Part shown: positions 1 through 64,000 of the stretch, piece by piece | Position numbering within the stretch: position 1 is the first letter of the stretch | Layout of the letters: every line of letters begins with the position of its first letter | DNA from: Escherichia phage slur16 | Sequence record: NC_028248.1 | DNA length: 64,000 bases | Reading direction: 5' to 3' (one strand) | Program-made: the position numbers and the translations under genes | Notes under the pieces: model-generated | The model's database searches: none | What the model saw: only the letters and a program-made list of their open reading frames with translations | Told to the model about the DNA's origin: nothing

Positions 1-1820
1 ACCTTAGCGGTTGATTCTGTCTTGCTTGCCATCCATACGCTAAACCATATTAGATAAGCATCCCTATCTGCAATATAGAACTGCGGCAGCGTGTTTACGC
101 AGTACAGATCAAACAAGCCATTACCTATCTGCCTGTCGCTTAGGCTGAAATCTACAGAGGTGAGCCCCTTAGGATTAGCAAAGAAAGGTTTAATCTCTTC
201 TTCGGTGTGATGAGGTTGTGTCGGATCTAGTTTGAAATCTCCTAGAGTAAGAGTTTCTGTTATCCATTGTCCATTAGTGGCATATAGATCAGCATACCAT
301 AACCACCTATCTTTGTCAAGAAATTTGACCCTTACCATCTCATCATCTGATCGATAAGTTACTGAGTTTAAAGAAATCTCTCTCCCAAAATTGAAAGTTA
401 CTTTACCTCTTGCTATATTACAACGGGTGAAGTTGTCAGAGTGGTTGTAAATGTCGGTATCATACTGCATACTAACACTAGCGCCACCGCTTACGACAAT
501 GTTTTCCTCTTTAGGTAAGAGATACGGATTACCGTCTTTACCAACTACCTCTACGAAATCAGTAACCTTGGCAACTATTTCTGTTACCTCTGCCCCTCCA
601 AAAGGAACCCCTATCCTGTACTGTTTTTTGTTATTGTTGCCATCATTAAGGATGAAATGTGGCTGGAACAGAACCCCTTCTCCTCCGAAATTCATAACAA
701 TTTCAGCATCTCTGCCTATTTTGTATGTAGTCCCTTTTTGAATTATTTCGCAAGGCTGGCGTGCGTTCATTCTAAAATTGATATACCCGTCACTGTCCCT
801 GCTCATGGCAGGAACTGTTCCTGCAACAAGGCAAGTACCATCTGTAAACGGTGCCTTAATCAACGTGGTCTTCCTAAACAGTTTGTCGTAGGCGTTTATA
901 TCACTGAAATTAAGCAATTTGTTGTAAGACTGTTTAAACGCGGTGTAATACTTTTCCTCACCTGTCAAGGTGTAGAGTTGATAACAAGCGTCACACCACA
1001 TTTCTTCCCCGTCCAACTCTGGGGCCTGATTATCTGCAACCACGTTTATAGGATTTACAATTACAGGGGATCCTGCAGGTATCACCGATCCGCCCTGCTC
1101 TTGAGGTAATCTTACACAATAGGTCACCTTGTGGCTGCCTGTAACACCCTTATCTTGTAATTGGATTGTGCCGAACTCTACAGACGTATGACCACTGTCG
1201 GCTATGCTACCGTTAGCCCAATAGCGGTTACCATCCCATGCTATGTACCACTCAACCCACCAACTTAATCCGGATGTTGTCCAATCTGGGTTAGCATCTG
1301 TGCCACCGTAAACATCAGAGTCTACAGTGTTTCTTCCTAACACACCGTTATACGCTTGGAATGCCTTGTCAAGGTATTCTCCCCATGTCGGAGATCCAGC
1401 TGGGATTTTTCCTCTACCGTTGGTAAAAGACACCACCACATCTTTAAACCCACCATGTGATGGAACCCCATCTGTGGATAGGGGGTAGTGGGACAATCTT
1501 TGCATTTTACTTTCTACTGCATATGCACCCAGAAGATGGCTATTGTAAGCTTCCCAAGCATCTTTTGCCCTACCCAGATAGAAATCGCTTTTCGATGCCC
1601 TGTATGCTTCAATGTATCCCAGAATCAACACAGCTTGGGACTCATGCATTGCCCAATCATTATTTATCTTATTACCTGCCCACCCTGCAGCTATAAGACC
1701 ATCAGGGTTTACTAGCTTATTTTGTGTAGGGGTGTTGGTAATACCTGTGTTGTTATCGAGGCACTTCCTGTGCCCCTCAATCATCTGAAATACGTTATCA
1801 ATGTTATGTTGAATACGCAT
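1..1820 (-). CDS. tail fibre / receptor-binding structural protein (partial; N-terminal ~606 codons, continues past window start)
   Basis: Open minus-strand frame from ATG at 1820 (MRIQHNIDNVFQ...) with no stop to the window edge; distal end of the tail gene string; plus-strand ORFs 451-1715 look like antisense noise. Confidence 0.55.
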   Translation of the reverse strand, partial: MRIQHNIDNVFQMIEGHRKCLDNNTGITNTPTQNKLVNPDGLIAAGWAGNKINNDWAMHESQAVLILGYIEAYRASKSDFYLGRAKDAWEAYNSHLLGAYAVESKMQRLSHYPLSTDGVPSHGGFKDVVVSFTNGRGKIPAGSPTWGEYLDKAFQAYNGVLGRNTVDSDVYGGTDANPDWTTSGLSWWVEWYIAWDGNRYWANGSIADSGHTSVEFGTIQLQDKGVTGSHKVTYCVRLPQEQGGSVIPAGSPVIVNPINVVADNQAPELDGEEMWCDACYQLYTLTGEEKYYTAFKQSYNKLLNFSDINAYDKLFRKTTLIKAPFTDGTCLVAGTVPAMSRDSDGYINFRMNARQPCEIIQKGTTYKIGRDAEIVMNFGGEGVLFQPHFILNDGNNNKKQYRIGVPFGGAEVTEIVAKVTDFVEVVGKDGNPYLLPKEENIVVSGGASVSMQYDTDIYNHSDNFTRCNIARGKVTFNFGREISLNSVTYRSDDEMVRVKFLDKDRWLWYADLYATNGQWITETLTLGDFKLDPTQPHHTEEEIKPFFANPKGLTSVDFSLSDRQIGNGLFDLYCVNTLPQFYIADRDAYLIWFSVWMASKTESTAK

Positions 1821-1821
1821 C

Positions 1822-2490
1822 TTAGATAGCTCCTGCGATAATCAGTGCCCCGTACCAAGTTAACCCGTTGTCGTAGGTTTCCAACTTGAAAATATCTGTT
1901 GCACCAGCTGTAAATGTTAGGATAGGATCTCTTCCGTAGGACCATTTAACATTACCAGGCCAATAGACTTTGTTGCCGCCAGAGGTCTGAGTAATGCATA
2001 CGGTTATAGTTCTCGCCACTCCTTCAAGACCTTCTGTTTGATTTTCAAAAGAGATTGTGGTATTTGAAGTTAGTCGAACCTTAAAGGTATCCGCAACTTC
2101 AAGATCCATATCAAGCTGACCACCGATAGATCCGTAATCAACTATTCTGCCAGAAGAAGTTGCAGCAAGCTCACCAAAAACAGACCAGGCATTTGCAGAC
2201 ACACCCCCAGCACCCTCTACAGTGGAGTCTGGGAGGATTATTTTAGGATAATCCCCGTTCCACGTGTAGTAGCGCTTAGTTTCTGGGTCATAAGCAAAGT
2301 CCTTCTTGCTCTTAAGATAACCACCCTCTGTGAAATAGACTATCTTAGTAATGCTAAGATCGTTGACAACATCGTCAATCTTAGCCTTTCTTGTCCCATC
2401 AGTCTGGTTGACAACCAAGAAGTCATCACTCAAGACTGTTTCTGCATCTTCAAGATCTGGAATTGGTATTGTAGGATAAGCTACAGCCAT
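1822..2490 (-). CDS. tail fibre-associated / baseplate structural protein
   Basis: 222 aa ORF tightly packed between baseplate genes and the fibre gene; Gly/Thr-rich; position only. Confidence 0.4.
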   Translation of the reverse strand: MAVAYPTIPIPDLEDAETVLSDDFLVVNQTDGTRKAKIDDVVNDLSITKIVYFTEGGYLKSKKDFAYDPETKRYYTWNGDYPKIILPDSTVEGAGGVSANAWSVFGELAATSSGRIVDYGSIGGQLDMDLEVADTFKVRLTSNTTISFENQTEGLEGVARTITVCITQTSGGNKVYWPGNVKWSYGRDPILTFTAGATDIFKLETYDNGLTWYGALIIAGAI

Positions 2491-2499
2491 GATTTCTCC

Positions 2500-3216
2500 T
2501 TAGTTAACATCAATAGCACGACCAGACTGGTTGGCAATAGCCTCATCATTGGAGGTAGCAATAACACCAGAGTATTCGCGCTCATCTGGAGCAAGCGTCC
2601 AGGTATTGCGGTTAATGGTTTGTTCTGCCTCAGTCATCAGCAGATCTTTATCCTGAGTCAACAGAGAGCCTACAGGGATCGGGTTTTCCATCTCAGGGCC
2701 AGCATACTGGTTCCACCATGTGGCATCTCCTGTTCTAGGCAATCTGAAGTTGATCAGATAGTACAGTTTATTAGCCCACTTAATCCAACCCTCATCATCA
2801 CAGAGAGAGGTTGTCCCAGAATCAGGCTGTGGGTAGGTGAACTGATCAAGACCTACGAAAGCCAGCCTTACAATCTCGTTCTCTTTGGTAACAACCTCGA
2901 AGAACGCTTGGTATGTTCTCGATCTTCGGTCCATGGTAGACTGGAAGTTTATGATGTTTAGCACATCCGGCTCTTGTCTTGCCACTTCCATGATCTTGTT
3001 ATCAAGAACAGTCTTCATGACCTTCTTGCTGAGAAAGTCCATATAAGGGAAGCCAAACAGCTCGTCAAAGTACCAGCTCCCCTTCCACGTATTAAACCTC
3101 ATCCACAAGCGCTGGCGCAGACTTACCTGGTTTGAATCTATCAACTCAAGACCTTTGTCTATCGCCAAATCGCCTGTCTGTGGGTCCATCAATATATCAC
3201 TATAAAGCGTAGCCAT
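2500..3216 (-). CDS. baseplate structural protein
   Basis: 238 aa ORF in the post-tape-measure baseplate string; position only. Confidence 0.4.
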   Translation of the reverse strand: MATLYSDILMDPQTGDLAIDKGLELIDSNQVSLRQRLWMRFNTWKGSWYFDELFGFPYMDFLSKKVMKTVLDNKIMEVARQEPDVLNIINFQSTMDRRSRTYQAFFEVVTKENEIVRLAFVGLDQFTYPQPDSGTTSLCDDEGWIKWANKLYYLINFRLPRTGDATWWNQYAGPEMENPIPVGSLLTQDKDLLMTEAEQTINRNTWTLAPDEREYSGVIATSNDEAIANQSGRAIDVN

Positions 3217-3228
3217 GAAAGCCCTCTA

Positions 3229-3906
3229 TTAGTGCGGTCCACTTGTCTCGCCATCAGGGCAAGAGTGGGTATGACCTTTATATTCTGCATAGAATGAATC
3301 CAAATCCACGCCAGCAGCAGTTATAATTCTACCAGATGGGTCTATTGTAGCACCATTCATTCTGATATTCCCATCCACAGCAGCTCGCAAATTGGCAGCC
3401 CCGTTAGTGAAAGAAAACTCCCCGCTGCTGTCGCACCGTAATGTCCCACCAGGTGTTTGAAGCTCAAAATCGCCAGAAGGTGTCAGTTTAAAATAAACCC
3501 TATCATTCCATAACTCTACGTTATCAGGATCGATCTGTAAGGCGTTTGAGTCTGAATGAACAGAGGTGATTGCCCACCCCGGAAACAGGCCGTGAGTTTG
3601 TTGATCGTCGTTATTGTTTTCATTTCTCTCTGAAAACTGCAATCCTACAACATCTCCAGCCTTAATAGGGAGTGTTAACCTTGCCTTTCCGCTGTTTGCA
3701 GACATCACCTGAATTGGAACGTCATAGATAAGAGGGTATCTCTCCACATCTCCGTCATCAAACGTAGTTTCAGCTATTGGCTGCACGGCTGCAGAAGGTA
3801 TACTGTAGTCTACACTGACAACTCTGGCCCTGATACTGGTGTGGTAGTCCCTCATTATTTTTTCTATAAAAGATCTTACAGCAGCATCTTTCCTATTTAT
3901 TGCCAT
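3229..3906 (-). CDS. baseplate structural protein
   Basis: 225 aa ORF, stop/start abutting neighbours; position only. Confidence 0.4.
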   Translation of the reverse strand: MAINRKDAAVRSFIEKIMRDYHTSIRARVVSVDYSIPSAAVQPIAETTFDDGDVERYPLIYDVPIQVMSANSGKARLTLPIKAGDVVGLQFSERNENNNDDQQTHGLFPGWAITSVHSDSNALQIDPDNVELWNDRVYFKLTPSGDFELQTPGGTLRCDSSGEFSFTNGAANLRAAVDGNIRMNGATIDPSGRIITAAGVDLDSFYAEYKGHTHSCPDGETSGPH

Positions 3907-4910
3907 TATACCTCCTCAGTTTTGTCAACAACTCCACCCACTGTTTCCCCAAGGCCAAGCTCTGTAGTGTAATCACCACCTTCTATGGTGCCCTTATGAT
4001 GCACCGTGATCACCTTATAGAAGCCTGTATATTGCTTGCTTTTAAGATAAATAGTGGACTCTGGGAGGATAGCTCCGTTAAGGCATGTGGTTACAGTAAG
4101 GCCAACATCCTCTCTCGGGTTTTTCTTTTTCTTTTTAGATGTCGAACCACCTTTGGCAGCAGCTTTAGCTTTTCGTTTTTTAGCAGGTTCTGGGTTTTTA
4201 GGGGTAGGAGATCCGTGCATCCCAGACTCTGCACTTATTTCAAACACAGAGTCTTTGAACCTTTTTCCAACCTTGGTCCAATACAAAGCCCCATCCTGAA
4301 CGCTAAATGTTGAGTTGGTCAGCCTTGCAAACCTGCGGAGGTTCTCTGCAGTGTTTCCAGAGAAAGCCATAGAGTATTGCAAAGTCTGGTTTCCAAAACC
4401 AACAACCCTACCTTTTGGCAAGTTCATATCCTTCAGTAGGTCATTAAGCACAGAGTTCAGAGGTGTACCTTTCTGATAAGATCTTGTGCTTTGGCACTTA
4501 ATGATGTTCTCAGTGCCATCCCCAAAGATGAACTTAGTTTTTCTGGTCGGACCTTCCCACCTGTCTTCAACAAACTCCACAGTTCCGGAGAATATCAACT
4601 GGTTCTCATTATCATAGCCAGCTTCAAACATAACTGCAAGGGCATCAGCCTGATGCATATCCAGATAGTTAACTGTATCGTCAGACAGGTTGTAAACTGT
4701 CACATAACCTTTGTTTGGCTCTTTGGTATTGTCCTTTTGTATGTCAAACTCTATATTGGCAGCACCAGTGTCTGAGCTAACTTCATAAACTCCGGAATCA
4801 CTCTCCCCTTTCTTTTCAACAGATTTTGGGATATTGGTTTTTGATTTACCGCCATGTTCTACAGGACGACCAAACAATAATCGCCATGTTCTACGTCTGT
4901 ACTCTGCCAT
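3906..4910 (-). CDS. baseplate protein with Lys-rich low-complexity segment
   Basis: 334 aa ORF overlapping neighbours by 1-4 nt; contains PAKKRKAKAAAKGGSTSKKKKKNPRED. Confidence 0.4.
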   Translation of the reverse strand: MAEYRRRTWRLLFGRPVEHGGKSKTNIPKSVEKKGESDSGVYEVSSDTGAANIEFDIQKDNTKEPNKGYVTVYNLSDDTVNYLDMHQADALAVMFEAGYDNENQLIFSGTVEFVEDRWEGPTRKTKFIFGDGTENIIKCQSTRSYQKGTPLNSVLNDLLKDMNLPKGRVVGFGNQTLQYSMAFSGNTAENLRRFARLTNSTFSVQDGALYWTKVGKRFKDSVFEISAESGMHGSPTPKNPEPAKKRKAKAAAKGGSTSKKKKKNPREDVGLTVTTCLNGAILPESTIYLKSKQYTGFYKVITVHHKGTIEGGDYTTELGLGETVGGVVDKTEEV

Positions 4911-5290
4911 TATTCTAACCCTTGCTGTTCCTTGTAAAGATCAACCGGGGTGCCGTATACAAGTTGTAGCTCAGATCTCGCCCCAAGGTTATATCTTCCA
5001 ACCCTGCCCCAATATTGATCGTCTTTAAACGACAGCGCCATCAATCTACCTTTCGGTAAATCGTCTCTGTAATGCAGTCCGTCTAAAATATCTTGACAAG
5101 CTGTTACTTTTCTGGTTACTAAAGGGCTGTCACCTACCGGACCAAGAGATAACCACCAGGACTCATCCCTCTCATTCCATTGCATACGCATTTCATACGT
5201 CTCATTGTCTAAAACAACACGCATGGTTTGATCAGGAAAGCCGTCAATGTCCCACACAAAGGTGATTATGCACCAATCTTTAAGTTCCAT
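4910..5290 (-). CDS. small baseplate assembly protein (gpW-like size and position)
   Basis: 126 aa ORF coupled to downstream baseplate gene. Confidence 0.35.
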   Translation of the reverse strand: MELKDWCIITFVWDIDGFPDQTMRVVLDNETYEMRMQWNERDESWWLSLGPVGDSPLVTRKVTACQDILDGLHYRDDLPKGRLMALSFKDDQYWGRVGRYNLGARSELQLVYGTPVDLYKEQQGLE

Positions 5291-5302
5291 TACACGCTCC
5301 CC

Positions 5303-6214
5303 TTATTTTCCGTTAACTTTGTTGTAGTTTCCCTGCTCAGATGGGACTATGGTAGAAGGTCTTCCATATTCCTGATAATACCAATCCGCAGCAGATTGAG
5401 TAACACCGTTTTCATCCGTCCACATCATAGATTTGTAGGGCTGCCACTCTTCTGCGGCATTTGTTGATGCAGTGTCTGCAAATGCCCCTGTGTCCCTCTT
5501 GTTACCTACGTTACTGCCATTCTTACAGTCGTTGACAGCACCTTTTTGCTGGGTCTTGCCTACTTTCTTAGGGTTGCTGTATACAGTTGCATTAACAACC
5601 TTGTTCAAGTAGAATGTGCGGAACTCTGTAAGTTCTACATCAAACACCATCGCAGCACCTTCACCAACAGACTTGTTGGCAGAAAGGCTGGTTATGATGT
5701 AGTTCTCAAGGAGTCTCTCCTCGGTAACCAAAGAAACCAACTGGCGCTTATTAATGATCTCAGTCAAAGCCTCCAGTGCAGCGCCTGGTCGCATAGACGC
5801 TGCAGGGTTTTTAGAGTCAGTATTCCTGTCAATGTAGTTTTGCTCATAGATTATATGTGGTGATGTATTTACCCTACCAGTAAAAGAAAATACACCATCT
5901 TTAATTACAGCGTGGTCTGACAGGGTAGATTTATCTTCCACCGCAAACCCAGTCTTATCAACAGAATGTTTGAAAGAGTAATTCTCAACCTGATCGAAGA
6001 TGATGGCAAGATCGTTAGTAAAGTTTTTACCCTTCATCTCCGTATTGCGACCACCATAGTTAAGACCGCTGACAAACATAGTGTACTTTACATCGCTTTC
6101 AGTTTGCTGTTCTGCCTTTTCAGCCTTTGGAGATTTAACCTCTTGAGGCTTGTACAGGTCTTTTTCATCAACTATATTGCTTGGCATAACCTCTCCAGGA
6201 CACTCCGATACCAT
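5303..6214 (-). CDS. tail / baseplate hub protein
   Basis: 303 aa ORF immediately downstream of the tape measure gene. Confidence 0.4.
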   Translation of the reverse strand: MVSECPGEVMPSNIVDEKDLYKPQEVKSPKAEKAEQQTESDVKYTMFVSGLNYGGRNTEMKGKNFTNDLAIIFDQVENYSFKHSVDKTGFAVEDKSTLSDHAVIKDGVFSFTGRVNTSPHIIYEQNYIDRNTDSKNPAASMRPGAALEALTEIINKRQLVSLVTEERLLENYIITSLSANKSVGEGAAMVFDVELTEFRTFYLNKVVNATVYSNPKKVGKTQQKGAVNDCKNGSNVGNKRDTGAFADTASTNAAEEWQPYKSMMWTDENGVTQSAADWYYQEYGRPSTIVPSEQGNYNKVNGK

Positions 6215-6254
6215 CTAAATATTGTATCATAAAATAGCCGTTTTTACAACACCG

Positions 6255-6281
6255 ATAAAATAAAGGGGGCCGGAGCCCCCT
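6255..6281 (-). terminator. rho-independent terminator after tape measure gene
   Basis: Hairpin GGGGGC-CGGA-GCCCCC at 6265-6280; on the minus strand it is followed by a U-run (plus 6257-6264 AAAATAAA). Confidence 0.55.
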
Positions 6282-6293
6282 ATGTGCTGTTTA

Positions 6294-8630
6294 TTACCAA
6301 AGATCTGTTGACATAAAGTTAATATCTTTGTTATTCTCCCACTCAAGTTTTGCATCAAGTATTTTGCTAAACTCACCCTCATCTATTGAAATCGTGATTT
6401 TCCCATCACTAATCTCTAAAGGTAGCATTTCCATAGTTCTTAATTGAGAAGCAAAACCAGGGCCACCTGGCAACGGAAGAGTACCGCCCGGTAAGGTGTC
6501 CAAAGGATTAACAAATCCGTTACCTCCCGATATGATATCTTTGCGAATCATATCGCTGATAGTATCCAGCTGCTGATTTCTTTCACTTAGTGGGTTGTAA
6601 CGGTCATTAAATAATTCCCCGGCGCTTAGTATTGTACCGATAATACCCAGCTTACCGAGCAGACCAACTTTGCCACCAGGTGTCTTGAGGCCACCTCCCC
6701 CTTTTCCTGCCGGAGCGCCACCACCAGATCCTTCTGTAGTAGCGGCACCTGCTACTCCAGCTGCACCCCTTAGAGAGCTAAGGAATTTAAAGGTTTTTAC
6801 AAGCATAGATGCCATGACAAAACCTTTTGTTAGGGCGTTGACGACCAGCATGATGGCAGCAGCAAACCCTGCCCATTTAGCATAGCTAAAGGTGTCATGG
6901 AGCTCTTCAGAATATTCCTTCGTCTTAGCTGTTATGAACCCCCATTTAATCCCCCATTCAAGGAAAAACATGCGGATCTTGACTATAGTGTTGTTCAGTT
7001 CACCAACTACCCAGTTAAGGCCTCTCACAAACCCGCTAACAAAATCACCAGAGGCATCCCACACAAATTGCAGAGTCTCACCAGTGCGGATTAGTGTATA
7101 ATAGAACTCTGTTAGTTCGTCAGACCAACGGGTGAACAGTTTCTGACGAGTCAGTTCGATAAAGGTTTTCAGTCTGTTTTCTGCCAGCACGTTAGACTTC
7201 TGCATTCTTTCATAACCAGCTGCAGATGCCTCGTTCATGTACTTAGCCACATACTTCATGATCTTGGCTGTTTTAACCTCACCTTTCTTCATCATGTCCA
7301 TGAACTGATCCATGGAGAGTTCAGAAAGACCAAAAGCCTCTTTGGTGGCCTTGATAAAAGGTTCGTATGCACCAGGCAATGCTTCAGCAAGTTGTTGCTT
7401 CAGTTCTTCGGACATTACCTGTCCTTTCCCGAGCATCTGTTGGATTGCCATAATACCGCGCTGGTATTTTACCTCATCGGCACCATAAGCAGCAGCATAC
7501 TGGGAGTATGCAGAAAACAGCTCATGCACTTCCTGATTTGTCATCTGGTTTTTGGCGTTTACCGACATCTGGGCGTAACCTTGAAGACCAGATTTGAGAT
7601 CAAAACCAAGACGCATAGCCTCTTGCTGGACAAACGCAACCTCACTGTTGGCTTTGTTTGGATCTCCAGTAACAGCAGTAAGAGCAGCACTTGCCCCCTC
7701 CATCATGTGACCGGATCTGTTAACCGCAGCAAATCCAGAAAAAGCTGTATACGCAGCTGTTGCATTAATAACAGATCTACGTAAGTCTCTCATGGCATCG
7801 CCTAGTGTAAGCGTTTGGCTGGTGGCGCTTTTAAACCCAGACTGCAGCGCTGACAGGTGGGCGTTAAAGGTTGACTTCTTCATCTCCCCGCGAGCAAACC
7901 TGGACTCTAACTCTGAGTATCCTGGCAAGCTTCCACGGAATCCGGCCCCATACTTGGCAGAAAGTCTTATCGCGGAGTTGTAGAGGTGGGTTCTCCTTGC
8001 CTCACGATCCGACATAAGCCTATTATCCATACCAGCTTTACTGTCTCTTCTTAGCTGTCTATGATAACGATTCATAGCGGCTGTCTGAGCTTTCACAAGG
8101 TTAGGGTCGGAAGCCACACCACCCATATTAGGGTTACCGGGGATATATTTGAAAGATTTGGCATTAGCCAAAACTCTTGCCTTAGGTGCCTTATAACCAC
8201 CGTAAGACACTGGTGCAGATTTGGCAGCCTTTTTGGCCTCTTTAGCTTGCTGCTGGTAGAACTTACGCATCCTAGCCATTTCTGGATTTTTAGCGGTAAG
8301 ATTACCTACAGCTTGTTTACGTCTCGCATTCTCCCTACGTTCTATTGCAGCCCTTACTGCAGCCTCTTTCTTGGCCTGTGCTACGCTCTCTCTGTGCAGT
8401 TTAGCATTTGCCTGAGATTGCTGTCTGGCAACCCTCTGCATTGTCTGCTGGGTTTTAACAGCTACCGCCTGCCATCTACTCATTGGGTTGGCTGAGTTAA
8501 AATCCTCGCCCAGTTTCCTGAACTCCCTCCCAATACTGCGAATTTTCTCTACAGCTTTTTTGTAGGAGGAGTTCTCTATCTCAAAGCCAATCTTGTTGAC
8601 TGTTGTGGCAACTATTTTGTTTGTAGCCAT
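6294..8630 (-). CDS. tail tape measure protein
   Basis: 778 aa, longest ORF in the tail module; alpha-helical Ala/Lys/Gln-rich with Gly-rich segment (GGGAPAGKGGGGLKTPGGKVG); follows chaperone pair; GAGGAA RBS. Confidence 0.75.
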   Translation of the reverse strand: MATNKIVATTVNKIGFEIENSSYKKAVEKIRSIGREFRKLGEDFNSANPMSRWQAVAVKTQQTMQRVARQQSQANAKLHRESVAQAKKEAAVRAAIERRENARRKQAVGNLTAKNPEMARMRKFYQQQAKEAKKAAKSAPVSYGGYKAPKARVLANAKSFKYIPGNPNMGGVASDPNLVKAQTAAMNRYHRQLRRDSKAGMDNRLMSDREARRTHLYNSAIRLSAKYGAGFRGSLPGYSELESRFARGEMKKSTFNAHLSALQSGFKSATSQTLTLGDAMRDLRRSVINATAAYTAFSGFAAVNRSGHMMEGASAALTAVTGDPNKANSEVAFVQQEAMRLGFDLKSGLQGYAQMSVNAKNQMTNQEVHELFSAYSQYAAAYGADEVKYQRGIMAIQQMLGKGQVMSEELKQQLAEALPGAYEPFIKATKEAFGLSELSMDQFMDMMKKGEVKTAKIMKYVAKYMNEASAAGYERMQKSNVLAENRLKTFIELTRQKLFTRWSDELTEFYYTLIRTGETLQFVWDASGDFVSGFVRGLNWVVGELNNTIVKIRMFFLEWGIKWGFITAKTKEYSEELHDTFSYAKWAGFAAAIMLVVNALTKGFVMASMLVKTFKFLSSLRGAAGVAGAATTEGSGGGAPAGKGGGGLKTPGGKVGLLGKLGIIGTILSAGELFNDRYNPLSERNQQLDTISDMIRKDIISGGNGFVNPLDTLPGGTLPLPGGPGFASQLRTMEMLPLEISDGKITISIDEGEFSKILDAKLEWENNKDINFMSTDLW

Positions 8631-8684
8631 GGTTTCCTCATAATAAAAAGGGCCAGATCCCAGAAAAGGAATCCGGCCCTTAGA

Positions 8685-8933
8685 TTATCCTCTCCTGCGC
8701 TTAGCTTTCGCAGCAGCTGCGGCAGCCTTCTGCTCCCGCTCCATTTCCCTGTTTTGGACGGTATCTAGGAATTCTTCGATATCAAGATACTCACAGAGCT
8801 TCAGGAAATACGCCATATCTGCAAGATTTAGCGATTCAAAATTTTCCCCTTTGAAATTCTTGAGCACCCTGCACCAAAGAAAGTCGAACCAATTGAGTGA
8901 ACTGTTCTTGGCTGCCCACTCACTGGCCCTCAC
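8685..8933 (-). CDS. tail assembly chaperone, downstream ORF (possible frameshift partner)
   Basis: 82 aa ORF starting with GTG directly after the 157 aa chaperone ORF and before the tape measure gene. Confidence 0.35.
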   Translation of the reverse strand: MRASEWAAKNSSLNWFDFLWCRVLKNFKGENFESLNLADMAYFLKLCEYLDIEEFLDTVQNREMEREQKAAAAAAKAKRRRG

Positions 8934-8944
8934 AACAACCTTGC

Positions 8945-9418
8945 TTATTCCTGCTCTTCCGGAGTCTGATCCAGATTGTTCACCTGCTGAATCATACCCA
9001 TCTGCTGTAACATCTCCAGAAGGCTTCCTAAACCGTCTTGTGTGAAAAAACAGCCGTAGTTAACCTCCAGAACCTTACCTGCCAGCTTAATCATCTCCAG
9101 CAGATGCCCTGCAAACACAACATCCGGGTTAAGCCTATCCACACCATCTACGGTAATATCTTCGAACAAGATTTTAAATAGCTCTTCAATGGAGTTATCA
9201 TCAAGTTCTTGGAACAGGTAAGCCAGGGCTGTAGGAAGGACCTCTGCCATATTCTGACCACCTGAGAGAATAGATCCACCGATAGCACCTAGCGGGACAG
9301 CCACAATCTTACCGATTTTAGGCATGTTTTTCATTGCTTTCATCGGCCCCCAGTGGGTGATCACAAAGTTGTGCCCTGCTAAATCAATCTCTGTTGTAGG
9401 TCTAAAGTTTACAGCCAT
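8945..9418 (-). CDS. tail assembly chaperone
   Basis: 157 aa acidic ORF between tail tube and tape measure genes (canonical chaperone position). Confidence 0.45.
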   Translation of the reverse strand: MAVNFRPTTEIDLAGHNFVITHWGPMKAMKNMPKIGKIVAVPLGAIGGSILSGGQNMAEVLPTALAYLFQELDDNSIEELFKILFEDITVDGVDRLNPDVVFAGHLLEMIKLAGKVLEVNYGCFFTQDGLGSLLEMLQQMGMIQQVNNLDQTPEEQE

Positions 9419-9530
9419 TTTATAGCATCCTTATTAGTCATGTTGTGCACCATATTTGTGTATTTTACCATGATTATGGTGCATTGTCAATTTAACCTTT
9501 CAAGCAATTCAAGAACGTGTGTCAAAACCA

Positions 9531-9563
9531 TAAAAGCAAAAAGCCCCACCCGAAGGTGAGGCT
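9531..9563 (-). terminator. rho-independent terminator after tail tube gene
   Basis: Minus-sense hairpin GCCUCACC-UUCG-GGUGGGGC followed by UUUUUGCUUUU. Confidence 0.6.
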
Positions 9564-9580
9564 TATGCTAAAGTGTGCCC

Positions 9581-10054
9581 TTAGATAATACCTGCAAGAC
9601 CTGCGAGGCCAGTAAGAGCACCAGTGATGTTATCACGGTTGAGCCATGCATCCAGAATACCGATATCCCAGTCCAGCTGACCTACTTCGGTTCCGTAAGT
9701 CAGGTCAGGCTGTTTCTGGATCCAACCAATTGTGGAAATACCAGGGCCCTGGCTACCTTCCAGCAGAACCGGGAAGAATACCAGGCCAGTAATCGATGCC
9801 TGTTTCTGCCAGTCAGAAAGGTAAGCGTTCCATACAGAAGTGTTCTGCAAAGATACAGTCATAACACCAGATTGGTTACGAGACAGGGCAGCAGACATTT
9901 CGCCATCCACACCAACGTGAGGGTAGATGTTGTCTTCGTTTCTTGAAACAACGATCTTGGTGTCAGCAGCGAAGCCAGTGACACGCTGCTGCATCAGATA
10001 CAGTTTGACCTTTTTAGGATCATAAGCATAAGGAGTTAAAATTTGAGTTTCCAT
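9581..10054 (-). CDS. tail tube protein
   Basis: 157 aa ORF immediately downstream of the sheath gene. Confidence 0.55.
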   Translation of the reverse strand: METQILTPYAYDPKKVKLYLMQQRVTGFAADTKIVVSRNEDNIYPHVGVDGEMSAALSRNQSGVMTVSLQNTSVWNAYLSDWQKQASITGLVFFPVLLEGSQGPGISTIGWIQKQPDLTYGTEVGQLDWDIGILDAWLNRDNITGALTGLAGLAGII

Positions 10055-10064
10055 CTAGTCTTCC

Positions 10065-11441
10065 TTATTCAGTCATTGCAACAGCATTGGTGGATTTAGA
10101 ACCAACTTTGTCCAGAAGGACGTTGATCCGGATACGAACGAAGTGCAGGGCGTTGTTATACACCAGTTCTACTTTCACACCTTCCAGAACACGAGCAGCC
10201 AACTGATTGGTTGGAATCTCTGCACGTTTAGGAACTGTGATGATCGGGTCGTAGAACACATTGTTGTCTTCGTCAAAACCTGTCAGGATCGCACCATTCT
10301 TAATGCCAGTGTTGATTGGGTTGTTCATCAGGACAGACTTGATAACCGGAAGATCATCATCAGACATCTTCATGCTTAAACCCATGTTGGAGCGACGATG
10401 CATGTACCCAAACATAGATTCTTCAGATCTGAACTTGATCCAGTGTGCAAAACGAATAGCGTCTGCATACTGACCTGAAGCACACTTACCTTCCCAGAAA
10501 GCGCCAACACCGTTAATCATTCTGTAGAAGTTAACGTGGTTTTCCCAAATAGCCATACGCTGAGTTAAAGTCAGAGACGGTGCAATCACACCTGGCATCT
10601 GTTTTAAGTGCAAGCTGTCGCCGTAGGACGGATCGTTGGATGCCATAGCACCTATGATACCACCCTCCGGGAAGTCCTTATCTGCACGAGGATCGTACAT
10701 GCCAACACTGTCATATTGTGCAGCTTTCAGTTTGGTAGCGATGTTACTATCTTTGCCAGTCACATCTTCTGCAGTAGAGTAGACGTGCAGCTTGTAGTTG
10801 GCCTGAGCCCACTTAGCACATGCTTCAATGTCGGTGTGGTCTTCATGGCACAGGAAGTACCAATTGTCCCGCTCAGCATTGATCTTATCAACTACTGTAG
10901 AAGGTTTTTCAGCATTGGCGATATTTTTAATTGTATAGTTACCAGTATGATAACCTACAGTGCAGTCACCAGTGATGGTGATAACACCGTCTTCAGCCGC
11001 TACAGTGATATCGTCCAAGTTATCATCTGCTTCGATTTTAGTCTTCATGGACTCTGCGATCTGAGTTGCAGCTGTCCCACCAGAGATAGGAACTATCAAA
11101 GAGGTATTGTAGCCACCTTTTGCAATAGTCATTACTACATCGGTATCAGCTGCGGCAGCAATACCTTTAAAATCTACAGTGGTTTTTTCTTTGGCCTGTC
11201 TGCCGATCATAACATATTGTGGAGGGAATACACCACCAAAAGCTTTTGCTGCAAACTCATACGCTGCAGAGCCTTGTGCGAAACCATCTTCCACCATCTG
11301 ATCCAGCTCCGCATATACGCGAGCTCGCTCAGTAAAGTTGTTGTGGATAGCGATGAACAGGGGAGTTTCGAAACCTACAGTGTCAATAGGTTGGGTTCCG
11401 AGGTTAACTGTAACATCTACCACTTTATCTAAATATGGCAT
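10065..11441 (-). CDS. contractile tail sheath protein
   Basis: 458 aa ORF preceding the tube gene; size and order typical of myovirus sheath. Confidence 0.7.
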   Translation of the reverse strand: MPYLDKVVDVTVNLGTQPIDTVGFETPLFIAIHNNFTERARVYAELDQMVEDGFAQGSAAYEFAAKAFGGVFPPQYVMIGRQAKEKTTVDFKGIAAAADTDVVMTIAKGGYNTSLIVPISGGTAATQIAESMKTKIEADDNLDDITVAAEDGVITITGDCTVGYHTGNYTIKNIANAEKPSTVVDKINAERDNWYFLCHEDHTDIEACAKWAQANYKLHVYSTAEDVTGKDSNIATKLKAAQYDSVGMYDPRADKDFPEGGIIGAMASNDPSYGDSLHLKQMPGVIAPSLTLTQRMAIWENHVNFYRMINGVGAFWEGKCASGQYADAIRFAHWIKFRSEESMFGYMHRRSNMGLSMKMSDDDLPVIKSVLMNNPINTGIKNGAILTGFDEDNNVFYDPIITVPKRAEIPTNQLAARVLEGVKVELVYNNALHFVRIRINVLLDKVGSKSTNAVAMTE

Positions 11442-11513
11442 TTGTTTCCTCTTAATATCTGTGCACGGATATCAAACACGCAGTGTAATCATTACACTAC
11501 ACAATTATAACGA

Positions 11514-12065
11514 TTACTGACCACTGTCTGTAACCGATTTATCAGAATTGGGTGAAGGGAAGTGTGTGGTTATTTCAGCCTTAATTCCCTGAAGATCCTC
11601 AAAAGCCCCAATGTCTGTCTCAACAAACCTTACGTTAAATGTCAGCATTACCGTGGCTCTATTTTCATACGTCTGCTTATTCAACGGCACTCTTTGAGGT
11701 GAGATTGTTGAATTGTTAGAGTAGGCAAAGCACGATCCCAGAGGGAAATACTTGTCATAAAACATTGGAAGGTTTATTGCTTGCAATACTCTGCTAAGTG
11801 CAGCATATGCCCTGCCGCGATAAGCTGTTAACAGATAAGTAACAGTGTAACTGTGGGTGACGTAAGCATTACCTTCCGCATCTTGAAACTCATTATCTTC
11901 CCAAGTGGTGGGATTGATCGCCAGGGTTTGCAAAAGTACAAACTCACCTTCCGGCTTCGGTATGGTAGAGCTTTCTGCCAGAACTACAGTTCTTCCTGTG
12001 GCAACCTTGACAAGCTTAGCGATGGTTGTTTCAAGATCAGAAAAAACTTTTTCGAAAGCTTCCAT
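11514..12065 (-). CDS. tail completion / neck protein
   Basis: 183 aa ORF between head and tail modules; position only. Confidence 0.35.
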   Translation of the reverse strand: MEAFEKVFSDLETTIAKLVKVATGRTVVLAESSTIPKPEGEFVLLQTLAINPTTWEDNEFQDAEGNAYVTHSYTVTYLLTAYRGRAYAALSRVLQAINLPMFYDKYFPLGSCFAYSNNSTISPQRVPLNKQTYENRATVMLTFNVRFVETDIGAFEDLQGIKAEITTHFPSPNSDKSVTDSGQ

Positions 12066-12490
12066 CAGTTTTCTCCTTCAGGCTCTTCTACCACAAAAAA
12101 TCTATATCTTCCACCACCAGACGTGACATAAGCATCACATTTTAAAACGGTAAACCACTTCAGGTCACCACGGATGTCAGGCAGTTGAATTTGATCAGCC
12201 ATTGCATATGTTCCTTCGTCTGGACTATACAACTTGGTTGAGGAGTAAACTGTAAAAGCCTCGTACTGTCTGTCACCCTCAGGATTTATCTGGGAGGAGT
12301 AATCTTTAGCTGCCCTTCCTGTCAACGGCTGCACAACACACTCTAAGACATCAAACTCTTCATACTCAAGTTCTAACCCCTCGTTGGCAAAAGGGCCACC
12401 AACTGTTTTGTTATACACTCTGTGGCGACCTTTGAATGTTTTACGAGGTATTAGTCTGTTCTTTCCTATCAGCTTATAACCTGCTGCCAC
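12065..12490 (-). CDS. neck / tail terminator-like protein
   Basis: 141 aa ORF, start overlaps downstream gene. Confidence 0.35.
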   Translation of the reverse strand: MAAGYKLIGKNRLIPRKTFKGRHRVYNKTVGGPFANEGLELEYEEFDVLECVVQPLTGRAAKDYSSQINPEGDRQYEAFTVYSSTKLYSPDEGTYAMADQIQLPDIRGDLKWFTVLKCDAYVTSGGGRYRFFVVEEPEGEN

Positions 12491-12506
12491 TCAACCCCCC
12501 TTATTT

Positions 12507-12977
12507 TTACTGTCCGATTTTAAAGGTTGCAGATTCAAGCAGCACATCGTAATGCCGCATAGCCTCGTTGAAGCCTTTCTCTTGTGCCCACTGCTCGCTA
12601 ACAGTAGGATTACTAAACTGCCCAGCCTCAATAACAAACTGGATAGCTTTGGCCCCTGTGTCCCCCATCTGCTTAAGAATAGCCTCTGCACTCGATCCCC
12701 TAGCCATAGCTCTCAACAATTTTTCTGTCAAGGTCTGTAGTTGAGTACTATGAAATGCAAAAGCTGTCTCCATGAAATTGCGAACAGGCAGCCCGTTCCA
12801 ACCGAAGTTGTGAATGGCTGCCAATGTTGCCATATTTAAGCCTGACGGGTGAGGTTCGTCATAAAAGCCGTAGGTTATTGTTTTACTTTCAAGTCTCACA
12901 AGCTCTTTGTAGAAGCGATCTAAACGCTTTAGGTTGAACCTTGTTTGACATTTAACCTTTAGCATTATATCCCTCAC
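12507..12977 (-). CDS. head-tail joining protein
   Basis: 156 aa ORF in the head-tail connector region. Confidence 0.35.
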   Translation of the reverse strand: MRDIMLKVKCQTRFNLKRLDRFYKELVRLESKTITYGFYDEPHPSGLNMATLAAIHNFGWNGLPVRNFMETAFAFHSTQLQTLTEKLLRAMARGSSAEAILKQMGDTGAKAIQFVIEAGQFSNPTVSEQWAQEKGFNEAMRHYDVLLESATFKIGQ

Positions 12978-13018
12978 TAATGTATTTTACCACAAAGATG
13001 CATCAAAAGCAACAATTT

Positions 13019-13696
13019 TTAAAAACTGCGTTTGCGTCTTGGGTGGCGAGGAGGTTGGTTATTTAGACCACTGATAGGTGTAATCCCCTGGACATCGAAC
13101 GGTCCGTTGCTGTTTTCATTAAATTTAACCCGAATTCCTTCGTCTACACGAACACCACCAATGATAATCATTCTGCTGTAAGCATCTAACTCAGAATCTA
13201 CATAGTCTGGGTGTGCCAGCAGCCAATCAAGAAAATCCTTCCATTGGGCGTAGGAAGATCCACCACGAATCTCTATGGTCTCATCACCTATTTTTTCCAG
13301 ACGGGAAGTTATACTTGCATTACCACTGGACACTTCCTGCATCATCAGCCACCGCACAAGTTGCACAAGAACATTGTACTTAAGCAGCGGTAGCTTATCA
13401 GGATCTGCCGGATAATTTAGTTTCAACTTCTCCATGTCAAGGAATGTTTTAATTACCTCATCAGGGAGAGTTTCCTCATCAACATTGCCAAGCAATAACC
13501 TCATAATATCAATAAGAGGTTGGTCTGGATCAGGTTCCGGAGGCACAGGATCTTCTTTTGGTGGTTCTTCTGGGGTATCGACTACACCATCATGGTTAGG
13601 CGGTGACGGGATAATCTCTTCATCTTCATACCATGCCATTTGAAAATACCTCGTAAAAATAAAGCCCCATTCCTGATTTGGAAGGGGCCTTAACAA
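13019..13696 (-). CDS. head completion / connector protein
   Basis: 225 aa ORF with Pro/Glu/Asp-rich N-terminal segment. Confidence 0.35.
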   Translation of the reverse strand: MLRPLPNQEWGFIFTRYFQMAWYEDEEIIPSPPNHDGVVDTPEEPPKEDPVPPEPDPDQPLIDIMRLLLGNVDEETLPDEVIKTFLDMEKLKLNYPADPDKLPLLKYNVLVQLVRWLMMQEVSSGNASITSRLEKIGDETIEIRGGSSYAQWKDFLDWLLAHPDYVDSELDAYSRMIIIGGVRVDEGIRVKFNENSNGPFDVQGITPISGLNNQPPRHPRRKRSF

Positions 13697-13698
13697 AA

Positions 13699-14526
13699 TT
13701 ATGCCAGTGCAGCCTCAAAATCTTTCATCATATTTTGGAAAGTTTTTGCCTTACTTAAGGTAACACCGTACTCTTTAGCGAAGGTTTGGAGTGCATCTTT
13801 TGAACCACTTTTGTCATCTTCGTTGTTAAGAGCTGCGGCCTGTTTAAGGATTTCATCCTTATTCTCAACGGCTACAAATGAGGAAGAGGATACAGTCACA
13901 TCTTGCGGATCTGCTACAGTAACTTCACCGTCACCACCAGGTTCAGTAGGACCTACAGGTGGCTCCGGCTCTGGTTCAGGCGGTGGAGCTATCGTAGAGA
14001 CCAGTCCAAGATTTACAACCTGAGAACGTTTCTTAGGCCACTCAATGGTGAAAGTTTGGGTATCTTCTTCATAAACAATGTTGCATTGCTCATCGTTTAT
14101 GGTCACTTTTTTAGGCATCCCTACAGGGTCCCATAGATGGCCCTCTGCCACGGAAACTTGGAAAGCCGCATCTACCTCTTTAAACACTGACGGGGTGAGT
14201 GTGATATTGACATCCCCGCTTTGCAGTGTTAAAGTGCTTTCATCAAGGTTCTCTGTGAAGAACAGAAGAATAACACCCATACGGATAGTTGAAATACCAG
14301 TATCAATTGGCAGGCCTGTGTGTTTTGCAATCTTCTCGAAGAAGTCTACAATCGTTCTGCACGGATAGTGAACACTGCCAATAACGAATTCTGTTGGTGG
14401 CAGCAGGGCTGATAAACCAACATTGATTTCTGGATTGTATTGTGATAAAAATTGATAAAAACTTAACTGATTGTTGAAAACTCTTAATAGAGGATCATAC
14501 TCGACTGGATATACAGCTCTCTTCAC
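13699..14526 (-). CDS. head-associated structural protein
   Basis: 275 aa ORF directly downstream of capsid gene and terminator; PEPEPEPP linker. Confidence 0.35.
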   Translation of the reverse strand: MKRAVYPVEYDPLLRVFNNQLSFYQFLSQYNPEINVGLSALLPPTEFVIGSVHYPCRTIVDFFEKIAKHTGLPIDTGISTIRMGVILLFFTENLDESTLTLQSGDVNITLTPSVFKEVDAAFQVSVAEGHLWDPVGMPKKVTINDEQCNIVYEEDTQTFTIEWPKKRSQVVNLGLVSTIAPPPEPEPEPPVGPTEPGGDGEVTVADPQDVTVSSSSFVAVENKDEILKQAAALNNEDDKSGSKDALQTFAKEYGVTLSKAKTFQNMMKDFEAALA

Positions 14527-14550
14527 GGGACACTCCTGTTAAACCCTAAT

Positions 14551-14582
14551 AAATAAAAAGGGGAGGGGAGAACCCCCTCCCC
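14551..14582 (-). terminator. rho-independent terminator after major capsid gene
   Basis: Perfect hairpin GGGGAGGGG-AGAA-CCCCTCCCC; minus-sense U-run from plus 14551-14559. Confidence 0.7.
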
Positions 14583-14606
14583 ATATGGGATGAATCACCT
14601 TAGTGA

Positions 14607-15614
14607 TTATTCACTTTTCAGAGTTACTTTAACAACCAGCTCTGGACGGGTGTTAACTGCCAGCATAGAAGTTTCAGATTCAATCTTCTCTTCACGCAGG
14701 TATGCAGAGTGTTTATACCACATGTACAGTTCCTGTGCTGGAGTGTTTGCTTCGTTAACATCGTCTGCCGGAGCAAAGTGCAGCTGGAACATCTGATCAA
14801 TACCCATCGGCAGAATGCGAGCTTCTTTCTTAGGAATATTGCCAGAGATATCTTCGATAAAGGTGATACCTTTATGCTCAAACACACGGTATACGCTGTC
14901 TTGACCGCCAGCACCCAGACGGCGACGCAGAGGTTCCTGAGCAGAGCCGTAATAGGTGTATGCCAGTTCTACCAGCGGGTGATGAGTAACAGCACTGAAG
15001 AACTCCGGTGAGCACAGGGCTACAATGCGATAGCCAGCTGCGTTATCACCAGCTTGCAGTGCGATGTGCAGACGAGCTTCTTCCAGAACCTCCATAGGAT
15101 CCTGATCTGCTTTTGCAGGGTCGATCTCAACAGACTTCTGAGACACACCCCACAGAGTGTAGTAATCATACTGGCAGGTAGCGTCACCAGGTGCATAGGA
15201 TTTACCCAGAATAGCCTGGAACAGCGCTTTCTCACGCAGTGCTTCATGGGAAACACGGATACGGCGAACAACGCGGGTCACTACGTCCTGAACAGTTTTC
15301 GGAGCATCAGGGGTGAAGTAACGACGGAAGTTCTGGACATCTGCAGCAGTGATGCCTTTATCCAGAGGGAAGAACGGGATGTTCAGGTTTTTAACCTGAG
15401 CACGTTCATTACCAACGTAGTTACGCTCACCACCACGACGGCGTGCTGGAATGTCGGTTACAACTTCATCAACACGCTCAATCTGAGCAATTGTTGAGGT
15501 GCCGAGACGAGTTTCGAACAGATCCATACCGGTAATCAGGCGAAATTGACGCGGAACAAGGTCCAGAGTAGCACCTAAATCGACAATGCCAAATTCATCT
15601 TTACGAGTAATCAT
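14607..15614 (-). CDS. major capsid protein (lambda E-like)
   Basis: 335 aa ORF after decoration and scaffold genes, followed by strong terminator; composition resembles lambda gpE-type capsid proteins. Confidence 0.7.
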   Translation of the reverse strand: MITRKDEFGIVDLGATLDLVPRQFRLITGMDLFETRLGTSTIAQIERVDEVVTDIPARRRGGERNYVGNERAQVKNLNIPFFPLDKGITAADVQNFRRYFTPDAPKTVQDVVTRVVRRIRVSHEALREKALFQAILGKSYAPGDATCQYDYYTLWGVSQKSVEIDPAKADQDPMEVLEEARLHIALQAGDNAAGYRIVALCSPEFFSAVTHHPLVELAYTYYGSAQEPLRRRLGAGGQDSVYRVFEHKGITFIEDISGNIPKKEARILPMGIDQMFQLHFAPADDVNEANTPAQELYMWYKHSAYLREEKIESETSMLAVNTRPELVVKVTLKSE

Positions 15615-15666
15615 TTATTTCTCCAAAGTAAAACTTAAATATTTTTCCCGAACAATTTAGGGCTTA

Positions 15667-16053
15667 TTATTCACCAATAGTCTGGACGTGAACTTTGTTA
15701 CCTAAAGCTTCCAACTTATCCAGAATTCTTTGGTCTGCTTTAGCTCCATCTGCACCTAACAGCATGTCTTTTGCAAAGGTGACACCATGGACGGCAACAA
15801 CCAGGTTATAGGATTGTCCTACTTCTAACGGTTTTGCAAGATGAACCGTACCAGCATCTTTGACAAGAGCACGGTCAACAAGAACGCCGTACACATCAGA
15901 ACCGTCTGCGTTAGCGATGGTCCCGGTTTTTGTTACAACAGTGCCAGCGTGGTGATGCTCTGTCAGTGTTACCTTAATCTCTTTAAAATTGTAGCCAGCA
16001 TCGCTAGAATCAACTTTGCCGAGCACGATATCAGAATATTGAGCGGTAATCAT
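15667..16053 (-). CDS. head decoration protein (lambda D-like position)
   Basis: 128 aa Gly/Val/Ala-rich ORF immediately upstream of capsid gene. Confidence 0.5.
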   Translation of the reverse strand: MITAQYSDIVLGKVDSSDAGYNFKEIKVTLTEHHHAGTVVTKTGTIANADGSDVYGVLVDRALVKDAGTVHLAKPLEVGQSYNLVVAVHGVTFAKDMLLGADGAKADQRILDKLEALGNKVHVQTIGE

Positions 16054-16073
16054 TTATTTCCCCCGTTAATGTC

Positions 16074-17051
16074 TTATTTGTTAGATTCTGCACGTGCACG
16101 AGCAAGTGCTTTTGCAACGTTTTCAGCAAGAATTTCTTCTGCGGATTTTGCAATATCATCCACAACAGGTTCGCCATCATTACCATGTTCAGTGGTGGCA
16201 AACTCTTCTTTGGTTTTATGCACCTCTGCTTCCAGCTCTTCAATTTTTGCTTGAGCTTTCTCCAGCATAGCTACGATAGGTTCGTTAGCTTTTTCCAGCA
16301 TGAAGTCAACTAGGGTTGCATGATCTTCTTCACCAACAAAGCTTAAAGCTTGAGCCTTAGTCAGCATTTTAGCTTTTTCAACTTCAACCTGGGCCTTGAT
16401 GATTTCTTCAGCTTTACTCTGGGTTGCTTTCAGCTCTTCTACTTGCTTCAGCAGATCCAGATACTCTTTAGTTTTGGTTACGTCCACCGGATTCTCCTCG
16501 GTATTTGCGGATTTTGCAACATCATCCACCTCGGCAGTTTTATCCACCTCAGCAGGTTCCTGTACCGCCTTGATCAGGTTCCCTTCTTTATCGAAGAGAT
16601 CAGCGGTTACTTGTTCAAAAATCTGTTGTGTTTTTAACAGGCTGTACTGATCTACCACGCTAAGCTGCTTACCTTCTTTTGCAGCTTTATGAATGGTCAC
16701 GTTATCACAACGCTCTTCCAGCCATGCAATACAAGACTCTGCGTCAGCTTGCGCCCATTCCCAATCAGGATGCTCTTTGGCCCAAGCCTCCTCTTCAATC
16801 TCAAAACCAAGCATGTGTGCAAGTGCTTTAGCATCATCATACCACATATCGAAGAAACGACGCAGGTATTCTTCAAAACTAAGCTCCACAGTAACTTGGC
16901 GAAGTGCCTTAACAATATCGTCTGTTAACTGCTCAGGCTTAAGATCACTCTTCATCAAAAGAGATACAGGTCTGTTGTTAGCGCTATAGCCTTGCGCCTT
17001 ATGGCACAGGGCAATCCCCTTCTCTTTAATAGTAATCGTTTTTTCAGACAT
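16074..17051 (-). CDS. scaffolding protein
   Basis: 325 aa, acidic, C-terminal half is coiled-coil-like (EELKATQSKAEEIIKAQVEVEKAK...); between portal and capsid genes. Confidence 0.5.
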   Translation of the reverse strand: MSEKTITIKEKGIALCHKAQGYSANNRPVSLLMKSDLKPEQLTDDIVKALRQVTVELSFEEYLRRFFDMWYDDAKALAHMLGFEIEEEAWAKEHPDWEWAQADAESCIAWLEERCDNVTIHKAAKEGKQLSVVDQYSLLKTQQIFEQVTADLFDKEGNLIKAVQEPAEVDKTAEVDDVAKSANTEENPVDVTKTKEYLDLLKQVEELKATQSKAEEIIKAQVEVEKAKMLTKAQALSFVGEEDHATLVDFMLEKANEPIVAMLEKAQAKIEELEAEVHKTKEEFATTEHGNDGEPVVDDIAKSAEEILAENVAKALARARAESNK

Positions 17052-17470
17052 TATTCATTGCCCTCTTCTACAACACTGATCCCGAAGTTTACGTTGGTAA
17101 TTTCACCAGTTTCTTCATCAACATTACCTGTTGCCTGAATGCTTAGGCCACCAACAATGCCAGCCTTCTTAGCTTCCCATAATTCAGGATTATTGTATTT
17201 AACTTTAGCAACCCAAGAGCCAGCCTTGATGACCTGCTCAGTGCCAATTACTACAACATCAAACTCTTCTTGAATCCACGTCTTTTCAATAGTGAAAGCA
17301 TCTGTAGAGGTCAAGTGAAAAAGGTTTTCAGAAACTAGGCCTGCGGCGTATGCTGCGTCCCAGTTATCTTTAGCCTTTTTGATGGTGTCTTTACTCATCC
17401 ACTCACCGTGAGCATCTTTAGTGTCAGGCTCGTAGATGATTTCGTAGGAAATCATTTCTTCCTGTGGCAT
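17051..17470 (-). CDS. head morphogenesis protein (possible prohead protease)
   Basis: ORF between portal and scaffold; start placed at internal ATG 17470 to avoid 88 nt overlap with portal gene. Confidence 0.3.
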   Translation of the reverse strand: MPQEEMISYEIIYEPDTKDAHGEWMSKDTIKKAKDNWDAAYAAGLVSENLFHLTSTDAFTIEKTWIQEEFDVVVIGTEQVIKAGSWVAKVKYNNPELWEAKKAGIVGGLSIQATGNVDEETGEITNVNFGISVVEEGNE

Positions 17471-17537
17471 CTTATTCCCCATGTGGATTATTTTATCACG
17501 CCAAAGGAGGTTTTGCAACCCCCTGTGTTGATAATTT

Positions 17538-19094
17538 TTAATTTTCCATGTTGGATATGGAATTATCTCTGGTTGATGACATCTTAGAAGTGCCGTTGCC
17601 AGTGGATCCTGCAGCCATTCCATCACCAGCCCTACTAATGTCCTGGCCCAAGAGCTTCATCAGCTCTTCCTGATCCATGTCCTCGTCAAATCTTTCATCA
17701 AACCCGCCTACTTCAAGAATCTTATTAATTACTGCAGGAGTTTTTGGCAAGTAACCTACAGCACCGATCCTCTGGACAAACTTGGAGAAGCTCTCCATAT
17801 CCACTTCTTCAATCAGACCAGGTTTCAGTTTAGGCATATCATCATCTTCAAGGATGATACCATTCAATGCCAGAAGCTGCGGAATAAGATCTTTATTGAA
17901 GGCCTCAGTGATAATATCTATATCACGCTGAACAAAATGACCATGGATAGACTGTTTTGACTCAGACAGAGAGAAGGACCCAACGTTATCGTTACCGAGG
18001 TTAATAAAGCCAGCACCGAAACGGTCAAGAATCGCCTTCTTACGGGCATCAATCAAATCTTTAGTGGAATACTGCTTACCCATACCGTCAACCCCCTTCA
18101 GGGTCATGGAGTAAAGCTCTTTACCAGACTTATCTCTATCAGACGGAAGTATAAAGAAACTTTGCTCACCACTATGGGCGTTTGCTGCGTCAAGCATAAG
18201 GTCTGCAACCATTCTCCCTTCCATTGAATTCGGGTCAATGCTGGCCTTGTTCAAAATATTGGAAGGAATTTTCAGCTCAAGCACACCACCAAGGTCTTTG
18301 GAACAGCCAACAACCTCAAGGTTTTCAATCAGAACTTTCTCACGGAAAGATCTGTAGCAACCTATCATCGGTGACACACCTGCAGGGTTAGATTCTGTTC
18401 CTGACAGGGTCATGAGCATAAGCTTTTTAGCAGGGATGAAAATTTCAGGCTCATTAAAGCCTTTTGAAGGCATTGCAGCAAGAGGTCCAGCCCAGCGTGC
18501 ATTCTGAGTGTTTAGAAATGCATTAGGTGATTGATAAATACCTGTCAGTGTTCTACTATTCTTGTCAAAGACAAACGGCTCTGATCTGGACAAACTGGCC
18601 TGAGGTCGGAATGCAATTTTATCAATAAGAAGCATCCCGGCATATTTACCTTCTTTCTCTCTGCGGTATACTTTCTCAAACAGTGAAAAACCATACTCGT
18701 TAAAGGTAGCTGCACTTCTTGCAATATCTCGAAGAGTTTGTTGGTTTGCCAAATTACGCAAAGAATACTCTATAAGCTCGGCAGCTTTCTTAGAGTCTTC
18801 ACTTTTAACATTATAAAGGATCTTAAAATCATTAAATGCTTTCGTGATGAAAACATATTTTGTATCTAAGGCAGTAGCAACTGTGGAATCACATTTCATA
18901 GTCTCCACTGTAGCAATCAGCTGAGGCCAACGCAATTCCTCAACCATCATAGATTGCGATTCTGCCATAATTTGGGAAAGTGCGCCAGAACCGATCTCAC
19001 TCATACGAACATTATGAGTTGGTGCGCCTGCGTTCCCAGATTTATTCACAGTTTTGGCTGTGGCGTTGTGTTTCCTGCGGTTCTTTTTGGACAC
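17538..19094 (-). CDS. portal protein
   Basis: 518 aa ORF immediately downstream of terminase large subunit. Confidence 0.7.
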   Translation of the reverse strand: MSKKNRRKHNATAKTVNKSGNAGAPTHNVRMSEIGSGALSQIMAESQSMMVEELRWPQLIATVETMKCDSTVATALDTKYVFITKAFNDFKILYNVKSEDSKKAAELIEYSLRNLANQQTLRDIARSAATFNEYGFSLFEKVYRREKEGKYAGMLLIDKIAFRPQASLSRSEPFVFDKNSRTLTGIYQSPNAFLNTQNARWAGPLAAMPSKGFNEPEIFIPAKKLMLMTLSGTESNPAGVSPMIGCYRSFREKVLIENLEVVGCSKDLGGVLELKIPSNILNKASIDPNSMEGRMVADLMLDAANAHSGEQSFFILPSDRDKSGKELYSMTLKGVDGMGKQYSTKDLIDARKKAILDRFGAGFINLGNDNVGSFSLSESKQSIHGHFVQRDIDIITEAFNKDLIPQLLALNGIILEDDDMPKLKPGLIEEVDMESFSKFVQRIGAVGYLPKTPAVINKILEVGGFDERFDEDMDQEELMKLLGQDISRAGDGMAAGSTGNGTSKMSSTRDNSISNMEN

Positions 19095-19196
19095 AAGCTT
19101 TACCCCTCAAAACAGTATAACAAAATAGCCCTCGTGTTAGAGGGCTAGTATCTCCGATTACTCTATTCTACCACATCTAATTAAGATTGGCAACAC

Positions 19197-20318
19197 TTAG
19201 ATAAAACGCTTGAACATAGAAGGTGATGAGATTGATGGAATCACACAAGGAAGTGCTACTTCCTCTTTCTCCAGGAAATTAATAGCAGAAGCTACACAGT
19301 CAGCCCAGTCGTCTTTTCTGTTAAATGTTGATCTTTCCCCGTTGAATTTTTCAAGTTCAGTCAGAAATGCTTCCAGAGTATCAGGATGGAAACTGGATTT
19401 TACAATCCTCACCATTCCTTGTTGGGCAAGATTGGCAAAAGGTGAGAACCTTGTCAGTTTAGATTTGTTGGAAGGCATTGGGTCTTCTTCAACCCTAAAC
19501 CCTTCGGCAAGCAAGGATCTGGAGGAGGTTAAGAACTCACTCTTACCTGCCTGACCGGGGTCCACAGAGAATACGATTATACAATCATCACCATCAAACT
19601 GCGCCTGTTTCCTGATGATCACATCTCGTTCACCAGCCTTTTTACAGAACTTGCCTTCTAGACCTGTGGAATACCTCCCGTCATCCACGTTCTCAGGACA
19701 ATAATCACCGGACAGGTAATAAAAGCCGTCGCTATCTTTACTTACCTTAACACTGGCGGTAAAGTCAGGAAATTTATTACCGGAAGTTCTCTCGGTTCCT
19801 GCCTTATCCCATGCCCTGCAAGATACTGATCCAAGGGGTACTCTATCGGCATCACGAAGGAAAGATCTTTGAAAATAGTTTGCGCCCTCAGGCTTTGCAA
19901 ACCAGTTACCATGAAGAAGCTGAGCTTTTTCCAGTTCCGGCAGACCTTCAAGGAAAGCAAGGTATTCTGGGTTGTCTCTTAAGCAAACAGGATTATCGAA
20001 TATTGTTGCGCCTATAAACGAGAATGACAACGGTCTTGGCTTGATCTCCACACCAAGTCCGTTAACCGTGGTGTATTTCTCTATCAACTCTTCTTTAGAG
20101 TCCCCCCAGATAAATTCACCGTCGCGTCGGATAAAATATCTTTTCTTACCGCATTTCTCCGGATCTGGATACCCTTCATCGTCCAACCACCACCTAACCA
20201 GTTTGGCAAGCATGTGTTCTGAATCGGGGTTACAGCTGATAACCATTCTTGATGGATACTTTGACTGAGATCGCAGACGAGACATCAGATAGTCTATCTG
20301 CTCCCATTCGAATTGTGT
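19197..20318 (-). CDS. terL: terminase large subunit, exon 2 (nuclease domain)
   Basis: Contains ISCNP coupling motif and acidic nuclease-type C-terminal domain; frame stays open upstream of the ORF-track ATG to ~20321 (TTQFEWEQIDYLMSRL...); 3' splice site approximate. Confidence 0.75.
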   Translation of the reverse strand, partial: TQFEWEQIDYLMSRLRSQSKYPSRMVISCNPDSEHMLAKLVRWWLDDEGYPDPEKCGKKRYFIRRDGEFIWGDSKEELIEKYTTVNGLGVEIKPRPLSFSFIGATIFDNPVCLRDNPEYLAFLEGLPELEKAQLLHGNWFAKPEGANYFQRSFLRDADRVPLGSVSCRAWDKAGTERTSGNKFPDFTASVKVSKDSDGFYYLSGDYCPENVDDGRYSTGLEGKFCKKAGERDVIIRKQAQFDGDDCIIVFSVDPGQAGKSEFLTSSRSLLAEGFRVEEDPMPSNKSKLTRFSPFANLAQQGMVRIVKSSFHPDTLEAFLTELEKFNGERSTFNRKDDWADCVASAINFLEKEEVALPCVIPSISSPSMFKRFI

Positions 20319-20637
20319 CGTTTATGTTCGGGCAAGGTCGCTAGTCTTGCCCCGCCATTTTCAGGCAGCTGCATGTCTCCATGCAGACCAGACTATATCT
20401 TATAAGCGACAACAACCGCTTATCCTCCCGTTTCGAATCGCTTGATTCTACGTCTTTCGACTAGTCGTTGAACGTTCATCCTCTCGGATGCTTCGCTGCG
20501 GATTATCTAAATTAACACACTGTTACCATACCTTCGATCTCTCTTCGAAGCCTCTATCATGTTACCATGACAGGTTGGTGGTATTAATAGTAAAGATTTC
20601 CCCGCAATTAGGGAGGTTTTACGAGAGCTACAAATTA
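20319..20637 (-). mobile_element. group I self-splicing intron (ORF-less) in terL
   Basis: Minus-sense conserved elements in order: P AAUUGCGGGGAA (20609-20598), Q AAUCCGCAGC (20504-20495), R GUUCAACGACUAGUC (20473-20459), S AAGAUAUAGUCUGG (20401-20388); no ORF; splits Walker ATPase from nuclease domain. Confidence 0.8.
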
Positions 20638-21063
20638 ACCCTCATCGAAGCAAACCATGGTGTACTCAAGCCCTTGATGGTTAAGCTTATCTTGTACATA
20701 CTCCATGTGGCAGTATTTTACAACAGCTCCCTTTTTGCTTCTATCCCACTTGCCAGTGTTCGGATCAAACCGTGGAAAAATGAACTTATGATCCTTCTCT
20801 CTGAACTTTGGCTTAATGTTTTCAGGCAGATCACTATAAATAGCTACCGCTTTAGGCCATAGTCCACCCTCACCTTCCAACTGCGGGGTTGTTCTTCGGA
20901 ACATAACCACAGAGCTGTGGGGGTCATCAATAATTTTAAGTGGCATCAATTGCAAGAGGAACGACTTGCCAGACCCTGCGGCACCGCCGATTACCAAAAT
21001 ATCTGCATCGTTTTCGAGGATCATCTTCTGCTTTTCAGAACACGGTCCGTAAATCTTAGACAT
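20638..21063 (-). CDS. terL: terminase large subunit, exon 1 (ATPase domain)
   Basis: Walker A GGAAGSGKS and Walker B-like VCFDE; ORF-track stop at 20635 lies in intron sequence. Confidence 0.8.
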
Positions 21064-21350
21064 TAACCGCTCTCCTTTGGAAACAGTGTTCTAATATAGT
21101 CTTGCAAAATGATCAATTTAGCTCTATCATTGCTACAAGACAGATTATTATCCCTCATAATGCCAGAATTCACTGCATCTGGCGCACCTTTCTTCAAAGG
21201 CATAGCTTTAGCAGGTGGTTTCATGGCACCTTCCGGGGGTTTAACAATCAACCTTCCTACATCCGGAGGGTCAATCTTGTATTCTCTCTCAACGTTGGTT
21301 GCACACCCACATAATAACAAGCACACAATAAACAGTGTAGCAACTCTCAT
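21063..21350 (-). CDS. o-spanin (outer-membrane lipoprotein, Rz1-like)
   Basis: 95 aa; signal peptide with lipobox LLLCGC; Pro-rich mature region; coupled to upstream i-spanin. Confidence 0.65.
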   Translation of the reverse strand: MRVATLFIVCLLLCGCATNVEREYKIDPPDVGRLIVKPPEGAMKPPAKAMPLKKGAPDAVNSGIMRDNNLSCSNDRAKLIILQDYIRTLFPKESG

Positions 21351-21745
21351 CGATCCTCCTGATTGATACTCTCATTATAAATATCTATAAGCTGATCAGG
21401 GAGTGTTGACTTCTTGCCTTCAGGTGACTGGAGGTAGATAATCTGCTTTTCTTTACCTGCCTTCTCAGCCATATTTAATTTATCCTGCAGATCAGAAAGG
21501 GATTTTTCAAGGTTTTTAACCTCCTCTGCGTGGCCCATTTTAATTTTGTCGGCCTGCTTTTGTTGCTGATCAAGGATCCGTTCCCACTTTAACTCTGTTG
21601 CTGACACACCCTCTTGGTAGGCTTCATTAAGCTTAAAGTTAAACCAATATACGGCTCCAAGATAAGCTGTACCTAGCGCAGCTGCAAAAACTAAACCTTT
21701 TATGATCCCTCTATACCTACTCAGCCATGTTAAAACTGAAATCAT
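21347..21745 (-). CDS. i-spanin (Rz-like)
   Basis: 132 aa; N-terminal transmembrane segment (LVFAAALGTAYLGAVYWF) then charged coiled-coil-like periplasmic domain; overlaps o-spanin start. Confidence 0.65.
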   Translation of the reverse strand: MISVLTWLSRYRGIIKGLVFAAALGTAYLGAVYWFNFKLNEAYQEGVSATELKWERILDQQQKQADKIKMGHAEEVKNLEKSLSDLQDKLNMAEKAGKEKQIIYLQSPEGKKSTLPDQLIDIYNESINQEDR

Positions 21746-21850
21746 TTTAAGGCTCCAGAAACGAAAAAACCCCGCAGCTATACAGCTAACGGGGCGGGTT
21801 AAAATTGAGTAACCTAAATAGATCGAAACTAACTAAAAGGAGACTAATAC

Positions 21851-22120
21851 TTATCGAGGCACTCGGTGGATGATTCTAACAGTAACTGCATTTTCATTCA
21901 TCAAGTATGCATCTACATCTCTGTAAATATAAAACTTCTGCTCACTATCAACAACACAAGCTACCGCCCCTTCAGAGTTGTCTTCAAAAAAGACCACCAC
22001 TGCATCGCAGCTGAGTTCATGATATGACTCTCGAAGATTTACAGCCAGAGGATTGAAATCGTCACGAAAATCTACGGTATGGGTTGGATTTACACGCTCT
22101 ACAATTTTAAGTGTATACAT
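21851..22120 (-). CDS. hypothetical protein
   Basis: Start moved to internal ATG 22120 (AGGAA RBS 8 nt upstream) so it does not overlap tRNA-Pro. Confidence 0.45.
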   Translation of the reverse strand: MYTLKIVERVNPTHTVDFRDDFNPLAVNLRESYHELSCDAVVVFFEDNSEGAVACVVDSEQKFYIYRDVDAYLMNENAVTVRIIHRVPR

Positions 22121-22166
22121 TTTAAAGGTTCCTTTTGTTTGTATATGTTTAAAGTATAACTGAAAG

Positions 22167-22243
22167 TGGTCTCCACGGAGTGATTCGAACACTCGACCTC
22201 CTGATCCCAAATCAGGCGCTCTACCAAGCTGAGCTACGCGGAG
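22167..22243 (-). tRNA. tRNA-Pro (anticodon UGG)
   Basis: Cloverleaf with C1:G72, anticodon loop UUUGGGA, T-arm GAGUG-UUCGAAU-CACUC, CCA encoded. Confidence 0.85.
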
Positions 22244-22254
22244 TATTTATTATT

Positions 22255-22329
22255 TGGTGGCCCTGGGTGGAATTGAACCACCGTCTGGCGATTATGAGTC
22301 GCTTGCTTGAACCTTCCAGCTACAGGGCC
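22255..22329 (-). tRNA. tRNA-Met (anticodon CAU; elongator, initiator or Ile-lysidine type not resolved)
   Basis: Acceptor GGCCCUG/CAGGGCC, anticodon loop CUCAUAA, T-arm GGUGG-UUCAAUU-CCACC, CCA encoded. Confidence 0.8.
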
Positions 22330-22330
22330 A

Positions 22331-22406
22331 TGGTGCTGATGGCAGGACTTGAACCTGCAACCTATTGATTACAAATCAATTGCACTACCAATTGTGCTAC
22401 ATCAGC
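22331..22406 (-). tRNA. tRNA-Thr (anticodon UGU)
   Basis: Acceptor GCUGAUG/CAUCAGC, anticodon stem AUUGA/UCAAU with loop UUUGUAA, T-arm GCAGG-UUCAAGU-CCUGC, CCA encoded. Confidence 0.85.
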
Positions 22407-22412
22407 AAAAAA

Positions 22413-22511
22413 GGTGCTAGGTGATGGAATCGAACCACCTATGTATTCAACGACTACCTCGTCTATTTTCAGGATTAAAAATCCTCGCCCTTGCCAAAGG
22501 GCTTACCTAGC
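22413..22511 (-). tRNA. aberrant tRNA-like gene (possible pseudo-tRNA; Lys-UUU-like anticodon loop but oversized variable region)
   Basis: Perfect 7 bp acceptor GCUAGGU/ACCUAGC, D-arm GCCC-UUUGGCAA-GGGC and T-arm GGUGG-UUCGAUU-CCAUC, but ~47 nt between D- and T-arms; only CC encoded at 3' end. Confidence 0.3.
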
Positions 22512-22609
22512 TCAGTATGTTGACCATGTTGCTAGTCGGCGATGACGACTGTAACATTTGATAATCCGGTTCTGCTTCCGGCTTTCGCTTAATTACAAGG
22601 TCAACAATA

Positions 22610-22700
22610 TGGCTGAGGGTAATGGAATCGAACCATCATCGAGTCATCCTCAACGGGACGGTTTTCAAGACCGCTTGAGCACCATTGCTCCCTACCCTCA
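22610..22700 (-). tRNA. tRNA-Ser (anticodon UGA), type II with long variable arm
   Basis: Anticodon arm GCGGUCUUGAAAACCGU nearly identical to E. coli tRNA-Ser(UGA); T-arm GAUGG-UUCGAUU-CCAUU; discriminator G; CCA encoded; position 1 is U. Confidence 0.8.
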
Positions 22701-22814
22701 TTTATAAACAATACTGATAATGACACTGATTTTCGAGCAGTTAGTGACTAGTATAAACGACGATAAATATCAATGCCATTATCTGTATGATTTATGCATT
22801 TAAAACTATAAATT

Positions 22815-22901
22815 TGGTGGGGAGTGGTGGAGTCGAACCACCCGAGTCGTAATGACAATAGATTTACAGTCTACACCGCTACCTCTACGGGATAACTCCC
22901 C
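22815..22901 (-). tRNA. tRNA-Tyr (anticodon GUA), type II
   Basis: Acceptor GGGGAGU/ACUCCCC; anticodon region AGACUGUAAAUCU as in E. coli tRNA-Tyr; long variable arm; T-arm GGUGG-UUCGACU-CCACC; CCA encoded. Confidence 0.85.
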
Positions 22902-22905
22902 AATT

Positions 22906-22980
22906 TGGCACCCCGTACTGGACTCGAACCAGTGTCAACGGCTTAGAAGGCCGCTGCTTTATCCACTAAGCTAACAGGGC
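22906..22980 (-). tRNA. tRNA-Arg (anticodon UCU)
   Basis: D-arm GCUU-AGUGGAUA-AAGC, anticodon stem GCGGC/GCCGU with loop CUUCUAA, T-arm ACUGG-UUCGAGU-CCAGU, CCA encoded. Confidence 0.8.
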
Positions 22981-23076
22981 ACTGGGTGGCTTTCTTTTAC
23001 ACCTTAGCCGCCAGAAAAGGTGGGAGACCATGTTTACAATATTACACTGTTAAGCAAAGTTTGTCAAGAAAATATT

Positions 23077-23415
23077 TTAGCTATTGCTAACAGGTTGTAT
23101 TTCTGTGGTAAATGGCATAAAAGGTGCTGGTTTTTCAGCCTCTTCTACTACCACCTCTTCCTCTTCACCAAACATCTCATCATATTCTTCCTGCATTCGG
23201 TCTGCCTTATCAAGAACATACTCTGCAATGCTTTGACGAATATTTTGTTTGGTTTTCGGGTCCAACATCAGCTCTCTTAGAACTTTGTGAGCTTCTGGAA
23301 CCATCGCTATAAAAGATTCCTTCATATCGAGGATGTTCTTCTCTAGCTGAATGGCGTTGGACTCCTCTTTCAGAGGTCTGCCTCTACGGCGACGCTTTTT
23401 AGTTGTATCCGCCAT
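23077..23415 (-). CDS. small basic protein with AT-hook-like RGRP motif
   Basis: Start at ATG 23415 with GGAGGA RBS; N-terminal KKRRRRGRP, acidic C-terminus; ORF-track upstream extension has no RBS. Confidence 0.45.
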   Translation of the reverse strand: MADTTKKRRRRGRPLKEESNAIQLEKNILDMKESFIAMVPEAHKVLRELMLDPKTKQNIRQSIAEYVLDKADRMQEEYDEMFGEEEEVVVEEAEKPAPFMPFTTEIQPVSNS

Positions 23416-23763
23416 GTTTCCTCCATTATCACGTGATAGGTGGATTTTATCATAGCAAATACTGATTGTCAAGTTCGCCGCAGGGTGGTATTCCCTGCGA
23501 CTTGTCCAGCGTCCTGGACCAGCAAGACCCAACAAGTGGGTTTTCCAGCTATACCCATTACCGCGCACAGGCTCGACCTTATTACAGGTTGGCTGGGGTC
23601 ACATCGTCATGTGCTGGCTGCCCCTACCATTTTAAGTGTGGTGCACTATCAAGCCCTCTAAGGGGAACTCAGCTTTCTCCGAACCCTGTTTCAAAGCATC
23701 CGGAGATAAAGCCATCAAATTCATCTTTAAATTGGATATTCATCATGATACACGAAAACAACC

Positions 23764-24006
23764 TCATTGTAAAGCACAAATAAATAAAACATACTTGATT
23801 TGTTTGTTATCGGGCTCAGGGTAGAAGTAGAAGATCTTGCTATCACCGATCTGAACACCACCATCCCAACAGCATAGCCCATAACCCGTATTCATACAAG
23901 CTAAGTCGTTGGCAAAATCTATTGCATCATCCAGTGCACGAAATTCACCTTCATCTTCTAAATAATCCTCATTCATGGAACGAAAAACGAGCTTAACCTT
24001 AAACAT
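23764..24006 (-). CDS. hypothetical protein
   Basis: 80 aa ORF in minus-strand gene string. Confidence 0.35.
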   Translation of the reverse strand: MFKVKLVFRSMNEDYLEDEGEFRALDDAIDFANDLACMNTGYGLCCWDGGVQIGDSKIFYFYPEPDNKQIKYVLFICALQ

Positions 24007-24082
24007 AGCATTACCTGTAGACCTCGTAAGTTAAAATTGTATCACATCATATTGCAGATCTTATCAGGTAACATTATTTTTG

Positions 24083-24292
24083 TCAACAGATTCCGGCCTT
24101 ATCCCTCCTGTCTGCGTATTCTTTAATCGCAACCTCATCTGCATTGGTGACTAAATCTTCAAAGTAACTCTCAAGCTCCTCGTCAATGTCAGGAAACCAA
24201 CTCTTTTTCCTGTCAGTGTGAATCGCAGACTTGTTGAATTTATTACAGTTCTTTGCTACCGGATTGTTCATTAATCGCCCCTCAGCGTTCAT
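24083..24292 (-). CDS. hypothetical protein
   Basis: 69 aa ORF overlapping upstream gene end by 11 nt. Confidence 0.35.
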   Translation of the reverse strand: MNAEGRLMNNPVAKNCNKFNKSAIHTDRKKSWFPDIDEELESYFEDLVTNADEVAIKEYADRRDKAGIC

Positions 24293-24860
24293 AGTAAATC
24301 TTATTTAACATTACCTCATCCTTTGCAGAAAGAATACCGAGATATGCATCACCGAACCTACCTGCAACAACCTCTACATGATACATAACTTCGTTAATAT
24401 CGTCAAGAGTGATAACTGGATGACCGTACCTCTCTGAGTATTGTCTCAGAGTGCGATGTAGGGAATCATCATCGTAGGCAGACTTTTTAATATCACAAAC
24501 ACGACGAATAGCCTTGATGTCGAAAAACCCTGTGCGATACCAACCAAGAAAAAGGTTTCGTACAGTGTCAACACCTACATCAACACCGTCAAGAACCTTA
24601 TCTACAAGATAGCTGTCATCCTTTGGACCTGCTTCCTTAGTTCGAATGTAGTTGCCATCTTTTCCTGGTGACAGCTCCTTCTCATCACCAACCTGAATGC
24701 CATCATTTGGCGGTGTTAACCACTTATCCGGATGCTTACGATCACGAGCGTTAGAATGATTACGCTGGAAACCTGGCTTCCACTTGAAAGTTTTCTCCAT
24801 CTGTTCTTCATTCTGATAACGTTTTGCAATCTTTTCACGGTCATCTTTGCGTGGACTCAT
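24282..24860 (-). CDS. hypothetical protein
   Basis: 192 aa ORF with strong RBS (GAGGAGG 5 nt before ATG at 24860). Confidence 0.5.
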   Translation of the reverse strand: MSPRKDDREKIAKRYQNEEQMEKTFKWKPGFQRNHSNARDRKHPDKWLTPPNDGIQVGDEKELSPGKDGNYIRTKEAGPKDDSYLVDKVLDGVDVGVDTVRNLFLGWYRTGFFDIKAIRRVCDIKKSAYDDDSLHRTLRQYSERYGHPVITLDDINEVMYHVEVVAGRFGDAYLGILSAKDEVMLNKIYYER

Positions 24861-25365
24861 AGCTGCCTCCTCTTCAAGTTATAGAAAAACTCACTGTATC
24901 GCTTTGTAACGAGCTTTTCTATCAAACTGGTGCGATTGCCTTACCTGGTATAGTTTATATAGCTGTGGAGCGATTTAGGGGCCTTCTTGTCCGTTTCCAC
25001 ACATAAACTTCATCCAAGCTCGCGCGGGAGACTCTCAACCGACTCCTTACGGCGCTGGCAAGCTTTCGTCGGTGGTCCACATCAGTGCTCGGCCTTTGGC
25101 CTGCGCTATCGCTTCGCTCCCACACATGTTAACAGACCTTCATGTATGCACTTCTGTTATTGTGTGCACCAAGGAGGCCCGGCATCTCGCCCCTCGTAGG
25201 CGAGTGCCAATGAAGGGCCGACACTACCTATAGTAAGTAATAAATTTAAAACATGGTACTTAGGATCTAGTATATTCTACATAAGTTAAGTATATGTATT
25301 TAGTACCATAAGTACTAGATCTTTTATTTTTTTTATTATTTAGTTATTTTAGTTATATTCTTTAT

Positions 25366-25448
25366 GTGTCCGTATCACGGACAGTTAGTGTCCGTATTAC
25401 GGACAGATGTGTCCGCGTGACGGACAGTAGTGTCCGTATCACGGACAG
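25366..25448. repeat. four tandem palindromic sites (core TGTCCGT-NNN-ACGGACA), spacing 21-22 bp
   Basis: Copies at 25366-25384, 25388-25406, 25409-25427, 25430-25448; copies 1 and 4 identical; flanked by AT-rich DNA (25321-25365). Confidence 0.9.
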
Positions 25449-25522
25449 TTACTAACCTCTGTTCCAGAGTGAACATAAAACATACGAATCCTTATAGTAC
25501 AGATATTTAAGTTTTTACTGGT

Positions 25523-25873
25523 CTAACCAGTTGTTGACATTCGAATAACTTCTTCTGGTGGCAAAACTTTGGAAAATGTGCATCTTTTACCTCTCCCTTG
25601 TGTGGATATTTCAACCACTCCTGCACATTCTAAAGTTTTAACGCACGCTGCTGCTTTTGTTTTCTTTATCCCAATATCTGCTGCAATTTTCCTTGTGCTG
25701 GGCGTGAAGCGTGAATTTCCTCCAAGCTTATACCAGTTGTGCAGGTAGCAGTATACGATCTTGTCATATAAGTCAAGAACAACAACCTCACCAGTTGTGT
25801 CATTCAAAACTTTTGACATAGACAGTATTTCAAGGGGGACTTTAAGATATAGCAGCTTATCCCCATCTTTCAT
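25523..25873 (-). CDS. winged-helix / HTH DNA-binding protein
   Basis: 116 aa; segment FTPSTRKIAADIGIKKTKAAACVKTLECAGVVEI resembles a winged-helix recognition unit; ends ~75 bp from the palindrome array. Confidence 0.45.
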   Translation of the reverse strand: MKDGDKLLYLKVPLEILSMSKVLNDTTGEVVVLDLYDKIVYCYLHNWYKLGGNSRFTPSTRKIAADIGIKKTKAAACVKTLECAGVVEISTQGRGKRCTFSKVLPPEEVIRMSTTG

Positions 25874-25920
25874 ATCTCCTGATTCTCCTTGTGTGGCAAT
25901 TTTCTTTAAAATAGCAGGGA

Positions 25921-26475
25921 TTACTCCACGCTGTCAATAGCAAGACTCATTGCAATACGGTATGCCTCTTCTAATGGTAAGAGTCTCCCCCACACATCCC
26001 AACCGACATCAAACTGCCTGCCAAACAACTGCTGTGTGGTTCCGTGAGCATGACCGAACAGTTGGACCGATCCGTGAGGCTTTCTGTTCCACTTTGCAAA
26101 CTGGTAATGGCTCATACAGATCAAATTCTTGTTGTGGCGAAGCTCGTAATAATCTACAACCTCATGACCGAACTCTTTCATAATTCTGACAGTCGTCCTT
26201 GTGTCATGGTTACCACGAACAAGAATAATATGTCCGTTCAACATATTTAGAACATCTGGGAGCAATTTGTTAATATTCTTATCATTAGTGCACGCAATAT
26301 CTCCTAAGTGAAACACAGTGTCTGCAGGTGACACAACAGAGTTCCACTTGGTGATGATCCCCGCATTCATACTGTCAAGATTGTGATCATACTGAGATCT
26401 GTGTTTTTGACATGAGTCAAACTCCATGACCCGCTGGTGGAGAAAGTGTGTGTCGCTTGTTACAAAGTATTTCAT
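25921..26475 (-). CDS. calcineurin-like metallophosphoesterase (candidate RNA-repair phosphatase)
   Basis: Motifs DTHF, GDIACTND, GNHD, GHAHG; start set to ATG 26475 (GAGGAA RBS) just after the kinase stop. Confidence 0.65.
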   Translation of the reverse strand: MKYFVTSDTHFLHQRVMEFDSCQKHRSQYDHNLDSMNAGIITKWNSVVSPADTVFHLGDIACTNDKNINKLLPDVLNMLNGHIILVRGNHDTRTTVRIMKEFGHEVVDYYELRHNKNLICMSHYQFAKWNRKPHGSVQLFGHAHGTTQQLFGRQFDVGWDVWGRLLPLEEAYRIAMSLAIDSVE

Positions 26476-26482
26476 ACATTCC

Positions 26483-26950
26483 TCATTTAAGTTTAATGCA
26501 GTTTTTAAGCTGGCGTTCCATACGATCCACAACCCTGTCTGGAACATCATGAATGCTTTTACTACCATGGCGGTTTTCAACCACGATTACGGTATAACTA
26601 TACCTATGACTGATCGCCATGTCAATATATTCTTGCACATATTTTTCTTTTGTAAATGTATTACTTACCACGATACGGTCGTATCCCATACGCATCATAT
26701 CTTCTACGTTATCTTTGCACCATTTTGCTGCAAGTGTTACTTTACTTGCATCCCAGTTGTAATTTCCATCATCGTCGTACCAGAACATGTCGTTCTCAAA
26801 ATGTGGATACAGACCTTCTAAAGATAGCGCACTTGCCAGTGTTGATTTGCCAGACCCTGGTAGACCACGCACGATATATAGCATTTTAGACATAGTAATC
26901 CTCCGTTTTAATTTCAACGATAGTATACCTAACTGTTTTGTTAATTTCAA
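26483..26950 (-). CDS. polynucleotide 5'-kinase, P-loop (T4 Pnk kinase-domain-like)
   Basis: Walker A GLPGSGKST near N-terminus; ~150 aa kinase-only size; adjacent to phosphoesterase and RNA ligase. Confidence 0.6.
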   Translation of the reverse strand: MKLTKQLGILSLKLKRRITMSKMLYIVRGLPGSGKSTLASALSLEGLYPHFENDMFWYDDDGNYNWDASKVTLAAKWCKDNVEDMMRMGYDRIVVSNTFTKEKYVQEYIDMAISHRYSYTVIVVENRHGSKSIHDVPDRVVDRMERQLKNCIKLK

Positions 26951-27011
26951 GTGTTGACACTAGGTTATTTGTGTGGCAGGATAGACTGACAAAATGACAA
27001 ATGAGGAACGT

Positions 27012-27929
27012 ATGATGAAGTATTTTAATGCAGACGACCTAGTTGACAAAGGTCTTGTAACCAGCAGATATCACCCAGACCTTGGGTTAAAGATCTATAA
27101 ATATGCCAGAAAAGTATTCTACAACAACTTATGGCATTTGTCTCCTCGATTACTGGAGTGCCGAGGCATTGTTGTCGGTAATGAAGGAAATGTTGTGGCA
27201 TGGCCCTTTACAAAAGTGTTTAACTTGGGAGAAAACTCCACCAACCTGCCTGACAATAAGCTTGTGACGGCGGTAGAGAAAAAGAACGGATTCCTTGGTG
27301 TGGTGTCATCTCATAAAGGTGAACTATTGTTCTCAACAACCGGGTCTCTTGATTCTCCATATTGTAACCTTGCAAAGGAAACCATCCAGGAGCAATGTGG
27401 TAATTTAGATCTTATCAAGAAGGTTATGGGCAATGAAAATATGACATTCATGTTTGAAATTTGTCACCCCTCAGATCCGCATATTGTTCAGGAAGATCAT
27501 GGCGCATATTTGATAGGTTGCAGATATAATGATTCTGGAATAATGCTACCAGAAGCAGCTTTAGATGGGATTGCCAAATACCTTGGTGCAAAACGTCCTC
27601 ACACTGTGCGTGAAATTCCGTTCAGTTATGCAAAAGAATTAGCTGCAGAAACAAGAGGTGAAGGGTATATGATTCGTAAGCCTTACTACCCTTATGATCT
27701 GCAGCTGAAGATTAAGTCTCCATACTATCTGGCACGGAAGGCCGTAATGAGGGGTAAAGCTTGGAAGATTTGGGATGATGATATCTTTAAACGTGTTGAC
27801 GAAGAGTTTTACGGCATGGTAAACTTCATTCGTAACAACTACACAGAGGATGTATGGAACTGCCTCCTGGAGCAGGAACGCCGTGAGATACTCGATTACT
27901 ATTTCCACAACGAGAACTATATGCAATGA
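27012..27929 (+). CDS. rnlA: RNA ligase 1 (T4 RnlA-like)
   Basis: LLECRGIVV, KVFNLGEN and motif I KKNG match T4 Rnl1 ALECRGIMF, KFFNLNEN, KEDG; start at ATG 27012 with GAGGA RBS (ORF-track ATG 26994 also possible). Confidence 0.75.
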   Translation: MMKYFNADDLVDKGLVTSRYHPDLGLKIYKYARKVFYNNLWHLSPRLLECRGIVVGNEGNVVAWPFTKVFNLGENSTNLPDNKLVTAVEKKNGFLGVVSSHKGELLFSTTGSLDSPYCNLAKETIQEQCGNLDLIKKVMGNENMTFMFEICHPSDPHIVQEDHGAYLIGCRYNDSGIMLPEAALDGIAKYLGAKRPHTVREIPFSYAKELAAETRGEGYMIRKPYYPYDLQLKIKSPYYLARKAVMRGKAWKIWDDDIFKRVDEEFYGMVNFIRNNYTEDVWNCLLEQERREILDYYFHNENYMQ

Positions 27930-28276
27930 AGAAGTTGATTGTGTGGCTAGATGACTTGAGAGATCCGTCAAAGTACGGGCTCCAAGACGCTGTTTGGCTA
28001 AAGAATTCCTCCGAGTTTATAGATTTTATTAACGATAATAGAAAGCTCTACAGACGCGTTTCTGAGTGGCATATGGACAACGACCTTGGAGAGGTATTCG
28101 AAGGGTACGATTGCCTATCTATGTTGGAGGAAAAATTTGTATTTGGTAAGCCTCCTGTAGTTGACAACGTGAAGATTTTCGTGCATACTTCTAACCCATC
28201 AGCGGCTCGTAAATTCATGCTTGCAGCTGACTCGTTTAAAAAGTTTGGAATAGAGATTAAACAAAACATCTACTGA
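27926..28276 (+). CDS. hypothetical protein
   Basis: 116 aa ORF, ATGA-coupled to upstream gene, immediately upstream of Sir2 gene. Confidence 0.45.
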   Translation: MKKLIVWLDDLRDPSKYGLQDAVWLKNSSEFIDFINDNRKLYRRVSEWHMDNDLGEVFEGYDCLSMLEEKFVFGKPPVVDNVKIFVHTSNPSAARKFMLAADSFKKFGIEIKQNIY

Positions 28277-28284
28277 GGACACTT

Positions 28285-29046
28285 ATGCGACGACTGATTA
28301 TTATCTCCGGTGCTGGTTTGAGCGCTGAATCTGGTATTCCCACTTTCCGATCTGGTAGCACTGCAATGTGGGAGAATTTCAGCATCGATGAGGTGTGCAA
28401 CATCCACACCTTTGCCAAGAACTACTATAAGGTGCATGACTTTTACAATGCACGTCGTGTAGCTTTAGGCAGTGTTGAGCCTAACCTTGCACATCTTCGG
28501 ATCGCTGAGTGGTATTCCCGCTGGTCTGGTCGTGTGATCAACCTTACCACCAATGTAGATGATTTGCTGGAGCGTGCTGGTGTAAAACATGAAGATATTT
28601 TACATGTCCACGGGTATTTGCCAGAAATAGTCTATGAGGACGATGAAGGAAGTGACGTCATTAAGGACATTGGATACTCTGAGGTAGACGCAGGAAAGTA
28701 TACCTGGGTTAAGCCTAATGTGGTGTTCTTCGGAGAAGTAGCTCCGAAGTATACAGACATGTATGACCTGTTGACTTCTCTTACGAGCAATGATATGGTT
28801 ATCCTTGTAGGGTGCTCCAACACAGTTATCAATTTTAACTGGGAGCTATTCCCTGCCTGCAATAAGGGAACCAAACTACTGATCGTTAATAAATACGACT
28901 CACAGCATCTAGAGGAGAATGGCATTTCACGTAGTGATATTTACCAGTATGAGGATCGTGGCATCCCAGTTTGGTTTAACGGTGCGGTTGATGCCTTCTC
29001 TGATAAAACATTCATTGAGACTGTAGAAAACTTTATGGAACTTTAA
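28285..29046 (+). CDS. Sir2-family (sirtuin-like) NAD-dependent enzyme lacking zinc ribbon
   Basis: GAGLSAESGIPTFRS (Sir2 Rossmann/NAD motif), TTNVDDLLERAG, catalytic HG in LHVHGY; no CxxC pairs. Confidence 0.75.
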   Translation: MRRLIIISGAGLSAESGIPTFRSGSTAMWENFSIDEVCNIHTFAKNYYKVHDFYNARRVALGSVEPNLAHLRIAEWYSRWSGRVINLTTNVDDLLERAGVKHEDILHVHGYLPEIVYEDDEGSDVIKDIGYSEVDAGKYTWVKPNVVFFGEVAPKYTDMYDLLTSLTSNDMVILVGCSNTVINFNWELFPACNKGTKLLIVNKYDSQHLEENGISRSDIYQYEDRGIPVWFNGAVDAFSDKTFIETVENFMEL

Positions 29047-29059
29047 AAGGAGACCTTTA

Positions 29060-29773
29060 ATGCTGAATACTAAACTGATCGACAACCTGGAAAAACTGTC
29101 TCAGCCTGAAAACTACCTTTGGTCTGCCAACTGGGTGGAAAACTGGAACCGTGTGGCAGCTAAAGTGAAAAAATCATACACACCATTCGAATTACAGCTT
29201 AGCTTCATTGAGGAAGAGTTCAATGAGGTTTTGGAAGAGCTGGAGAAAGGTGATGGTGGAGATCACCTGCTAAAAGAGGCCTGCGATCTTCACGTTGTCA
29301 CAAGTTATGCCGCTTATCTTGTTAATGATAATCACGAAAAGTGGTCAAACCTGTTTGATAATCCACGAGGTCTTAAGTTCAAGATCGGTGAGTTCTATGA
29401 TACACTGATCGCTGCGAAAAACACATCCAAGCAAAGAGCGTCAGCTTACCGTTTAGCTGAGTTGTCAACAGCTTTGCTGTTCCAGCTTCGCGGCGATGTG
29501 TGCGGGATGATGCGTAAGGTTCTCAAATCGAATGACAGCAAGTTTGCACGGGTCAACCATCTACGGTATTCACACGGTGCCAGTGCAGATATGCCTGCTG
29601 AACAACTCATAGAGTTGGAGATTAAAGATCTTGAGCGACGCTTTGATGGTCGATATGAAGGTTTTGTTGCTAAGGAAGAATTCTACAACGGTAATAAAGT
29701 TATCATATTCCTTGACAGTAAAGGTAAGATCATGAAGCCTTCGAGCTTCAAGGATGTAGCAGAGTATATTTAA
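29060..29773 (+). CDS. hypothetical protein (possible MazG-like NTP pyrophosphohydrolase fold)
   Basis: 237 aa; EEEFNEVLEELEKGDGGDHLLKEACDLH resembles MazG-type E-x-x-E ... E-x-x-D; weak. Confidence 0.3.
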   Translation: MLNTKLIDNLEKLSQPENYLWSANWVENWNRVAAKVKKSYTPFELQLSFIEEEFNEVLEELEKGDGGDHLLKEACDLHVVTSYAAYLVNDNHEKWSNLFDNPRGLKFKIGEFYDTLIAAKNTSKQRASAYRLAELSTALLFQLRGDVCGMMRKVLKSNDSKFARVNHLRYSHGASADMPAEQLIELEIKDLERRFDGRYEGFVAKEEFYNGNKVIIFLDSKGKIMKPSSFKDVAEYI

Positions 29774-29806
29774 CAACATGGCCGGGATTACCCGGCTTTA
29801 CTTGTT

Positions 29807-30145
29807 GTGGAAAGTATGCAAGTGAGGCAGATAGTTATGTACAAGCACTCTAGAGATCTTGAAAACGATGCTGTGTTTGGGGATCAGATGAAAGAGTTGG
29901 TTAAACTTATAGGCAGGATAGAGGATAAGTTTGACACTAAGATCTACATCGACAGCAAAGTATTCAACCACAAAATATGGACAAATCTGTGTGTTGGACT
30001 ACATGGAGATAAAGATGTGGTAAATTTAGTTGTAATTAAGTTCATAGTGTGGCAGAATAAAACTATAAATTATTACGATCCACACCTGCTTGTTTACCCA
30101 ATAAAAGATCTATTAGATAAGGAGGACTGCAATGCCGTTATTTAA
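29807..30145 (+). CDS. hypothetical protein
   Basis: 112 aa ORF. Confidence 0.4.
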   Translation: MESMQVRQIVMYKHSRDLENDAVFGDQMKELVKLIGRIEDKFDTKIYIDSKVFNHKIWTNLCVGLHGDKDVVNLVVIKFIVWQNKTINYYDPHLLVYPIKDLLDKEDCNAVI

Positions 30146-30401
30146 TCTTGCTAAACCTGTAGAAGCACACCAGTTTGACGGAAGCTCTTCATCAGTATCT
30201 GATCTGCAACGGTGGATTGATACAGGTGTGTTTACATCGTCACCTGTTCGGACCAGAGATCTTCGTCGCATGTGTGAGCTTGTAGAGCCGTTTGGTAACC
30301 TAGTCTTGTACCAGGGTGATTGGCTTGTTGATTTTATGGGGGACTGGTTGGTAATGAGTAAAGAAGAGATGTTTAAAATTTTTAAGGAAGAGGCCGAGTA
30401 A
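30132..30401 (+). CDS. hypothetical protein
   Basis: 89 aa ORF, stop overlaps ligase start. Confidence 0.4.
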   Translation: MPLFNLAKPVEAHQFDGSSSSVSDLQRWIDTGVFTSSPVRTRDLRRMCELVEPFGNLVLYQGDWLVDFMGDWLVMSKEEMFKIFKEEAE

Positions 30402-31684
30402 TGCATCAAATCAAAACAACACTGTACGCACTGAACAAAGATGGCAGCTACCAACAGTGGAAAGTATTCACGGATGGTGATAAGGTTATCGTAGAGTTTG
30501 GCAAGCTTGATGGTAAACTGCAATACAAAGAGACGATCTGCACACCTAAGAACGTGGGTCGCGCCAATGAAACTACAGCTGAGCAACAGGCCGAGCTGGA
30601 AGCGATCAGTAAGTGGGAAAAACAGGTCCGACTCGGGTACGTGGAGAGTATGGAAGATTGTGAGCAAGGTGTTGATCTTTTACCCATGTTGGTGCATGAC
30701 TACCTGAAGCGTGGCAAGGCACTTAAATTACCTTGCTGGATCTTGCGTAAGTTAGATGGCCTTCGTCTACTTGTTGTTTTCCAGAATGGTGAGCCTAAAT
30801 TTATTTCCCGTGGTAATAAGTCCTACCCTATTCAAGGAAAGCTTCTGGAGCAACTTCGCTCTTTCCACCTAACCACCGGGATTAAACAGCTCGACGGAGA
30901 GCTCTATATTCATGGTCTACCTCTGCAGAAAATAGTGTCTCTTGCTAAACGGTGGCGCACACAGGAAGAAATTCAGGCCGAGATCGATAAAGACTACAAG
31001 GCAGATAAAAAACGCCGTCAGGCTGCGATTAAAGCAGGTTTAGCAACATACAAAAACTTCAACAAGGTGGACATTCCTGTTGATGTTGAGCCTGTTCGTG
31101 ATGATTTGCGTTACGGAGGGTACTGCAGCTACGACTTAGAGTATCATATTTTCGATATTCCTAGCGATAAGGTGTGGTGGGATCCTGAAACAGAGTCTGG
31201 TCGCTGTAAGGATCTTATGGAGGCAAACGGTGCTATTACTTCTTTGATGCTTGATCATATTAAGGTTGTTGATGCAGAGCTTGCATATACGGTTGATCGG
31301 TGCGAAGAGTCTGTTGGTATATTTATGTCTGAAGGATATGAAGGTACCATTATGCGTAACTTCTGTGGTAAATATGAGTATGGTCAGCGAACATCTGAAG
31401 CATTGAAATGGAAAAAGTTCAACGACGCAGAGGTGAAAGTTATTGACGTTGAGAAAGATAAGAATGATGAAGGTGTTCTTATCTGTGTTGACAAGGAAGG
31501 TGTTGTTGTTAAAATGAAGATGAAAGGCACGCACGAGGAGCGTAGCTATGACAGGATGCAGGAAATGATCGGCAAGTTTGTCACCTTCAAATATCAAGCA
31601 AGGACAGAAGACAACAACTACCAATTCCCTGTCGGTATCTGCGTCCGAAATGTTAACCCAGATACTTGGGAGGTTCTGGAATGA
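30401..31684 (+). CDS. ATP-dependent DNA ligase
   Basis: Nucleotidyltransferase motif I KLDGLR (KxDGxR) in WILRKLDGLRLLVV; 427 aa. Confidence 0.7.
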   Translation: MHQIKTTLYALNKDGSYQQWKVFTDGDKVIVEFGKLDGKLQYKETICTPKNVGRANETTAEQQAELEAISKWEKQVRLGYVESMEDCEQGVDLLPMLVHDYLKRGKALKLPCWILRKLDGLRLLVVFQNGEPKFISRGNKSYPIQGKLLEQLRSFHLTTGIKQLDGELYIHGLPLQKIVSLAKRWRTQEEIQAEIDKDYKADKKRRQAAIKAGLATYKNFNKVDIPVDVEPVRDDLRYGGYCSYDLEYHIFDIPSDKVWWDPETESGRCKDLMEANGAITSLMLDHIKVVDAELAYTVDRCEESVGIFMSEGYEGTIMRNFCGKYEYGQRTSEALKWKKFNDAEVKVIDVEKDKNDEGVLICVDKEGVVVKMKMKGTHEERSYDRMQEMIGKFVTFKYQARTEDNNYQFPVGICVRNVNPDTWEVLE

Positions 31685-31808
31685 TGTAGGATGGTTTAGT
31701 AGGTAACGGTAGCCAATTGAATGATGGTTTTTCAATTGGCACCTACATAACCACACTATGCAGTGTTGTTGATCGGGTTAGTTATGAGCAAACTGGAGAG
31801 TATGAAAA

Positions 31809-32279
31809 ATGAAACTTGATAAAAATGTTCAACGAAAAGCTTTCTTGGATATGATCGCATATTCGGAAGGAACAGATAATGGTAGACAACCTACCAAGGA
31901 TCGGGGGTACGATGTCATAGTCGGCGGCAAGCTGTTCAGCGATTACAGCAAGCATCCAGGTGTTTACGTTAAGCTAAATGCTAAACTTACCTCCTCCGCT
32001 GCTGGTCGTTACCAGGTTTTGGAGAAGTTTGCTAAACACTACATGAAACAGTTAGGATTACCAGATTTTGGCCCTGCCAGTCAGGACAAGATTGCGTTGC
32101 AACTGATCCGTGAGTGCAAGGCTCTCGCCGACATTGACGAAGGGCGTATCCACGAAGCTATCCGCAAATGCCGTTCCCGCTGGGCTTCGTTACCCGGCGC
32201 TGGATATGGTCAGCATGAACAGAAGATCGAGAAGTTGATCGAGGTGTTTAAAAAGGCAGGCGGCATTGTCCTGGATTGA
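31809..32279 (+). CDS. endolysin (lambda R-like lytic transglycosylase)
   Basis: Close match to lambda R: NVQRKAFLDMIAYSEGTDNGRQ, GYDVIVGG, AAGRYQ, WASLPGAGYGQ. Confidence 0.85.
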   Translation: MKLDKNVQRKAFLDMIAYSEGTDNGRQPTKDRGYDVIVGGKLFSDYSKHPGVYVKLNAKLTSSAAGRYQVLEKFAKHYMKQLGLPDFGPASQDKIALQLIRECKALADIDEGRIHEAIRKCRSRWASLPGAGYGQHEQKIEKLIEVFKKAGGIVLD

Positions 32280-32342
32280 TCATTGACATAACCACACGGA
32301 CGTGGTATTGTTACCTCATAAAATGTTATGGAGTGTTTAACC

Positions 32343-32549
32343 ATGAAAGATTTTCTGTTGGCAATTTTGTTCATGGCAGCATGTCTGGCCTGTGGTGTCG
32401 TGTTTGCAGGTGAAACAGCGTATCTTGTCGATGTGTATCGGGACAATGGTAAACGTATTTGCCTTTATGAGACAAGCCAAGGTGAGCTCTACGAGCTTGT
32501 GAAACAAGGTGAGGCAGGTTCCTGCCCTCGCACCCATTTCTTTGAATAA
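32343..32549 (+). CDS. small secreted protein / putative lipoprotein
   Basis: N-terminal signal-like MKDFLLAILFMAACLACGVVFA; start at ATG 32343 (GGAG 9 nt upstream). Confidence 0.4.
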   Translation: MKDFLLAILFMAACLACGVVFAGETAYLVDVYRDNGKRICLYETSQGELYELVKQGEAGSCPRTHFFE

Positions 32550-32558
32550 GGGGGATAC

Positions 32559-33023
32559 GTGGAAGACGGACGTTTAATGAGGTCTGAACGCAGGCTTATT
32601 GTGCAACTGATCCCAGAAACAGCTTGGTATAATAACCTCCGAAACGCTGTGAAGAAGAGTGAGTGGGATAAGATCCGTAAGAAGTGCTACAGAGAGGCAA
32701 ACTACACTTGCGAGGTGTGCGGCGGTAAAGGCAGCAAACATCCAGTGGAGTGTCATGAACTTTACACTTTCGAAGAGGGAGTGATCCGGCTTGTCGGACT
32801 GATAGCGTTGTGCCCAGATTGTCACACATCGGTACATCCTGGATTAGCAAATATCCGTGGAAAGTATGCTCAGGCAGTTAATCAGTTGGCTAAGGTGAAT
32901 AAGATCACCAGAGGTATGGCAGAGGCGTATTACCGAGACTGCTTTGCAGAGTGGCGCGAGCTTAGTAAAGTTCCAGAATGGAAGACTGACTTTTCGTGGA
33001 TAGAGGGTTACCTTGATGGCTAA
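32559..33023 (+). CDS. HNH-type zinc-finger nuclease (free-standing)
   Basis: CEVCGG...HPVECHELY...CPDCHTSVH cysteine/histidine pattern; GTG start with GGGGGA RBS. Confidence 0.45.
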   Translation: MEDGRLMRSERRLIVQLIPETAWYNNLRNAVKKSEWDKIRKKCYREANYTCEVCGGKGSKHPVECHELYTFEEGVIRLVGLIALCPDCHTSVHPGLANIRGKYAQAVNQLAKVNKITRGMAEAYYRDCFAEWRELSKVPEWKTDFSWIEGYLDG

Positions 33024-33306
33024 GAGATCTGTAAAAGAGAAATTCGATAAGACAGCTTTTGTATTCGATACACCTCTGGACGATATCATCAGGGGTATGC
33101 AAGCCTTGTATCGGAAGGCTGAATCTGAGCAGTTGTCTGAATCAGAACTTTACTGGCTTGGTTGGTGGGAGTTAAACCTGCCTAAAGCTGAAAGCTCTTG
33201 TCTGAGAACTGTTAAAACGTGCGCCCAAGAAAACGCTGCACTTGGAATCTACCACAAAAGGAAAAGATCAACAAAAAGCTCTCCAAGAAAGACTAAAAAG
33301 TCTTGA
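33013..33306 (+). CDS. hypothetical protein with basic C-terminal tail
   Basis: 97 aa; C-terminus HKRKRSTKSSPRKTKKS. Confidence 0.4.
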   Translation: MMAKRSVKEKFDKTAFVFDTPLDDIIRGMQALYRKAESEQLSESELYWLGWWELNLPKAESSCLRTVKTCAQENAALGIYHKRKRSTKSSPRKTKKS

Positions 33307-33332
33307 CAAAAGTGTTATTAATCTGATATTAT
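33303..33332 (+). promoter_or_regulatory. sigma70-like promoter
   Basis: TTGACA (33303-33308), 18 nt spacer, TATTAT (33327-33332); AGGAG RBS and ATG 33366 downstream. Confidence 0.55.
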
Positions 33333-33365
33333 CGGTCAGATATCTATAAACTAGGAGAACTAGGT

Positions 33366-33674
33366 ATGCTTAAAATTTTTATTGTTGAAGATAAAGATAT
33401 TGTCCAGTTGTATGCAAACGAGAATCATAAAGGTATGATTCTGAAGAAGGCAAGCAACCTTCATGAAAACACAATTCAACCTGGCGATGTAATTAAGATC
33501 TGTGGTTATATGATACCAGACTCCTTGATGAAAATAACCCACCACTGGGGGTCTAATCCGTTCCTTTTTGAAAAGTATTGGGATGTTGAGTCACTTATTG
33601 CAGAGAGTGATGATGCATTCCATTACAGCATCCAACCATCTTGCAGAATAACTAACAGGAGGGTCTTTGAGTAG
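33366..33674 (+). CDS. hypothetical protein
   Basis: 102 aa ORF behind promoter and RBS. Confidence 0.45.
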   Translation: MLKIFIVEDKDIVQLYANENHKGMILKKASNLHENTIQPGDVIKICGYMIPDSLMKITHHWGSNPFLFEKYWDVESLIAESDDAFHYSIQPSCRITNRRVFE

Positions 33675-34806
33675 AGAATATCCACTTATTGAGTCCATAG
33701 ATTGTCTGGCTGATCTTCTTGAACCTGACGCTATAGTTTATTATGACTTCGATCAGGTTGCATATCAAGCTGCAGCAAGTTGTGAAAAAAGGACAATTGA
33801 GGTAACACACAAAGCCTCCGGACGTAAGAAGATGTTTAAAACACGAACAGAGTTCTGGGGGCGGCAGAAGAACACCGTTGGTGGTTGGCTAAAAGCTGAG
33901 AATACCAACCGTGAAGCCGCATGTAAAAAGTCTGGTAAGGAGTTTATTCCGTGGACACGTGAAGATTTTGATGTCTTGGATATCCAAACACCTGACCCTG
34001 TAGAGAACTGCTTGCACACAATAAAATGTAAGGCAAATGCAGTTCTTAACTATCTTGGTATTCCGGAAGAGCGATGTGTCGGGGTGTTGGGAGGCACAGG
34101 TAACTTCAGACTAGATCTTCCAATGCCGGAAAGATACAAAGCCAACCGTAACAATACTCTTCGACCACTGCTGCTTGGAGATGCAAGACAGTATCTCCAA
34201 AAGCAGTATAATGCTCAAGTGATCAACGGTATCGAGGCTGATGACTGGTTAGCTATCCAGCAATTTGAAGGTTGGAACCACTACCAAAAAACAGGTAAGT
34301 TCAACAAGTTTATTATCTCTATTGATAAGGACCAAAGAACACTACCGGGGCTTGTGTTCGATCCCATGCGAAACGATAAGGGAGATTTTGTAAGGGAAAC
34401 CCCTATGCTGATCGATAACGGTATGGGGAACATCTTCATGAAGCCTAATGGAGAGGTTGGTGGTTACGGAATGCTGTTCTTCGGATACCAAATGCTGTGT
34501 GGTGACTCTGCTGACAACATCAAGCCGTATCAAGGACTTATCGGTAAGGGTAAGTTCGGAGATGCCTCAGCATTCTACCTACTGTCTCAGTGCAGCACTC
34601 CAAAGGAGATGTGGGTGGCTATTATTGATCAGTACAAGAAGTGGTTCCCGAAAGGTGTTGTTAAGTATACTGACTTCAATGGTATTGATCGTAGAATCTC
34701 CGTAGGTCAATGGATGAGTATAATTTTTGACTGTTTGTATATGAAGCGAACATTCAATGATCAAACAAAACTTGTTAACGTTCTTAGAAATGTTGGAGCA
34801 ATTTGA
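33667..34806 (+). CDS. 5'-3' exonuclease / flap endonuclease (T5 D15 / T4 RNase H family)
   Basis: Signature GIEADDWLA (FEN-family G-x-EADD metal site); 379 aa. Confidence 0.65.
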   Translation: MSREYPLIESIDCLADLLEPDAIVYYDFDQVAYQAAASCEKRTIEVTHKASGRKKMFKTRTEFWGRQKNTVGGWLKAENTNREAACKKSGKEFIPWTREDFDVLDIQTPDPVENCLHTIKCKANAVLNYLGIPEERCVGVLGGTGNFRLDLPMPERYKANRNNTLRPLLLGDARQYLQKQYNAQVINGIEADDWLAIQQFEGWNHYQKTGKFNKFIISIDKDQRTLPGLVFDPMRNDKGDFVRETPMLIDNGMGNIFMKPNGEVGGYGMLFFGYQMLCGDSADNIKPYQGLIGKGKFGDASAFYLLSQCSTPKEMWVAIIDQYKKWFPKGVVKYTDFNGIDRRISVGQWMSIIFDCLYMKRTFNDQTKLVNVLRNVGAI

Positions 34807-35138
34807 TGACTAAAAATTCTGTAGATAACGCAATTATGGAAGCTGTTTTTGAGGATGATCACACAACAGGGACACTTAAAACAAAAAATACATTCGTTGT
34901 TGCCACAGGTATGTGGCGGTTGTATGAAGATGACACCATTTCATACATCCTGTACACGGATGATTACGCAGATGACCGTGTATGGTCTGCTGTTTTAAAA
35001 GAGGATTGTGAGCTGATTGAGGGCGAGCGGTTATGCATGTTCACCAGTGTGGAAACAGATGTTAAGCTTTGCTCTCTCGTATTGTTCAAAGATAAGGCTT
35101 ATGCTCCTGATGAAGGAGAGGAGGATGAGGAAGCATGA
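34803..35138 (+). CDS. hypothetical acidic protein
   Basis: 111 aa; ATGA coupling both sides; C-terminus EGEEDEEA. Confidence 0.4.
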   Translation: MMTKNSVDNAIMEAVFEDDHTTGTLKTKNTFVVATGMWRLYEDDTISYILYTDDYADDRVWSAVLKEDCELIEGERLCMFTSVETDVKLCSLVLFKDKAYAPDEGEEDEEA

Positions 35139-35764
35139 GAGAGCGTCTATTATCCATAGACCAGTCGTTGACACACACAGCTTGCGTTGTATGGGACGAT
35201 GGAAAGCCTGTTCATAAGGTTGTGTTACGAACTCAAAGCTCATCTGCAAAAGAGAAGAAACCAGGGACGGTTTCTTTTGCAACAGCTGCTGAGCGTATTG
35301 ACTGGATCTGCAAACAGGTCAGATATTATATCCACACGCACGGCGTTGACACTGTAGTTATGGAAGGGCTTTCCTTTGGATCACGCGGGGATGCCACACG
35401 TGAACTGGCTGGGTTGTTTTACGGTCTTGAAGTTATGCTTTGGGATGCCTTAGCTGATTGTGAAAATGACGGCCTGTTTAAGGTCCACACAGTGACACCA
35501 ACAACTGCCAAAAAGTTTGCTCGTGGTCATCTTCCTGAGGAACTTGCTTTCGAGGAGAAGAAAAAGCTTGACAAAAAGACAGGTAAAGAGCATACTGTGA
35601 AGAAACCTGTTACGATGGATAAAAAGTTGATGGTTAAGGCCTGCGAAGTATCTGAACCTGGGTTCCTAGATGGGATCAATTTGGTACAAGGTAAGGCCGA
35701 TCTCGCAGATGCTTATTGGATAGGCAGGGCGCATCTGGAGGGATTATCGCAAAGCGTAAAATAA
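35135..35764 (+). CDS. RuvC-like Holliday junction resolvase
   Basis: LSIDQSLTHTACVV (Asp motif), VVMEGLSFG (Glu), DLADAYWIGRAHL (C-terminal Asp pair). Confidence 0.5.
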   Translation: MRERLLSIDQSLTHTACVVWDDGKPVHKVVLRTQSSSAKEKKPGTVSFATAAERIDWICKQVRYYIHTHGVDTVVMEGLSFGSRGDATRELAGLFYGLEVMLWDALADCENDGLFKVHTVTPTTAKKFARGHLPEELAFEEKKKLDKKTGKEHTVKKPVTMDKKLMVKACEVSEPGFLDGINLVQGKADLADAYWIGRAHLEGLSQSVK

Positions 35765-36321
35765 GAAAGAAAGCTGTCAAAGCCCCCGTTCATAACGGGT
35801 GGTTAAAAGATTCTAAGGACATAGCCAACTTTCGAAAAGAATTGTCAGAGGAGCAGGATGGTCTTGATCCTATCTTGTGCGAGCCACTTCGTAAGCCTTG
35901 TTTGGATCATGACCATCTGACTGGTCGTTGCAGGGGTGTTTTGTCCCAATGCACTAATACCTTTGAGGGGTATGTGCTTAAATACTGGATGAAATACTGT
36001 AACGAGTATACAGATTGCAGTTTATCAGAGGCGTTGCGCCGGATGGCTGACTATTTGGAGAAAGACTACAGCGACTTCCCGCTCCACAAAAACTACAGAG
36101 ATGATATGACAAAGTTCTTGAGGAGATGCTCTAAAGCTACGATCATTGCACGAGCAGAATCAGATCTCAATCTTGTCATTAATCCGGAGTGCACCAAGCA
36201 TGAGGCTATTGAGTTCTACATGCAGGAGTTTATAAAGAAAACTGAGGAGAGAGATTTCTATGGGGATGAAAAAGGTATTCAATCCTTGCGATTCAGTTCT
36301 GATCAGGATGAAATACCGTAA
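35716..36321 (+). CDS. His-Me finger endonuclease (T4 endonuclease VII-like)
   Basis: CLDHDHLTGRCRGVLSQCTN matches endonuclease VII core. Confidence 0.6.
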   Translation: MDRQGASGGIIAKRKIRKKAVKAPVHNGWLKDSKDIANFRKELSEEQDGLDPILCEPLRKPCLDHDHLTGRCRGVLSQCTNTFEGYVLKYWMKYCNEYTDCSLSEALRRMADYLEKDYSDFPLHKNYRDDMTKFLRRCSKATIIARAESDLNLVINPECTKHEAIEFYMQEFIKKTEERDFYGDEKGIQSLRFSSDQDEIP

Positions 36322-36481
36322 CTGGAAAGGTGTTGTTGCAGATCGCTGCGTTACTGAGCCTAATTTATGGTTTGGCTCTACAGAGTATCATAAAGAAGAG
36401 CAGTGGTTGATGCGTGCCTTCGATGTAGACAAGGGCGAATATCGTGACTTCGCTTTAAAAGACATTCTTCAGTTTTACTAA
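36260..36481 (+). CDS. hypothetical protein
   Basis: 73 aa ORF; start may be the ATG at 36266. Confidence 0.35.
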   Translation: MGMKKVFNPCDSVLIRMKYRNWKGVVADRCVTEPNLWFGSTEYHKEEQWLMRAFDVDKGEYRDFALKDILQFY

Positions 36482-36493
36482 GGAATCTTAACG

Positions 36494-37477
36494 ATGATGA
36501 CAAAGTTAACTCTTGAGCAAATTTTAACACTAAAGCAACAGGGATACACTAATAGACAAATTGCTCGTGAATTTTTAGGCCGTGAGTCACGTGAGAGCTG
36601 GATCCGACTACAGCTTAAACGTGCACAAGAGAATATGTCAGAGATTGTAGGAGAAGCAACGGAGCGCTTCCTTGAAGAGCACAAAGGTGCTAAAGTTTGG
36701 GTGTATGATACAGAGACATCTCCAACAAACGGCTGGTTCTTTGGGCACTATAAGACCAACATTCAAACCTGCGGTATTGAAATTATGCCCTACATGCTAA
36801 CTTTCGCAGGTAAGTGGTTAGACAGTCCTAGTGTGGTTGACTGCGCTCTTCCTGATTACAAAATGTGGGATGAGGATATTCACAATGATCTCGAATTGAT
36901 TCAGGATTTGTGGTATTATCTGGATAAATGTGATGTCGCAGTAGCCCACAATTCAGGTTTTGACTGTGGGTGGGCCAACCAACGATTTGCATTTCACGGA
37001 TTGCCTCCAACAAGCCCCTACAAAGAGGTTGACACCCTTAAAATGATCAAGAAGGCATTCCGTTTGAATGCAAACACTTTGGAGTATGCATGCAAATACT
37101 TCCAACTTGCCCGACAGAAACTGATTGACCACACATTTGAAATGTGGATCAAGTGTGTTCACGGTGATCTTGAGGCGTTTAAACAGATGCGGGAGTACAA
37201 TGTTGGCGATATCCTATCTCTGGAAGGCCTGTATTTGCTGGCTCGCCCGTTTGCTAAGCAGCACCCCAACATGTCATTGTACTACCAGGATGAGGAGCCA
37301 AAAGTTCGTTGCCCACGCTGTGGTGGAGAACACCTTCACGAGGAAGAAGCTTTGGCGTATACTCAACTGAGTGCATTTAAAACATACCGCTGCGAAGGTT
37401 GTGGATCTGTTGTTCGTGACCGTAACAACATCCGCACCAGAGAAGAAATGAAAAATACCCTGATTCAGATAATCTAA
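36494..37477 (+). CDS. DnaQ-like 3'-5' exonuclease with C-terminal zinc ribbon
   Basis: Exo I VWVYDTETS, Exo II AHNSGFDCGW; C-terminal CPRCGG...CEGCGS. Confidence 0.6.
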   Translation: MMTKLTLEQILTLKQQGYTNRQIAREFLGRESRESWIRLQLKRAQENMSEIVGEATERFLEEHKGAKVWVYDTETSPTNGWFFGHYKTNIQTCGIEIMPYMLTFAGKWLDSPSVVDCALPDYKMWDEDIHNDLELIQDLWYYLDKCDVAVAHNSGFDCGWANQRFAFHGLPPTSPYKEVDTLKMIKKAFRLNANTLEYACKYFQLARQKLIDHTFEMWIKCVHGDLEAFKQMREYNVGDILSLEGLYLLARPFAKQHPNMSLYYQDEEPKVRCPRCGGEHLHEEEALAYTQLSAFKTYRCEGCGSVVRDRNNIRTREEMKNTLIQII

Positions 37478-37492
37478 CAATTATAGGGAGGC

Positions 37493-38341
37493 TTGCGCCT
37501 CCCTTTTCCTTTTGGAGGCACTTTGAGCAAGAAAGAGTCCAACGACAAATACTACACAAACCCTGAGTATGCAGAATATCTTGTTGGTAAAGTAAAAGAT
37601 AAGTATGGGAATTGTGCATACGTTGAGCCTTCTGCTGGAAGGGGTTCTTTTTCAAAACTATTTTCAGAGATACTGTCGTACGATTTAGTACCAGATCCTG
37701 AATTTGAAGGACCAACACCGTGCATTCAGGCAAACTTCTTGGAGGTGCATCCCAAGGCAGATGTCTTCATAGGTAACCCACCATTTGGCAAGAATTCATC
37801 CTTAGCTTGCAAATTCTTTAACCATTGTGCATCATTGCTAGAGCTTGGAGGGGCTATAGCCTTCATCTTGCCACGGACATTTGAAAAAATATTTTTTGCA
37901 AACAAACTGGACATGTCGATGCACCTTGTCTACAGCGAAAGGTGCCCTAAGAATTCGTTTTTACTTAATGGCAAACCTTATGACGTGCCATGTGTTTTCC
38001 AAATTTGGGAGAAAAAGGCGTGCAATAGGGATCCTGTAGAGATTGGAGAGAATAAGTTATTTTCTTTTAGCACACCAGATGACTACGACTTCTGTGTAAG
38101 ACGTGTTGGGTATAATGCTGGAAAAGTATTGGGGGATGATGACCCAAAATCTGAAGAATCAACATATTTCATAAAATCTTTAGTTAACGGTGTTGACAGA
38201 GTGTTTGCTGAATGCTATTCTTCTTTTCAAGAAGAAGCAGGTAAGACTGCTGGAATGAAGAGTATAGGTAAGAAAGAACTACAATACATTTTGGAGACCA
38301 GGTATGATCAAAAGCATAGACTTGACCAAAGAACTTACTGA
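37493..38341 (+). CDS. DNA N6-adenine methyltransferase
   Basis: Motif I VEPSAGRG and motif IV NPPFG; non-ATG start in ORF track, start uncertain. Confidence 0.55.
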   Translation: MRLPFPFGGTLSKKESNDKYYTNPEYAEYLVGKVKDKYGNCAYVEPSAGRGSFSKLFSEILSYDLVPDPEFEGPTPCIQANFLEVHPKADVFIGNPPFGKNSSLACKFFNHCASLLELGGAIAFILPRTFEKIFFANKLDMSMHLVYSERCPKNSFLLNGKPYDVPCVFQIWEKKACNRDPVEIGENKLFSFSTPDDYDFCVRRVGYNAGKVLGDDDPKSEESTYFIKSLVNGVDRVFAECYSSFQEEAGKTAGMKSIGKKELQYILETRYDQKHRLDQRTY

Positions 38342-38762
38342 TGCAAAAGCTTTTGGTGAGACAGCGGTACAAAGAGGACAGGCGATGGGACTGGCACTAC
38401 CTTTTGTCTTAAAAGAGCACTTTACAGATTTTCAACTTATCAAAGGTGATAAGGGAATGCTTATCCTGGAGCATAAGTTGAGTAAGAAACGCTATAAAGT
38501 CGTTTTTAATTCTAAAGCTCCAACAAAACTGGGATTCAGAACTTACAATCTTAACCCATCCTACACTAAGGGTGTTGGAAGGGTAGAACAACAGCATTTC
38601 AGTGCCAGAGCTTCTTTAGCCCCTTTGATGCTAAATTTCTCAGGGGTGGCTTTAGGATACCTTGATAAGAAAAGGGTTCTTCATGTTCGTTTCACAGACT
38701 TTGTAACGCTTTTAGCTAACAACGAGGTTGATGAGAAGGGACGTGTAAAAACAAACTTCTAA
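38304..38762 (+). CDS. hypothetical protein
   Basis: 152 aa ORF. Confidence 0.4.
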   Translation: MIKSIDLTKELTDAKAFGETAVQRGQAMGLALPFVLKEHFTDFQLIKGDKGMLILEHKLSKKRYKVVFNSKAPTKLGFRTYNLNPSYTKGVGRVEQQHFSARASLAPLMLNFSGVALGYLDKKRVLHVRFTDFVTLLANNEVDEKGRVKTNF

Positions 38763-38777
38763 TAACGCATAGTATGA

Positions 38778-38981
38778 TTGGAGACCGAAATGACACTAGA
38801 GTTAACAATTCCAGACAGCTTTTCAGAAAACTTTATCCCAGAAATGATGAGTAAGATGCGATCATTGCTTGATCAGATTGAGGAGGCTGTTTGGGAAGAC
38901 GATGCTGTAGTGGCTAACGAGCTGGTAGATAAGTGTAAAAGTATTATTGATGCAGTTGAAGAATACCACGGAGGTTTTTAA
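38778..38981 (+). CDS. hypothetical acidic protein
   Basis: 67 aa, ATGA-coupled to next gene. Confidence 0.4.
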   Translation: METEMTLELTIPDSFSENFIPEMMSKMRSLLDQIEEAVWEDDAVVANELVDKCKSIIDAVEEYHGGF

Positions 38982-39595
38982 TGGATATTATTGTTCTTAA
39001 CGCCCCACCCAGCAGTGGTAAGGATCACATTGCAGATCTCTTGTTGGAAGCTATTCCTAACTCACACCACCGTGAGGTTAAGGAAATGCTCTTCAGTGTG
39101 GCAATTAAGGCAGCTGGTGTAACTCCTCAACTCTGGAATGCACTTTATGACCGCCACTACAAAGAAGAGCCTTGCCCTTTCTTAATGATAGACGGCAAGC
39201 ATGTTTCTCCGCGAGAATGGATGATCCATTGTAGTGAAAATCTGATTAAACCTATCTTTGGTGAAGATGCTTTCGGTAAAGCCGCAGTCGCATCTTTGAA
39301 GAAAGATTTCCCTGAAGGTAAAGGGGTTATTGTTTACTCCGATGGGGGATTCAAAGAGGAGCTGGCATGCCTTAGCGAGTACGCATACAGCACAGGTGGA
39401 GATCTGTTGTTGTTCCGTATTCACCGTGTAGGATATGACTGGGGAAATGATTCCAGAACCTATCTAAGTCTGGAAAAGAACGGAATAAAAGGGGTTGAGT
39501 TTGATGTTGTAAACCCTGAAGGCGCACCTTGGGAGTGTGCATCGGAGATTGTGTGCAAGTATATTGATGCTAAAGAGGCCCAAGAAGAATGTTAA
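38981..39595 (+). CDS. deoxynucleoside monophosphate kinase-like P-loop protein
   Basis: N-terminal P-loop NAPPSSGKD resembles T4 gp1 dNMP kinase GVKRSGKD. Confidence 0.5.
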   Translation: MDIIVLNAPPSSGKDHIADLLLEAIPNSHHREVKEMLFSVAIKAAGVTPQLWNALYDRHYKEEPCPFLMIDGKHVSPREWMIHCSENLIKPIFGEDAFGKAAVASLKKDFPEGKGVIVYSDGGFKEELACLSEYAYSTGGDLLLFRIHRVGYDWGNDSRTYLSLEKNGIKGVEFDVVNPEGAPWECASEIVCKYIDAKEAQEEC

Positions 39596-40182
39596 TCGGA
39601 ATTGATGTAGATCTGACACTGGTAGATTCAGGAACAGCATGGTGGGAGTGGTTGGAGCGTTTGTATGGTCCAGCCAGTAAGACAGTAGCTAAACCTTCTA
39701 ATGGGCTAATGTATTACGATCTGTCAAAGTATTGGCCTGATCGTCCCAAAGAAAACATCATAGGACCTTTTGATTTCTGGAGTGATCCGTTCCTCTACGA
39801 CTTCCTTAAGCCTGAAGAGGGGGCTATTGAGGTTATGAAAGATTTGGTGGCTCGTGGTCACAAGCTTGCATTTATCTCGGTATGCAAGAAAGGTCACCTT
39901 GCATCTAAATCAAGGTTCTTAAAGCGTTGGACCAGTGATTTTATGGATCTGGACGATCACACCCAGGGCCACGGCTTCTACGCCACACATTTCAAAGGGA
40001 ATGTGGCTGTAGATGTTATAATTGACGACAGGCATGAATACCTGAACCAATTCGCTTCACGACCTGAAGTTATTAAAATCCTAAAAGATACACCTTATGA
40101 GCAATTCGAGGAGTTAAAGGTCAGTGTTGACTATACCGCTAATAGCTGGTATAAAATAGGAAAATTTTTAGAAGGTATTTGA
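39589..40182 (+). CDS. HAD-superfamily hydrolase (possible 5'-deoxynucleotidase)
   Basis: N-terminal HAD motif I in LIGIDVDLTL (DxDxT). Confidence 0.45.
   Translation: MLIGIDVDLTLVDSGTAWWEWLERLYGPASKTVAKPSNGLMYYDLSKYWPDRPKENIIGPFDFWSDPFLYDFLKPEEGAIEVMKDLVARGHKLAFISVCKKGHLASKSRFLKRWTSDFMDLDDHTQGHGFYATHFKGNVAVDVIIDDRHEYLNQFASRPEVIKILKDTPYEQFEELKVSVDYTANSWYKIGKFLEGI
40127..40155 (+). promoter_or_regulatory. sigma70-like promoter
   Basis: TTGACT (40127-40132), 17 nt spacer, TATAAA (40150-40155). Confidence 0.45.
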
Positions 40183-40183
40183 A

Positions 40184-40384
40184 ATGGGCAGATGTTCTAA
40201 AGGTGGCGATCCTGTAGTCAGATACGGTGACTGGCTAGAGGTGTATGATCTAGGAGGTAAGCTAGTGTATGCCTCTAGGATCACCCAAGATATGTGCTCT
40301 GACATGTTCAACAGATACCTTGCATTTAAGGCCAACATAAACCCAGACGAAATTTCCAAAATTAAAACAAGGAGAGCTAAATAA
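40184..40384 (+). CDS. hypothetical protein
   Basis: 66 aa, ATGA-coupled to thyX. Confidence 0.4.
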   Translation: MGRCSKGGDPVVRYGDWLEVYDLGGKLVYASRITQDMCSDMFNRYLAFKANINPDEISKIKTRRAK

Positions 40385-41367
40385 TGCTAAAACTGTGCAC
40401 TGCAAAGATTATTGCTGACAGCATTTCCGAGAAAGGTAAGCGTATCACCACTTTTGAACTAGAGTATCCTCGAATTATTCACTCAGAGCTTATGACGCAC
40501 CGAGTGTTCAGCCGAAACGCCATGTCTTCCCGTGCAGTACCTGTCGGCAAGATGCTGCAACAGATTGTGGAGAATCCGGCAATGCCAGTTCGCTTCGGTG
40601 TAAATAAGCGAGGAATGGAAGATGGTGGGGAACACGATCAAAAGATCCGTGTAGAGTACACTGACATGGAGCTAACTCCTGAAGAGTTTTGGAAAGAAGC
40701 TGCAAAAAACGCCGCTTGGCATGCAGAGAAGTTCGCCCTTGCTGGTTACCATAAGCAAGTATGTAACCGCTTAGTGGAGCCGTTCCAGCGCATGAAAACA
40801 GTTGTAACAAGCACCGAGTGGAATAATTTTTTCCACCTCCGTTGCTGGCACGATGCGGATCCTACGATTCAGATGTTAGCTAATTGTATGTGGGAGGCTC
40901 TTGAGAATAGCACTCCTGAAATCCTTAAACCGGGTCAATGGCACACCCCATATGTAGAGCACGTTTATTTGGACGGAGAGTTTAACTACGCTGTACGTGA
41001 CACAGAAGGAAAGCTCTGCATTCTCGATACTAAAGAAGCTCTGTCTATCAGTGCTAGTTGCTGTGCACAAGTATCTTATCGAAATATTGACAGCACGTTT
41101 GAAAAGGCAGATAGTGTGGCTAAAAAATTGATTGGTGGGGATCGTATTCATGCAAGCCCTTACGAGCACCAGGCAACACCTATGGATCACGATAACGCAA
41201 TGGAACGTTTAAACTACTACCTGTCTTCATGTGAAATCACACAAGACATCAGTACTTGGCAGGAAGGTGTAACCCATCAAGACCGTGATGGTAAATTCTG
41301 GTCTGCCAACTTTTGTGGGTGGGTTCAGCACAGACAACTGCTTAATAACCACTTCGTGAAAGGTTAA
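40384..41367 (+). CDS. thyX: flavin-dependent thymidylate synthase ThyX
   Basis: ThyX-like motif THRVFSRNAMSSRA (cf. RHRxxSxxxxSSRY); ~327 aa. Confidence 0.7.
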   Translation: MLKLCTAKIIADSISEKGKRITTFELEYPRIIHSELMTHRVFSRNAMSSRAVPVGKMLQQIVENPAMPVRFGVNKRGMEDGGEHDQKIRVEYTDMELTPEEFWKEAAKNAAWHAEKFALAGYHKQVCNRLVEPFQRMKTVVTSTEWNNFFHLRCWHDADPTIQMLANCMWEALENSTPEILKPGQWHTPYVEHVYLDGEFNYAVRDTEGKLCILDTKEALSISASCCAQVSYRNIDSTFEKADSVAKKLIGGDRIHASPYEHQATPMDHDNAMERLNYYLSSCEITQDISTWQEGVTHQDRDGKFWSANFCGWVQHRQLLNNHFVKG

Positions 41368-41396
41368 TCCTATCACAGCGATAGGTAACTTTTGTG

Positions 41397-41425
41397 TTGA
41401 CTAATAGTATTAGATAATCTATAAT
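41397..41425 (+). promoter_or_regulatory. sigma70-like promoter (near consensus)
   Basis: TTGACT (41397-41402), 17 nt spacer, TATAAT (41420-41425). Confidence 0.6.
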
Positions 41426-41465
41426 AATGGCTCACTTTGTTGGTGAGCCAGAAATGGAGACAGAT

Positions 41466-41927
41466 ATGAGTAATGTTATGATTCCTAAAAAGACATTTAT
41501 TTCAGTTACTTTAGATTTTCTATCTACCGTCCCTGGGTTTAACGTTCGCACACGAAACGGTCTCCGAGCTGCACTCTTTGCCGTAGGGTTTGATTTAAAA
41601 AGTATTGATGTTCTTCGTGGAAAAAACGTTCGATGCAAAAATAAGCCAACACATTATCGAAAGGCAGATGTATTTGCTGGTGTCATGCGTGCAGACTTTA
41701 GATACCCACAAATGTATAACGGTGTAGATATTTTAGATGTAGATAAAGCACCTGGTGAGGCAATGCTTGTTCAAGATCTCCCGTATGATATCCCTGTAGA
41801 GGATCGTGTTAATGTAAGAAAGTATACAAAACAATCTGAAAAGGCTGAAGATATTCATATTGTTGATGAACCTTTCAATTTTGAAGATCTGCATCGCCTG
41901 GAAAAATTATTCGGTATTGAAAGCTAA
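41466..41927 (+). CDS. hypothetical protein
   Basis: ORF-track ATG 41427 sits 2 nt after the -10 box; start moved to ATG 41466 with GGAGA RBS. Confidence 0.4.
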   Translation: MSNVMIPKKTFISVTLDFLSTVPGFNVRTRNGLRAALFAVGFDLKSIDVLRGKNVRCKNKPTHYRKADVFAGVMRADFRYPQMYNGVDILDVDKAPGEAMLVQDLPYDIPVEDRVNVRKYTKQSEKAEDIHIVDEPFNFEDLHRLEKLFGIES

Positions 41928-41937
41928 GGTGGTGAAG

Positions 41938-42168
41938 ATGAGTCATAACTCCAAGTGGAAGGATCTTGGTTTTGCAAGTCGGGCAGAGTATGTTGGTTGG
42001 CTTTGGTTCAATGGCCTGACAAACGATATTAAAATGTATGATGATGTCTATTATGACGAGTATACAGGTAAAATTATAAATATCTCTGTAGAAGAGGATA
42101 CTTTTATCCAGCAAGATACTGATACCTGTCTTGATAAATACGTTAGTGAAGTGGAGGAAGCAAATTGA
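41938..42168 (+). CDS. hypothetical protein
   Basis: Start at ATG 41938 (AAGGTGGTGAAG RBS); ATGA-coupled to nrdA. Confidence 0.4.
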   Translation: MSHNSKWKDLGFASRAEYVGWLWFNGLTNDIKMYDDVYYDEYTGKIINISVEEDTFIQQDTDTCLDKYVSEVEEAN

Positions 42169-44480
42169 TCACCAAGGTAATTAAAAGCAACGGATGTGAA
42201 GTGGCATTCGATCCAGAACGTTTAAATAAGGCAGCTATTTTCGGTGACGATGGTAACGGCAATTGGTCACATATTGCACTGGATGCCTACAAGCGGTTGT
42301 ATGATGGATGTACAACCAAAGAAGTTAACCAAGCTATTATAGACTCTTGTGTTAGCCGTAAAGACGAAGCACATTCCCGTATGGCTGGTCGTGTTCTCAT
42401 TGGTCAGATCTATAAAGAGGCTTTTGGAGGGTTTACAAAGATCCCTTCCTTACCATTATTTTACAATGACATGGTTGAGAAAGGTTATTGGGAGGATATG
42501 GGTTATAGCTTTACCGAGCTAAACACTTTAGACGCTGTTATTGACCACAGTAAAGATCTCGGTTATGGCTATGCAGTCCTTAAACAGTTTCGCGACAAAT
42601 ACGGGATCAAGGATACTCTTAAAGACACCTTGTTTGAATCTCCCCAGATGATGTTTATGGGGATAGCAATGGCTGTCATGAAGAATATGCCGAAAGAACG
42701 TCGTATCAACGATGTTGTAAAATTATACACTTATCTGTCCGACTTAAAGATCAATGCCCCAACACCGTACTTAAACGGGCTGCGCACAGGTAAGACAGGG
42801 TATGCATCTTGTTGTGTAATAAAAGCTGACGATACAGCAAAATCTATTGGTGTGGCACGTGAAGTTGCGTACACAATGACGGTTAACCAGGCAGGTATCG
42901 GCTACTATTTATCCTCAAGATCTGCAGGCGATGGTGTTCGTGGTAACACTATTAAACATATGGGTAAGATTCCATATTATCGAGGTATTGATGCTGGGGT
43001 TAAGGAGAACAGACAACAATCACGTGGCGGTTCTGCAACAGTATCATTCCTTGCACTGGATCCGCAGATTGATGAGCTAATCCGTTTGAGAAACCCTATG
43101 ACTGTTGCTTCAAAAAGAATCAACACCATGGACTACTCTATAGGTATTAACAGGTCGTTTATCAACCGTGTGGCTAAGAATTTAGATTGGATGCTTGTTT
43201 CTTATAAGCACGCGCCTCAACTGCATGAGGGTATCTTCACCATGTCTATGGAGGAGTTTGATGCAGAGGTTGATCGTATCGCTAAAGATGACAGTATTCC
43301 TAAAACATGGATCCGAGCTAGAGATCTTGCTGTTGAACTGCTCACGCAGCGTACTGAGGTTGGAAGGCTGTTCGTATACTGGACAGACGAGATGAATAGA
43401 CATACACCTTTTAAAGATGTGATCTATTCAAGTAACCTGTGTGCAGAAATAGCCCTCCCGACAAAAGGCTATTCAGATATGCGTAATATCTTCAAGCACG
43501 ATGTTGATGATGGCGAAGTTGCATTGTGCTTCCTGTCATCCCTTGTAGCTGGAAGGGTTACCCCAGAGGAGTATGAGGATGTTGCATATTACACTGTGCT
43601 TATGATTGACAATGTTATGGAAATCATGACATATCCGTATGAAAATATGGAGAGCACTGTTAAAAAACGCAGATCCATCGGAGTTGGCCTTACCAATGTT
43701 GCACATTTTATTGCCAGCCACAAGGTTACTTACGGATCTCCTGAAAGTAAACAGCTTGTTCACGATCTTGCAGAACTTCACAGCTACAGTTTGCATAAGG
43801 CAAGTTTACGATTGGCAAAAGAGCGTGGTGTCTGTGAGTGGATGCATAAAACAAAATACCCGGAGGGTTGGTTACCAATCGACACCTATAACAAAGAGGT
43901 CGATAGCGTGGTGAAAGATCCTTCTCTTAAACAGGATTGGGAAGGGTTACGTAAAGAAATCATTGAAAATGGTGGGCTACGTAATAGCGTTCTTGAAGCA
44001 TATATGCCTAATGAAAGCTCTTCGCTGGCAACAAACACCACTAACGGGGTTTATCCTGTCCGTGAGCACATTATCTTTAAAAAGTCGCCACAAGGGCAGG
44101 TGCTGTTTATCGTTCCTGACTATGATGAGTTGAAAGAGTATTACACTTCGGCTTGGGACGTTGATACTAACGACATGATCGATATGTATGCTGTGATTCA
44201 AAAATTCACAGGTCAGGCAATCAGCGCGGATTTATACATAGACTACACCAAGTTGAAAGATGGTAAAATTTCAATGAAGGAGCAGCTAGGGTACCTTATC
44301 CGTGCCACTAAATTCGGGATGAAGACATGGTATTATTTAAACTCTAGGGTTGGTGCTGGTGACTCCTTGGCAGAGGAACTTCATGCCAAGAAACAGGCTG
44401 AAGATGAAACCAGAAAGAACTACCCTTTGATTGCAGATAGTTCAGTTGAAGATCCGTATTGCGAAAGCTGTGCACTATAA
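42165..44480 (+). CDS. nrdA: ribonucleotide reductase class Ia large subunit
   Basis: 771 aa; catalytic NLCAEIALPT; C-terminal CESCAL; followed by nrdB. Confidence 0.9.
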   Translation: MITKVIKSNGCEVAFDPERLNKAAIFGDDGNGNWSHIALDAYKRLYDGCTTKEVNQAIIDSCVSRKDEAHSRMAGRVLIGQIYKEAFGGFTKIPSLPLFYNDMVEKGYWEDMGYSFTELNTLDAVIDHSKDLGYGYAVLKQFRDKYGIKDTLKDTLFESPQMMFMGIAMAVMKNMPKERRINDVVKLYTYLSDLKINAPTPYLNGLRTGKTGYASCCVIKADDTAKSIGVAREVAYTMTVNQAGIGYYLSSRSAGDGVRGNTIKHMGKIPYYRGIDAGVKENRQQSRGGSATVSFLALDPQIDELIRLRNPMTVASKRINTMDYSIGINRSFINRVAKNLDWMLVSYKHAPQLHEGIFTMSMEEFDAEVDRIAKDDSIPKTWIRARDLAVELLTQRTEVGRLFVYWTDEMNRHTPFKDVIYSSNLCAEIALPTKGYSDMRNIFKHDVDDGEVALCFLSSLVAGRVTPEEYEDVAYYTVLMIDNVMEIMTYPYENMESTVKKRRSIGVGLTNVAHFIASHKVTYGSPESKQLVHDLAELHSYSLHKASLRLAKERGVCEWMHKTKYPEGWLPIDTYNKEVDSVVKDPSLKQDWEGLRKEIIENGGLRNSVLEAYMPNESSSLATNTTNGVYPVREHIIFKKSPQGQVLFIVPDYDELKEYYTSAWDVDTNDMIDMYAVIQKFTGQAISADLYIDYTKLKDGKISMKEQLGYLIRATKFGMKTWYYLNSRVGAGDSLAEELHAKKQAEDETRKNYPLIADSSVEDPYCESCAL

Positions 44481-44484
44481 TTTT

Positions 44485-44506
44485 AAAGGGGCTTCGGCCC
44501 CATTTT
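44485..44506 (+). terminator. rho-independent terminator / attenuator between nrdA and nrdB
   Basis: GGGGC-TTCG-GCCCC hairpin then ATTTT. Confidence 0.55.
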
Positions 44507-44518
44507 AGAGGTAGAATA

Positions 44519-45607
44519 ATGGCTGTATTTAATGCTGAGAACACCGCTCATAAAACTGGTGACTATCCGCTGTTTCTGGGACAGCAAATGGGTATGTACG
44601 ACTCTATCAACAAAAAATATCCACAACTGTTCGAACTGTACAAAAAACAAAAAGAACAAGACTGGGCAGAGGATGAAGTGGATTTGTCGCAATCTATTTC
44701 AGATTTTGTAACATGCTCCAAGTCAACTTATGATGTGATGGTGCAGACCTTGATGTGGCAATGGGAGGCTGATAGCGTTGCGGCAAGATCGATCATCTGC
44801 CTCTTTTCACCATTCATCACTAATAGTGAGCTTTTCACTCTATTGATGAAACAGTCAGAGATTGAAGTTCTTCACGCACTAACTTACTCAGAGATTGTTA
44901 GACAATGCCTCCCCAATGCCCGTGAGATTATAGAAGAGATTCAGGAAAACCAAAACGTTCTGAGCAGATCTGGCGTTATTGTCAAATACATGCAAGAGCT
45001 TGAGGTTATTGGTGCAAAATACCGACTGGATCCTTCTAGTGTTGAAGAGGATATTGTGCGGAAATGCATTCTTAGAGCGCTTTTTGCACTTTTAGCCCTG
45101 GAAAGTATTGAGTTTATTGCAAGTTTTGCATGCACTTTCGCAGTAGCTGAACAGGGTATTTTTGTTCAGGTGGCGCAGCTTGTTCAAAAAATCATGCTTG
45201 ACGAAATGCTACATTCGAAAGGTGATTTTGCCATCATTGATATCCTGCTTAATGATCCGGCATGGGAGAAAAGCTTCCTTGAGATAAAAGGGGAGTTAAA
45301 AGAGATTCTTGATGAAGTACGAACCAAAGAGTACGGTTGGAGTGACTATATTTTCAGCGAAGGAAGAGCGATTATAGGTCTTAACTCACCGTTGCTTAAA
45401 GAATGGGTTGACTATAACTGCTCACCGATTTATGATTACTACGGCATCGACAAAGACTTTGTGCCGCCAACAAAGGACCCTCTACCGTTTATGCAGGTGT
45501 GGATGAAACCTTCATTGCAACAGACGGCGAACCAAGAAATGTCGAACACTGACTACCGCGTCAACACAACTGTTAATGACGCTGAAGAAGAAATTTGGGA
45601 GTTTTAA
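44519..45607 (+). CDS. nrdB: ribonucleotide reductase class Ia small subunit
   Basis: Di-iron ferritin-like helices; start at ATG 44519 (AGAGG RBS), ORF-track extension overlaps nrdA. Confidence 0.85.
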   Translation: MAVFNAENTAHKTGDYPLFLGQQMGMYDSINKKYPQLFELYKKQKEQDWAEDEVDLSQSISDFVTCSKSTYDVMVQTLMWQWEADSVAARSIICLFSPFITNSELFTLLMKQSEIEVLHALTYSEIVRQCLPNAREIIEEIQENQNVLSRSGVIVKYMQELEVIGAKYRLDPSSVEEDIVRKCILRALFALLALESIEFIASFACTFAVAEQGIFVQVAQLVQKIMLDEMLHSKGDFAIIDILLNDPAWEKSFLEIKGELKEILDEVRTKEYGWSDYIFSEGRAIIGLNSPLLKEWVDYNCSPIYDYYGIDKDFVPPTKDPLPFMQVWMKPSLQQTANQEMSNTDYRVNTTVNDAEEEIWEF

Positions 45608-45610
45608 TAC

Positions 45611-45889
45611 ATGAGCTGTGAAAAATCTTTTTTCTTTATTATTTACGGTAAAGATAACTGCCCACATTGTGTAAGAGCAAAAGAATTTGCAGTCAGTAAA
45701 GGTCTGCCTTTTGTATATAAGACACTTGGCGAGGGTTACACAAAAGAAGAGCTTATTGAGAAGTGCAGTCCAATCGTACCCAGAACGTTGCCGCAGATCT
45801 TCTTAGAAAGCAATCTTGAAAGTGTCCATATAGGCGGTGCCGACGATTTCATCTCTTTTGTTAAGAATGGTTTTGGAGAGAAAAAGTGA
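45611..45889 (+). CDS. glutaredoxin / NrdH-like redoxin
   Basis: 92 aa with CPHC active site (YGKDNCPHCVRAKEF); between nrdB and nrdD. Confidence 0.7.
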   Translation: MSCEKSFFFIIYGKDNCPHCVRAKEFAVSKGLPFVYKTLGEGYTKEELIEKCSPIVPRTLPQIFLESNLESVHIGGADDFISFVKNGFGEKK

Positions 45890-46746
45890 AAGTTGTAAAA
45901 CGGGACGGTAGAGAAGAGGTCTATAACGGAATTAAGGTGATCAAGGCGGCAGAGTCCGCCTTACTTGAGTCTGGACATACTGAAGAAGAAGCTTACCGGA
46001 TCGCCTGTGCGGTTAATGAAGTTGTTGCTAACAATCTACCAACCGATCAGTGCACGATCTCTGTAAAAAATATCCATATCCTTGTTGAAGATGCTCTTAT
46101 GGATATGGGTTTAAAATGTGCAGCCAGAGAATACATCCAGTATAGGCAGACAAGAGATAATAACAGAGAGGCAGGTGGAAAACTGCTTGCAGATATTAGT
46201 GGCTTCTTGGATCGCACTTGTGATGAATTTACAAAAGAAAACGCAAATAAGCCTACCAATCATGTACACACTCATCGTGACCTGCTTGCAGGCATCCTTA
46301 GCAAACACCTTGCATCAACACAGATCCTGCCAGACCGTGTCTCAGAAGAGCACAATAAAGGCTTCATCCATGTGCATGATCTTGACTACTTGATCAGTCC
46401 GTTAACAAACTGTTGTTTGGTAAATTATCCAGATATGTTGGAAAACGGATTCAACATTGGCAACGCCCATGTCAGTAAGCCGAAGTCAATAGGGGTTGCA
46501 ACAACAATCCTTAGCCAAATCTCTAGTGCGGTAGCTAGTGCTCAATATGGTGGTCAGACTATGAGCCATATTGATCATTATCTGGCACAGTATGCTGAAG
46601 CAACCTATGAGAAGAACCTTAAATTTTGCCAGGAACATTGGTTGCCGGATGCTGAAACTGTTGCAATGCAAATGACAGATAAAGACGTATTTGACAGCAT
46701 GCAGACTTTGCTCTATCAAATCAATACGTTAACTTCTGTCAACGGT
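45886..46746 (+). CDS. nrdD: anaerobic ribonucleotide reductase, exon 1
   Basis: N-terminal ATP-cone-like start (MKVVKRDGREEVYNGIKV); frame ends in intron; 5' splice site approximate. Confidence 0.8.
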
Positions 46747-46749
46747 TAA

Positions 46750-47560
46750 CAAACTGGCCGTTGTAAAACTCTCCTAACCTCATAAGAGGGGTCGGTAAAT
46801 CCGGCTAACGGGGAACGCTAAGGCGAAAGCTATGCCAATCCCGTGACTAGTTCTTACAGGAGTTGGAACGGTTGTAACGACTAACGAAAGGCAGAGATGC
46901 TTGACAAACATTTCTGAACCAAGTAGTGTAGGGGTTAGTTGAAATACTAACTTCGAAATGGAGAGGCTCTATGAAAAAGATCATTCTTAATGGTGAAGAA
47001 TCAAACTATGTGATTGATGAAGTTGGAAACGTATACGGAAAACGTGGAATGCTGCACCCAATATTGTGGGGAGGTTATGGAAAAGGTAATAAGCATGTTA
47101 AACGCCGTTATATGTACTCTTTCAACCACAAAGGTAAAAAGATTCGAATCCAAACCTCAAGGGTTGTTGCCTTGTATTGTTTGCCAGATGTCCCAGAAGA
47201 CCCTGAAAACTGGGAAGTGAATCATAAAGATGGCAATACATTGAATGATCATCCGTCTAACCTAGAGTGGGTTTTGCCGGAAGATAATAAGAGACATGCT
47301 TTCCGAACAGGACTTTGTCCAGGTAAGTGCTATAGGAAAGTGCAGGCATACAAAGGGAAAATCTTGGTGGGTGAATATCCTTCACTCTACGCCTGTGCAA
47401 AAGCCTTAAATTTGAACGTAGGTAACGTTCACAGGGCTATCGAAGGAAATGCCGAAGGTAAGCATCTCACAATAAAGGGTTATTATCTTATTGAAGTAGA
47501 GTAAGAGATAGTCTGGCCCTGTGGAAACACAGGGAGGAGACAGCAGACTCCATTCATCAC
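46750..47560 (+). mobile_element. group I intron in nrdD carrying HNH homing endonuclease
   Basis: Q-like AATCCCGTGAC (46848-46858), R-like GTTGTAACGACTAACG (46871-46886), S-like AAGAGATAGTCTGG (47503-47516) flanking the HNH ORF; splits one nrdD reading frame. Confidence 0.8.
46971..47504 (+). CDS. HNH homing endonuclease (intron-encoded)
   Basis: 177 aa; HNH core EVNHKDGNTLNDHPSNLEWV; lies inside nrdD intron. Confidence 0.8.
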   Translation: MKKIILNGEESNYVIDEVGNVYGKRGMLHPILWGGYGKGNKHVKRRYMYSFNHKGKKIRIQTSRVVALYCLPDVPEDPENWEVNHKDGNTLNDHPSNLEWVLPEDNKRHAFRTGLCPGKCYRKVQAYKGKILVGEYPSLYACAKALNLNVGNVHRAIEGNAEGKHLTIKGYYLIEVE

Positions 47561-47561
47561 A

Positions 47562-48806
47562 TTGAGTTTAGGACTGGATACCTCGGTCTTTGGTAGAATG
47601 ATTACCAAAAACTACCTGAAAGTCCACAAAATGGGTCTTGGTGAAGAACGTATCACACCTGTGTTCCCTAAAGTGCTGTTCTTCCTGGAAGAGGGTGTCA
47701 ACATGAACCCTGGGGATCCTAACTATGATTTGAAACGATTAGCTCTGGAATGCTGTGCAGAACGTATCTATCCTGACTTCGTATCTGTACCACTAAATAG
47801 AAAAGTGACAGGCTCGACAGATGGCAAAGTAACTAGCATGGGTTGCAGGAGTTTTCTTAGCAAATACAATGACTTGGAAACAGGCGAGGAGAAATACCTT
47901 GGCAGATTTAACTTAGGCGTTGTTAGCCTTAACCTGCCAATGATTGCGGCAAAAGCCAAGACGGAAGGTGTTGATTTCTTTGCAGTTCTTGACGAATACT
48001 TGGATCTTGCATACGAGGCTCACCTTGTAAGGGTTAATCGTCTAAAAGGAACAAAGGCAGGGCAGAACCCCATCATGTGGTGTGAAGGCGCTCTTGCTCG
48101 CCTGGATCCTGAAGAGAGTATTGATAAACTCTTCTATGACGGGTACGCTTCCATCAGTATTGGGTATATCGGTGTGTATGAAACCTGTCAGATTTTGGGC
48201 AGAGAGGGTGACAAGGCTTTAGCTCTTGGAATCCTTCAGCACATGAGAGATGCTTGTGAGCGATACAAGAAGGAAAGTAGACTAGCATTTAGCTTGTACG
48301 GCACTCCTTCTGAGAGTCTATGCTATAAAGCTGCAACCTGTCTGGATCGTGAATATCCGGAAGTGTTGAAGCACGAGCATGAATATCTCACCAACAGTTT
48401 CCATCAGCCAGTATGGATAAATAGCTCTCCTTTTGATAAGTGGGAGTATGAGGAAGGTTTTGCTATAATCTCCTCTGGTGGCAACATCGGATACGTAGAA
48501 ACACCTAACCTGAAAAACAACCTGGATGCTTTAGAGGCTCTTGTTGACTTCGGGTATAAACACATTATGTATTTTGGTATTAACCAACCTGTGGATAAAT
48601 GTCTCAAGTGTGGTTTCTCTGGTGAGTTCAGTGCAACAGCTAAAGGCTTTGTATGCCCAGAGTGTGGAAACCATGAAGAGGGAACGATCAGTGTAATTCG
48701 ACGTGTGTCTGGATACCTTTCCAGTCCTAACTCCCGTCCTTACAATAAAGGTAAGCAAGCGGAAGTTATCGAGCGAGTTAAGCACTACGGAAGTTGTGGT
48801 TGCTGA
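47562..48806 (+). CDS. nrdD: anaerobic ribonucleotide reductase, exon 2
   Basis: GRFNLGVVSLNLP; C-terminal zinc ribbon CLKCGF...CPECG and glycyl-radical motif RRVSGYL; exon probably begins 10-40 nt upstream of the ORF-track TTG. Confidence 0.8.
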   Translation: MSLGLDTSVFGRMITKNYLKVHKMGLGEERITPVFPKVLFFLEEGVNMNPGDPNYDLKRLALECCAERIYPDFVSVPLNRKVTGSTDGKVTSMGCRSFLSKYNDLETGEEKYLGRFNLGVVSLNLPMIAAKAKTEGVDFFAVLDEYLDLAYEAHLVRVNRLKGTKAGQNPIMWCEGALARLDPEESIDKLFYDGYASISIGYIGVYETCQILGREGDKALALGILQHMRDACERYKKESRLAFSLYGTPSESLCYKAATCLDREYPEVLKHEHEYLTNSFHQPVWINSSPFDKWEYEEGFAIISSGGNIGYVETPNLKNNLDALEALVDFGYKHIMYFGINQPVDKCLKCGFSGEFSATAKGFVCPECGNHEEGTISVIRRVSGYLSSPNSRPYNKGKQAEVIERVKHYGSCGC

Positions 48807-48869
48807 TTCTTGACAAAAGCCACAAGGATGTGGCATATTATTGACACACAGTGAGCTAGGAGGTGCAGT

Positions 48870-48986
48870 ATGTCATCAGGTATTTATAAAATTTGCAAGT
48901 GCGGCTGTAGTTGTAATCTTCGTTGGTGCAAGGCACTAGACGATTTTATTTGGCATTGCCCTAAATGTGATGCGGAGTATCTATGA
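48870..48986 (+). CDS. small Cys-rich zinc-ribbon protein (38 aa)
   Basis: MSSGIYKICKCGCSCNLRWCKALDDFIWHCPKCDAEYL; AGGAGG RBS 7 nt upstream; stop overlaps nrdG start; below ORF-track size cutoff. Confidence 0.4.
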   Translation: MSSGIYKICKCGCSCNLRWCKALDDFIWHCPKCDAEYL

Positions 48987-49456
48987 ACATTGCTGGATAC
49001 ACAGAAATATCTTACACCGAAGGACCAGGTATTAGAACTGCCTTGTGGGTATCTGGGTGCCCACACGCTTGCCCTGGTTGCTTTAATCAGGCATTTTGGT
49101 CAAAAGATAAGGGGAGGAAGTTCACTGAAGAAGACTTGCAAAAAATCTTGTCAGATTTAGATAACCCGTCTGTGTGCGGTATCTCTCTACTGGGTGGAGA
49201 ACCCTTAGCATACTATAATGAGCCAGATATTATTAGCCTGATGGAGAAAATTAAGGAAAAATTTGGTGACAAGAAAACTATTCTTGTATATACTGGGTTC
49301 ACATTTGACCATATCTCTAGTGATGTTCTTAAACTGGCTGATATCATCATTGACGGTAAGTATGTAAAAGATTTACCAACCAAGAAACCGTTCCGAGGCA
49401 GTGATAACCAAAGAATGTTTAAAAAAGTATCAGGCGGTTGGGTTCAGGTAGACTAG
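48983..49456 (+). CDS. nrdG: anaerobic ribonucleotide reductase activating protein (radical SAM)
   Basis: Cysteine cluster CPHACPGC near N-terminus; ~157 aa; follows nrdD. Confidence 0.8.
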   Translation: MNIAGYTEISYTEGPGIRTALWVSGCPHACPGCFNQAFWSKDKGRKFTEEDLQKILSDLDNPSVCGISLLGGEPLAYYNEPDIISLMEKIKEKFGDKKTILVYTGFTFDHISSDVLKLADIIIDGKYVKDLPTKKPFRGSDNQRMFKKVSGGWVQVD

Positions 49457-49459
49457 TTG

Positions 49460-49489
49460 TTGACAAAGCTTTGTTGAGTTGGTTATAAT
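49460..49489 (+). promoter_or_regulatory. sigma70-like promoter (near consensus)
   Basis: TTGACA (49460-49465), 18 nt spacer, TATAAT (49484-49489). Confidence 0.6.
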
Positions 49490-49518
49490 TGCCGTAATGA
49501 AAGCAGAGGAGGTGCCAA

Positions 49519-49632
49519 ATGGCTAAAAAAGCCTTGAAGAAGGCGTACAAGAAAGAGATTGCGCTTGAGCTTAAGAAAAAACACAAGCGTGAAAAGAAAC
49601 ATCATGAAGATGAAGAGGGGGTGCAACAGTGA
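49519..49632 (+). CDS. small highly basic protein (37 aa)
   Basis: MAKKALKKAYKKEIALELKKKHKREKKHHEDEEGVQQ; strong RBS GAGGAGG; overlaps next ORF start. Confidence 0.35.
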   Translation: MAKKALKKAYKKEIALELKKKHKREKKHHEDEEGVQQ

Positions 49633-49979
49633 CACAAGAACGTATCGATTTGGCTAATAAGTTTGTAGATCTCATTTTGCCACGGTTAGTTACTCAACAT
49701 GCAGATGCTATTTCTACTAATCTTGATGGCTTACGCCTAATGCTGAATCGCACAGATGACCCTCGTATTCGGGCTGATTTAGAAGCCTCTGCCAACAAAC
49801 TGGAAAAGTTCTTGCAAGTAGACACGCAAGAAGCCTTGCACAAGATTATGGTGGAAGGTTTCTCTAAAGAATTTACCATTAAAGAGCTTAAGGAGCTGAT
49901 CCACCAAGAAGAGATGAATATCCGAGTTCAGGCTGTTGCAAGCAGCATGGAAGCGGCTATTGAAAAACTGTTGCAGTAA
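49629..49979 (+). CDS. hypothetical protein
   Basis: 116 aa helical ORF, GTG start. Confidence 0.4.
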   Translation: MTQERIDLANKFVDLILPRLVTQHADAISTNLDGLRLMLNRTDDPRIRADLEASANKLEKFLQVDTQEALHKIMVEGFSKEFTIKELKELIHQEEMNIRVQAVASSMEAAIEKLLQ

Positions 49980-50017
49980 AAGTACTTGGCACATCTCAAT
50001 CTGAAAGGAGTCCCAAC

Positions 50018-50806
50018 ATGGGTCGAGCTAAAGAAACAAAACGCATGCGTGATGAAGCTAGAGAGGCTCGCAAATCTGATCGCCTGCGTAAGGCTGCTGA
50101 GAAATTTGCTGACGAAAGAGAGCACACCGCTCCAGCTCTCCGACCAATGAATAAGAAGCAGCAAAAGTATCTTGATTATCTAGGGTCACGTAAGATTATT
50201 ATTGTAAACGGTGTGTTTGGATCCGGTAAGACATTCATGGCATCTGCATATGCAGGTGATCTTCTGCGTAAGAACGAGATTGATAAGATTATTGTTGCAC
50301 GTCCTTACGTTCAGACAGGAAAGACTTCAGGATTTAAACCTGGAAATGCAATGCAGAAACTGTGGCCCTATCTTCGAAGCATGATGGACACGATTTGTCG
50401 TCGTGTTGGCAAAGGTGCTTTTGCCGCAATGCTGGGAGACGGTCAGAACAGCCGTATCGAGATTTGTGAAGTTGAAAGCATTCGTGGTCGTAGTTTCGAT
50501 GAGCGATGCTTTGTCCTGATTGACGAGGCACAGCAAACTAACCCTGAAGAAATGTTGTCAATTATCACAAGGATCTCTGATCAAGCCACCCTTGTAATTA
50601 TGGGTGATAATAGCCAACGTGACATCCCTGGTAAATCTGGCCTTGCATGGGTGACGGATTTCTTTACTCGTCATCCAGATCCTGAGGTTGGAATGATCAG
50701 CTTTGATAGTCCAGACGATGTCGTTCGTTCTGGGTTGGGTCGTCAGATCGCACTCAATCTTATTGAGGATCGTGCAAATCATATTTGGACCCCTGTTTCC
50801 GAGTAA
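50018..50806 (+). CDS. phoH: PhoH-like ATPase
   Basis: Walker A GVFGSGKTFMA and Walker B-like VLIDEAQQ; ~262 aa. Confidence 0.8.
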   Translation: MGRAKETKRMRDEAREARKSDRLRKAAEKFADEREHTAPALRPMNKKQQKYLDYLGSRKIIIVNGVFGSGKTFMASAYAGDLLRKNEIDKIIVARPYVQTGKTSGFKPGNAMQKLWPYLRSMMDTICRRVGKGAFAAMLGDGQNSRIEICEVESIRGRSFDERCFVLIDEAQQTNPEEMLSIITRISDQATLVIMGDNSQRDIPGKSGLAWVTDFFTRHPDPEVGMISFDSPDDVVRSGLGRQIALNLIEDRANHIWTPVSE

Positions 50807-50850
50807 TACAGAAGGGTGGTTATTCCACCCTTAAATATCTAAAACAGTTG

Positions 50851-50879
50851 TTGACAAATAGGTAAGCTTTAGATATTAT
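50851..50879 (+). promoter_or_regulatory. sigma70-like promoter
   Basis: TTGACA (50851-50856), 17 nt spacer, TATTAT (50874-50879); same TATTATCGG downstream motif as promoter at 33327. Confidence 0.55.
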
Positions 50880-50907
50880 TATCGGACAAAACAGAGAGAA
50901 GGACAGT

Positions 50908-51219
50908 ATGGCTACAATACAAGAGAAACTGAATAAAATATACTGCCTGTTTGTCTATAACGGCGAGACAATTTTGGCAAATAAGGGATCCAAGAATGTG
51001 TGGACCAAGGACAGCGGTGGTAATATAATTAACTTAGCGTTGCTACGTGAGCGCCGACACAGATTCTTTATCGAGTCTCGAATTATTGAAAGCAGCACTT
51101 GCTACAGAACAGGCGATAAAGTAATTGTTGACAATGATACGTGGTATGTGGTAGACTGGCAATCATTGAGCTGTGATGCTTCTGACAATCGTAAGTATTC
51201 CATAGTGATTGCTAAATAA
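50908..51219 (+). CDS. hypothetical protein
   Basis: 103 aa ORF behind promoter. Confidence 0.4.
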   Translation: MATIQEKLNKIYCLFVYNGETILANKGSKNVWTKDSGGNIINLALLRERRHRFFIESRIIESSTCYRTGDKVIVDNDTWYVVDWQSLSCDASDNRKYSIVIAK

Positions 51220-51279
51220 AGGTAAATGTGAATCAGGTTTAAATAAATAGCTTTCAACTTCCAATATTAAGGATTTCTC

Positions 51280-52329
51280 ATGAATTTAACACCTCGCAGA
51301 ACCATGGTACACGGCATGAAAGAAAAACAGAACGGTTTCGAACCTATGAGTAATAAAATGTTTGGTATGCCGGGCGGTATCATGGAAACATACAGCTACC
51401 CAACACCTGTTGTTGACCACGTTCTTTATATCGACGATTTGGAAGACTTACAAGATCATATGTCTCGTCTGCAGACGATCCGTATGGCTCAGCCGGAAGA
51501 AAGCATTCGGGTGATCATCAATAGCCCTGGGGGTTGCGTGCACATTGCAATGGCTTATCTGCAGGCATTCCGAGAGTCTCAGGCAAGCGTTGTTGCACAT
51601 GCTGAAGGGATGTGCTGCTCTGCTGGAACAATCTTATGGCTTGGTTGTAAAGAACGTACTGTGGCTCCGGACACAGAGTTTATGTTCCACTACTATCAAG
51701 GTGGCACTTATGGTAACGGTGTGAACATGAATACTCAGGTCAGCTACTGGAAAAAACGTTTTGAACGCCTGATCGAAAAATACTACGGTGGGGTGCTGAC
51801 AGAAGATGAGATCGCATCCATCACAGCTGGTGGCGAAGTGTGGTTGGACGGAGAAGAGCTGGCAGCACGCACTGGAGCTATTATTCTGGATGAAGGCAAC
51901 ATACAACGCATCCAGAACGGACAAAAACCGAAAAAGCTTCTGGCAAAAGGTGATGAAGAAGGCGTGTTAGGTGAAGCAGGTCTTCCGGAGATTCACCAGT
52001 GCACATCTTTAGATGAGTTAGTTCATGCTGTTGAATCTGCAAAAGCGGGTGGTTCGAAAGGTGATGTTCACACTGTGTTCCTGAATCTGCAGATGGAAAG
52101 TGGCGAGACCGTCAGAATTGCCCTGAGTGAGATTACTTCAGAAGATCTGCAGAGATTCTCTGTCGTTGAACTTCAGGATATTCTGTCTCAATTGAAGACT
52201 ACTCTGAACGGCGGTGAAGAGGTTAAGGTGAAAGATAAGACTCGCAAGCGTCTGGTGGACAATATTATTAAAACAGCAAAAGAGCTCAATGAAAAAATCC
52301 TGGGTGCAGGAATTGTCGAAGAAGCTTAA
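51280..52329 (+). CDS. ClpP-like serine protease with ~150 aa C-terminal extension
   Basis: ClpP motifs INSPGG, Ser-site-like EGMCCSAGT, His-site-like MFHYY; located in early region, not head module. Confidence 0.65.
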   Translation: MNLTPRRTMVHGMKEKQNGFEPMSNKMFGMPGGIMETYSYPTPVVDHVLYIDDLEDLQDHMSRLQTIRMAQPEESIRVIINSPGGCVHIAMAYLQAFRESQASVVAHAEGMCCSAGTILWLGCKERTVAPDTEFMFHYYQGGTYGNGVNMNTQVSYWKKRFERLIEKYYGGVLTEDEIASITAGGEVWLDGEELAARTGAIILDEGNIQRIQNGQKPKKLLAKGDEEGVLGEAGLPEIHQCTSLDELVHAVESAKAGGSKGDVHTVFLNLQMESGETVRIALSEITSEDLQRFSVVELQDILSQLKTTLNGGEEVKVKDKTRKRLVDNIIKTAKELNEKILGAGIVEEA

Positions 52330-52341
52330 ACATTAATTCTA

Positions 52342-52364
52342 AAGCCCTCTTCGGAGGGCTTTTA
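52342..52364 (+). terminator. rho-independent terminator after ClpP-like gene
   Basis: GCCCTC-TTCG-GAGGGC hairpin then TTTT. Confidence 0.6.
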
Positions 52365-52380
52365 TGATCTGGAGATTTGC

Positions 52381-52914
52381 ATGACTTGTGCTAGAAAACC
52401 TGATGAACAACGTAACGCCTACGATGAGTATGTGACACCGGAGTGGTGTGCAGAAGGGCTGTATGACCTTATTCCGTTCCCAGAAGACTGGACCTACTTA
52501 GAGCCTTGCAGGAATAGTGCCTCAGGTGTGTTCTACTCCCGTATGCCGTTAGGATCTGCATGGGGAGAAATACAAGAAGGTGTTGACTATCTGAATACAG
52601 AATACAACCATGTTGACTGTATTATCACCAACCCACCATACAGCCTGGCTCGTGAGTTTGTAGACAAGGCGTTGAAAGATGCTGACGTAGTTATTATGCT
52701 TTTGCGTCTTAATTTTCTGGAAAGCAAAGCCAGATTTGAATGGTGGCTTGATAATGCACCTACTACTGTGATCACAATATCTAAGCGTCCATCATTTCAA
52801 TCAAACGGCAGAACTGACGGGCAAGCATATGCATATTTTGTGTGGGATAAGAAAAACCGTTTAGACTTGCCGCCGTTTATGTGGTTGGCACCCCCAGAGG
52901 TAGACCTGAAATGA
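52381..52914 (+). CDS. small DNA methyltransferase (NPPY motif)
   Basis: IITNPPYS catalytic motif; 177 aa. Confidence 0.5.
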   Translation: MTCARKPDEQRNAYDEYVTPEWCAEGLYDLIPFPEDWTYLEPCRNSASGVFYSRMPLGSAWGEIQEGVDYLNTEYNHVDCIITNPPYSLAREFVDKALKDADVVIMLLRLNFLESKARFEWWLDNAPTTVITISKRPSFQSNGRTDGQAYAYFVWDKKNRLDLPPFMWLAPPEVDLK

Positions 52915-53195
52915 AAATGAGTGCTAAGGACAAATTACACCAGCTAGCGCTAAAACGCCCTGTAACGCTCCCTGACGAGCTTAACTCCATTTATGATGCG
53001 ATTGTAGGGGAGATACAAAATAAAGCGTTAGCAGGCTTTCTGGGGTGCGGATTTTCGATAAATCTACCCTCGCATCTCTCAGATTACTTCCCGCACATTG
53101 TTGGAGATTTAAGGGCAGGAGGTCTGCAGGTAGATGTTGTTGGCATCTCCCCAGAGAAAAATAATACGGTTGCCTACTTGACAGTAACCTGGTAG
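52911..53195 (+). CDS. hypothetical protein
   Basis: Start at ATG 52911 overlapping upstream stop (ATGA). Confidence 0.4.
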   Translation: MKMSAKDKLHQLALKRPVTLPDELNSIYDAIVGEIQNKALAGFLGCGFSINLPSHLSDYFPHIVGDLRAGGLQVDVVGISPEKNNTVAYLTVTW

Positions 53196-53471
53196 TTGTG
53201 TATTGTTGTTTTCAACAAGAGGGGGTCATTTATGTACAAGTCATTTTCAATCTACTCAAGACAGGCGAAACACTACACAGAGATCCTGATCACTCAGAAA
53301 AAATCTGTGGAAGGTGAGTGGGAATATCACCATAAAATGTTGCGTCCAGACTGGGTTTTTGATAGACTTATTGCTATGATCCCTCTCGGAGAAGTATACC
53401 CTCTGACAGCCCATCGCGATGCTTGGGATTTAATTGATTACATAGATTCATTTAAGGAGCCTAGATTATGA
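53196..53471 (+). CDS. hypothetical protein
   Basis: 91 aa ORF, coupled. Confidence 0.4.
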   Translation: MCIVVFNKRGSFMYKSFSIYSRQAKHYTEILITQKKSVEGEWEYHHKMLRPDWVFDRLIAMIPLGEVYPLTAHRDAWDLIDYIDSFKEPRL

Positions 53472-53866
53472 AGATTGAGATTACTAAAGAAGGTAAGAAA
53501 GTGTCCGGCAACTATGCAACAGTAATTCGGGATTTAATGTTTGAAGCCACCAAGATCGGTACATCTAAAGTTGGTCAAACTGTTAGTGTGAAAAGTAATA
53601 TCTCCACAGGAGAGAAGGTATTCATTGTGGTCAAAGGGCAGGATCCCGTGGAAGGAACAGTGGGCCGAGGTGGCTACCTGTGCATTTCTGAAGAGCCGCG
53701 TATGTTAGTGGCTGACGCTACTATGGGTGGGAAACGTGTGTGCGAGGCGGATGAGGTAATGATTATCCAACCTGTTGATCCAGATGACCCAGCAACTTGG
53801 GTGGTAGGAAATGAAATCTTCTCTTTAGAAGAGTTATCCTTCCCAGCACCGCGCTCTGTTCAGTAA
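53468..53866 (+). CDS. hypothetical protein
   Basis: 132 aa ORF, ATGA-coupled. Confidence 0.4.
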   Translation: MKIEITKEGKKVSGNYATVIRDLMFEATKIGTSKVGQTVSVKSNISTGEKVFIVVKGQDPVEGTVGRGGYLCISEEPRMLVADATMGGKRVCEADEVMIIQPVDPDDPATWVVGNEIFSLEELSFPAPRSVQ

Positions 53867-53903
53867 TAATTTATCTTACCAGGGACGGTAGGTAGGAGGT
53901 AGC

Positions 53904-54137
53904 ATGAAAGTTAAATTTCTTACAGATTTAGGGTACCCTTCCTTGGTTGACTGTGTTGGTAAAATTGTGGAAGCAAAACGGCTATCTGCAAACGAGAATG
54001 TTGTCCTGGTTAAAGGGAAGGATTTACTAGCTGCAGGTGCAGAGTCTGGCAGGATCTCTCCTGATTATATGTATTACCTATCTTTAAGTAATCTGCCAGA
54101 GCGAGGCGGTAAAGGCCTTGAAGTTGTGGAGGAGTGA
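53904..54137 (+). CDS. small protein, paralog family A
   Basis: MKVKFL...LVKGKDLLAAGA...LEVVEE; shares N-terminus, KG-DL-AAGA core and VVEE-type end with 57463, 57680 and others. Confidence 0.5.
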   Translation: MKVKFLTDLGYPSLVDCVGKIVEAKRLSANENVVLVKGKDLLAAGAESGRISPDYMYYLSLSNLPERGGKGLEVVEE

Positions 54138-54667
54138 CAGGTATGCTTCTGATTAACTGGGAAGACCTCTATGGGGACAAAGACCCTGTTGCGTTTGTTG
54201 ATCGTAGGTGGAGATACACTGAAGAACAACTGGCGGCAAAAAATTTAACTGCAAAACGCAGAAAGATCATCCAGTGCAAGTACAAATACGCACAGTTTGC
54301 TGCAAAAGTGTCTCCACAAATCGAGAGCTTTGTGCTTAAATTGTATGACGAGTACCTCAAATTCAAATTGGATTTTGTGCAGGTGTACCGTGCACAGGTA
54401 CGACCAGATACCAACATATGTAGATGGAAGGTTGTTTGTGAAGGTAAAGATTTGCCGCTCAGCTTGACAATTGAGTGGCGTTATGGGTATCATGAGTGTG
54501 GTCTGTATGATATTTGGGATGTCATTGTAGATCCTGCTAAGCATCTGAACACAGAGGAGCTGGAATATATCAATAAGGTTATTCTCGATATGTTTTTCAG
54601 CTACACACATGAAAACTCTGAGAAAGAACGGGATAATTTTCTTGACACCCTCAGCGACCATTTGTAG
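54134..54667 (+). CDS. hypothetical protein
   Basis: 177 aa ORF. Confidence 0.4.
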   Translation: MTGMLLINWEDLYGDKDPVAFVDRRWRYTEEQLAAKNLTAKRRKIIQCKYKYAQFAAKVSPQIESFVLKLYDEYLKFKLDFVQVYRAQVRPDTNICRWKVVCEGKDLPLSLTIEWRYGYHECGLYDIWDVIVDPAKHLNTEELEYINKVILDMFFSYTHENSEKERDNFLDTLSDHL

Positions 54668-54697
54668 TATACAATTTAACCTACAAAGGGAGGACCA

Positions 54698-54925
54698 ATG
54701 AGTATAAATGTTGTGCTAATAGGTTACCTGGTAATGTCCGTTATAACAGCGGTATTCTTGACAGGTGTATGCATCGTGTCCAGACGAAGGGTGAAGTTTG
54801 ATGATTTTATCACCATCATCACTGCTGCACCTTTTTGGCCTGTTGTTATCTTCATCGTAATAATGTGCCTAGTTGATTACTACAAGAATATCAGGAAGGA
54901 GAGTAGGGATGGAGACCGCACCTAA
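54698..54925 (+). CDS. small membrane protein with two predicted TM helices (holin-like topology)
   Basis: Hydrophobic stretches VVLIGYLVMSVITAVFLTGVCIV and ITIITAAPFWPVVIFIVIMCLV, charged C-terminus. Confidence 0.4.
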   Translation: MSINVVLIGYLVMSVITAVFLTGVCIVSRRRVKFDDFITIITAAPFWPVVIFIVIMCLVDYYKNIRKESRDGDRT

Positions 54926-55061
54926 AACTATCTATACTGTTCTTAAAGAGATTGCGTTCTACGCAGATCTTAGCCAGGCACCTTTATGGGAAAAGAGCAT
55001 GTATTTAAAATGGTGCGTTAATTTAGGGAGACCTTCCAGTGTTTCAAGCCATGTTTATTGA
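54909..55061 (+). CDS. hypothetical small protein
   Basis: ATG 54909 with AGGAAGGAGAG RBS; overlaps upstream gene end. Confidence 0.3.
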   Translation: METAPKTIYTVLKEIAFYADLSQAPLWEKSMYLKWCVNLGRPSSVSSHVY

Positions 55062-55144
55062 GATGCTATCTGGGATATTGTTACTGGTAGCCATCTTAGG
55101 TGGTGCAGTTCTGATGTATAACTATCTTGAAAAAGGAGACAGCA

Positions 55145-55330
55145 ATGGTAAAAAATAAATCTTTAGAGCAGGCTGAAAACCTTCTCCACGAGCTGGTAAA
55201 GGAGTGGAAAGTTGAATACTCAGATTTTAATGCACGAGAGGGTGAAGATTATTGGCCTACGGAGCGCTCAGAGGGCGAATGGTATCAAGATTTTATAGAG
55301 TGGTTATATCAGACGTGCGATGAGGGGTGA
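55145..55330 (+). CDS. hypothetical acidic protein
   Basis: Start at ATG 55145 with AGGAG RBS. Confidence 0.4.
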   Translation: MVKNKSLEQAENLLHELVKEWKVEYSDFNAREGEDYWPTERSEGEWYQDFIEWLYQTCDEG

Positions 55331-55797
55331 CGATGTTTGTTAAATATGTAAAAACGTGCCTCAACAGTCTTGGCAGAGAGCATTGGTACACCTTGCTTGA
55401 AAAAGGGGAAATTTTAACAAAATCTGGAAAGATAACTTTGATACCTCTTGATAGTAAAGGTAAAGACCCGTCACGACTTGTTATAGATGATTACGTTACA
55501 GGTGTGACGTTCGAGGTCTCTGTGGAGAGGTTAATACGCAGAACTGGCGGCCCTTATGACCGAAGAGAGTATGTTTTCGATTCCGTTACAGAGATGGGGG
55601 AGCATCCGTCTTTAATGTTCAGGATGGTAATCAGAGATATGAGGTCATCTATAGATAGGATCGTAAAGGACATTAAGGAACCTTTTAGAGTAAAAGTTAA
55701 GAAGTTTTTCGATTCTAAGATTAACATACTCGCCGTTGCACTAGGTGTAGTTCAACTTCTGTTAATTTTGCACTATTTTGAACTACTATTTAAGTAG
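55327..55797 (+). CDS. hypothetical protein with C-terminal TM segment
   Basis: 156 aa; C-terminal hydrophobic ILAVALGVVQLLLILHYFELLF. Confidence 0.4.
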   Translation: MTMFVKYVKTCLNSLGREHWYTLLEKGEILTKSGKITLIPLDSKGKDPSRLVIDDYVTGVTFEVSVERLIRRTGGPYDRREYVFDSVTEMGEHPSLMFRMVIRDMRSSIDRIVKDIKEPFRVKVKKFFDSKINILAVALGVVQLLLILHYFELLFK

Positions 55798-55859
55798 TAG
55801 TTGAGATATGGCACAAAGGATGTGCCATAGTGAAATAAACTAAGAAAGAGGTAGAGAGA

Positions 55860-56207
55860 ATGCCAAAGATTAAAACGTTATTACTGTGGGTAGCTGTTTT
55901 AGCTTTTATAGGGTACTGGACTTGGGAAACTGAATTAAAAGATATCGGATATACCAGTCTTGAGAGCAAGGCGTGCATTGGCATAACCGATGCGTTCAGG
56001 CAAAATGCTATGGATCACGAATGTGTTGATGCAGATATAGATGAGAAACTGTCTAAGGACAAAGATTTTTACCATGGGCATGCTTTACTTGATAGTGGTG
56101 ACACTGTAGAGTTCTGGTCGTGGTTTCGTGAAGATGGAACAATAAAAACAGCAGTAAAGATCTCTAACAAAGAGTTAATGCTGTTGCAGCAAAAGGAGGC
56201 TCAATGA
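55860..56207 (+). CDS. hypothetical protein with N-terminal signal/anchor
   Basis: N-terminus MPKIKTLLLWVAVLAFIGYWTW. Confidence 0.4.
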   Translation: MPKIKTLLLWVAVLAFIGYWTWETELKDIGYTSLESKACIGITDAFRQNAMDHECVDADIDEKLSKDKDFYHGHALLDSGDTVEFWSWFREDGTIKTAVKISNKELMLLQQKEAQ

Positions 56208-56491
56208 TCTGGATATCCTATGCTGATGGCACCATGCTGTATACTGCAGGTACCAGATATGAAGTTCAGGAGAACGATAAAAAATTTATCGTAAAAACAT
56301 TTGACAAGGACGACAACCTTTTGCTAGAATTGACTTACAAAGTTGGAGAGGTATCCAATATCCAGTTGGATTGTGGTCATAAAGATAATCCACTCAAAAA
56401 ACCTGGAGTAGGTAAGGCTTCAGAAGAACGTCTGTCTCGTATTGCAGAAAGCGTTTCTCCCCAAAAATCTAAGAAGAGGACTAGAAAATGA
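56204..56491 (+). CDS. hypothetical protein
   Basis: 95 aa, ATGA-coupled. Confidence 0.4.
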   Translation: MIWISYADGTMLYTAGTRYEVQENDKKFIVKTFDKDDNLLLELTYKVGEVSNIQLDCGHKDNPLKKPGVGKASEERLSRIAESVSPQKSKKRTRK

Positions 56492-56682
56492 AAAACTTAC
56501 GTTTTAACACTTATTACTACAACACATTGAATGATTTGTATTATATTGTTCGAAGTAAAAGTCCTGAAACAGTCCTATTCTGCCGCGAACCTTTCAAAGG
56601 GGAGGAAGTAGAGTCTGAGATGAATGTTAGCCAGATCACCTCTTTGTTGCTCTCAGGCGCAATGGAAGAAGCAATATTCTAA
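56488..56682 (+). CDS. hypothetical protein
   Basis: 64 aa, coupled. Confidence 0.35.
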   Translation: MKNLRFNTYYYNTLNDLYYIVRSKSPETVLFCREPFKGEEVESEMNVSQITSLLLSGAMEEAIF

Positions 56683-56700
56683 ACCAGGCAGGAGGGTTTT

Positions 56701-56889
56701 ATGAAGCACTATTGCCTGTCTGGTAGAATGGGTGCAGATTGTGATTGGGTTTTCTTAAAACTTGTCAGCATTCGAGAGTTCATCCCAGAGGAAGAGCAAG
56801 AAAGCGAGCTGATGTCATGGATCAACCATTACGGTAACACTTTTCGGCATGTTAAGGTAGAAGAGTTGCCAAGCGAGGCTGAATTATGA
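56701..56889 (+). CDS. hypothetical protein
   Basis: 62 aa. Confidence 0.35.
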   Translation: MKHYCLSGRMGADCDWVFLKLVSIREFIPEEEQESELMSWINHYGNTFRHVKVEELPSEAEL

Positions 56890-57182
56890 AACTTTTTGAG
56901 TGGTTTAAAAAGTTTAAATATAAAGCTGTAGCCATCGTGCCGTGGTCCATTCAGTGGGTTGATGAAGGTGGTCTACCGATACCTGGTGACAAAGATACTG
57001 GGTACTGGATTATGATGGAGAACGGGTTTGGAAAGCGAAAGTATACGTGCACAAACTCTACTCGATCTGCACTTAATAGAGTGCCTGGTTACAAACTTAT
57101 GGTTGTGTGGAAAATGTCAGGCGTGCCTCCAGCCAATGCTCAATTTCTTACTGACAATCCGACCACGGTAGAGGGAGATTGA
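56886..57182 (+). CDS. hypothetical protein
   Basis: 98 aa, coupled. Confidence 0.4.
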   Translation: MKLFEWFKKFKYKAVAIVPWSIQWVDEGGLPIPGDKDTGYWIMMENGFGKRKYTCTNSTRSALNRVPGYKLMVVWKMSGVPPANAQFLTDNPTTVEGD

Positions 57183-57466
57183 TAATGAAAAAGATTAACA
57201 GTAGTGAAGTAGAGTTTAAACTTGTCGGAAAAGGCACTTACTGGGAAGTTCGTCAAAAGGTATATTTGTTCGGTCTTATTCCCTACTGGTCTAAATTCTA
57301 CTGGGGAGCTAACGAGTTGGGAAGATACGCCACCAAATCAATGGCACTTATTGGTATAGCAGAGTACATTGCAGCCCGAGACAGGGTTGGAACCACTTAT
57401 TACTACACTGCTGACGATATTCGTAACAGTGTTTACGTCCCACAACCACCTGATGGAGACCGTTGA
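57179..57466 (+). CDS. hypothetical protein
   Basis: 95 aa, coupled. Confidence 0.4.
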   Translation: MIMKKINSSEVEFKLVGKGTYWEVRQKVYLFGLIPYWSKFYWGANELGRYATKSMALIGIAEYIAARDRVGTTYYYTADDIRNSVYVPQPPDGDR

Positions 57467-57690
57467 TGAAAGTTAAAGTTTTAGATTCAAGCTTCTATAT
57501 TGGTCAGGAGCCTTTAGTAGGAAAAGTGTTTACTGCTGTCCCTAACGAAGATTACCCTGACCTTTTAAAAATAAAAGGAGCAGATCTTATTGCCGCTGGT
57601 GCATCTCAGGAATGCTTTGACAGTCAGTGGACCTATAACTTTGCCCTAGGTGAGGATGTAGAGGTAGTGGAGGACGATCATGAAGGTTAA
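57463..57690 (+). CDS. small protein, paralog family A
   Basis: MMKVKVLDSSFYIGQEPLVGKV...IKGADLIAAGA...VEVVEDD. Confidence 0.5.
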   Translation: MMKVKVLDSSFYIGQEPLVGKVFTAVPNEDYPDLLKIKGADLIAAGASQECFDSQWTYNFALGEDVEVVEDDHEG

Positions 57691-57934
57691 AATTCTTGAT
57701 TCTAACGTCTACTTGGGACAATCCTTCCTGAATGGAAAGGTCGTTCCTGCGGTATACTTTGAAGGGTTGCCGTGGGATGATCCTGTGCGGCAACATCACA
57801 GTTATGTAGGCCACAACGTGGTGTTTATCTTGGGATCAGACCTGATCACCGCTGGTGCACCTGAATATTATTTCGGGGAAGAGTCCTACTATGCCTTTGG
57901 GGTAGGGTCAGATGCAGATATTGTAGAGCTGTGA
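57680..57934 (+). CDS. small protein, paralog family A
   Basis: MKVKILDSNVYLGQSFLNGKV...ILGSDLITAGA...IVEL. Confidence 0.5.
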   Translation: MKVKILDSNVYLGQSFLNGKVVPAVYFEGLPWDDPVRQHHSYVGHNVVFILGSDLITAGAPEYYFGEESYYAFGVGSDADIVEL

Positions 57935-57946
57935 TGGGTAACCGTT

Positions 57947-58345
57947 GTGAAAAATAAACTGTTTAAAGTTACAATGAAAATTCGCGGGGCTTGGAGCGTA
58001 AAGCAAGGGCGTATTCCAGAATTTGAGAAAGACTTCTACGTAGTCTCCACCTCGGAGGAGGCTGCATGCTGGCAGGCTGGCTATGCCTATGCAAGAACCT
58101 GGTACGAAGGATACCAGACTGGGGGCTATGACGGAGAAATTATCAGCAAGGGTGTAGAAGAAATTAATGTGTTGACAAGTGAAAAAGTTTTTGTTATAGT
58201 GCATCCAGATTCCAGAGTGAAGCATTACTGGAATGCCAGAACAAAAACTTGGACACCGTTTGCAGATTCTGCTACGCCACTTTTAAACCAGAAAGCTCTT
58301 GACTCTGCCCCAAGTTATGGGGTTGTTGAAGAAAAGCTAAACTGA
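57947..58345 (+). CDS. protein, paralog family B
   Basis: Shares FYVVSTSEEAA...HP...YW...WTP...ATPLL pattern with ORF 60157-60552. Confidence 0.5.
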   Translation: MKNKLFKVTMKIRGAWSVKQGRIPEFEKDFYVVSTSEEAACWQAGYAYARTWYEGYQTGGYDGEIISKGVEEINVLTSEKVFVIVHPDSRVKHYWNARTKTWTPFADSATPLLNQKALDSAPSYGVVEEKLN

Positions 58346-58362
58346 AACAGTGAGGTGTCACC

Positions 58363-58653
58363 ATGATGGATTTAATTCTAAATATTGATAACGCAGGAGA
58401 GTTTAAAGACGATGGTGTAACAAGCATGGACAAACCCTGCTCTGCTAAGGTTGACTCAAAATGGACCTACAAGTTTGACGGAGAGATCTTCGCAAATGAT
58501 GAGAAGGTTGTAGATGCTGCAGCCATTTTAAACGCTCTAGGGTACGACCCTGTGAATTCTTTGATCAAGGATCCTGTTGAGTTTGCAGAGTATGTTCGAA
58601 AAATGGCAGATCTTGCTGTGGATATTTTAAAAACTATCGACAACAAGCTGTAA
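58363..58653 (+). CDS. hypothetical protein
   Basis: 96 aa. Confidence 0.4.
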   Translation: MMDLILNIDNAGEFKDDGVTSMDKPCSAKVDSKWTYKFDGEIFANDEKVVDAAAILNALGYDPVNSLIKDPVEFAEYVRKMADLAVDILKTIDNKL

Positions 58654-58659
58654 AAACTG

Positions 58660-58688
58660 TTGACACAACGCTTCAGATTTAGTATCAT
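58660..58688 (+). promoter_or_regulatory. sigma70-like promoter upstream of HPF-like gene
   Basis: TTGACA (58660-58665), 17 nt spacer, TATCAT (58683-58688). Confidence 0.5.
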
Positions 58689-58737
58689 TGTTTTCAAAGA
58701 GAGATAGTTATTCCCTCTTCCTTAAAAGGAACACGTT

Positions 58738-59058
58738 ATGCAAATTGAAATCACTGGCAACAATGTAGAAATCACAGAAGGTATGGTATCTTTTATTTCC
58801 CGCAAAATGTCCAAGCTGGAGCGTTTACATCCCTCTGTTAACTATGCACGTGTGAGTGTAAAAGTTGAAAATGATCACCAGGAAGTTATGGCGTTCATTT
58901 TTGACAATTCTGGAAAAGAAGTTATTGCCAAGGCTAAAGGCAGTGATGCTTACGAGGCAACTGACCGTATGGTAGATGTTGCAGCACGTCAGCTGGCTAA
59001 ATGCGGTGGAAAGAAAGGTAAGGGGAAAGGCAAAGTAAAGATTGACTTTGGAGAATGA
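58738..59058 (+). CDS. hpf: ribosome hibernation promoting factor homolog (RaiA/HPF family) with Lys/Gly-rich C-terminal tail
   Basis: MQIEITGNNVEITEGM...KLERL...VSVKVE...GSDAYEATDRMVDVAARQLAK aligns with E. coli HPF MQLNITGNNVEITEAL...KLEQY...VVLKVE...GQDMYAAIDGLIDKLARQLTK. Confidence 0.75.
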   Translation: MQIEITGNNVEITEGMVSFISRKMSKLERLHPSVNYARVSVKVENDHQEVMAFIFDNSGKEVIAKAKGSDAYEATDRMVDVAARQLAKCGGKKGKGKGKVKIDFGE

Positions 59059-59195
59059 GGTGCTACAATGGGTGTGATTAAGAAATTAGTCCCAAATGTA
59101 GAGATTGCATGCTTTGAAATTATGTTTGCAATCGCAGTTGTAGTTAATGTGTTAGGTTACGGCTATTAATATCAAATAATTGAGGAGACCTCTAA

Positions 59196-59465
59196 ATGAA
59201 AATTAAATTATTCCAAACTGAGCTGGCAGACAAAAATTGTGGACTGGTTGAAGGCATGATTGTTGAAGCACAACCAGTGGACTATATGAAGGTGGTTCGT
59301 GATGCCCTAGGTGAAGGTTTTGATCTGATGGAGCCAGCTCTGCGAGAAGATGTTATCGAGATGGCTAAAAAGCACACACCTGAAGGTTTGGTGGTGTTTG
59401 TTGCACCGGGTAACGGAGAAGAGTTGATTGTAACTCCTGATGTGTATGAGATTGTAGAGGAATAA
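59196..59465 (+). CDS. small protein, paralog family A (divergent)
   Basis: MKIKLF...LVVFVAPGNGEELIVTPDVYEIVEE. Confidence 0.45.
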   Translation: MKIKLFQTELADKNCGLVEGMIVEAQPVDYMKVVRDALGEGFDLMEPALREDVIEMAKKHTPEGLVVFVAPGNGEELIVTPDVYEIVEE

Positions 59466-59556
59466 TCCTGCTTGGATTAGCATACTTCCTCGCTAAGGAA
59501 GATTTGTAATTATTTGTGGGAAAGGAGTCCCAATCTCTTACCAGAGGTGATACTAT

Positions 59557-59820
59557 ATGATTGTTTATTTTAAAACTTCAGGTGGATACCCTGATTCTCA
59601 AAGCTTGATCGGAAAAACGTGCACAGCATACTCACCTCTTGATGAGGAGGTAAGCGATATTTTACGAAATATGTATCGGATTGACCCCCAAGAAGCCTTT
59701 GATCAAAACCTTGTATTTGTCAAGGGCTCAGATATGAAGTCTTTGGGAGCATTCCCTGAAGCAGATGATGATGCCGTTTATTCGTTCATGACTCCTTTTG
59801 AAGCTATGGTTGTTGGGTGA
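59557..59820 (+). CDS. small protein, paralog family A
   Basis: YFKTSGGYPDSQSLIGK...LVFVKGSDMKSLGAFPE...MVVG. Confidence 0.45.
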   Translation: MIVYFKTSGGYPDSQSLIGKTCTAYSPLDEEVSDILRNMYRIDPQEAFDQNLVFVKGSDMKSLGAFPEADDDAVYSFMTPFEAMVVG

Positions 59821-59824
59821 TAAT

Positions 59825-60157
59825 ATGAAAGTACGCTTTATTGGTGAAACAATTCCTGTGCATCTCCGGTCGCCTGAGGATTCTGCAGATCTTGCATCTA
59901 AAAAGGCGAGAGGTTATGATAAGAAAGTAACCTCAACCGATGTAGTGCTTGAGGCTACTAGTCTACCTGACCCTGCTGCATTCTTTAATCATTATGGGTA
60001 CTATTTCAGCAATCTGATGAATATCGGTGAGCTTGTGTTTATTAGTGGTGGAGAAATTGTTAGCAAGCTTGGCGGCGATCCGGATGTCTTTCATGAAACC
60101 TGTCCTTTTGCATTTGTGGTGGGTTCAGATGTGGAAGTTATTGAGGAGGTGCGGTAA
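59825..60157 (+). CDS. small protein, paralog family A
   Basis: Start at ATG 59825 (MKVRFIGE...); FAFVVGSDVEVIEEVR terminus. Confidence 0.45.
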   Translation: MKVRFIGETIPVHLRSPEDSADLASKKARGYDKKVTSTDVVLEATSLPDPAAFFNHYGYYFSNLMNIGELVFISGGEIVSKLGGDPDVFHETCPFAFVVGSDVEVIEEVR

Positions 60158-60552
60158 TGGTAAGCCTATACCGTGTTGAGTATAGCTCAGATACTGTATA
60201 CAACGTAAGAAGCAAAGATCGCAGCGACAGAGTGCAAGAAATGTATGTTCTTGCCGACAGTCCGTTATCTGCAGCGTTCAAGGCAGGGGCTCTTGCATCT
60301 CGTTGGAAATTTGAAGGCGGATCTTTCTATGAAGAAACCCTTGAAGATTCTGTTGTTATTTCTTCTGTAGAGGTTTCAGATGACTACGAAGGGAAAAAGT
60401 TCGTAATGCGGCACCCACACAGCAACATTGCGTACTACTGGGATGTTCTGAACAACGAGTGGACCCCAGATCTTCAGAAGGCTACTGTGCTAACACCGTT
60501 TTTGGCAGATAAGTTCCCACCAGAAGGTAATTTATCCGCACTGTTTCAGTAA
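60157..60552 (+). CDS. protein, paralog family B
   Basis: Paralog of 57947-58345 (YVLADSPLSAA...HPHS...YW...WTPDLQKATVLTP). Confidence 0.5.
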   Translation: MVSLYRVEYSSDTVYNVRSKDRSDRVQEMYVLADSPLSAAFKAGALASRWKFEGGSFYEETLEDSVVISSVEVSDDYEGKKFVMRHPHSNIAYYWDVLNNEWTPDLQKATVLTPFLADKFPPEGNLSALFQ

Positions 60553-60628
60553 TTTTCTTGCACACAGGTGTTGACAACACCAACCCTGTGTGAAATAATA
60601 CCTTCATCTTAACAAGACGGGAGACTGA

Positions 60629-60889
60629 TTGATGAAGATTAAACTGAAAAACCTTGAAATGGCAGAGATTCAGGATGGTGTTGATTTCCGCTCTAAAGAT
60701 GGTGACATCTTGGAGGTAAATCTTCCAACCTACGAGCTGATTAAAGGTTTTGGCAACGTTCAGGAAGAGGATATTCCAGAAACTCTTATGATGTTGATTC
60801 TTGACGGAACTGTGTTTGTAGGTGAAGGTGAGAACGCTATTGCAATCCCAGGCCATTTTTATGAAGTAGTTGACGAAGAGGTGCTGTAA
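60629..60889 (+). CDS. small protein, paralog family A (divergent)
   Basis: MMKIKLKNL...VFVGEGENAIAIPGHFYEVVDEEVL. Confidence 0.4.
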   Translation: MMKIKLKNLEMAEIQDGVDFRSKDGDILEVNLPTYELIKGFGNVQEEDIPETLMMLILDGTVFVGEGENAIAIPGHFYEVVDEEVL

Positions 60890-61240
60890 ATGAAAGTAGA
60901 AATTACTGGTTTTGATGTTAGTGTGGTTCCGGAAGATATTTTAGCTAACTTACCGGAAGGTTTTGGTAACGGTGTTGTGGTGGATGCTGTTCCTCCTACC
61001 AAAGACATTCTGCTGCAGTATGGTGTAGCAGAGGAAGATGTCGATAAAGTTCTTACAATGATGGCAATCGATCGTGTTGTCGTTGTTAAAGGTCTCGATA
61101 ATTTTGAGAGTGATCCTCTGATTATTCGCGGAGATGACTACAAAATCATCGATAATGAAGGCCAAGAGTTCTATGAGCCTTGTGCAGAAGATATTCTTAA
61201 CTTATTACTGGAAGCAGGCACCGAAGAGGAGGACGAATAA
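60890..61240 (+). CDS. small acidic protein (family A-like)
   Basis: MKVEITGFDV...VVVVKGLDNFESD; acidic C-terminus. Confidence 0.4.
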   Translation: MKVEITGFDVSVVPEDILANLPEGFGNGVVVDAVPPTKDILLQYGVAEEDVDKVLTMMAIDRVVVVKGLDNFESDPLIIRGDDYKIIDNEGQEFYEPCAEDILNLLLEAGTEEEDE

Positions 61241-61569
61241 TGAAGATTGACCCGTTACTGAAGGCTCGTGCAGAAAAAGCGTACACCATTAAGCTGACCA
61301 ACCTGGTTCCTACTTGTCATCCAGATGTAGGTTGGCCCGAAGGTTTGGTGGAGGGAACTGTAACAGCTGCATACCTTCCTAACATCAAATACCTTATGGA
61401 AATCTTGGAGCTGGATGAGGAAACGGCAGAAGAGTTACAGTTGGACATGAAACAAAGTGGGACTCTGGTTATTCACGGGTGGTATAATACTAAAGATGCA
61501 GAAGACCCTCTGGTAACTTCTAATCTGGCATATGAAATCTTAGGACCTTTGAACCTGGAGGAAGACTAA
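61240..61569 (+). CDS. hypothetical protein
   Basis: 109 aa, ATGA-coupled. Confidence 0.4.
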   Translation: MKIDPLLKARAEKAYTIKLTNLVPTCHPDVGWPEGLVEGTVTAAYLPNIKYLMEILELDEETAEELQLDMKQSGTLVIHGWYNTKDAEDPLVTSNLAYEILGPLNLEED

Positions 61570-61856
61570 TGAAAGATTTGGTTAAGATTAAGATTAAAGA
61601 TACCAATGGAGAACTCAGCCATTTTGGAATTAAGGATGGTGACGAGCTGATCGCACACTTGCCTACTAAGGAGGTTGTAAGCAAAGCAGTTGCCGGAGAA
61701 GAAGCTGCAATGCAGGCTGCAGGTGTGGATGAAAACTATGTAGCTATGTGCATGTGCCGAGATCAGGTTGTTCTGTATAAAGCGTATCGACCAAACGGAG
61801 CCACGGAGTGGCTTGTATTCCGACCCGAAGGATATGAAATCTTAGAGGCACTATGA
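61569..61856 (+). CDS. hypothetical protein
   Basis: 95 aa, coupled. Confidence 0.4.
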   Translation: MKDLVKIKIKDTNGELSHFGIKDGDELIAHLPTKEVVSKAVAGEEAAMQAAGVDENYVAMCMCRDQVVLYKAYRPNGATEWLVFRPEGYEILEAL

Positions 61857-61945
61857 TAAATCTTGCCAAGGTTGCAACGGCACTGTTAATTATTTGCTGG
61901 TCTGTAACCTTAACACTGTGTCTTGTATTTCAGTGAGGTGCTTGT

Positions 61946-62209
61946 ATGAACATCCTGATGTGGGTTATAGCAGTGGCGTTTGTTGCATGTTTTTGCTGCT
62001 GGGTTGCGGTGAGGATTTCTGTAGCTACCCTTCGGAAGTTGGGGTTCTCAGAATGGGATATTAATATCCTTTCTTTTCGCAATGAAACAATCTCAGCCGC
62101 CCTGCTTTGTAAGAAATTCAAGTGGGAACCTTGTGAGGTCATGAGCTATCTAAGAACAGGCGATATCCCTGAAAGATTTAAAAAAGTTCTTGACGGCAAG
62201 GATAAATGA
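61946..62209 (+). CDS. small membrane-anchored protein
   Basis: N-terminal hydrophobic NILMWVIAVAFVACFCCWVAV. Confidence 0.4.
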   Translation: MNILMWVIAVAFVACFCCWVAVRISVATLRKLGFSEWDINILSFRNETISAALLCKKFKWEPCEVMSYLRTGDIPERFKKVLDGKDK

Positions 62210-62364
62210 CAGTATAGTGACTAACAAGAGGTGAGGAGTGACTGATTTTACTGAAGCTTTAATGATGGCCTTGTCTGTTTTAGCGCTATCGGTGTGTTTT
62301 GGGGCGTTATTCACATCTCTGGTTAAAGTTTTACATACAGTATTATTACCCAAGGAGCGCAGTA

Positions 62365-62616
62365 ATGACGAAGATTGACTTGAATGCTGGTGATCATGTT
62401 GTTGTCAAATGCATTGGAGATTATCTTGGATTCACAATCGGCAATACTTACGAGGCGGTAGTGGCGAAGGTTTATCATGATAAAGTCCTCAGTCTTGTAT
62501 TTGACTGCGATGATGATGGGGATGACCGATACGTCTGTGAGGTGCTGGCACGAGACGATAGTGAAGACCAGAAATTCCTGGTTATTGAACTGAACGGTAT
62601 TTTTGTAGAACGTTAA
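62365..62616 (+). CDS. hypothetical acidic protein
   Basis: Start at ATG 62365 with AAGGAG RBS 7 nt upstream. Confidence 0.4.
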   Translation: MTKIDLNAGDHVVVKCIGDYLGFTIGNTYEAVVAKVYHDKVLSLVFDCDDDGDDRYVCEVLARDDSEDQKFLVIELNGIFVER

Positions 62617-62644
62617 TTTAAAACAACATAAGGAGACTCTTACT

Positions 62645-62950
62645 ATGGCTAAATCTAAAGTTGAACTGTTCACCTCTCTTCCTTCTGACACTGCAGAACG
62701 TGATCGCCTTCGCAAAACAATTGAAGAACTGGTGGAACTCCAGCTTCAGATTAAAGATTTGAAAGATGCCATCAAGGATATCATTCTTGTTGAGAAGCAG
62801 GATCATCTGTATTCTCCTAAATTCATCAAATCTCTGGTGGCTACCGAGTTCGATATTCGATATGAGGCTGAAAAACGTCGAGCTAAAATCGAAGAAGAGG
62901 TTGAGCACATGTCTGAGGCAGACATTCTGTTCAAACGCTCTGTAGAATAA
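62645..62950 (+). CDS. hypothetical coiled-coil protein
   Basis: 101 aa, charged helical; RBS AAGGAGA; followed by terminator. Confidence 0.45.
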   Translation: MAKSKVELFTSLPSDTAERDRLRKTIEELVELQLQIKDLKDAIKDIILVEKQDHLYSPKFIKSLVATEFDIRYEAEKRRAKIEEEVEHMSEADILFKRSVE

Positions 62951-62956
62951 TGACAA

Positions 62957-62982
62957 AGAGGGGGGCTTAGGCCCCTCTTTTT
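62957..62982 (+). terminator. rho-independent terminator
   Basis: AGAGGGG-loop-CCCCTCT hairpin then TTTTT. Confidence 0.6.
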
Positions 62983-63005
62983 ACTATCCATGAAGGAGAC
63001 TTGAG

Positions 63006-63338
63006 ATGGGTATACCGATCACTGTAAAAGAATTGAATGAACGTGATGCAGGTGGTCTATGGCCTGCACGAAAAATACGCTGCATCCGTATGAAAGAGAA
63101 CCTTCAGCATCTTGAGCAACAGAAACGGATTGAGGTTGGTGATATTTTCGAAGTATTTTATTCTGATCGCCGTAACTGGGAAACCATTCAACCTTCCGGT
63201 TTTGTTCTTGCTAAGCTTGACACTGGAGAAGTGATTGTTCCTGGGTTGGATATTGTCTTCGAAATTATACAGGAGTGGGATCCGGACAAGATTAGATACG
63301 AAGAGCTATTCGGTGAAGGTATTATCAAACCTGTGTGA
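63006..63338 (+). CDS. hypothetical protein
   Basis: 110 aa. Confidence 0.45.
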   Translation: MGIPITVKELNERDAGGLWPARKIRCIRMKENLQHLEQQKRIEVGDIFEVFYSDRRNWETIQPSGFVLAKLDTGEVIVPGLDIVFEIIQEWDPDKIRYEELFGEGIIKPV

Positions 63339-63646
63339 GGTGGATTATGTCTACAAAGGCGGCTAAATACTCCTATATGCCATCAACCTCTGCAGAGGTA
63401 GACTTTAGTTTCGATGTGTTTCCACTGTTTGAGGTGGTTCTGGCATACCCAACAATACTATCTACTCCTGAATCACTTGTGCCTGTTAAGTTGCAGAACG
63501 CTATGCATTCCATGCACTACAACAACAAATGTAGGCACAGATGGTGTCAGGACGAGGAAAAAGATTTGGATAGTTTGAGAGATTTTGACAGTCACCTTTT
63601 GACACCTTTCAGCTACTCCAACCTTGATAAGCCCTCGTGGGTATAG
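63335..63646 (+). CDS. hypothetical protein
   Basis: 103 aa, ATGA-coupled; followed by terminator. Confidence 0.4.
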   Translation: MRWIMSTKAAKYSYMPSTSAEVDFSFDVFPLFEVVLAYPTILSTPESLVPVKLQNAMHSMHYNNKCRHRWCQDEEKDLDSLRDFDSHLLTPFSYSNLDKPSWV

Positions 63647-63670
63647 CAAAATATCAAATTTAAGACACCT

Positions 63671-63697
63671 AGGACGCTCTGTGGCGTCCTTTTCTTT
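63671..63697 (+). terminator. rho-independent terminator
   Basis: AGGACGC-TCTGTG-GCGTCCT hairpin then TTTCTTT. Confidence 0.6.
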
Positions 63698-63859
63698 ATC
63701 TGGTGCACGATTGCATACCTTGGGTAGTTAATTTCATTACAGAGCGTTTAAGAGCTCCCTACAAACAACTCCATATTTCGAGCGTAGCGAGAACGCACGT
63801 CCGTTTTGACCCAAATCACCATACGCTCGGATTTTAACCAAACCCTCGCGGCGTTTCTG

Positions 63860-63888
63860 TTGACACATTACCGATCCAGTGATAGTAT
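63860..63888 (+). promoter_or_regulatory. sigma70-like promoter
   Basis: TTGACA (63860-63865), 17 nt spacer, TAGTAT (63883-63888). Confidence 0.5.
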
Positions 63889-63908
63889 CCACACATCGTT
63901 TGGAGAAT

Positions 63909-64000
63909 ATGGGATACACAATGAAAACATTGTCAGAGGTTTTGGTGGTGATCCTGATGATCATTACGTCCATAGTGGCTGTTGCCGGAATACTCACGGG
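63909..64000 (+). CDS. membrane protein (partial; runs off window end)
   Basis: ATG 63909 or 63921 after GGAG; hydrophobic LVVILMIITSIVAVAGIL; no stop before window end. Confidence 0.35.
   Translation, partial: MGYTMKTLSEVLVVILMIITSIVAVAGILT

Follow-up and report, generated by a model that had tools for sequence, protein, structure and literature searches.

The small-gene array of slur16

The 64,000-nt stretch of the Escherichia phage slur16 genome analysed here (the window; NC_028248.1) is 100% identical to the corresponding DNA of slur12, an rV5-like phage of the genus Vequintavirus, and gene calls were taken from slur12 and from phage Murica. Between positions 53904 and 61240, where a preliminary description had claimed about 25 short, mostly tightly joined open reading frames on one strand, 24 same-strand coding sequences are annotated in slur12 and 25 in Murica, and 13 of the 23 junctions are indeed overlaps or gaps of at most 10 nt, with ATGA, TGATG and TAATG overlaps and Shine-Dalgarno motifs among them. 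The array in full spans about 52.9 kb to 63.65 kb; it lies farthest downstream in a long transcription unit, which includes genes for nucleotide metabolism as well, and it is read in the direction of the physical genome end. Paralogous families are present as had been claimed, although three were found rather than two. When the complete genome of 136.9 kb was scanned in six frames with HMMs, five members of family A, five of family C and two of family B were detected, all 12 inside the array and none elsewhere.

All features described below lie on the plus strand. A terminator-like hairpin (59485..59501) occupies the gap between g18 and g17, and the gap between g15 and g14 contains a sigma-70-like promoter match (60571..60599; TTGACA-17-AATAAT with a TG extension), which is a consensus match only. 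Such promoter-like sequences in the gaps of the array are consistent with transcription by the host RNA polymerase. Promoter predictions are given in the rV5 paper, and the Aionostat evolution study reported no changes in the array; our literature searches found neither a transcriptome of an rV5-like phage or other expression data on the array nor a published description of these paralogs. Embedded in the array is a homolog of the ribosome hibernation factor HPF/RaiA (g20, 58738..59058; Pfam PF02482, 56.7 bits against a cutoff of 23.7), which belongs to none of the three families. A Pfam scan of the array neighbours, the fusion relatives and all A, B and C proteins returned nothing beyond this factor and a weak methyltransferase signal.

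Three families of small proteins

Family A, originally proposed to have seven members, retains five of these, namely g36 (53904..54137, 77 aa), g24 (57466..57690, 74 aa, pI 4.1; the start had been placed at 57463), g23 (57680..57934, 84 aa), g17 (59557..59820, 87 aa) and g16 (59825..60157, 110 aa), which match the A profile over their full length with E values from 1e-5 to 1e-42. Even g17 (E=3.7e-7) and g16 (E=1e-5) stand well apart from the best shuffled decoys, which reached E of about 1 in a 20x database. The other two proposed members, the genes at 59196 and 60629 (g18 and g14), score E of 0.5 or worse and fall outside the family. The signature of family A reads MKVKLL-GGY-G-..-VGKVV-A-..-I-G-ELI-AGA-..-Y-F-G-E-EVIEE. 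The neighbours g24 and g23, which overlap by 11 nt, are related at BLASTP E=8e-14, and g36, recovered by both HMM and BLAST, is nearest to the prophage-type members (the prophage group gives an hhalign score of 112). All five lineages are joined to generic members from outside Vequintavirus with hhalign probabilities of at least 96% (96% for g17); full-length relatives of array proteins occur in unrelated phages, the family A barrel being found as single copies in T-even-like, podo-, sipho- and lambdoid phages. In family A fusion proteins (P0107, P0127, P0130 and P0118), the partners lack recognisable domains, and the contigs are too short for context.

Judging from profile searches, g18 and g14 belong to a separate family C, whose resemblance to family A is confined to an MK(I/V)K start and an acidic YE(I/V)VEE C-terminus and which lacks the KG-DL-AAGA core. 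Its members are g18 (59196..59465, 89 aa, pI 4.3), g14 (60632..60889, 85 aa, pI 4.1; a start at 60629 had been given), g13 (60890..61240, 116 aa, net charge -22), g12 (61240..61569, 109 aa) and g11 (61569..61856, 95 aa). Searching with a profile of g14, g13 and g11 recovered g18 (E=4e-5) and g12 (E=1.6e-4), the best decoy in a 20x database being at 0.2; the search converges on these five proteins, and phmmer relates g13 to g14 at E=7e-5. Since family C includes the genes starting at 60890, 61240 and 61569, the feature reaches 61856, beyond the end at 61240 first assigned to it, which had left out g12 and g11. P0086 matches Pfam DUF7399 but proved to be a chimera of an unrelated N-terminus and the C-terminal half of g12, and is therefore uninformative.

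Family B, which is unrelated to A and C, consists of g22 (57947..58345, 132 aa from the GTG at 57947; an ATG at 57974 is used in the slur12 annotation) and g15 (60157..60552, 131 aa). Their claimed paralogy holds over the full length (BLASTP E=3e-7, 28-31% identity), and both fall in phrog_7379. A search of PDB sequences with the family B profile (hmmsearch) gave only noise.

The PHROGs database contains the same proteins, with g36, g24 and g23 (and weakly g17) in phrog_5009, g17 in phrog_13920, g16 in phrog_13661, and the three C genes covered by the scan, g18, g14 and g13, in phrog_11868, phrog_12359 and phrog_12155. PHROGs thus already groups three A genes together, and likewise both B genes, but splits family A over three groups and the scanned C genes over another three, all labelled 'unknown function', with no record of a link between groups, a fold, the A-A-B order or a phenotype.

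Predicted folds of families A and C

Structure prediction, which had been suggested as a check for a shared fold, yielded confident models for g24 (family A, AlphaFold2, pLDDT 91.1) and g14 (family C, pLDDT 87). Both retrieve SH3-like domains first in structure searches, and on the strength of these models families A and C are assigned to the SH3-like class of small, five-stranded beta-barrels, with the same predicted topology as the KOW domains of Spt5/NusG, PsaE, the C-terminal domain of retroviral integrase, and classical and bacterial SH3 domains. The proteins of both families are acidic, single-domain and roughly 75-115 aa long, and they have one hypervariable site, the loop between strands 2 and 3. 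In family A, this loop accommodates from 0 to about 47 extra residues (insertions are present in g23 and g17, and the longest in g16), whereas in family C it contains a helical hairpin. Going by strand order, this insertion hot-spot would correspond to the n-Src loop, a specificity loop of classical SH3 domains.

The A and C models are alike in fold class and strand order, and sequence homology between the two families is only suggestive: hhalign gives a local P=3e-4 and a probability of 39%, confined to the first 28 residues (P=0.22 for the reversed control). No A member matches Pfam SH3, SH3b, KOW or any other family at E<=1, and family C gives only noise hits against Pfam.

Gene order, duplication and conservation

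The two B genes each sit directly after a pair of A genes, g24-g23-g22 forming block 1 and g17-g16-g15 block 2, an arrangement with a permutation P of about 9e-5. In block 2, the spacing between g17 and g16 is 4 nt and the g16/g15 junction is a TAATG overlap; g18 precedes this block. The gene order on which the proposal of a duplicated module was based is real, but the positional pairing expected from it is not observed. By far the closest pair in hhalign comparisons lies within a block (g24-g23, score 95), positional partners in the two blocks are not mutual closest relatives, and across blocks only g23-g16 stands out (50, compared with 33 for g23-g17, 30 for g24-g17 and 23 for g24-g16). Moreover, at the DNA level, no repeat was found between the blocks beyond a 30-nt motif common to g24 and g23. 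In the divergent relatives L016 and L018, block 2 is conserved, as is the C-A-A-B order formed by g18 and this block, whereas the B slot of block 1 (g22) is taken by an unrelated ORF; the L016 counterpart of g23 is cut down to 44 aa. Because of this unrelated B slot and the lack of clean positional pairing, a single one-step duplication of the module is unproven, and we dropped it.

Within the genus, all 12 genes are under purifying selection, with dN/dS values of 0.04-0.36, and the ORFs are intact across the genomes compared. The paralogs are diversified, as was originally proposed, relative to each other and between genera. A tblastn survey of the genus covered g15, g24 and g18, of which g15 is the most conserved, with at least 99% amino acid identity in 104 of the 117 Vequintavirus records; its identity to the L016 and L018 counterparts is 39-40%.

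These proteins are short, lack Pfam matches and are mostly annotated as 'hypothetical', so the families could in principle reflect similar composition or falsely called small ORFs. We regard this as hardly credible given the intact, constrained reading frames, the full-length relatives in unrelated phages, the confident fold predictions and the phenotypes of transposon insertions described below; similarity of composition only, which had been named as the result that would undo the families, is further at odds with profile matches for A and C far above shuffled decoys.

A host-specific requirement for block 2 and g22

Phenotypes were obtained from the supplementary tables of a HIDEN-SEQ Tn-seq preprint on the near-identical phage Bas54 (10.1101/2025.11.20.689424), in which we compared K-12 with the uropathogenic E. 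coli CFE311; a sheet labelled CFE303 carries the same numbers as that for CFE311 and was not used. Those orthologs of the A, B and C genes that the table lists are classed on K-12 as non-essential or intermediate and tolerate insertions (10.1101/2025.11.20.689424). The orthologs comprise bas54_0166 (g36), bas54_0159 (g24), bas54_0158 (g23), bas54_0157 (g22), bas54_0153 (g18), bas54_0152 (g17), bas54_0151 (g16), bas54_0150 (g15), bas54_0148 (g13), bas54_0147 (g12) and bas54_0146 (g11). Dispensability on a permissive host, as expected of phage anti-defence genes, is documented here by published Tn-seq. On CFE311, insertions in block 2 disappear, with reads falling from 142 to 0 in g17 (log2FC -7.16), from 71 to 0 in g16 (-6.17) and from 108 to 0 in g15 (-6.77), and those in g22 fall about 4-fold (-2.14, q about 0); the change in g18 (-2.78) is not significant (10.1101/2025.11.20.689424). 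There is no change in g36 or in g24, the latter non-essential on K-12. The authors of the preprint do not discuss the depletion of g15-g17 and g22, and paired only 0063 and 0140 with the defence system DS-28 (10.1101/2025.11.20.689424). The ortholog of bas54_0140, a validated anti-DS-28 gene, is g6 (63347..63646; log2FC -5.48), located 1.5 kb downstream in the same array. Like g15-g17, bas54_0140 is a small gene of this array that, in the same experiment, the phage could do without on K-12 but not on CFE311; it has no sequence relationship to families A, B or C. Its target was established by means of a clean knock-out; for g15-g17 and g22, the phenotype comes from Tn-seq.

As it is dispensable on laboratory E. 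coli and needed on a urinary-tract isolate, the three-gene unit of block 2 probably overcomes a strain-specific barrier. The reading that we favour, with a probability of roughly 60%, is that this part of the slur16 genome belongs to a dispensable accessory-gene array of an rV5-like phage in which three families of small cytoplasmic proteins, the A and C barrels and family B, have undergone lineage-specific expansion, and within which g17-g16-g15 and g22 act as a host-specific infection factor. The tightly coupled A-A-B unit g17-g16-g15, with a contribution of g22, would be needed on CFE311 and superfluous on K-12. The barrel proteins could serve as small modules for binding or as decoys and, jointly with the B protein and perhaps in complex with it, neutralise the host barrier, for which an immune system is the most plausible candidate. 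The remaining paralogs, namely the C genes together with g36, g24 and g23, would have diverged toward targets that neither of the tested hosts has. The requirement for g15, g16, g17 and g22 was seen on the whole strain CFE311. The genes of these families are regarded as host-specific accessory genes, probably with counter-defence roles, and the initial suggestion of a host-takeover or anti-defence gene set gains indirect but substantial support from the dispensability on K-12, the depletion on CFE311 and the validated anti-DS-28 gene in the array. A more specific version, in which g17-g16-g15 is a three-component counter-defence module directed at an immune system of CFE311 and the A barrel with its hypervariable loop is a widespread, hitherto unrecognised phage scaffold for evolving inhibitors or decoys of host proteins, with ten copies in Vequintavirus when A and C are taken together, is put forward only tentatively.

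The acidic barrels might instead be general modulators of host takeover or physiology that bind core machinery, such as the ribosome, RNA polymerase, the nucleoid or proteases, with the CFE311 effect reflecting strain physiology. This appears unlikely, given that the genes are dispensable on K-12, that the requirement is strain-specific and all-or-none, that neither KOW nor any other Pfam family is matched at E<=1, and that the neighbouring g6 is a validated anti-defence gene.

Slightly less likely still, in our judgement, is action on CFE311 by family B only (g15, with g22), with the A and C proteins as unrelated passengers (involved in inter-phage competition or superinfection exclusion, or weakly selected duplicates) and the depletion of g17 and g16 as a polar or coupling artefact. 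Depletion in block 1 is confined to g22, with g24 and g23 unaffected, g15 is the best conserved member surveyed, and the 4-nt and overlapping junctions of block 2 are of the kind through which polarity could act. However, insertions in g23, directly upstream of g22, are neutral, so that polarity is not general in the array; furthermore, the A-A pair precedes B in both blocks, the C-A-A-B order is kept in divergent relatives, and the dN/dS of the A genes indicates constraint.

Implications and comparison with other small-gene modules

With their broad host range, rV5-like phages are candidate agents for therapy and biocontrol, and about two thirds of their genes lack a known function. Through the present analysis, 12 'hypothetical' genes become members of three defined families, two of which have predicted folds, and existing but undiscussed Tn-seq data indicate that the compact g17-g16-g15 operon, with g22, determines host range on a clinical isolate. 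These genes can be tested directly, which could reveal a new interaction between phage and host and possibly a new family of anti-defence proteins together with the immune system that it counters. Families A and C also illustrate how a small scaffold diversifies in nature via duplication and loop insertion.

The host-takeover module of Bacillus phage SPO1 and the small-gene clusters of T-even phages are likewise dense same-strand sets of small genes that are non-essential for the most part and have host-type promoters, and some of these accessory genes inhibit host functions or defences. We know of no description, for these modules, of a ten-copy expansion of one barrel scaffold such as that formed by the two slur16 families. 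The slur16 array resembles them as a dense same-strand run of small genes but, unlike them, runs toward the physical end of the genome rather than away from it.

Organization of the small-gene array

The 7.3 kb region of interest is 100% identical to Escherichia phage slur12 (LN881735.1; Vequintavirus, rV5-like), and it matches 120 phage records, all except 2 of them at 90% identity or more. Coordinates were converted as record position = 68875 - window position, which was confirmed with an exact string match. The region belongs to a longer same-strand small-gene array that spans ~52.9 to 63.65 kb, with nucleotide-metabolism genes, PhoH-like and ClpP-like genes and a methyltransferase upstream. 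According to the rV5 genome paper, which nowhere mentions paralogs, the transcription unit "genes 82-163" has this array at its distal end, with sigma-70-type promoters predicted throughout; in a later preprint, the physical terminal-repeat region of the genome falls within the ~2.5 kb non-coding gap that directly follows the array, which implies that transcription of the array runs toward the genome end. The preliminary description of about 25 short, tightly coupled ORFs on one strand agrees with annotation: between 53904 and 61240, 24 (slur12) or 25 (Murica) CDS are annotated on the + strand, with an overlap or a gap of at most 10 nt at 13 of 23 junctions. TGATG, TAATG and one 11-nt overlap were read directly, each with a GGAG-type Shine-Dalgarno sequence.

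Six genes of the array, g31-g26 (55333-57182), are missing in phage Bas54 (MaxBurger, MZ501093), where g25 directly follows g32, indicating that array content is polymorphic among near-identical phages. Records disagree on g31 (55333-55797), which Murica annotates as 'virion structural protein' and bov22_2 apparently as 'HNH homing endonuclease'; the g31 product had no Pfam match at E <=0.1. Mid-array lies g20 (58738-59058), which encodes a homolog of the ribosome hibernation factor HPF/RaiA (PF02482) and has a strong sigma-70-like promoter match in front of it (58660-58688); insertions in g20 are tolerated on both E. coli K-12 and the uropathogenic strain CFE311.

Three families of paralogs

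All-against-all BLASTP of the 108 annotated proteins of the window recovered the pairs g24-g23 (E=8e-14), g22-g15 (E=3e-7) and g36-g24 (E=4e-6), together with a second group formed by g14, g13 and g11 (E=3e-3 to 8e-2). Iterated HMM searches, run with a 20x shuffled decoy database, settled on two separate sets of five members each, family A (g36, g24, g23, g17 and g16) and family C (g18, g14, g13, g12 and g11), the latter reaching 61856. Thus, of the seven genes initially assigned to family A, those at 53904, 57463, 57680, 59557 and 59825 are retained, whereas those at 59196 and 60629 belong to family C. The paralogy of g22 and g15 (family B), also proposed initially, is confirmed by their BLASTP match; these proteins possess motifs of their own (FYV-A..P.SA..K.G...RWKFEG and GKKF..RHP.S..AYYWD....W) and show no relationship to A or C. 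A six-frame scan of the entire genome detected exactly five A, five C and two B genes, none outside the array. In PHROGs, phrog_5009 unites g36, g24 and g23, and phrog_7379 unites g22 and g15, with function unknown for all; a Pfam search with the family proteins gave no match.

AlphaFold2 models were obtained of g24 from the A alignment (pLDDT 91.1, pTM 0.78) and of g14 from the C alignment (pLDDT 86.9, pTM 0.74). The g24 model has five strands and one short helix; the g14 model shares its strand order and has two helices added between strands 2 and 3. The loop between these strands is the sole length-variable site in family A (0 to ~47 extra residues), and 9 of the 10 A and C proteins have a pI of 4.0-4.9. 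Profile-profile comparison of A with C (P=3e-4, probability 39%, N-terminal 28 residues only; reversed control P=0.22) is only suggestive of homology at the sequence level. Foldseek searches against viral models yielded full-length matches (TM 0.7-0.87) to uncharacterised proteins of 65-90 aa from RB49, Merlin, Sf20, CS01 and other phages.

All 12 family ORFs are intact in four Vequintavirus genomes, among which dN/dS is 0.04-0.36 for the family genes with enough substitutions, and for g15 the identity reaches 99% or more in 104 of 117 genomes. Against the divergent relatives L016 and L018, g15 (39-40%) and g13 (29%) are comparable to g6 (34%), whereas identity is 60-89% for most neighbours. 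In L016, divergence is greater for the family genes than for the rest of the array (median 48% vs 64%, P=0.014); the corresponding difference in L018 is not significant. The metagenomic protein P0086 (98 aa), whose N-terminal half matches Pfam DUF7399 and whose C-terminal half is identical to that of g12 (61240-61569), is an apparent product of recombination within a family C gene.

Gene order and module duplication

The family order along the array is ...A...........AAB...CAABCCCC....., such that an A-A pair immediately precedes B in both cases (P ~9e-5) and same-family genes are adjacent more often than expected by chance (P=0.002). The duplicated module proposed at the outset is therefore supported insofar as the A-A-B order occurs twice, but not as one clean duplication. 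Lineage-profile comparison scores (g24-g23, 95; g23-g16, 50; g23-g17, 33; g24-g17, 30; g17-g16, 16) do not pair the A genes by block position, and almost no DNA similarity remains between the blocks. The order g18(C)-g17(A)-g16(A)-g15(B) is shared by L016 and L018 (29-89% amino acid identity), and the C run persists in L016 as well; in both relatives, an unrelated protein of ~100 aa occupies the g22 slot, and g23 of L016 is reduced to a remnant of 44 aa. This argues that g17-g16-g15 is the stable unit, whereas g24-g23-g22 is turning over. In L016, the g15 and g14 orthologs are separated by an inserted Phage_P22_Y8K6 (PF27050) gene (5731-6027), where the window has its promoter-bearing gap (60553-60631).

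Host-specific requirement for g17-g16-g15 and g22

Published transposon-insertion sequencing of Bas54 (preprint, 10.1101/2025.11.20.689424) can be mapped onto the array gene by gene. On K-12, the A, B and C genes seen in the table are all "Non-essential" or "Intermediate". The sheet "resampling_K-12_vs_CFE311" contains 27 genes at adjusted p <0.05, among them (adjusted p ~0 for each; mean reads K-12 to CFE311) bas54_0152 = g17 (142.2 to 0.0, log2FC -7.16), bas54_0151 = g16 (71.0 to 0.0, -6.17), bas54_0150 = g15 (108.3 to 0.0, -6.77) and bas54_0157 = g22 (255.9 to 57.4, -2.14). Changes were not significant for bas54_0153 = g18 (142.2 to 19.8, -2.78), bas54_0158 = g23 (188.5 to 153.5, -0.30), bas54_0159 = g24 (176.4 to 348.2, +0.98) and bas54_0166 = g36 (374.3 to 618.8, +0.72), nor for bas54_0149 to 0146 = g14 to g11, which show no depletion (-0.04 to +0.40).

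The transposon lacks a terminator and the authors of the preprint argue against widespread polar effects; in agreement with this, insertions in g23, which lies just upstream of g22, are neutral. Given the tight g17-g16-g15 coupling, a polar effect of g17 and g16 insertions on g15 is possible. The authors pursued only bas54_0063 (MoxR) and bas54_0140, both needed against DS-28 of CFE311, and their text is silent on genes 0150-0152 and 0157. The bas54_0140 ortholog, g6 (63347-63646), lies in the same array and is followed by a terminator-like hairpin (63671-63690). Small hypothetical genes past the 3' end of the window, across the genome terminus (bas54_0123-0134), are depleted too (CFE311 log2FC -2 to -5, sheet S7), so that host-specific genes occur in both terminus-flanking arrays. 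In supplementary file 9, the K-12 vs CFE303 and K-12 vs CFE311 numbers (S6, S7) are the same in every row compared, and one of these sheets is probably a duplication error; the CFE303 results were accordingly left aside.

Thus, the array is a dispensable accessory block in which the g17-g16-g15 operon and g22 act as a host-specific infection factor, whose most plausible role is counter-defence. The other A and C paralogs are best regarded as divergent versions of a single small and acidic barrel scaffold that has one hypervariable loop; their targets would be absent from K-12 and CFE311. Most likely, the barrel proteins would act by binding or as decoys, and the A and B proteins may form a complex. 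So far these genes have been recorded solely as hypothetical proteins and as PHROG clusters, and the searched literature yielded no description of the three-family structure, the fold, the conserved C-A-A-B unit or the link to the CFE311 phenotype; arrays of small, fast-evolving accessory or anti-defence phage genes are, as a general kind, already well known. The genes described here come with a concrete experimental handle.

Distribution beyond Vequintavirus

Word-indexed searches of 5.8 billion proteins returned 35 clusters for A, 54 for C and 6 for B, almost all of them on ~135 kb contigs, and tblastn located families B and C in 116-117 phage records, every one of them Vequintavirus; at the search sensitivity used, these two families are genus-restricted. 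Searching 1.84 billion representatives exhaustively with HMMER and the A profile gave 45 matches at E <=1e-3, ~30 of them new, full-length proteins of 63-87 aa with a clear common signature. The matches include tandem fusions of two or three copies as well as proteins in which the domain is fused to an unknown C-terminal region with no Pfam match (examples of fusions are P0106, 136 aa; P0107, 264 aa; P0127; P0130; and P0118). One newly found member matches 176 phage records, among them Krischvirus (RB49-like), a Proteus podophage and phages of Morganella, Klebsiella, Vibrio and Iodobacter. In lambdoid E. coli prophages (L006-L008), from which B and C genes are absent, family A occurs in a small-gene block between antiterminator Q and holin; the member there, P0031 (309 member sequences), is closest to g36, and the site is a zone where lambdoid phages carry morons. 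A second context is the replication module of a 42.5 kb phage. This spread indicates that A is a sparse but widespread phage family expanded in Vequintavirus only.

Eighteen records labelled 'Campylobacter phage', most with Campylobacter jejuni as host, match the E. coli rV5-like region with 99-99.5% identity among the matches listed, and this host label looks doubtful. The array gene g9 (62365-62616) and g67 (34806-35138), which lies 27 kb upstream, may be a further pair of paralogs, as they show weak full-length similarity (phmmer E=0.002; BLASTP 30% over 70 aa). For nrdD, the gene of anaerobic ribonucleotide reductase (45886-48806), the annotation is split in two by an ORF of 177 aa, and the Bas54 counterpart is annotated as a joined CDS with a homing endonuclease inside, which suggests interruption by an intron or an intein-like element.

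Follow-up and report, generated by a model that had tools for sequence, protein, structure and literature searches.

A conserved HPF/YfiA family gene of Vequintavirus phages with a polycationic tail and a depleted basic contact track

Introduction

The 106-aa product of an open reading frame at positions 58738..59058 (+) of the window, the 64,000-nt stretch of Escherichia phage slur16 DNA analysed here (NC_028248.1), almost certainly belongs to the HPF/YfiA family and is of the short, single-domain type found in gammaproteobacteria. GenBank and the work of Mizuno et al. (PMC6375957) already contain the gene, its promoter and family assignment, and a functional hypothesis. Added here are evidence for selection on the protein, including its C-terminal tail, a sister lineage of the gene, an old origin, and a depleted track of basic contact residues.

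Mizuno et al. (bioRxiv 10.1101/174177; Nat Commun 2019, PMC6375957) listed the homolog from phage rV5 (ABI79209, 105 aa) among virus-encoded ribosome-associated proteins. In their phylogeny it falls among gammaproteobacterial HPFs, and they proposed that a viral HPF may compete with its cellular homolog and thereby prevent the formation of ribosome dimers. When the rV5 protein was expressed from pBAD24 in E. coli, its peptides were recovered from crude extract and none from high-salt 70S or 100S fractions, and the small 100S fraction showed no discernible change (PMC6375957). Cells grew to OD 1 under continuous arabinose induction with normal ribosome profiles, and no toxicity was reported (PMC6375957). 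The negative fractionation is not decisive, because the authors note that growth phase or stringent salt washes could account for it (PMC6375957). The same mass spectrometry showed that the phage protein is made and stable in E. coli, tail included, as the C-terminal peptide VKIDFGE was detected in expressing cells (PMC6375957). A later coliphage survey mentions hpf in rV5-like phages “as already described” (PMC6969025). A first-pass annotation of the window had described a phage copy of HPF, which holds, and had suggested that it switches ribosomes between hibernating and active states; on this second point the published test is contrary under its conditions (PMC6375957).

Results

The phage gene encodes a short HPF/YfiA family protein

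The hpf-like CDS runs from ATG to TGA and is the counterpart of rV5 ORF144 / rv5_gp139. Its extent and translation agree with the first-pass annotation, including the N-terminus MQIEITGNNVEITEGM and the tail KCGGKKGKGKGKVKIDFGE, and the likeness to HPF/RaiA noted there is borne out by Pfam, NCBIfam, PDB and fold matches, which all agree. A profile search against Pfam Ribosomal_S30AE (PF02482), proposed at that time as a check, gave a significant match over residues 3-89 (E 4.2e-15, 56.7 bits; gathering cutoff 23.7 bits). The model for the HPF/YfiA family as a whole, TIGR00741, also scored above its cutoff (56.8 bits, cutoff 40.9). The best-scoring subfamily model was the short-HPF (YhbH) equivalog NF007780, at 65.2 bits and below its cutoff of 125, and the RaiA/YfiA equivalog NF007654 reached 22.8 bits, below its cutoff of 158. 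When all PDB chains were searched with phmmer, E. coli HPF (2rql/4v8h) was the top match (E 4.2e-15), with an alignment that covers residues 1-90 and starts at residue 1 of both proteins. The phage protein is single-domain: its 106 aa contain no second domain and no long-HPF C-terminal dimerisation domain.

An AF2 model, computed from an alignment of phage variants and enterobacterial HPFs, had a mean pLDDT of 83.5. Residues 1-90 (58738..59007, +) were predicted with a pLDDT of about 82-95, and their S30AE-type elements (E2-8, H14-30, E34-43, E48-56, E61-68, H71-90) follow the order expected for the HPF family. With this predicted structure as the query, the top 34 Foldseek matches in the PDB were all HPF, YfiA or pY chains. 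The best were V. cholerae HPF (4hei) and E. coli HPF in the 100S ribosome (6h4n_x), with rmsd values of 1.0-1.1 A and E about 1e-9; 6h4n_x superimposed at 1.1 A with 43% identity.

The accurate name for the product is “HPF/YfiA family protein”. The RefSeq label “RaiA” is not well founded, because similarity to YfiA is much weaker and the YfiA tail is acidic and unrelated. Public names for the gene vary among sigma 54 modulation factor, ribosome hibernation (promoting) factor and RaiA, and in the O177 and bov phage records it is mislabelled “ATP-dependent protease La Type I”.

hpf is effectively a core gene of Vequintavirus

The window region matches Escherichia phage slur12 at 100% identity and many members of Vequintavirus, a genus of rV5-like myoviruses with genomes of about 137 kb, at 98-100%. 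With tblastn, 117 phage records were found to carry hpf, each with 93% identity or more, compared with 116 records for the window capsid region; in effect, hpf is thus a core gene of the genus. Eighteen GenBank “Campylobacter phage” records (MG065635-MG065690, host C. jejuni) turn out to be Vequintavirus genomes, with at least 94% identity to window positions 58000-60000, and their host label looks doubtful.

The rV5 gene (ORF144 / rv5_gp139; ABI79209, YP_002003641), which carries a RefSeq note of similarity to a Klebsiella sigma-54 modulation protein, is the same gene, with 97% amino acid identity and the same promoter P144, tail and genomic position. Relative to it, the window allele has one added codon (GNNVEIT vs GNVEIT), R22 for H and V34 for A. 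This allele is common to slur12, navn and A51.2, and is found in about 20 records in all. The added codon reflects a three-base indel polymorphism at 58759-58764 (+), where the window reads GGC AAC AAT GTA (G-N-N-V) and rV5, most of its relatives and the sister lineage described below have G-N-V. The NN form has the loop length of bacterial HPFs, and the single N of the sister lineage suggests that the NN form is probably derived. Position 8 contacts the ribosome in some HPFs (His8 in E. hormaechei and P. aeruginosa), whereas in E. coli HPF this position is Asn and the contact is absent (bioRxiv 2025.10.07.680626). The allele expressed by Mizuno et al. was the shorter, G-N-V one.

hpf has its own promoter and heads a putative three-gene unit

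The TTGACA-17-TATCAT promoter and the ribosome-binding site of the first-pass annotation were both found where it had described them. The sigma-70-type promoter (58660..58688, +) matches 11/12 consensus positions in our scan, with the -35 hexamer TTGACA at 58660-58665, the -10 hexamer TATCAT at 58683-58688 and a spacer of 17 nt, and the rV5 RefSeq record (NC_011041) annotates “Sigma70-type promoter P144” at the homologous site. The -35 hexamer and the spacing are kept in rV5 and in the relatives L003 and L004, and a TTGACA promoter likewise lies upstream of the hpf gene of the divergent sister lineage (L005). The ribosome-binding site, read from the sequence as AAGGAA (58726..58731, +), ends 6 nt before the ATG. 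The gene had also been placed in an “array of small early genes”. The array is borne out by the gene's place among over 25 consecutive small ORFs on the + strand, and the term “early” draws only on host-type promoters; our literature search found no transcriptome for Vequintavirus phages.

Between promoter and ribosome-binding site, rV5 and L004 have a perfect hairpin (AAGAGGG-N7-CCCTCTT). A regulatory 5′UTR structure was nevertheless rejected: the window has only a degenerate form of the hairpin and the sister lineage has none, and the fold is no better than that of shuffled sequences (z 0.01). Rfam gave no match to the hpf region at E values up to 1.

A second promoter-like site, TTGACT-16-TACAAT (59042..59069, +), matches 10/12 positions in the scan and has a TG extension; it is unannotated in rV5. 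Its -35 lies within the last codons of hpf (AAG ATT GAC TTT = K-I-D-F), and in L004, an IMG/VR relative, its -10 is a perfect TATAAT. This site could impose an extra, DNA-level constraint on the end of the tail.

Two ORFs follow hpf on the same strand. The first encodes a 33-aa hydrophobic protein (59068..59169, +; annotated as rv5_gp140). It starts 10 nt after the hpf stop codon, which is overlapped by a GAGG, and is probably translationally coupled to hpf. It is missing from the divergent lineage (L005-L008) and is thus no obligate partner of hpf. The second encodes an acidic protein of 89 aa (59196..59465, +) that is next to hpf in both lineages, with 53/89 residues identical, and is found in 116 phage records, the same ones. 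The 89-aa ORF is labelled “sigma 54 modulation factor” in the navn, SophiaRose, A6-1, nom and other records. Pfam gave neither an S30AE nor any other match for it, and we reject that label as a propagated misannotation on this ground. A terminator-like hairpin with a weak T-run (59485..59501, +) was found by consensus scan only and is unannotated in rV5. We infer that hpf and the 33-aa and 89-aa ORFs form one three-gene unit under P144, in which the 89-aa gene is probably the last.

Within the 64-kb window, tblastn detected no RMF homolog (best E 2.6), and a second hibernation factor of the HPF/YfiA type was sought there and not found. Small paralogous genes lie on both sides of the hpf cassette (57463-58345 and 59798-60552, +). 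ORF 57463-57690 resembles ORF 57680-57934 (40% identity, E 1e-14), both resemble the C-terminus of 59798-60157, and ORF 57947-58345 resembles ORF 60157-60552 (28% identity, E 2e-8). The arrangement suggests duplication of a two-gene module, with one copy per side; none of these flanking paralogs had a Pfam match.

hpf is conserved by selection and was acquired long ago

Between the window and L004, an IMG/VR Vequintavirus contig, hpf has a dS of 0.74 and a dN of 0.025 (omega 0.034), and between the window and rV5 omega is 0.05. As judged from these codon comparisons, the gene is under strong purifying selection within the rV5 clade (omega about 0.03-0.05). A sister lineage (P0004) encodes a syntenic protein of 103 aa, 64-66% identical, on uncultured contigs about 125-137 kb long that match Vequintavirus genomes in patches at 70-78% nucleotide identity. 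The synonymous divergence of hpf to this lineage is saturated.

When 1.84 billion cluster representatives were searched exhaustively with HMMER, the sister lineage was the only match above 50% identity. The closest cellular relatives were gammaproteobacterial short HPFs at 38-44% identity, and no cellular relative exceeded 44% among these representatives. The composition of hpf (GC 0.414, GC3 0.358) is like that of the adjacent phage genes. Cellular identity of at most 44% together with a phage-like composition argues that the acquisition is old, and not “relatively recent” as suggested earlier (PMC6375957). A recent host donor was sought and rejected, since a word-indexed search returned phage variants only and the exhaustive search found nothing above 44% beyond the sister lineage. 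Two other candidates were discarded: the end of P0126, an enterobacterial HPF, is frameshifted, and the match to P0127 (1160 aa, 8 stretches) is a spurious one to a repeat protein.

The Lys/Gly-rich tail is maintained at the protein level

The extra basic Lys/Gly tail, present as first quoted, comprises aa 88-106 (58999..59055, +). It is polycationic and predicted to be disordered from residue 92, with AF2 pLDDT values below 50 over residues 92-106. The protein as a whole has a pI of 9.0, compared with 6.5 for E. coli HPF and 5.95 for YfiA, and the net charge of the tail is +4 vs -4 for that of YfiA. Between the window and L004 the tail differs by 6 synonymous and 1 nonsynonymous changes: Gly and Lys codons differ and the peptide is the same. 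Such preservation of the peptide through changes of codons argues that the polycationic tail is maintained at the protein level. The sister lineage has a tail of similar length, YSKSKGIDKRTAKWDY, which is also basic and has a different sequence. Both tails end in K-[IW]-D-[FY]; we claim no motif here, as only two lineages are compared and the codons of the rV5 clade overlap the -35-like TTGACT.

The basic contact track is depleted and the conserved core is retained

The phage protein retains each of the 11 positions with at least 80% conservation across 140 cellular homologs (M1, G7, T13, K23, L27, V39, G59, D70, Y72, D76 and Q85). Cryo-EM comparison places HPF ribosome contacts at K26, Q29, T53, H55, E60, H62, K80, R83, K87, K89 and K91 (bioRxiv 2025.10.07.680626). 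We scored a conserved basic track on helices alpha1 and alpha2, in contact with 16S rRNA, that consists, in E. coli HPF, of R17, K23, K26, K80, R83, K87, K89 and K91. The window protein keeps 5/8 of these positions and the sister lineage 4/8, and YfiA itself has no K89 equivalent. At least 6 of the 8 are kept by 130 of the 140 cellular homologs, and 5 or fewer by the other 10.

In E. coli numbering, K26, R83 and K87 are present in both phage lineages and K91 in the window clade. Both lineages are without equivalents of K80 and K89 (V/T and G/S) and of the conserved R/K17 (V). Both also have F at H55, the uS9 contact, and F or R at T53 (H55/T53 being the uS9/m2G966 contact positions). This basic deficit is no proof of lost binding, because E. 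coli YfiA is likewise without the K89 equivalent and V stands at the K80 equivalent in 17/140 cellular homologs. In S. aureus HPF, binding was abolished only by four simultaneous basic-to-Ala changes, and basic residues of alpha2 were critical for dimerisation (PMC4889938).

Other features of the window

Two RNA features were noted elsewhere in the window. A tRNA-like gene of 97-99 nt (22415-22511, -) lies between tRNA-Thr and tRNA-Ser, in a gap that is unannotated in the rV5 RefSeq record. ARAGORN reports it as “tRNA-???” with a 4-base anticodon, atcc, and the Rfam tRNA model gives 35.5 bits (cutoff 29); possible explanations are a tRNA with an intron, one resembling frameshift suppressors, or a degenerate tRNA. 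The terminase large-subunit gene carries a group I intron (20369-20647, -; Rfam 84.3 bits), which is already known, and the rV5 annotation of the terminase as a three-piece join with an HNH endonuclease is consistent with it.

Discussion

YfiA gives inactive 70S particles, not 100S dimers, and this is the outcome that we infer for the phage protein. Our preferred reading, held tentatively and short of even confidence, is that the protein docks weakly and in a salt-labile manner on vacant ribosomes, producing idle 70S particles and keeping a ribosome pool for the phage. Host RNA polymerase would transcribe hpf from its own sigma-70 promoter soon after infection, a timing read from the promoter sequence alone. 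The conserved core would then dock, as in cellular HPF and YfiA, in the 30S decoding channel of ribosomes free of mRNA and tRNA. With three of eight basic contacts lost and a disordered polylysine/glycine tail gained, binding is probably weaker, more electrostatic and salt-labile, and the product is probably idle 70S particles instead of RMF-dependent 100S dimers. The likely benefit would be that vacant host ribosomes stay intact and quickly reusable for phage translation as host mRNA vanishes, a protective effect that would extrapolate from cellular hibernation factors.

Weak binding is suggested by the absence of the protein from high-salt 70S and 100S fractions (PMC6375957), the 5/8 basic positions and the pI of 9.0 vs 6.5. 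An omega of 0.034, the 117 phage records, the syntenic sister copy and the promoter with its ribosome-binding site speak for a functional gene. Against weak binding, the losses at K80, K89, R17, H55 and T53 might abolish binding altogether, and the sole ribosome-association test of the rV5 protein was negative (PMC6375957).

The same residues and the same experiment have to be weighed under other explanations. In the one put forward by Mizuno et al. (PMC6375957), the protein occupies the HPF/YfiA site and a YfiA-like C-terminal extension blocks RMF, so that host 100S particles are not formed or are resolved and the ribosomes of slow-growing or stationary hosts are free for phage mRNAs. The tail does bring the protein to a YfiA-like length (106 aa, compared with 95 for HPF and 113 for YfiA), and the YfiA tail heads to the RMF site, which is not clearly the case for the short HPF tail (bioRxiv 2025.10.07.680626). 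Basic residues of alpha2 are critical for dimerisation of S. aureus HPF (PMC4889938), the K80 equivalent is lost in the phage, and Vequintavirus phages come from gut and sewage hosts. We nonetheless consider this competition unlikely: the rV5 protein did not discernibly alter the 100S fraction (PMC6375957), the phage tail is basic and unrelated to the acidic YfiA tail (net +4 vs -4), and ousting bound host factors would require a higher, not a lower, affinity. Another reading, also unlikely, makes the protein a remodelled occupant of the decoding channel that exchanges rapidly and whose polycationic tail extends to the RMF / anti-Shine-Dalgarno region, in effect a “YfiA plus RMF blocker” and not a hibernation promoter. 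If true, it would prevent host 100S lock-in, or nuclease or defence attack on ribosomes, still admit phage mRNAs and allow productive infection of slow-growing gut E. coli. We are similarly doubtful that the HPF fold was kept while ribosome binding was lost in favour of a new RNA or protein target (such as a transcript of the phage or the host, or a host factor), with the polycationic tail as the main nucleic-acid-binding element. The recovery of the protein from extract with no peptides in ribosomal fractions (PMC6375957) fits this proposal, as do the missing basic R17, K80 and K89 equivalents and altered H55 and T53 in both phage lineages, and the distance to cellular relatives, all at 44% identity or less. 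It has to contend with the retention of all family positions that are at least 80% conserved, including K23, and of K26; with YfiA, itself lacking the K89 equivalent, and the 17/140 cellular homologs with V at K80; with S. aureus HPF, in which binding was lost only after four basic-to-Ala changes (PMC4889938); and with the authors' own caution that salt washes may have stripped the factor (PMC6375957).

The binding site of the HPF/YfiA family overlaps those of mRNA, tRNA and initiation factors. Together with the early-type promoter of hpf and the RefSeq name “ribosome-associated translation inhibitor RaiA”, this could point to host translation shut-off, in which an early RaiA-like inhibitor blocks the A and P sites of host ribosomes. 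We regard such a role as very improbable, as the RaiA model gives 22.8 bits vs a cutoff of 158 and HPF is closer at 65.2 bits, phage mRNAs would be blocked equally, and cells expressing the protein continuously grew to OD 1 with normal ribosome profiles (PMC6375957). That hpf is a non-functional passenger taken from the host is scarcely credible. It does sit among small genes of unknown function, but an omega of about 0.03, synonymous sites saturated relative to the sister lineage, its presence in essentially every sequenced Vequintavirus genome with a conserved promoter of its own, and GC (0.414) and GC3 (0.358) values that fit the adjacent phage genes are against this, and the selection and conservation data refute it.

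Phages have few direct handles on the ribosome, and phage-encoded hibernation factors are among them; hpf is strictly conserved across well-studied therapeutic and O157-typing coliphages. With an E. coli host, BASEL phages and solved HPF-ribosome structures at hand, the question of function is tractable. To that end, our residue-level and tail-selection results serve only to sharpen the design of further experiments.

Among known systems, the closest is E. coli HPF (YhbH; 2rql, 4v8h, 6h4n), which is likewise single-domain and shares K23, K26, R83, K87 and K91 with the phage protein. The phage protein differs from it in being without R17, K80 and K89 equivalents, in having F at the T53 and H55 equivalents and a one-residue insertion in the beta3-beta4 turn, and in carrying a 17-19-residue Lys/Gly tail in place of HKDKLKQH (pI 9.0 vs 6.5); the rV5 protein also had no detectable 100S effect (PMC6375957). 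E. coli YfiA / RaiA (protein Y) has the same fold, belongs to the same binding family and also extends C-terminally past the core (113 aa). Its similarity to the phage protein is lower (phmmer E 0.02; tblastn 25% identity, E 3e-4), and the two extensions are similar in length but unrelated in sequence and charge, with no homology between them. The HPFs of Cronobacter phage GAP32, Escherichia phage PBECO4 and Xanthomonas phage XaC1 are also S30AE-fold proteins of about 110 aa. They are 20-34% identical to the phage protein, lie in different contexts in jumbo phages of about 350 kb, and are independent acquisitions, in agreement with the published phylogeny (PMC6375957).
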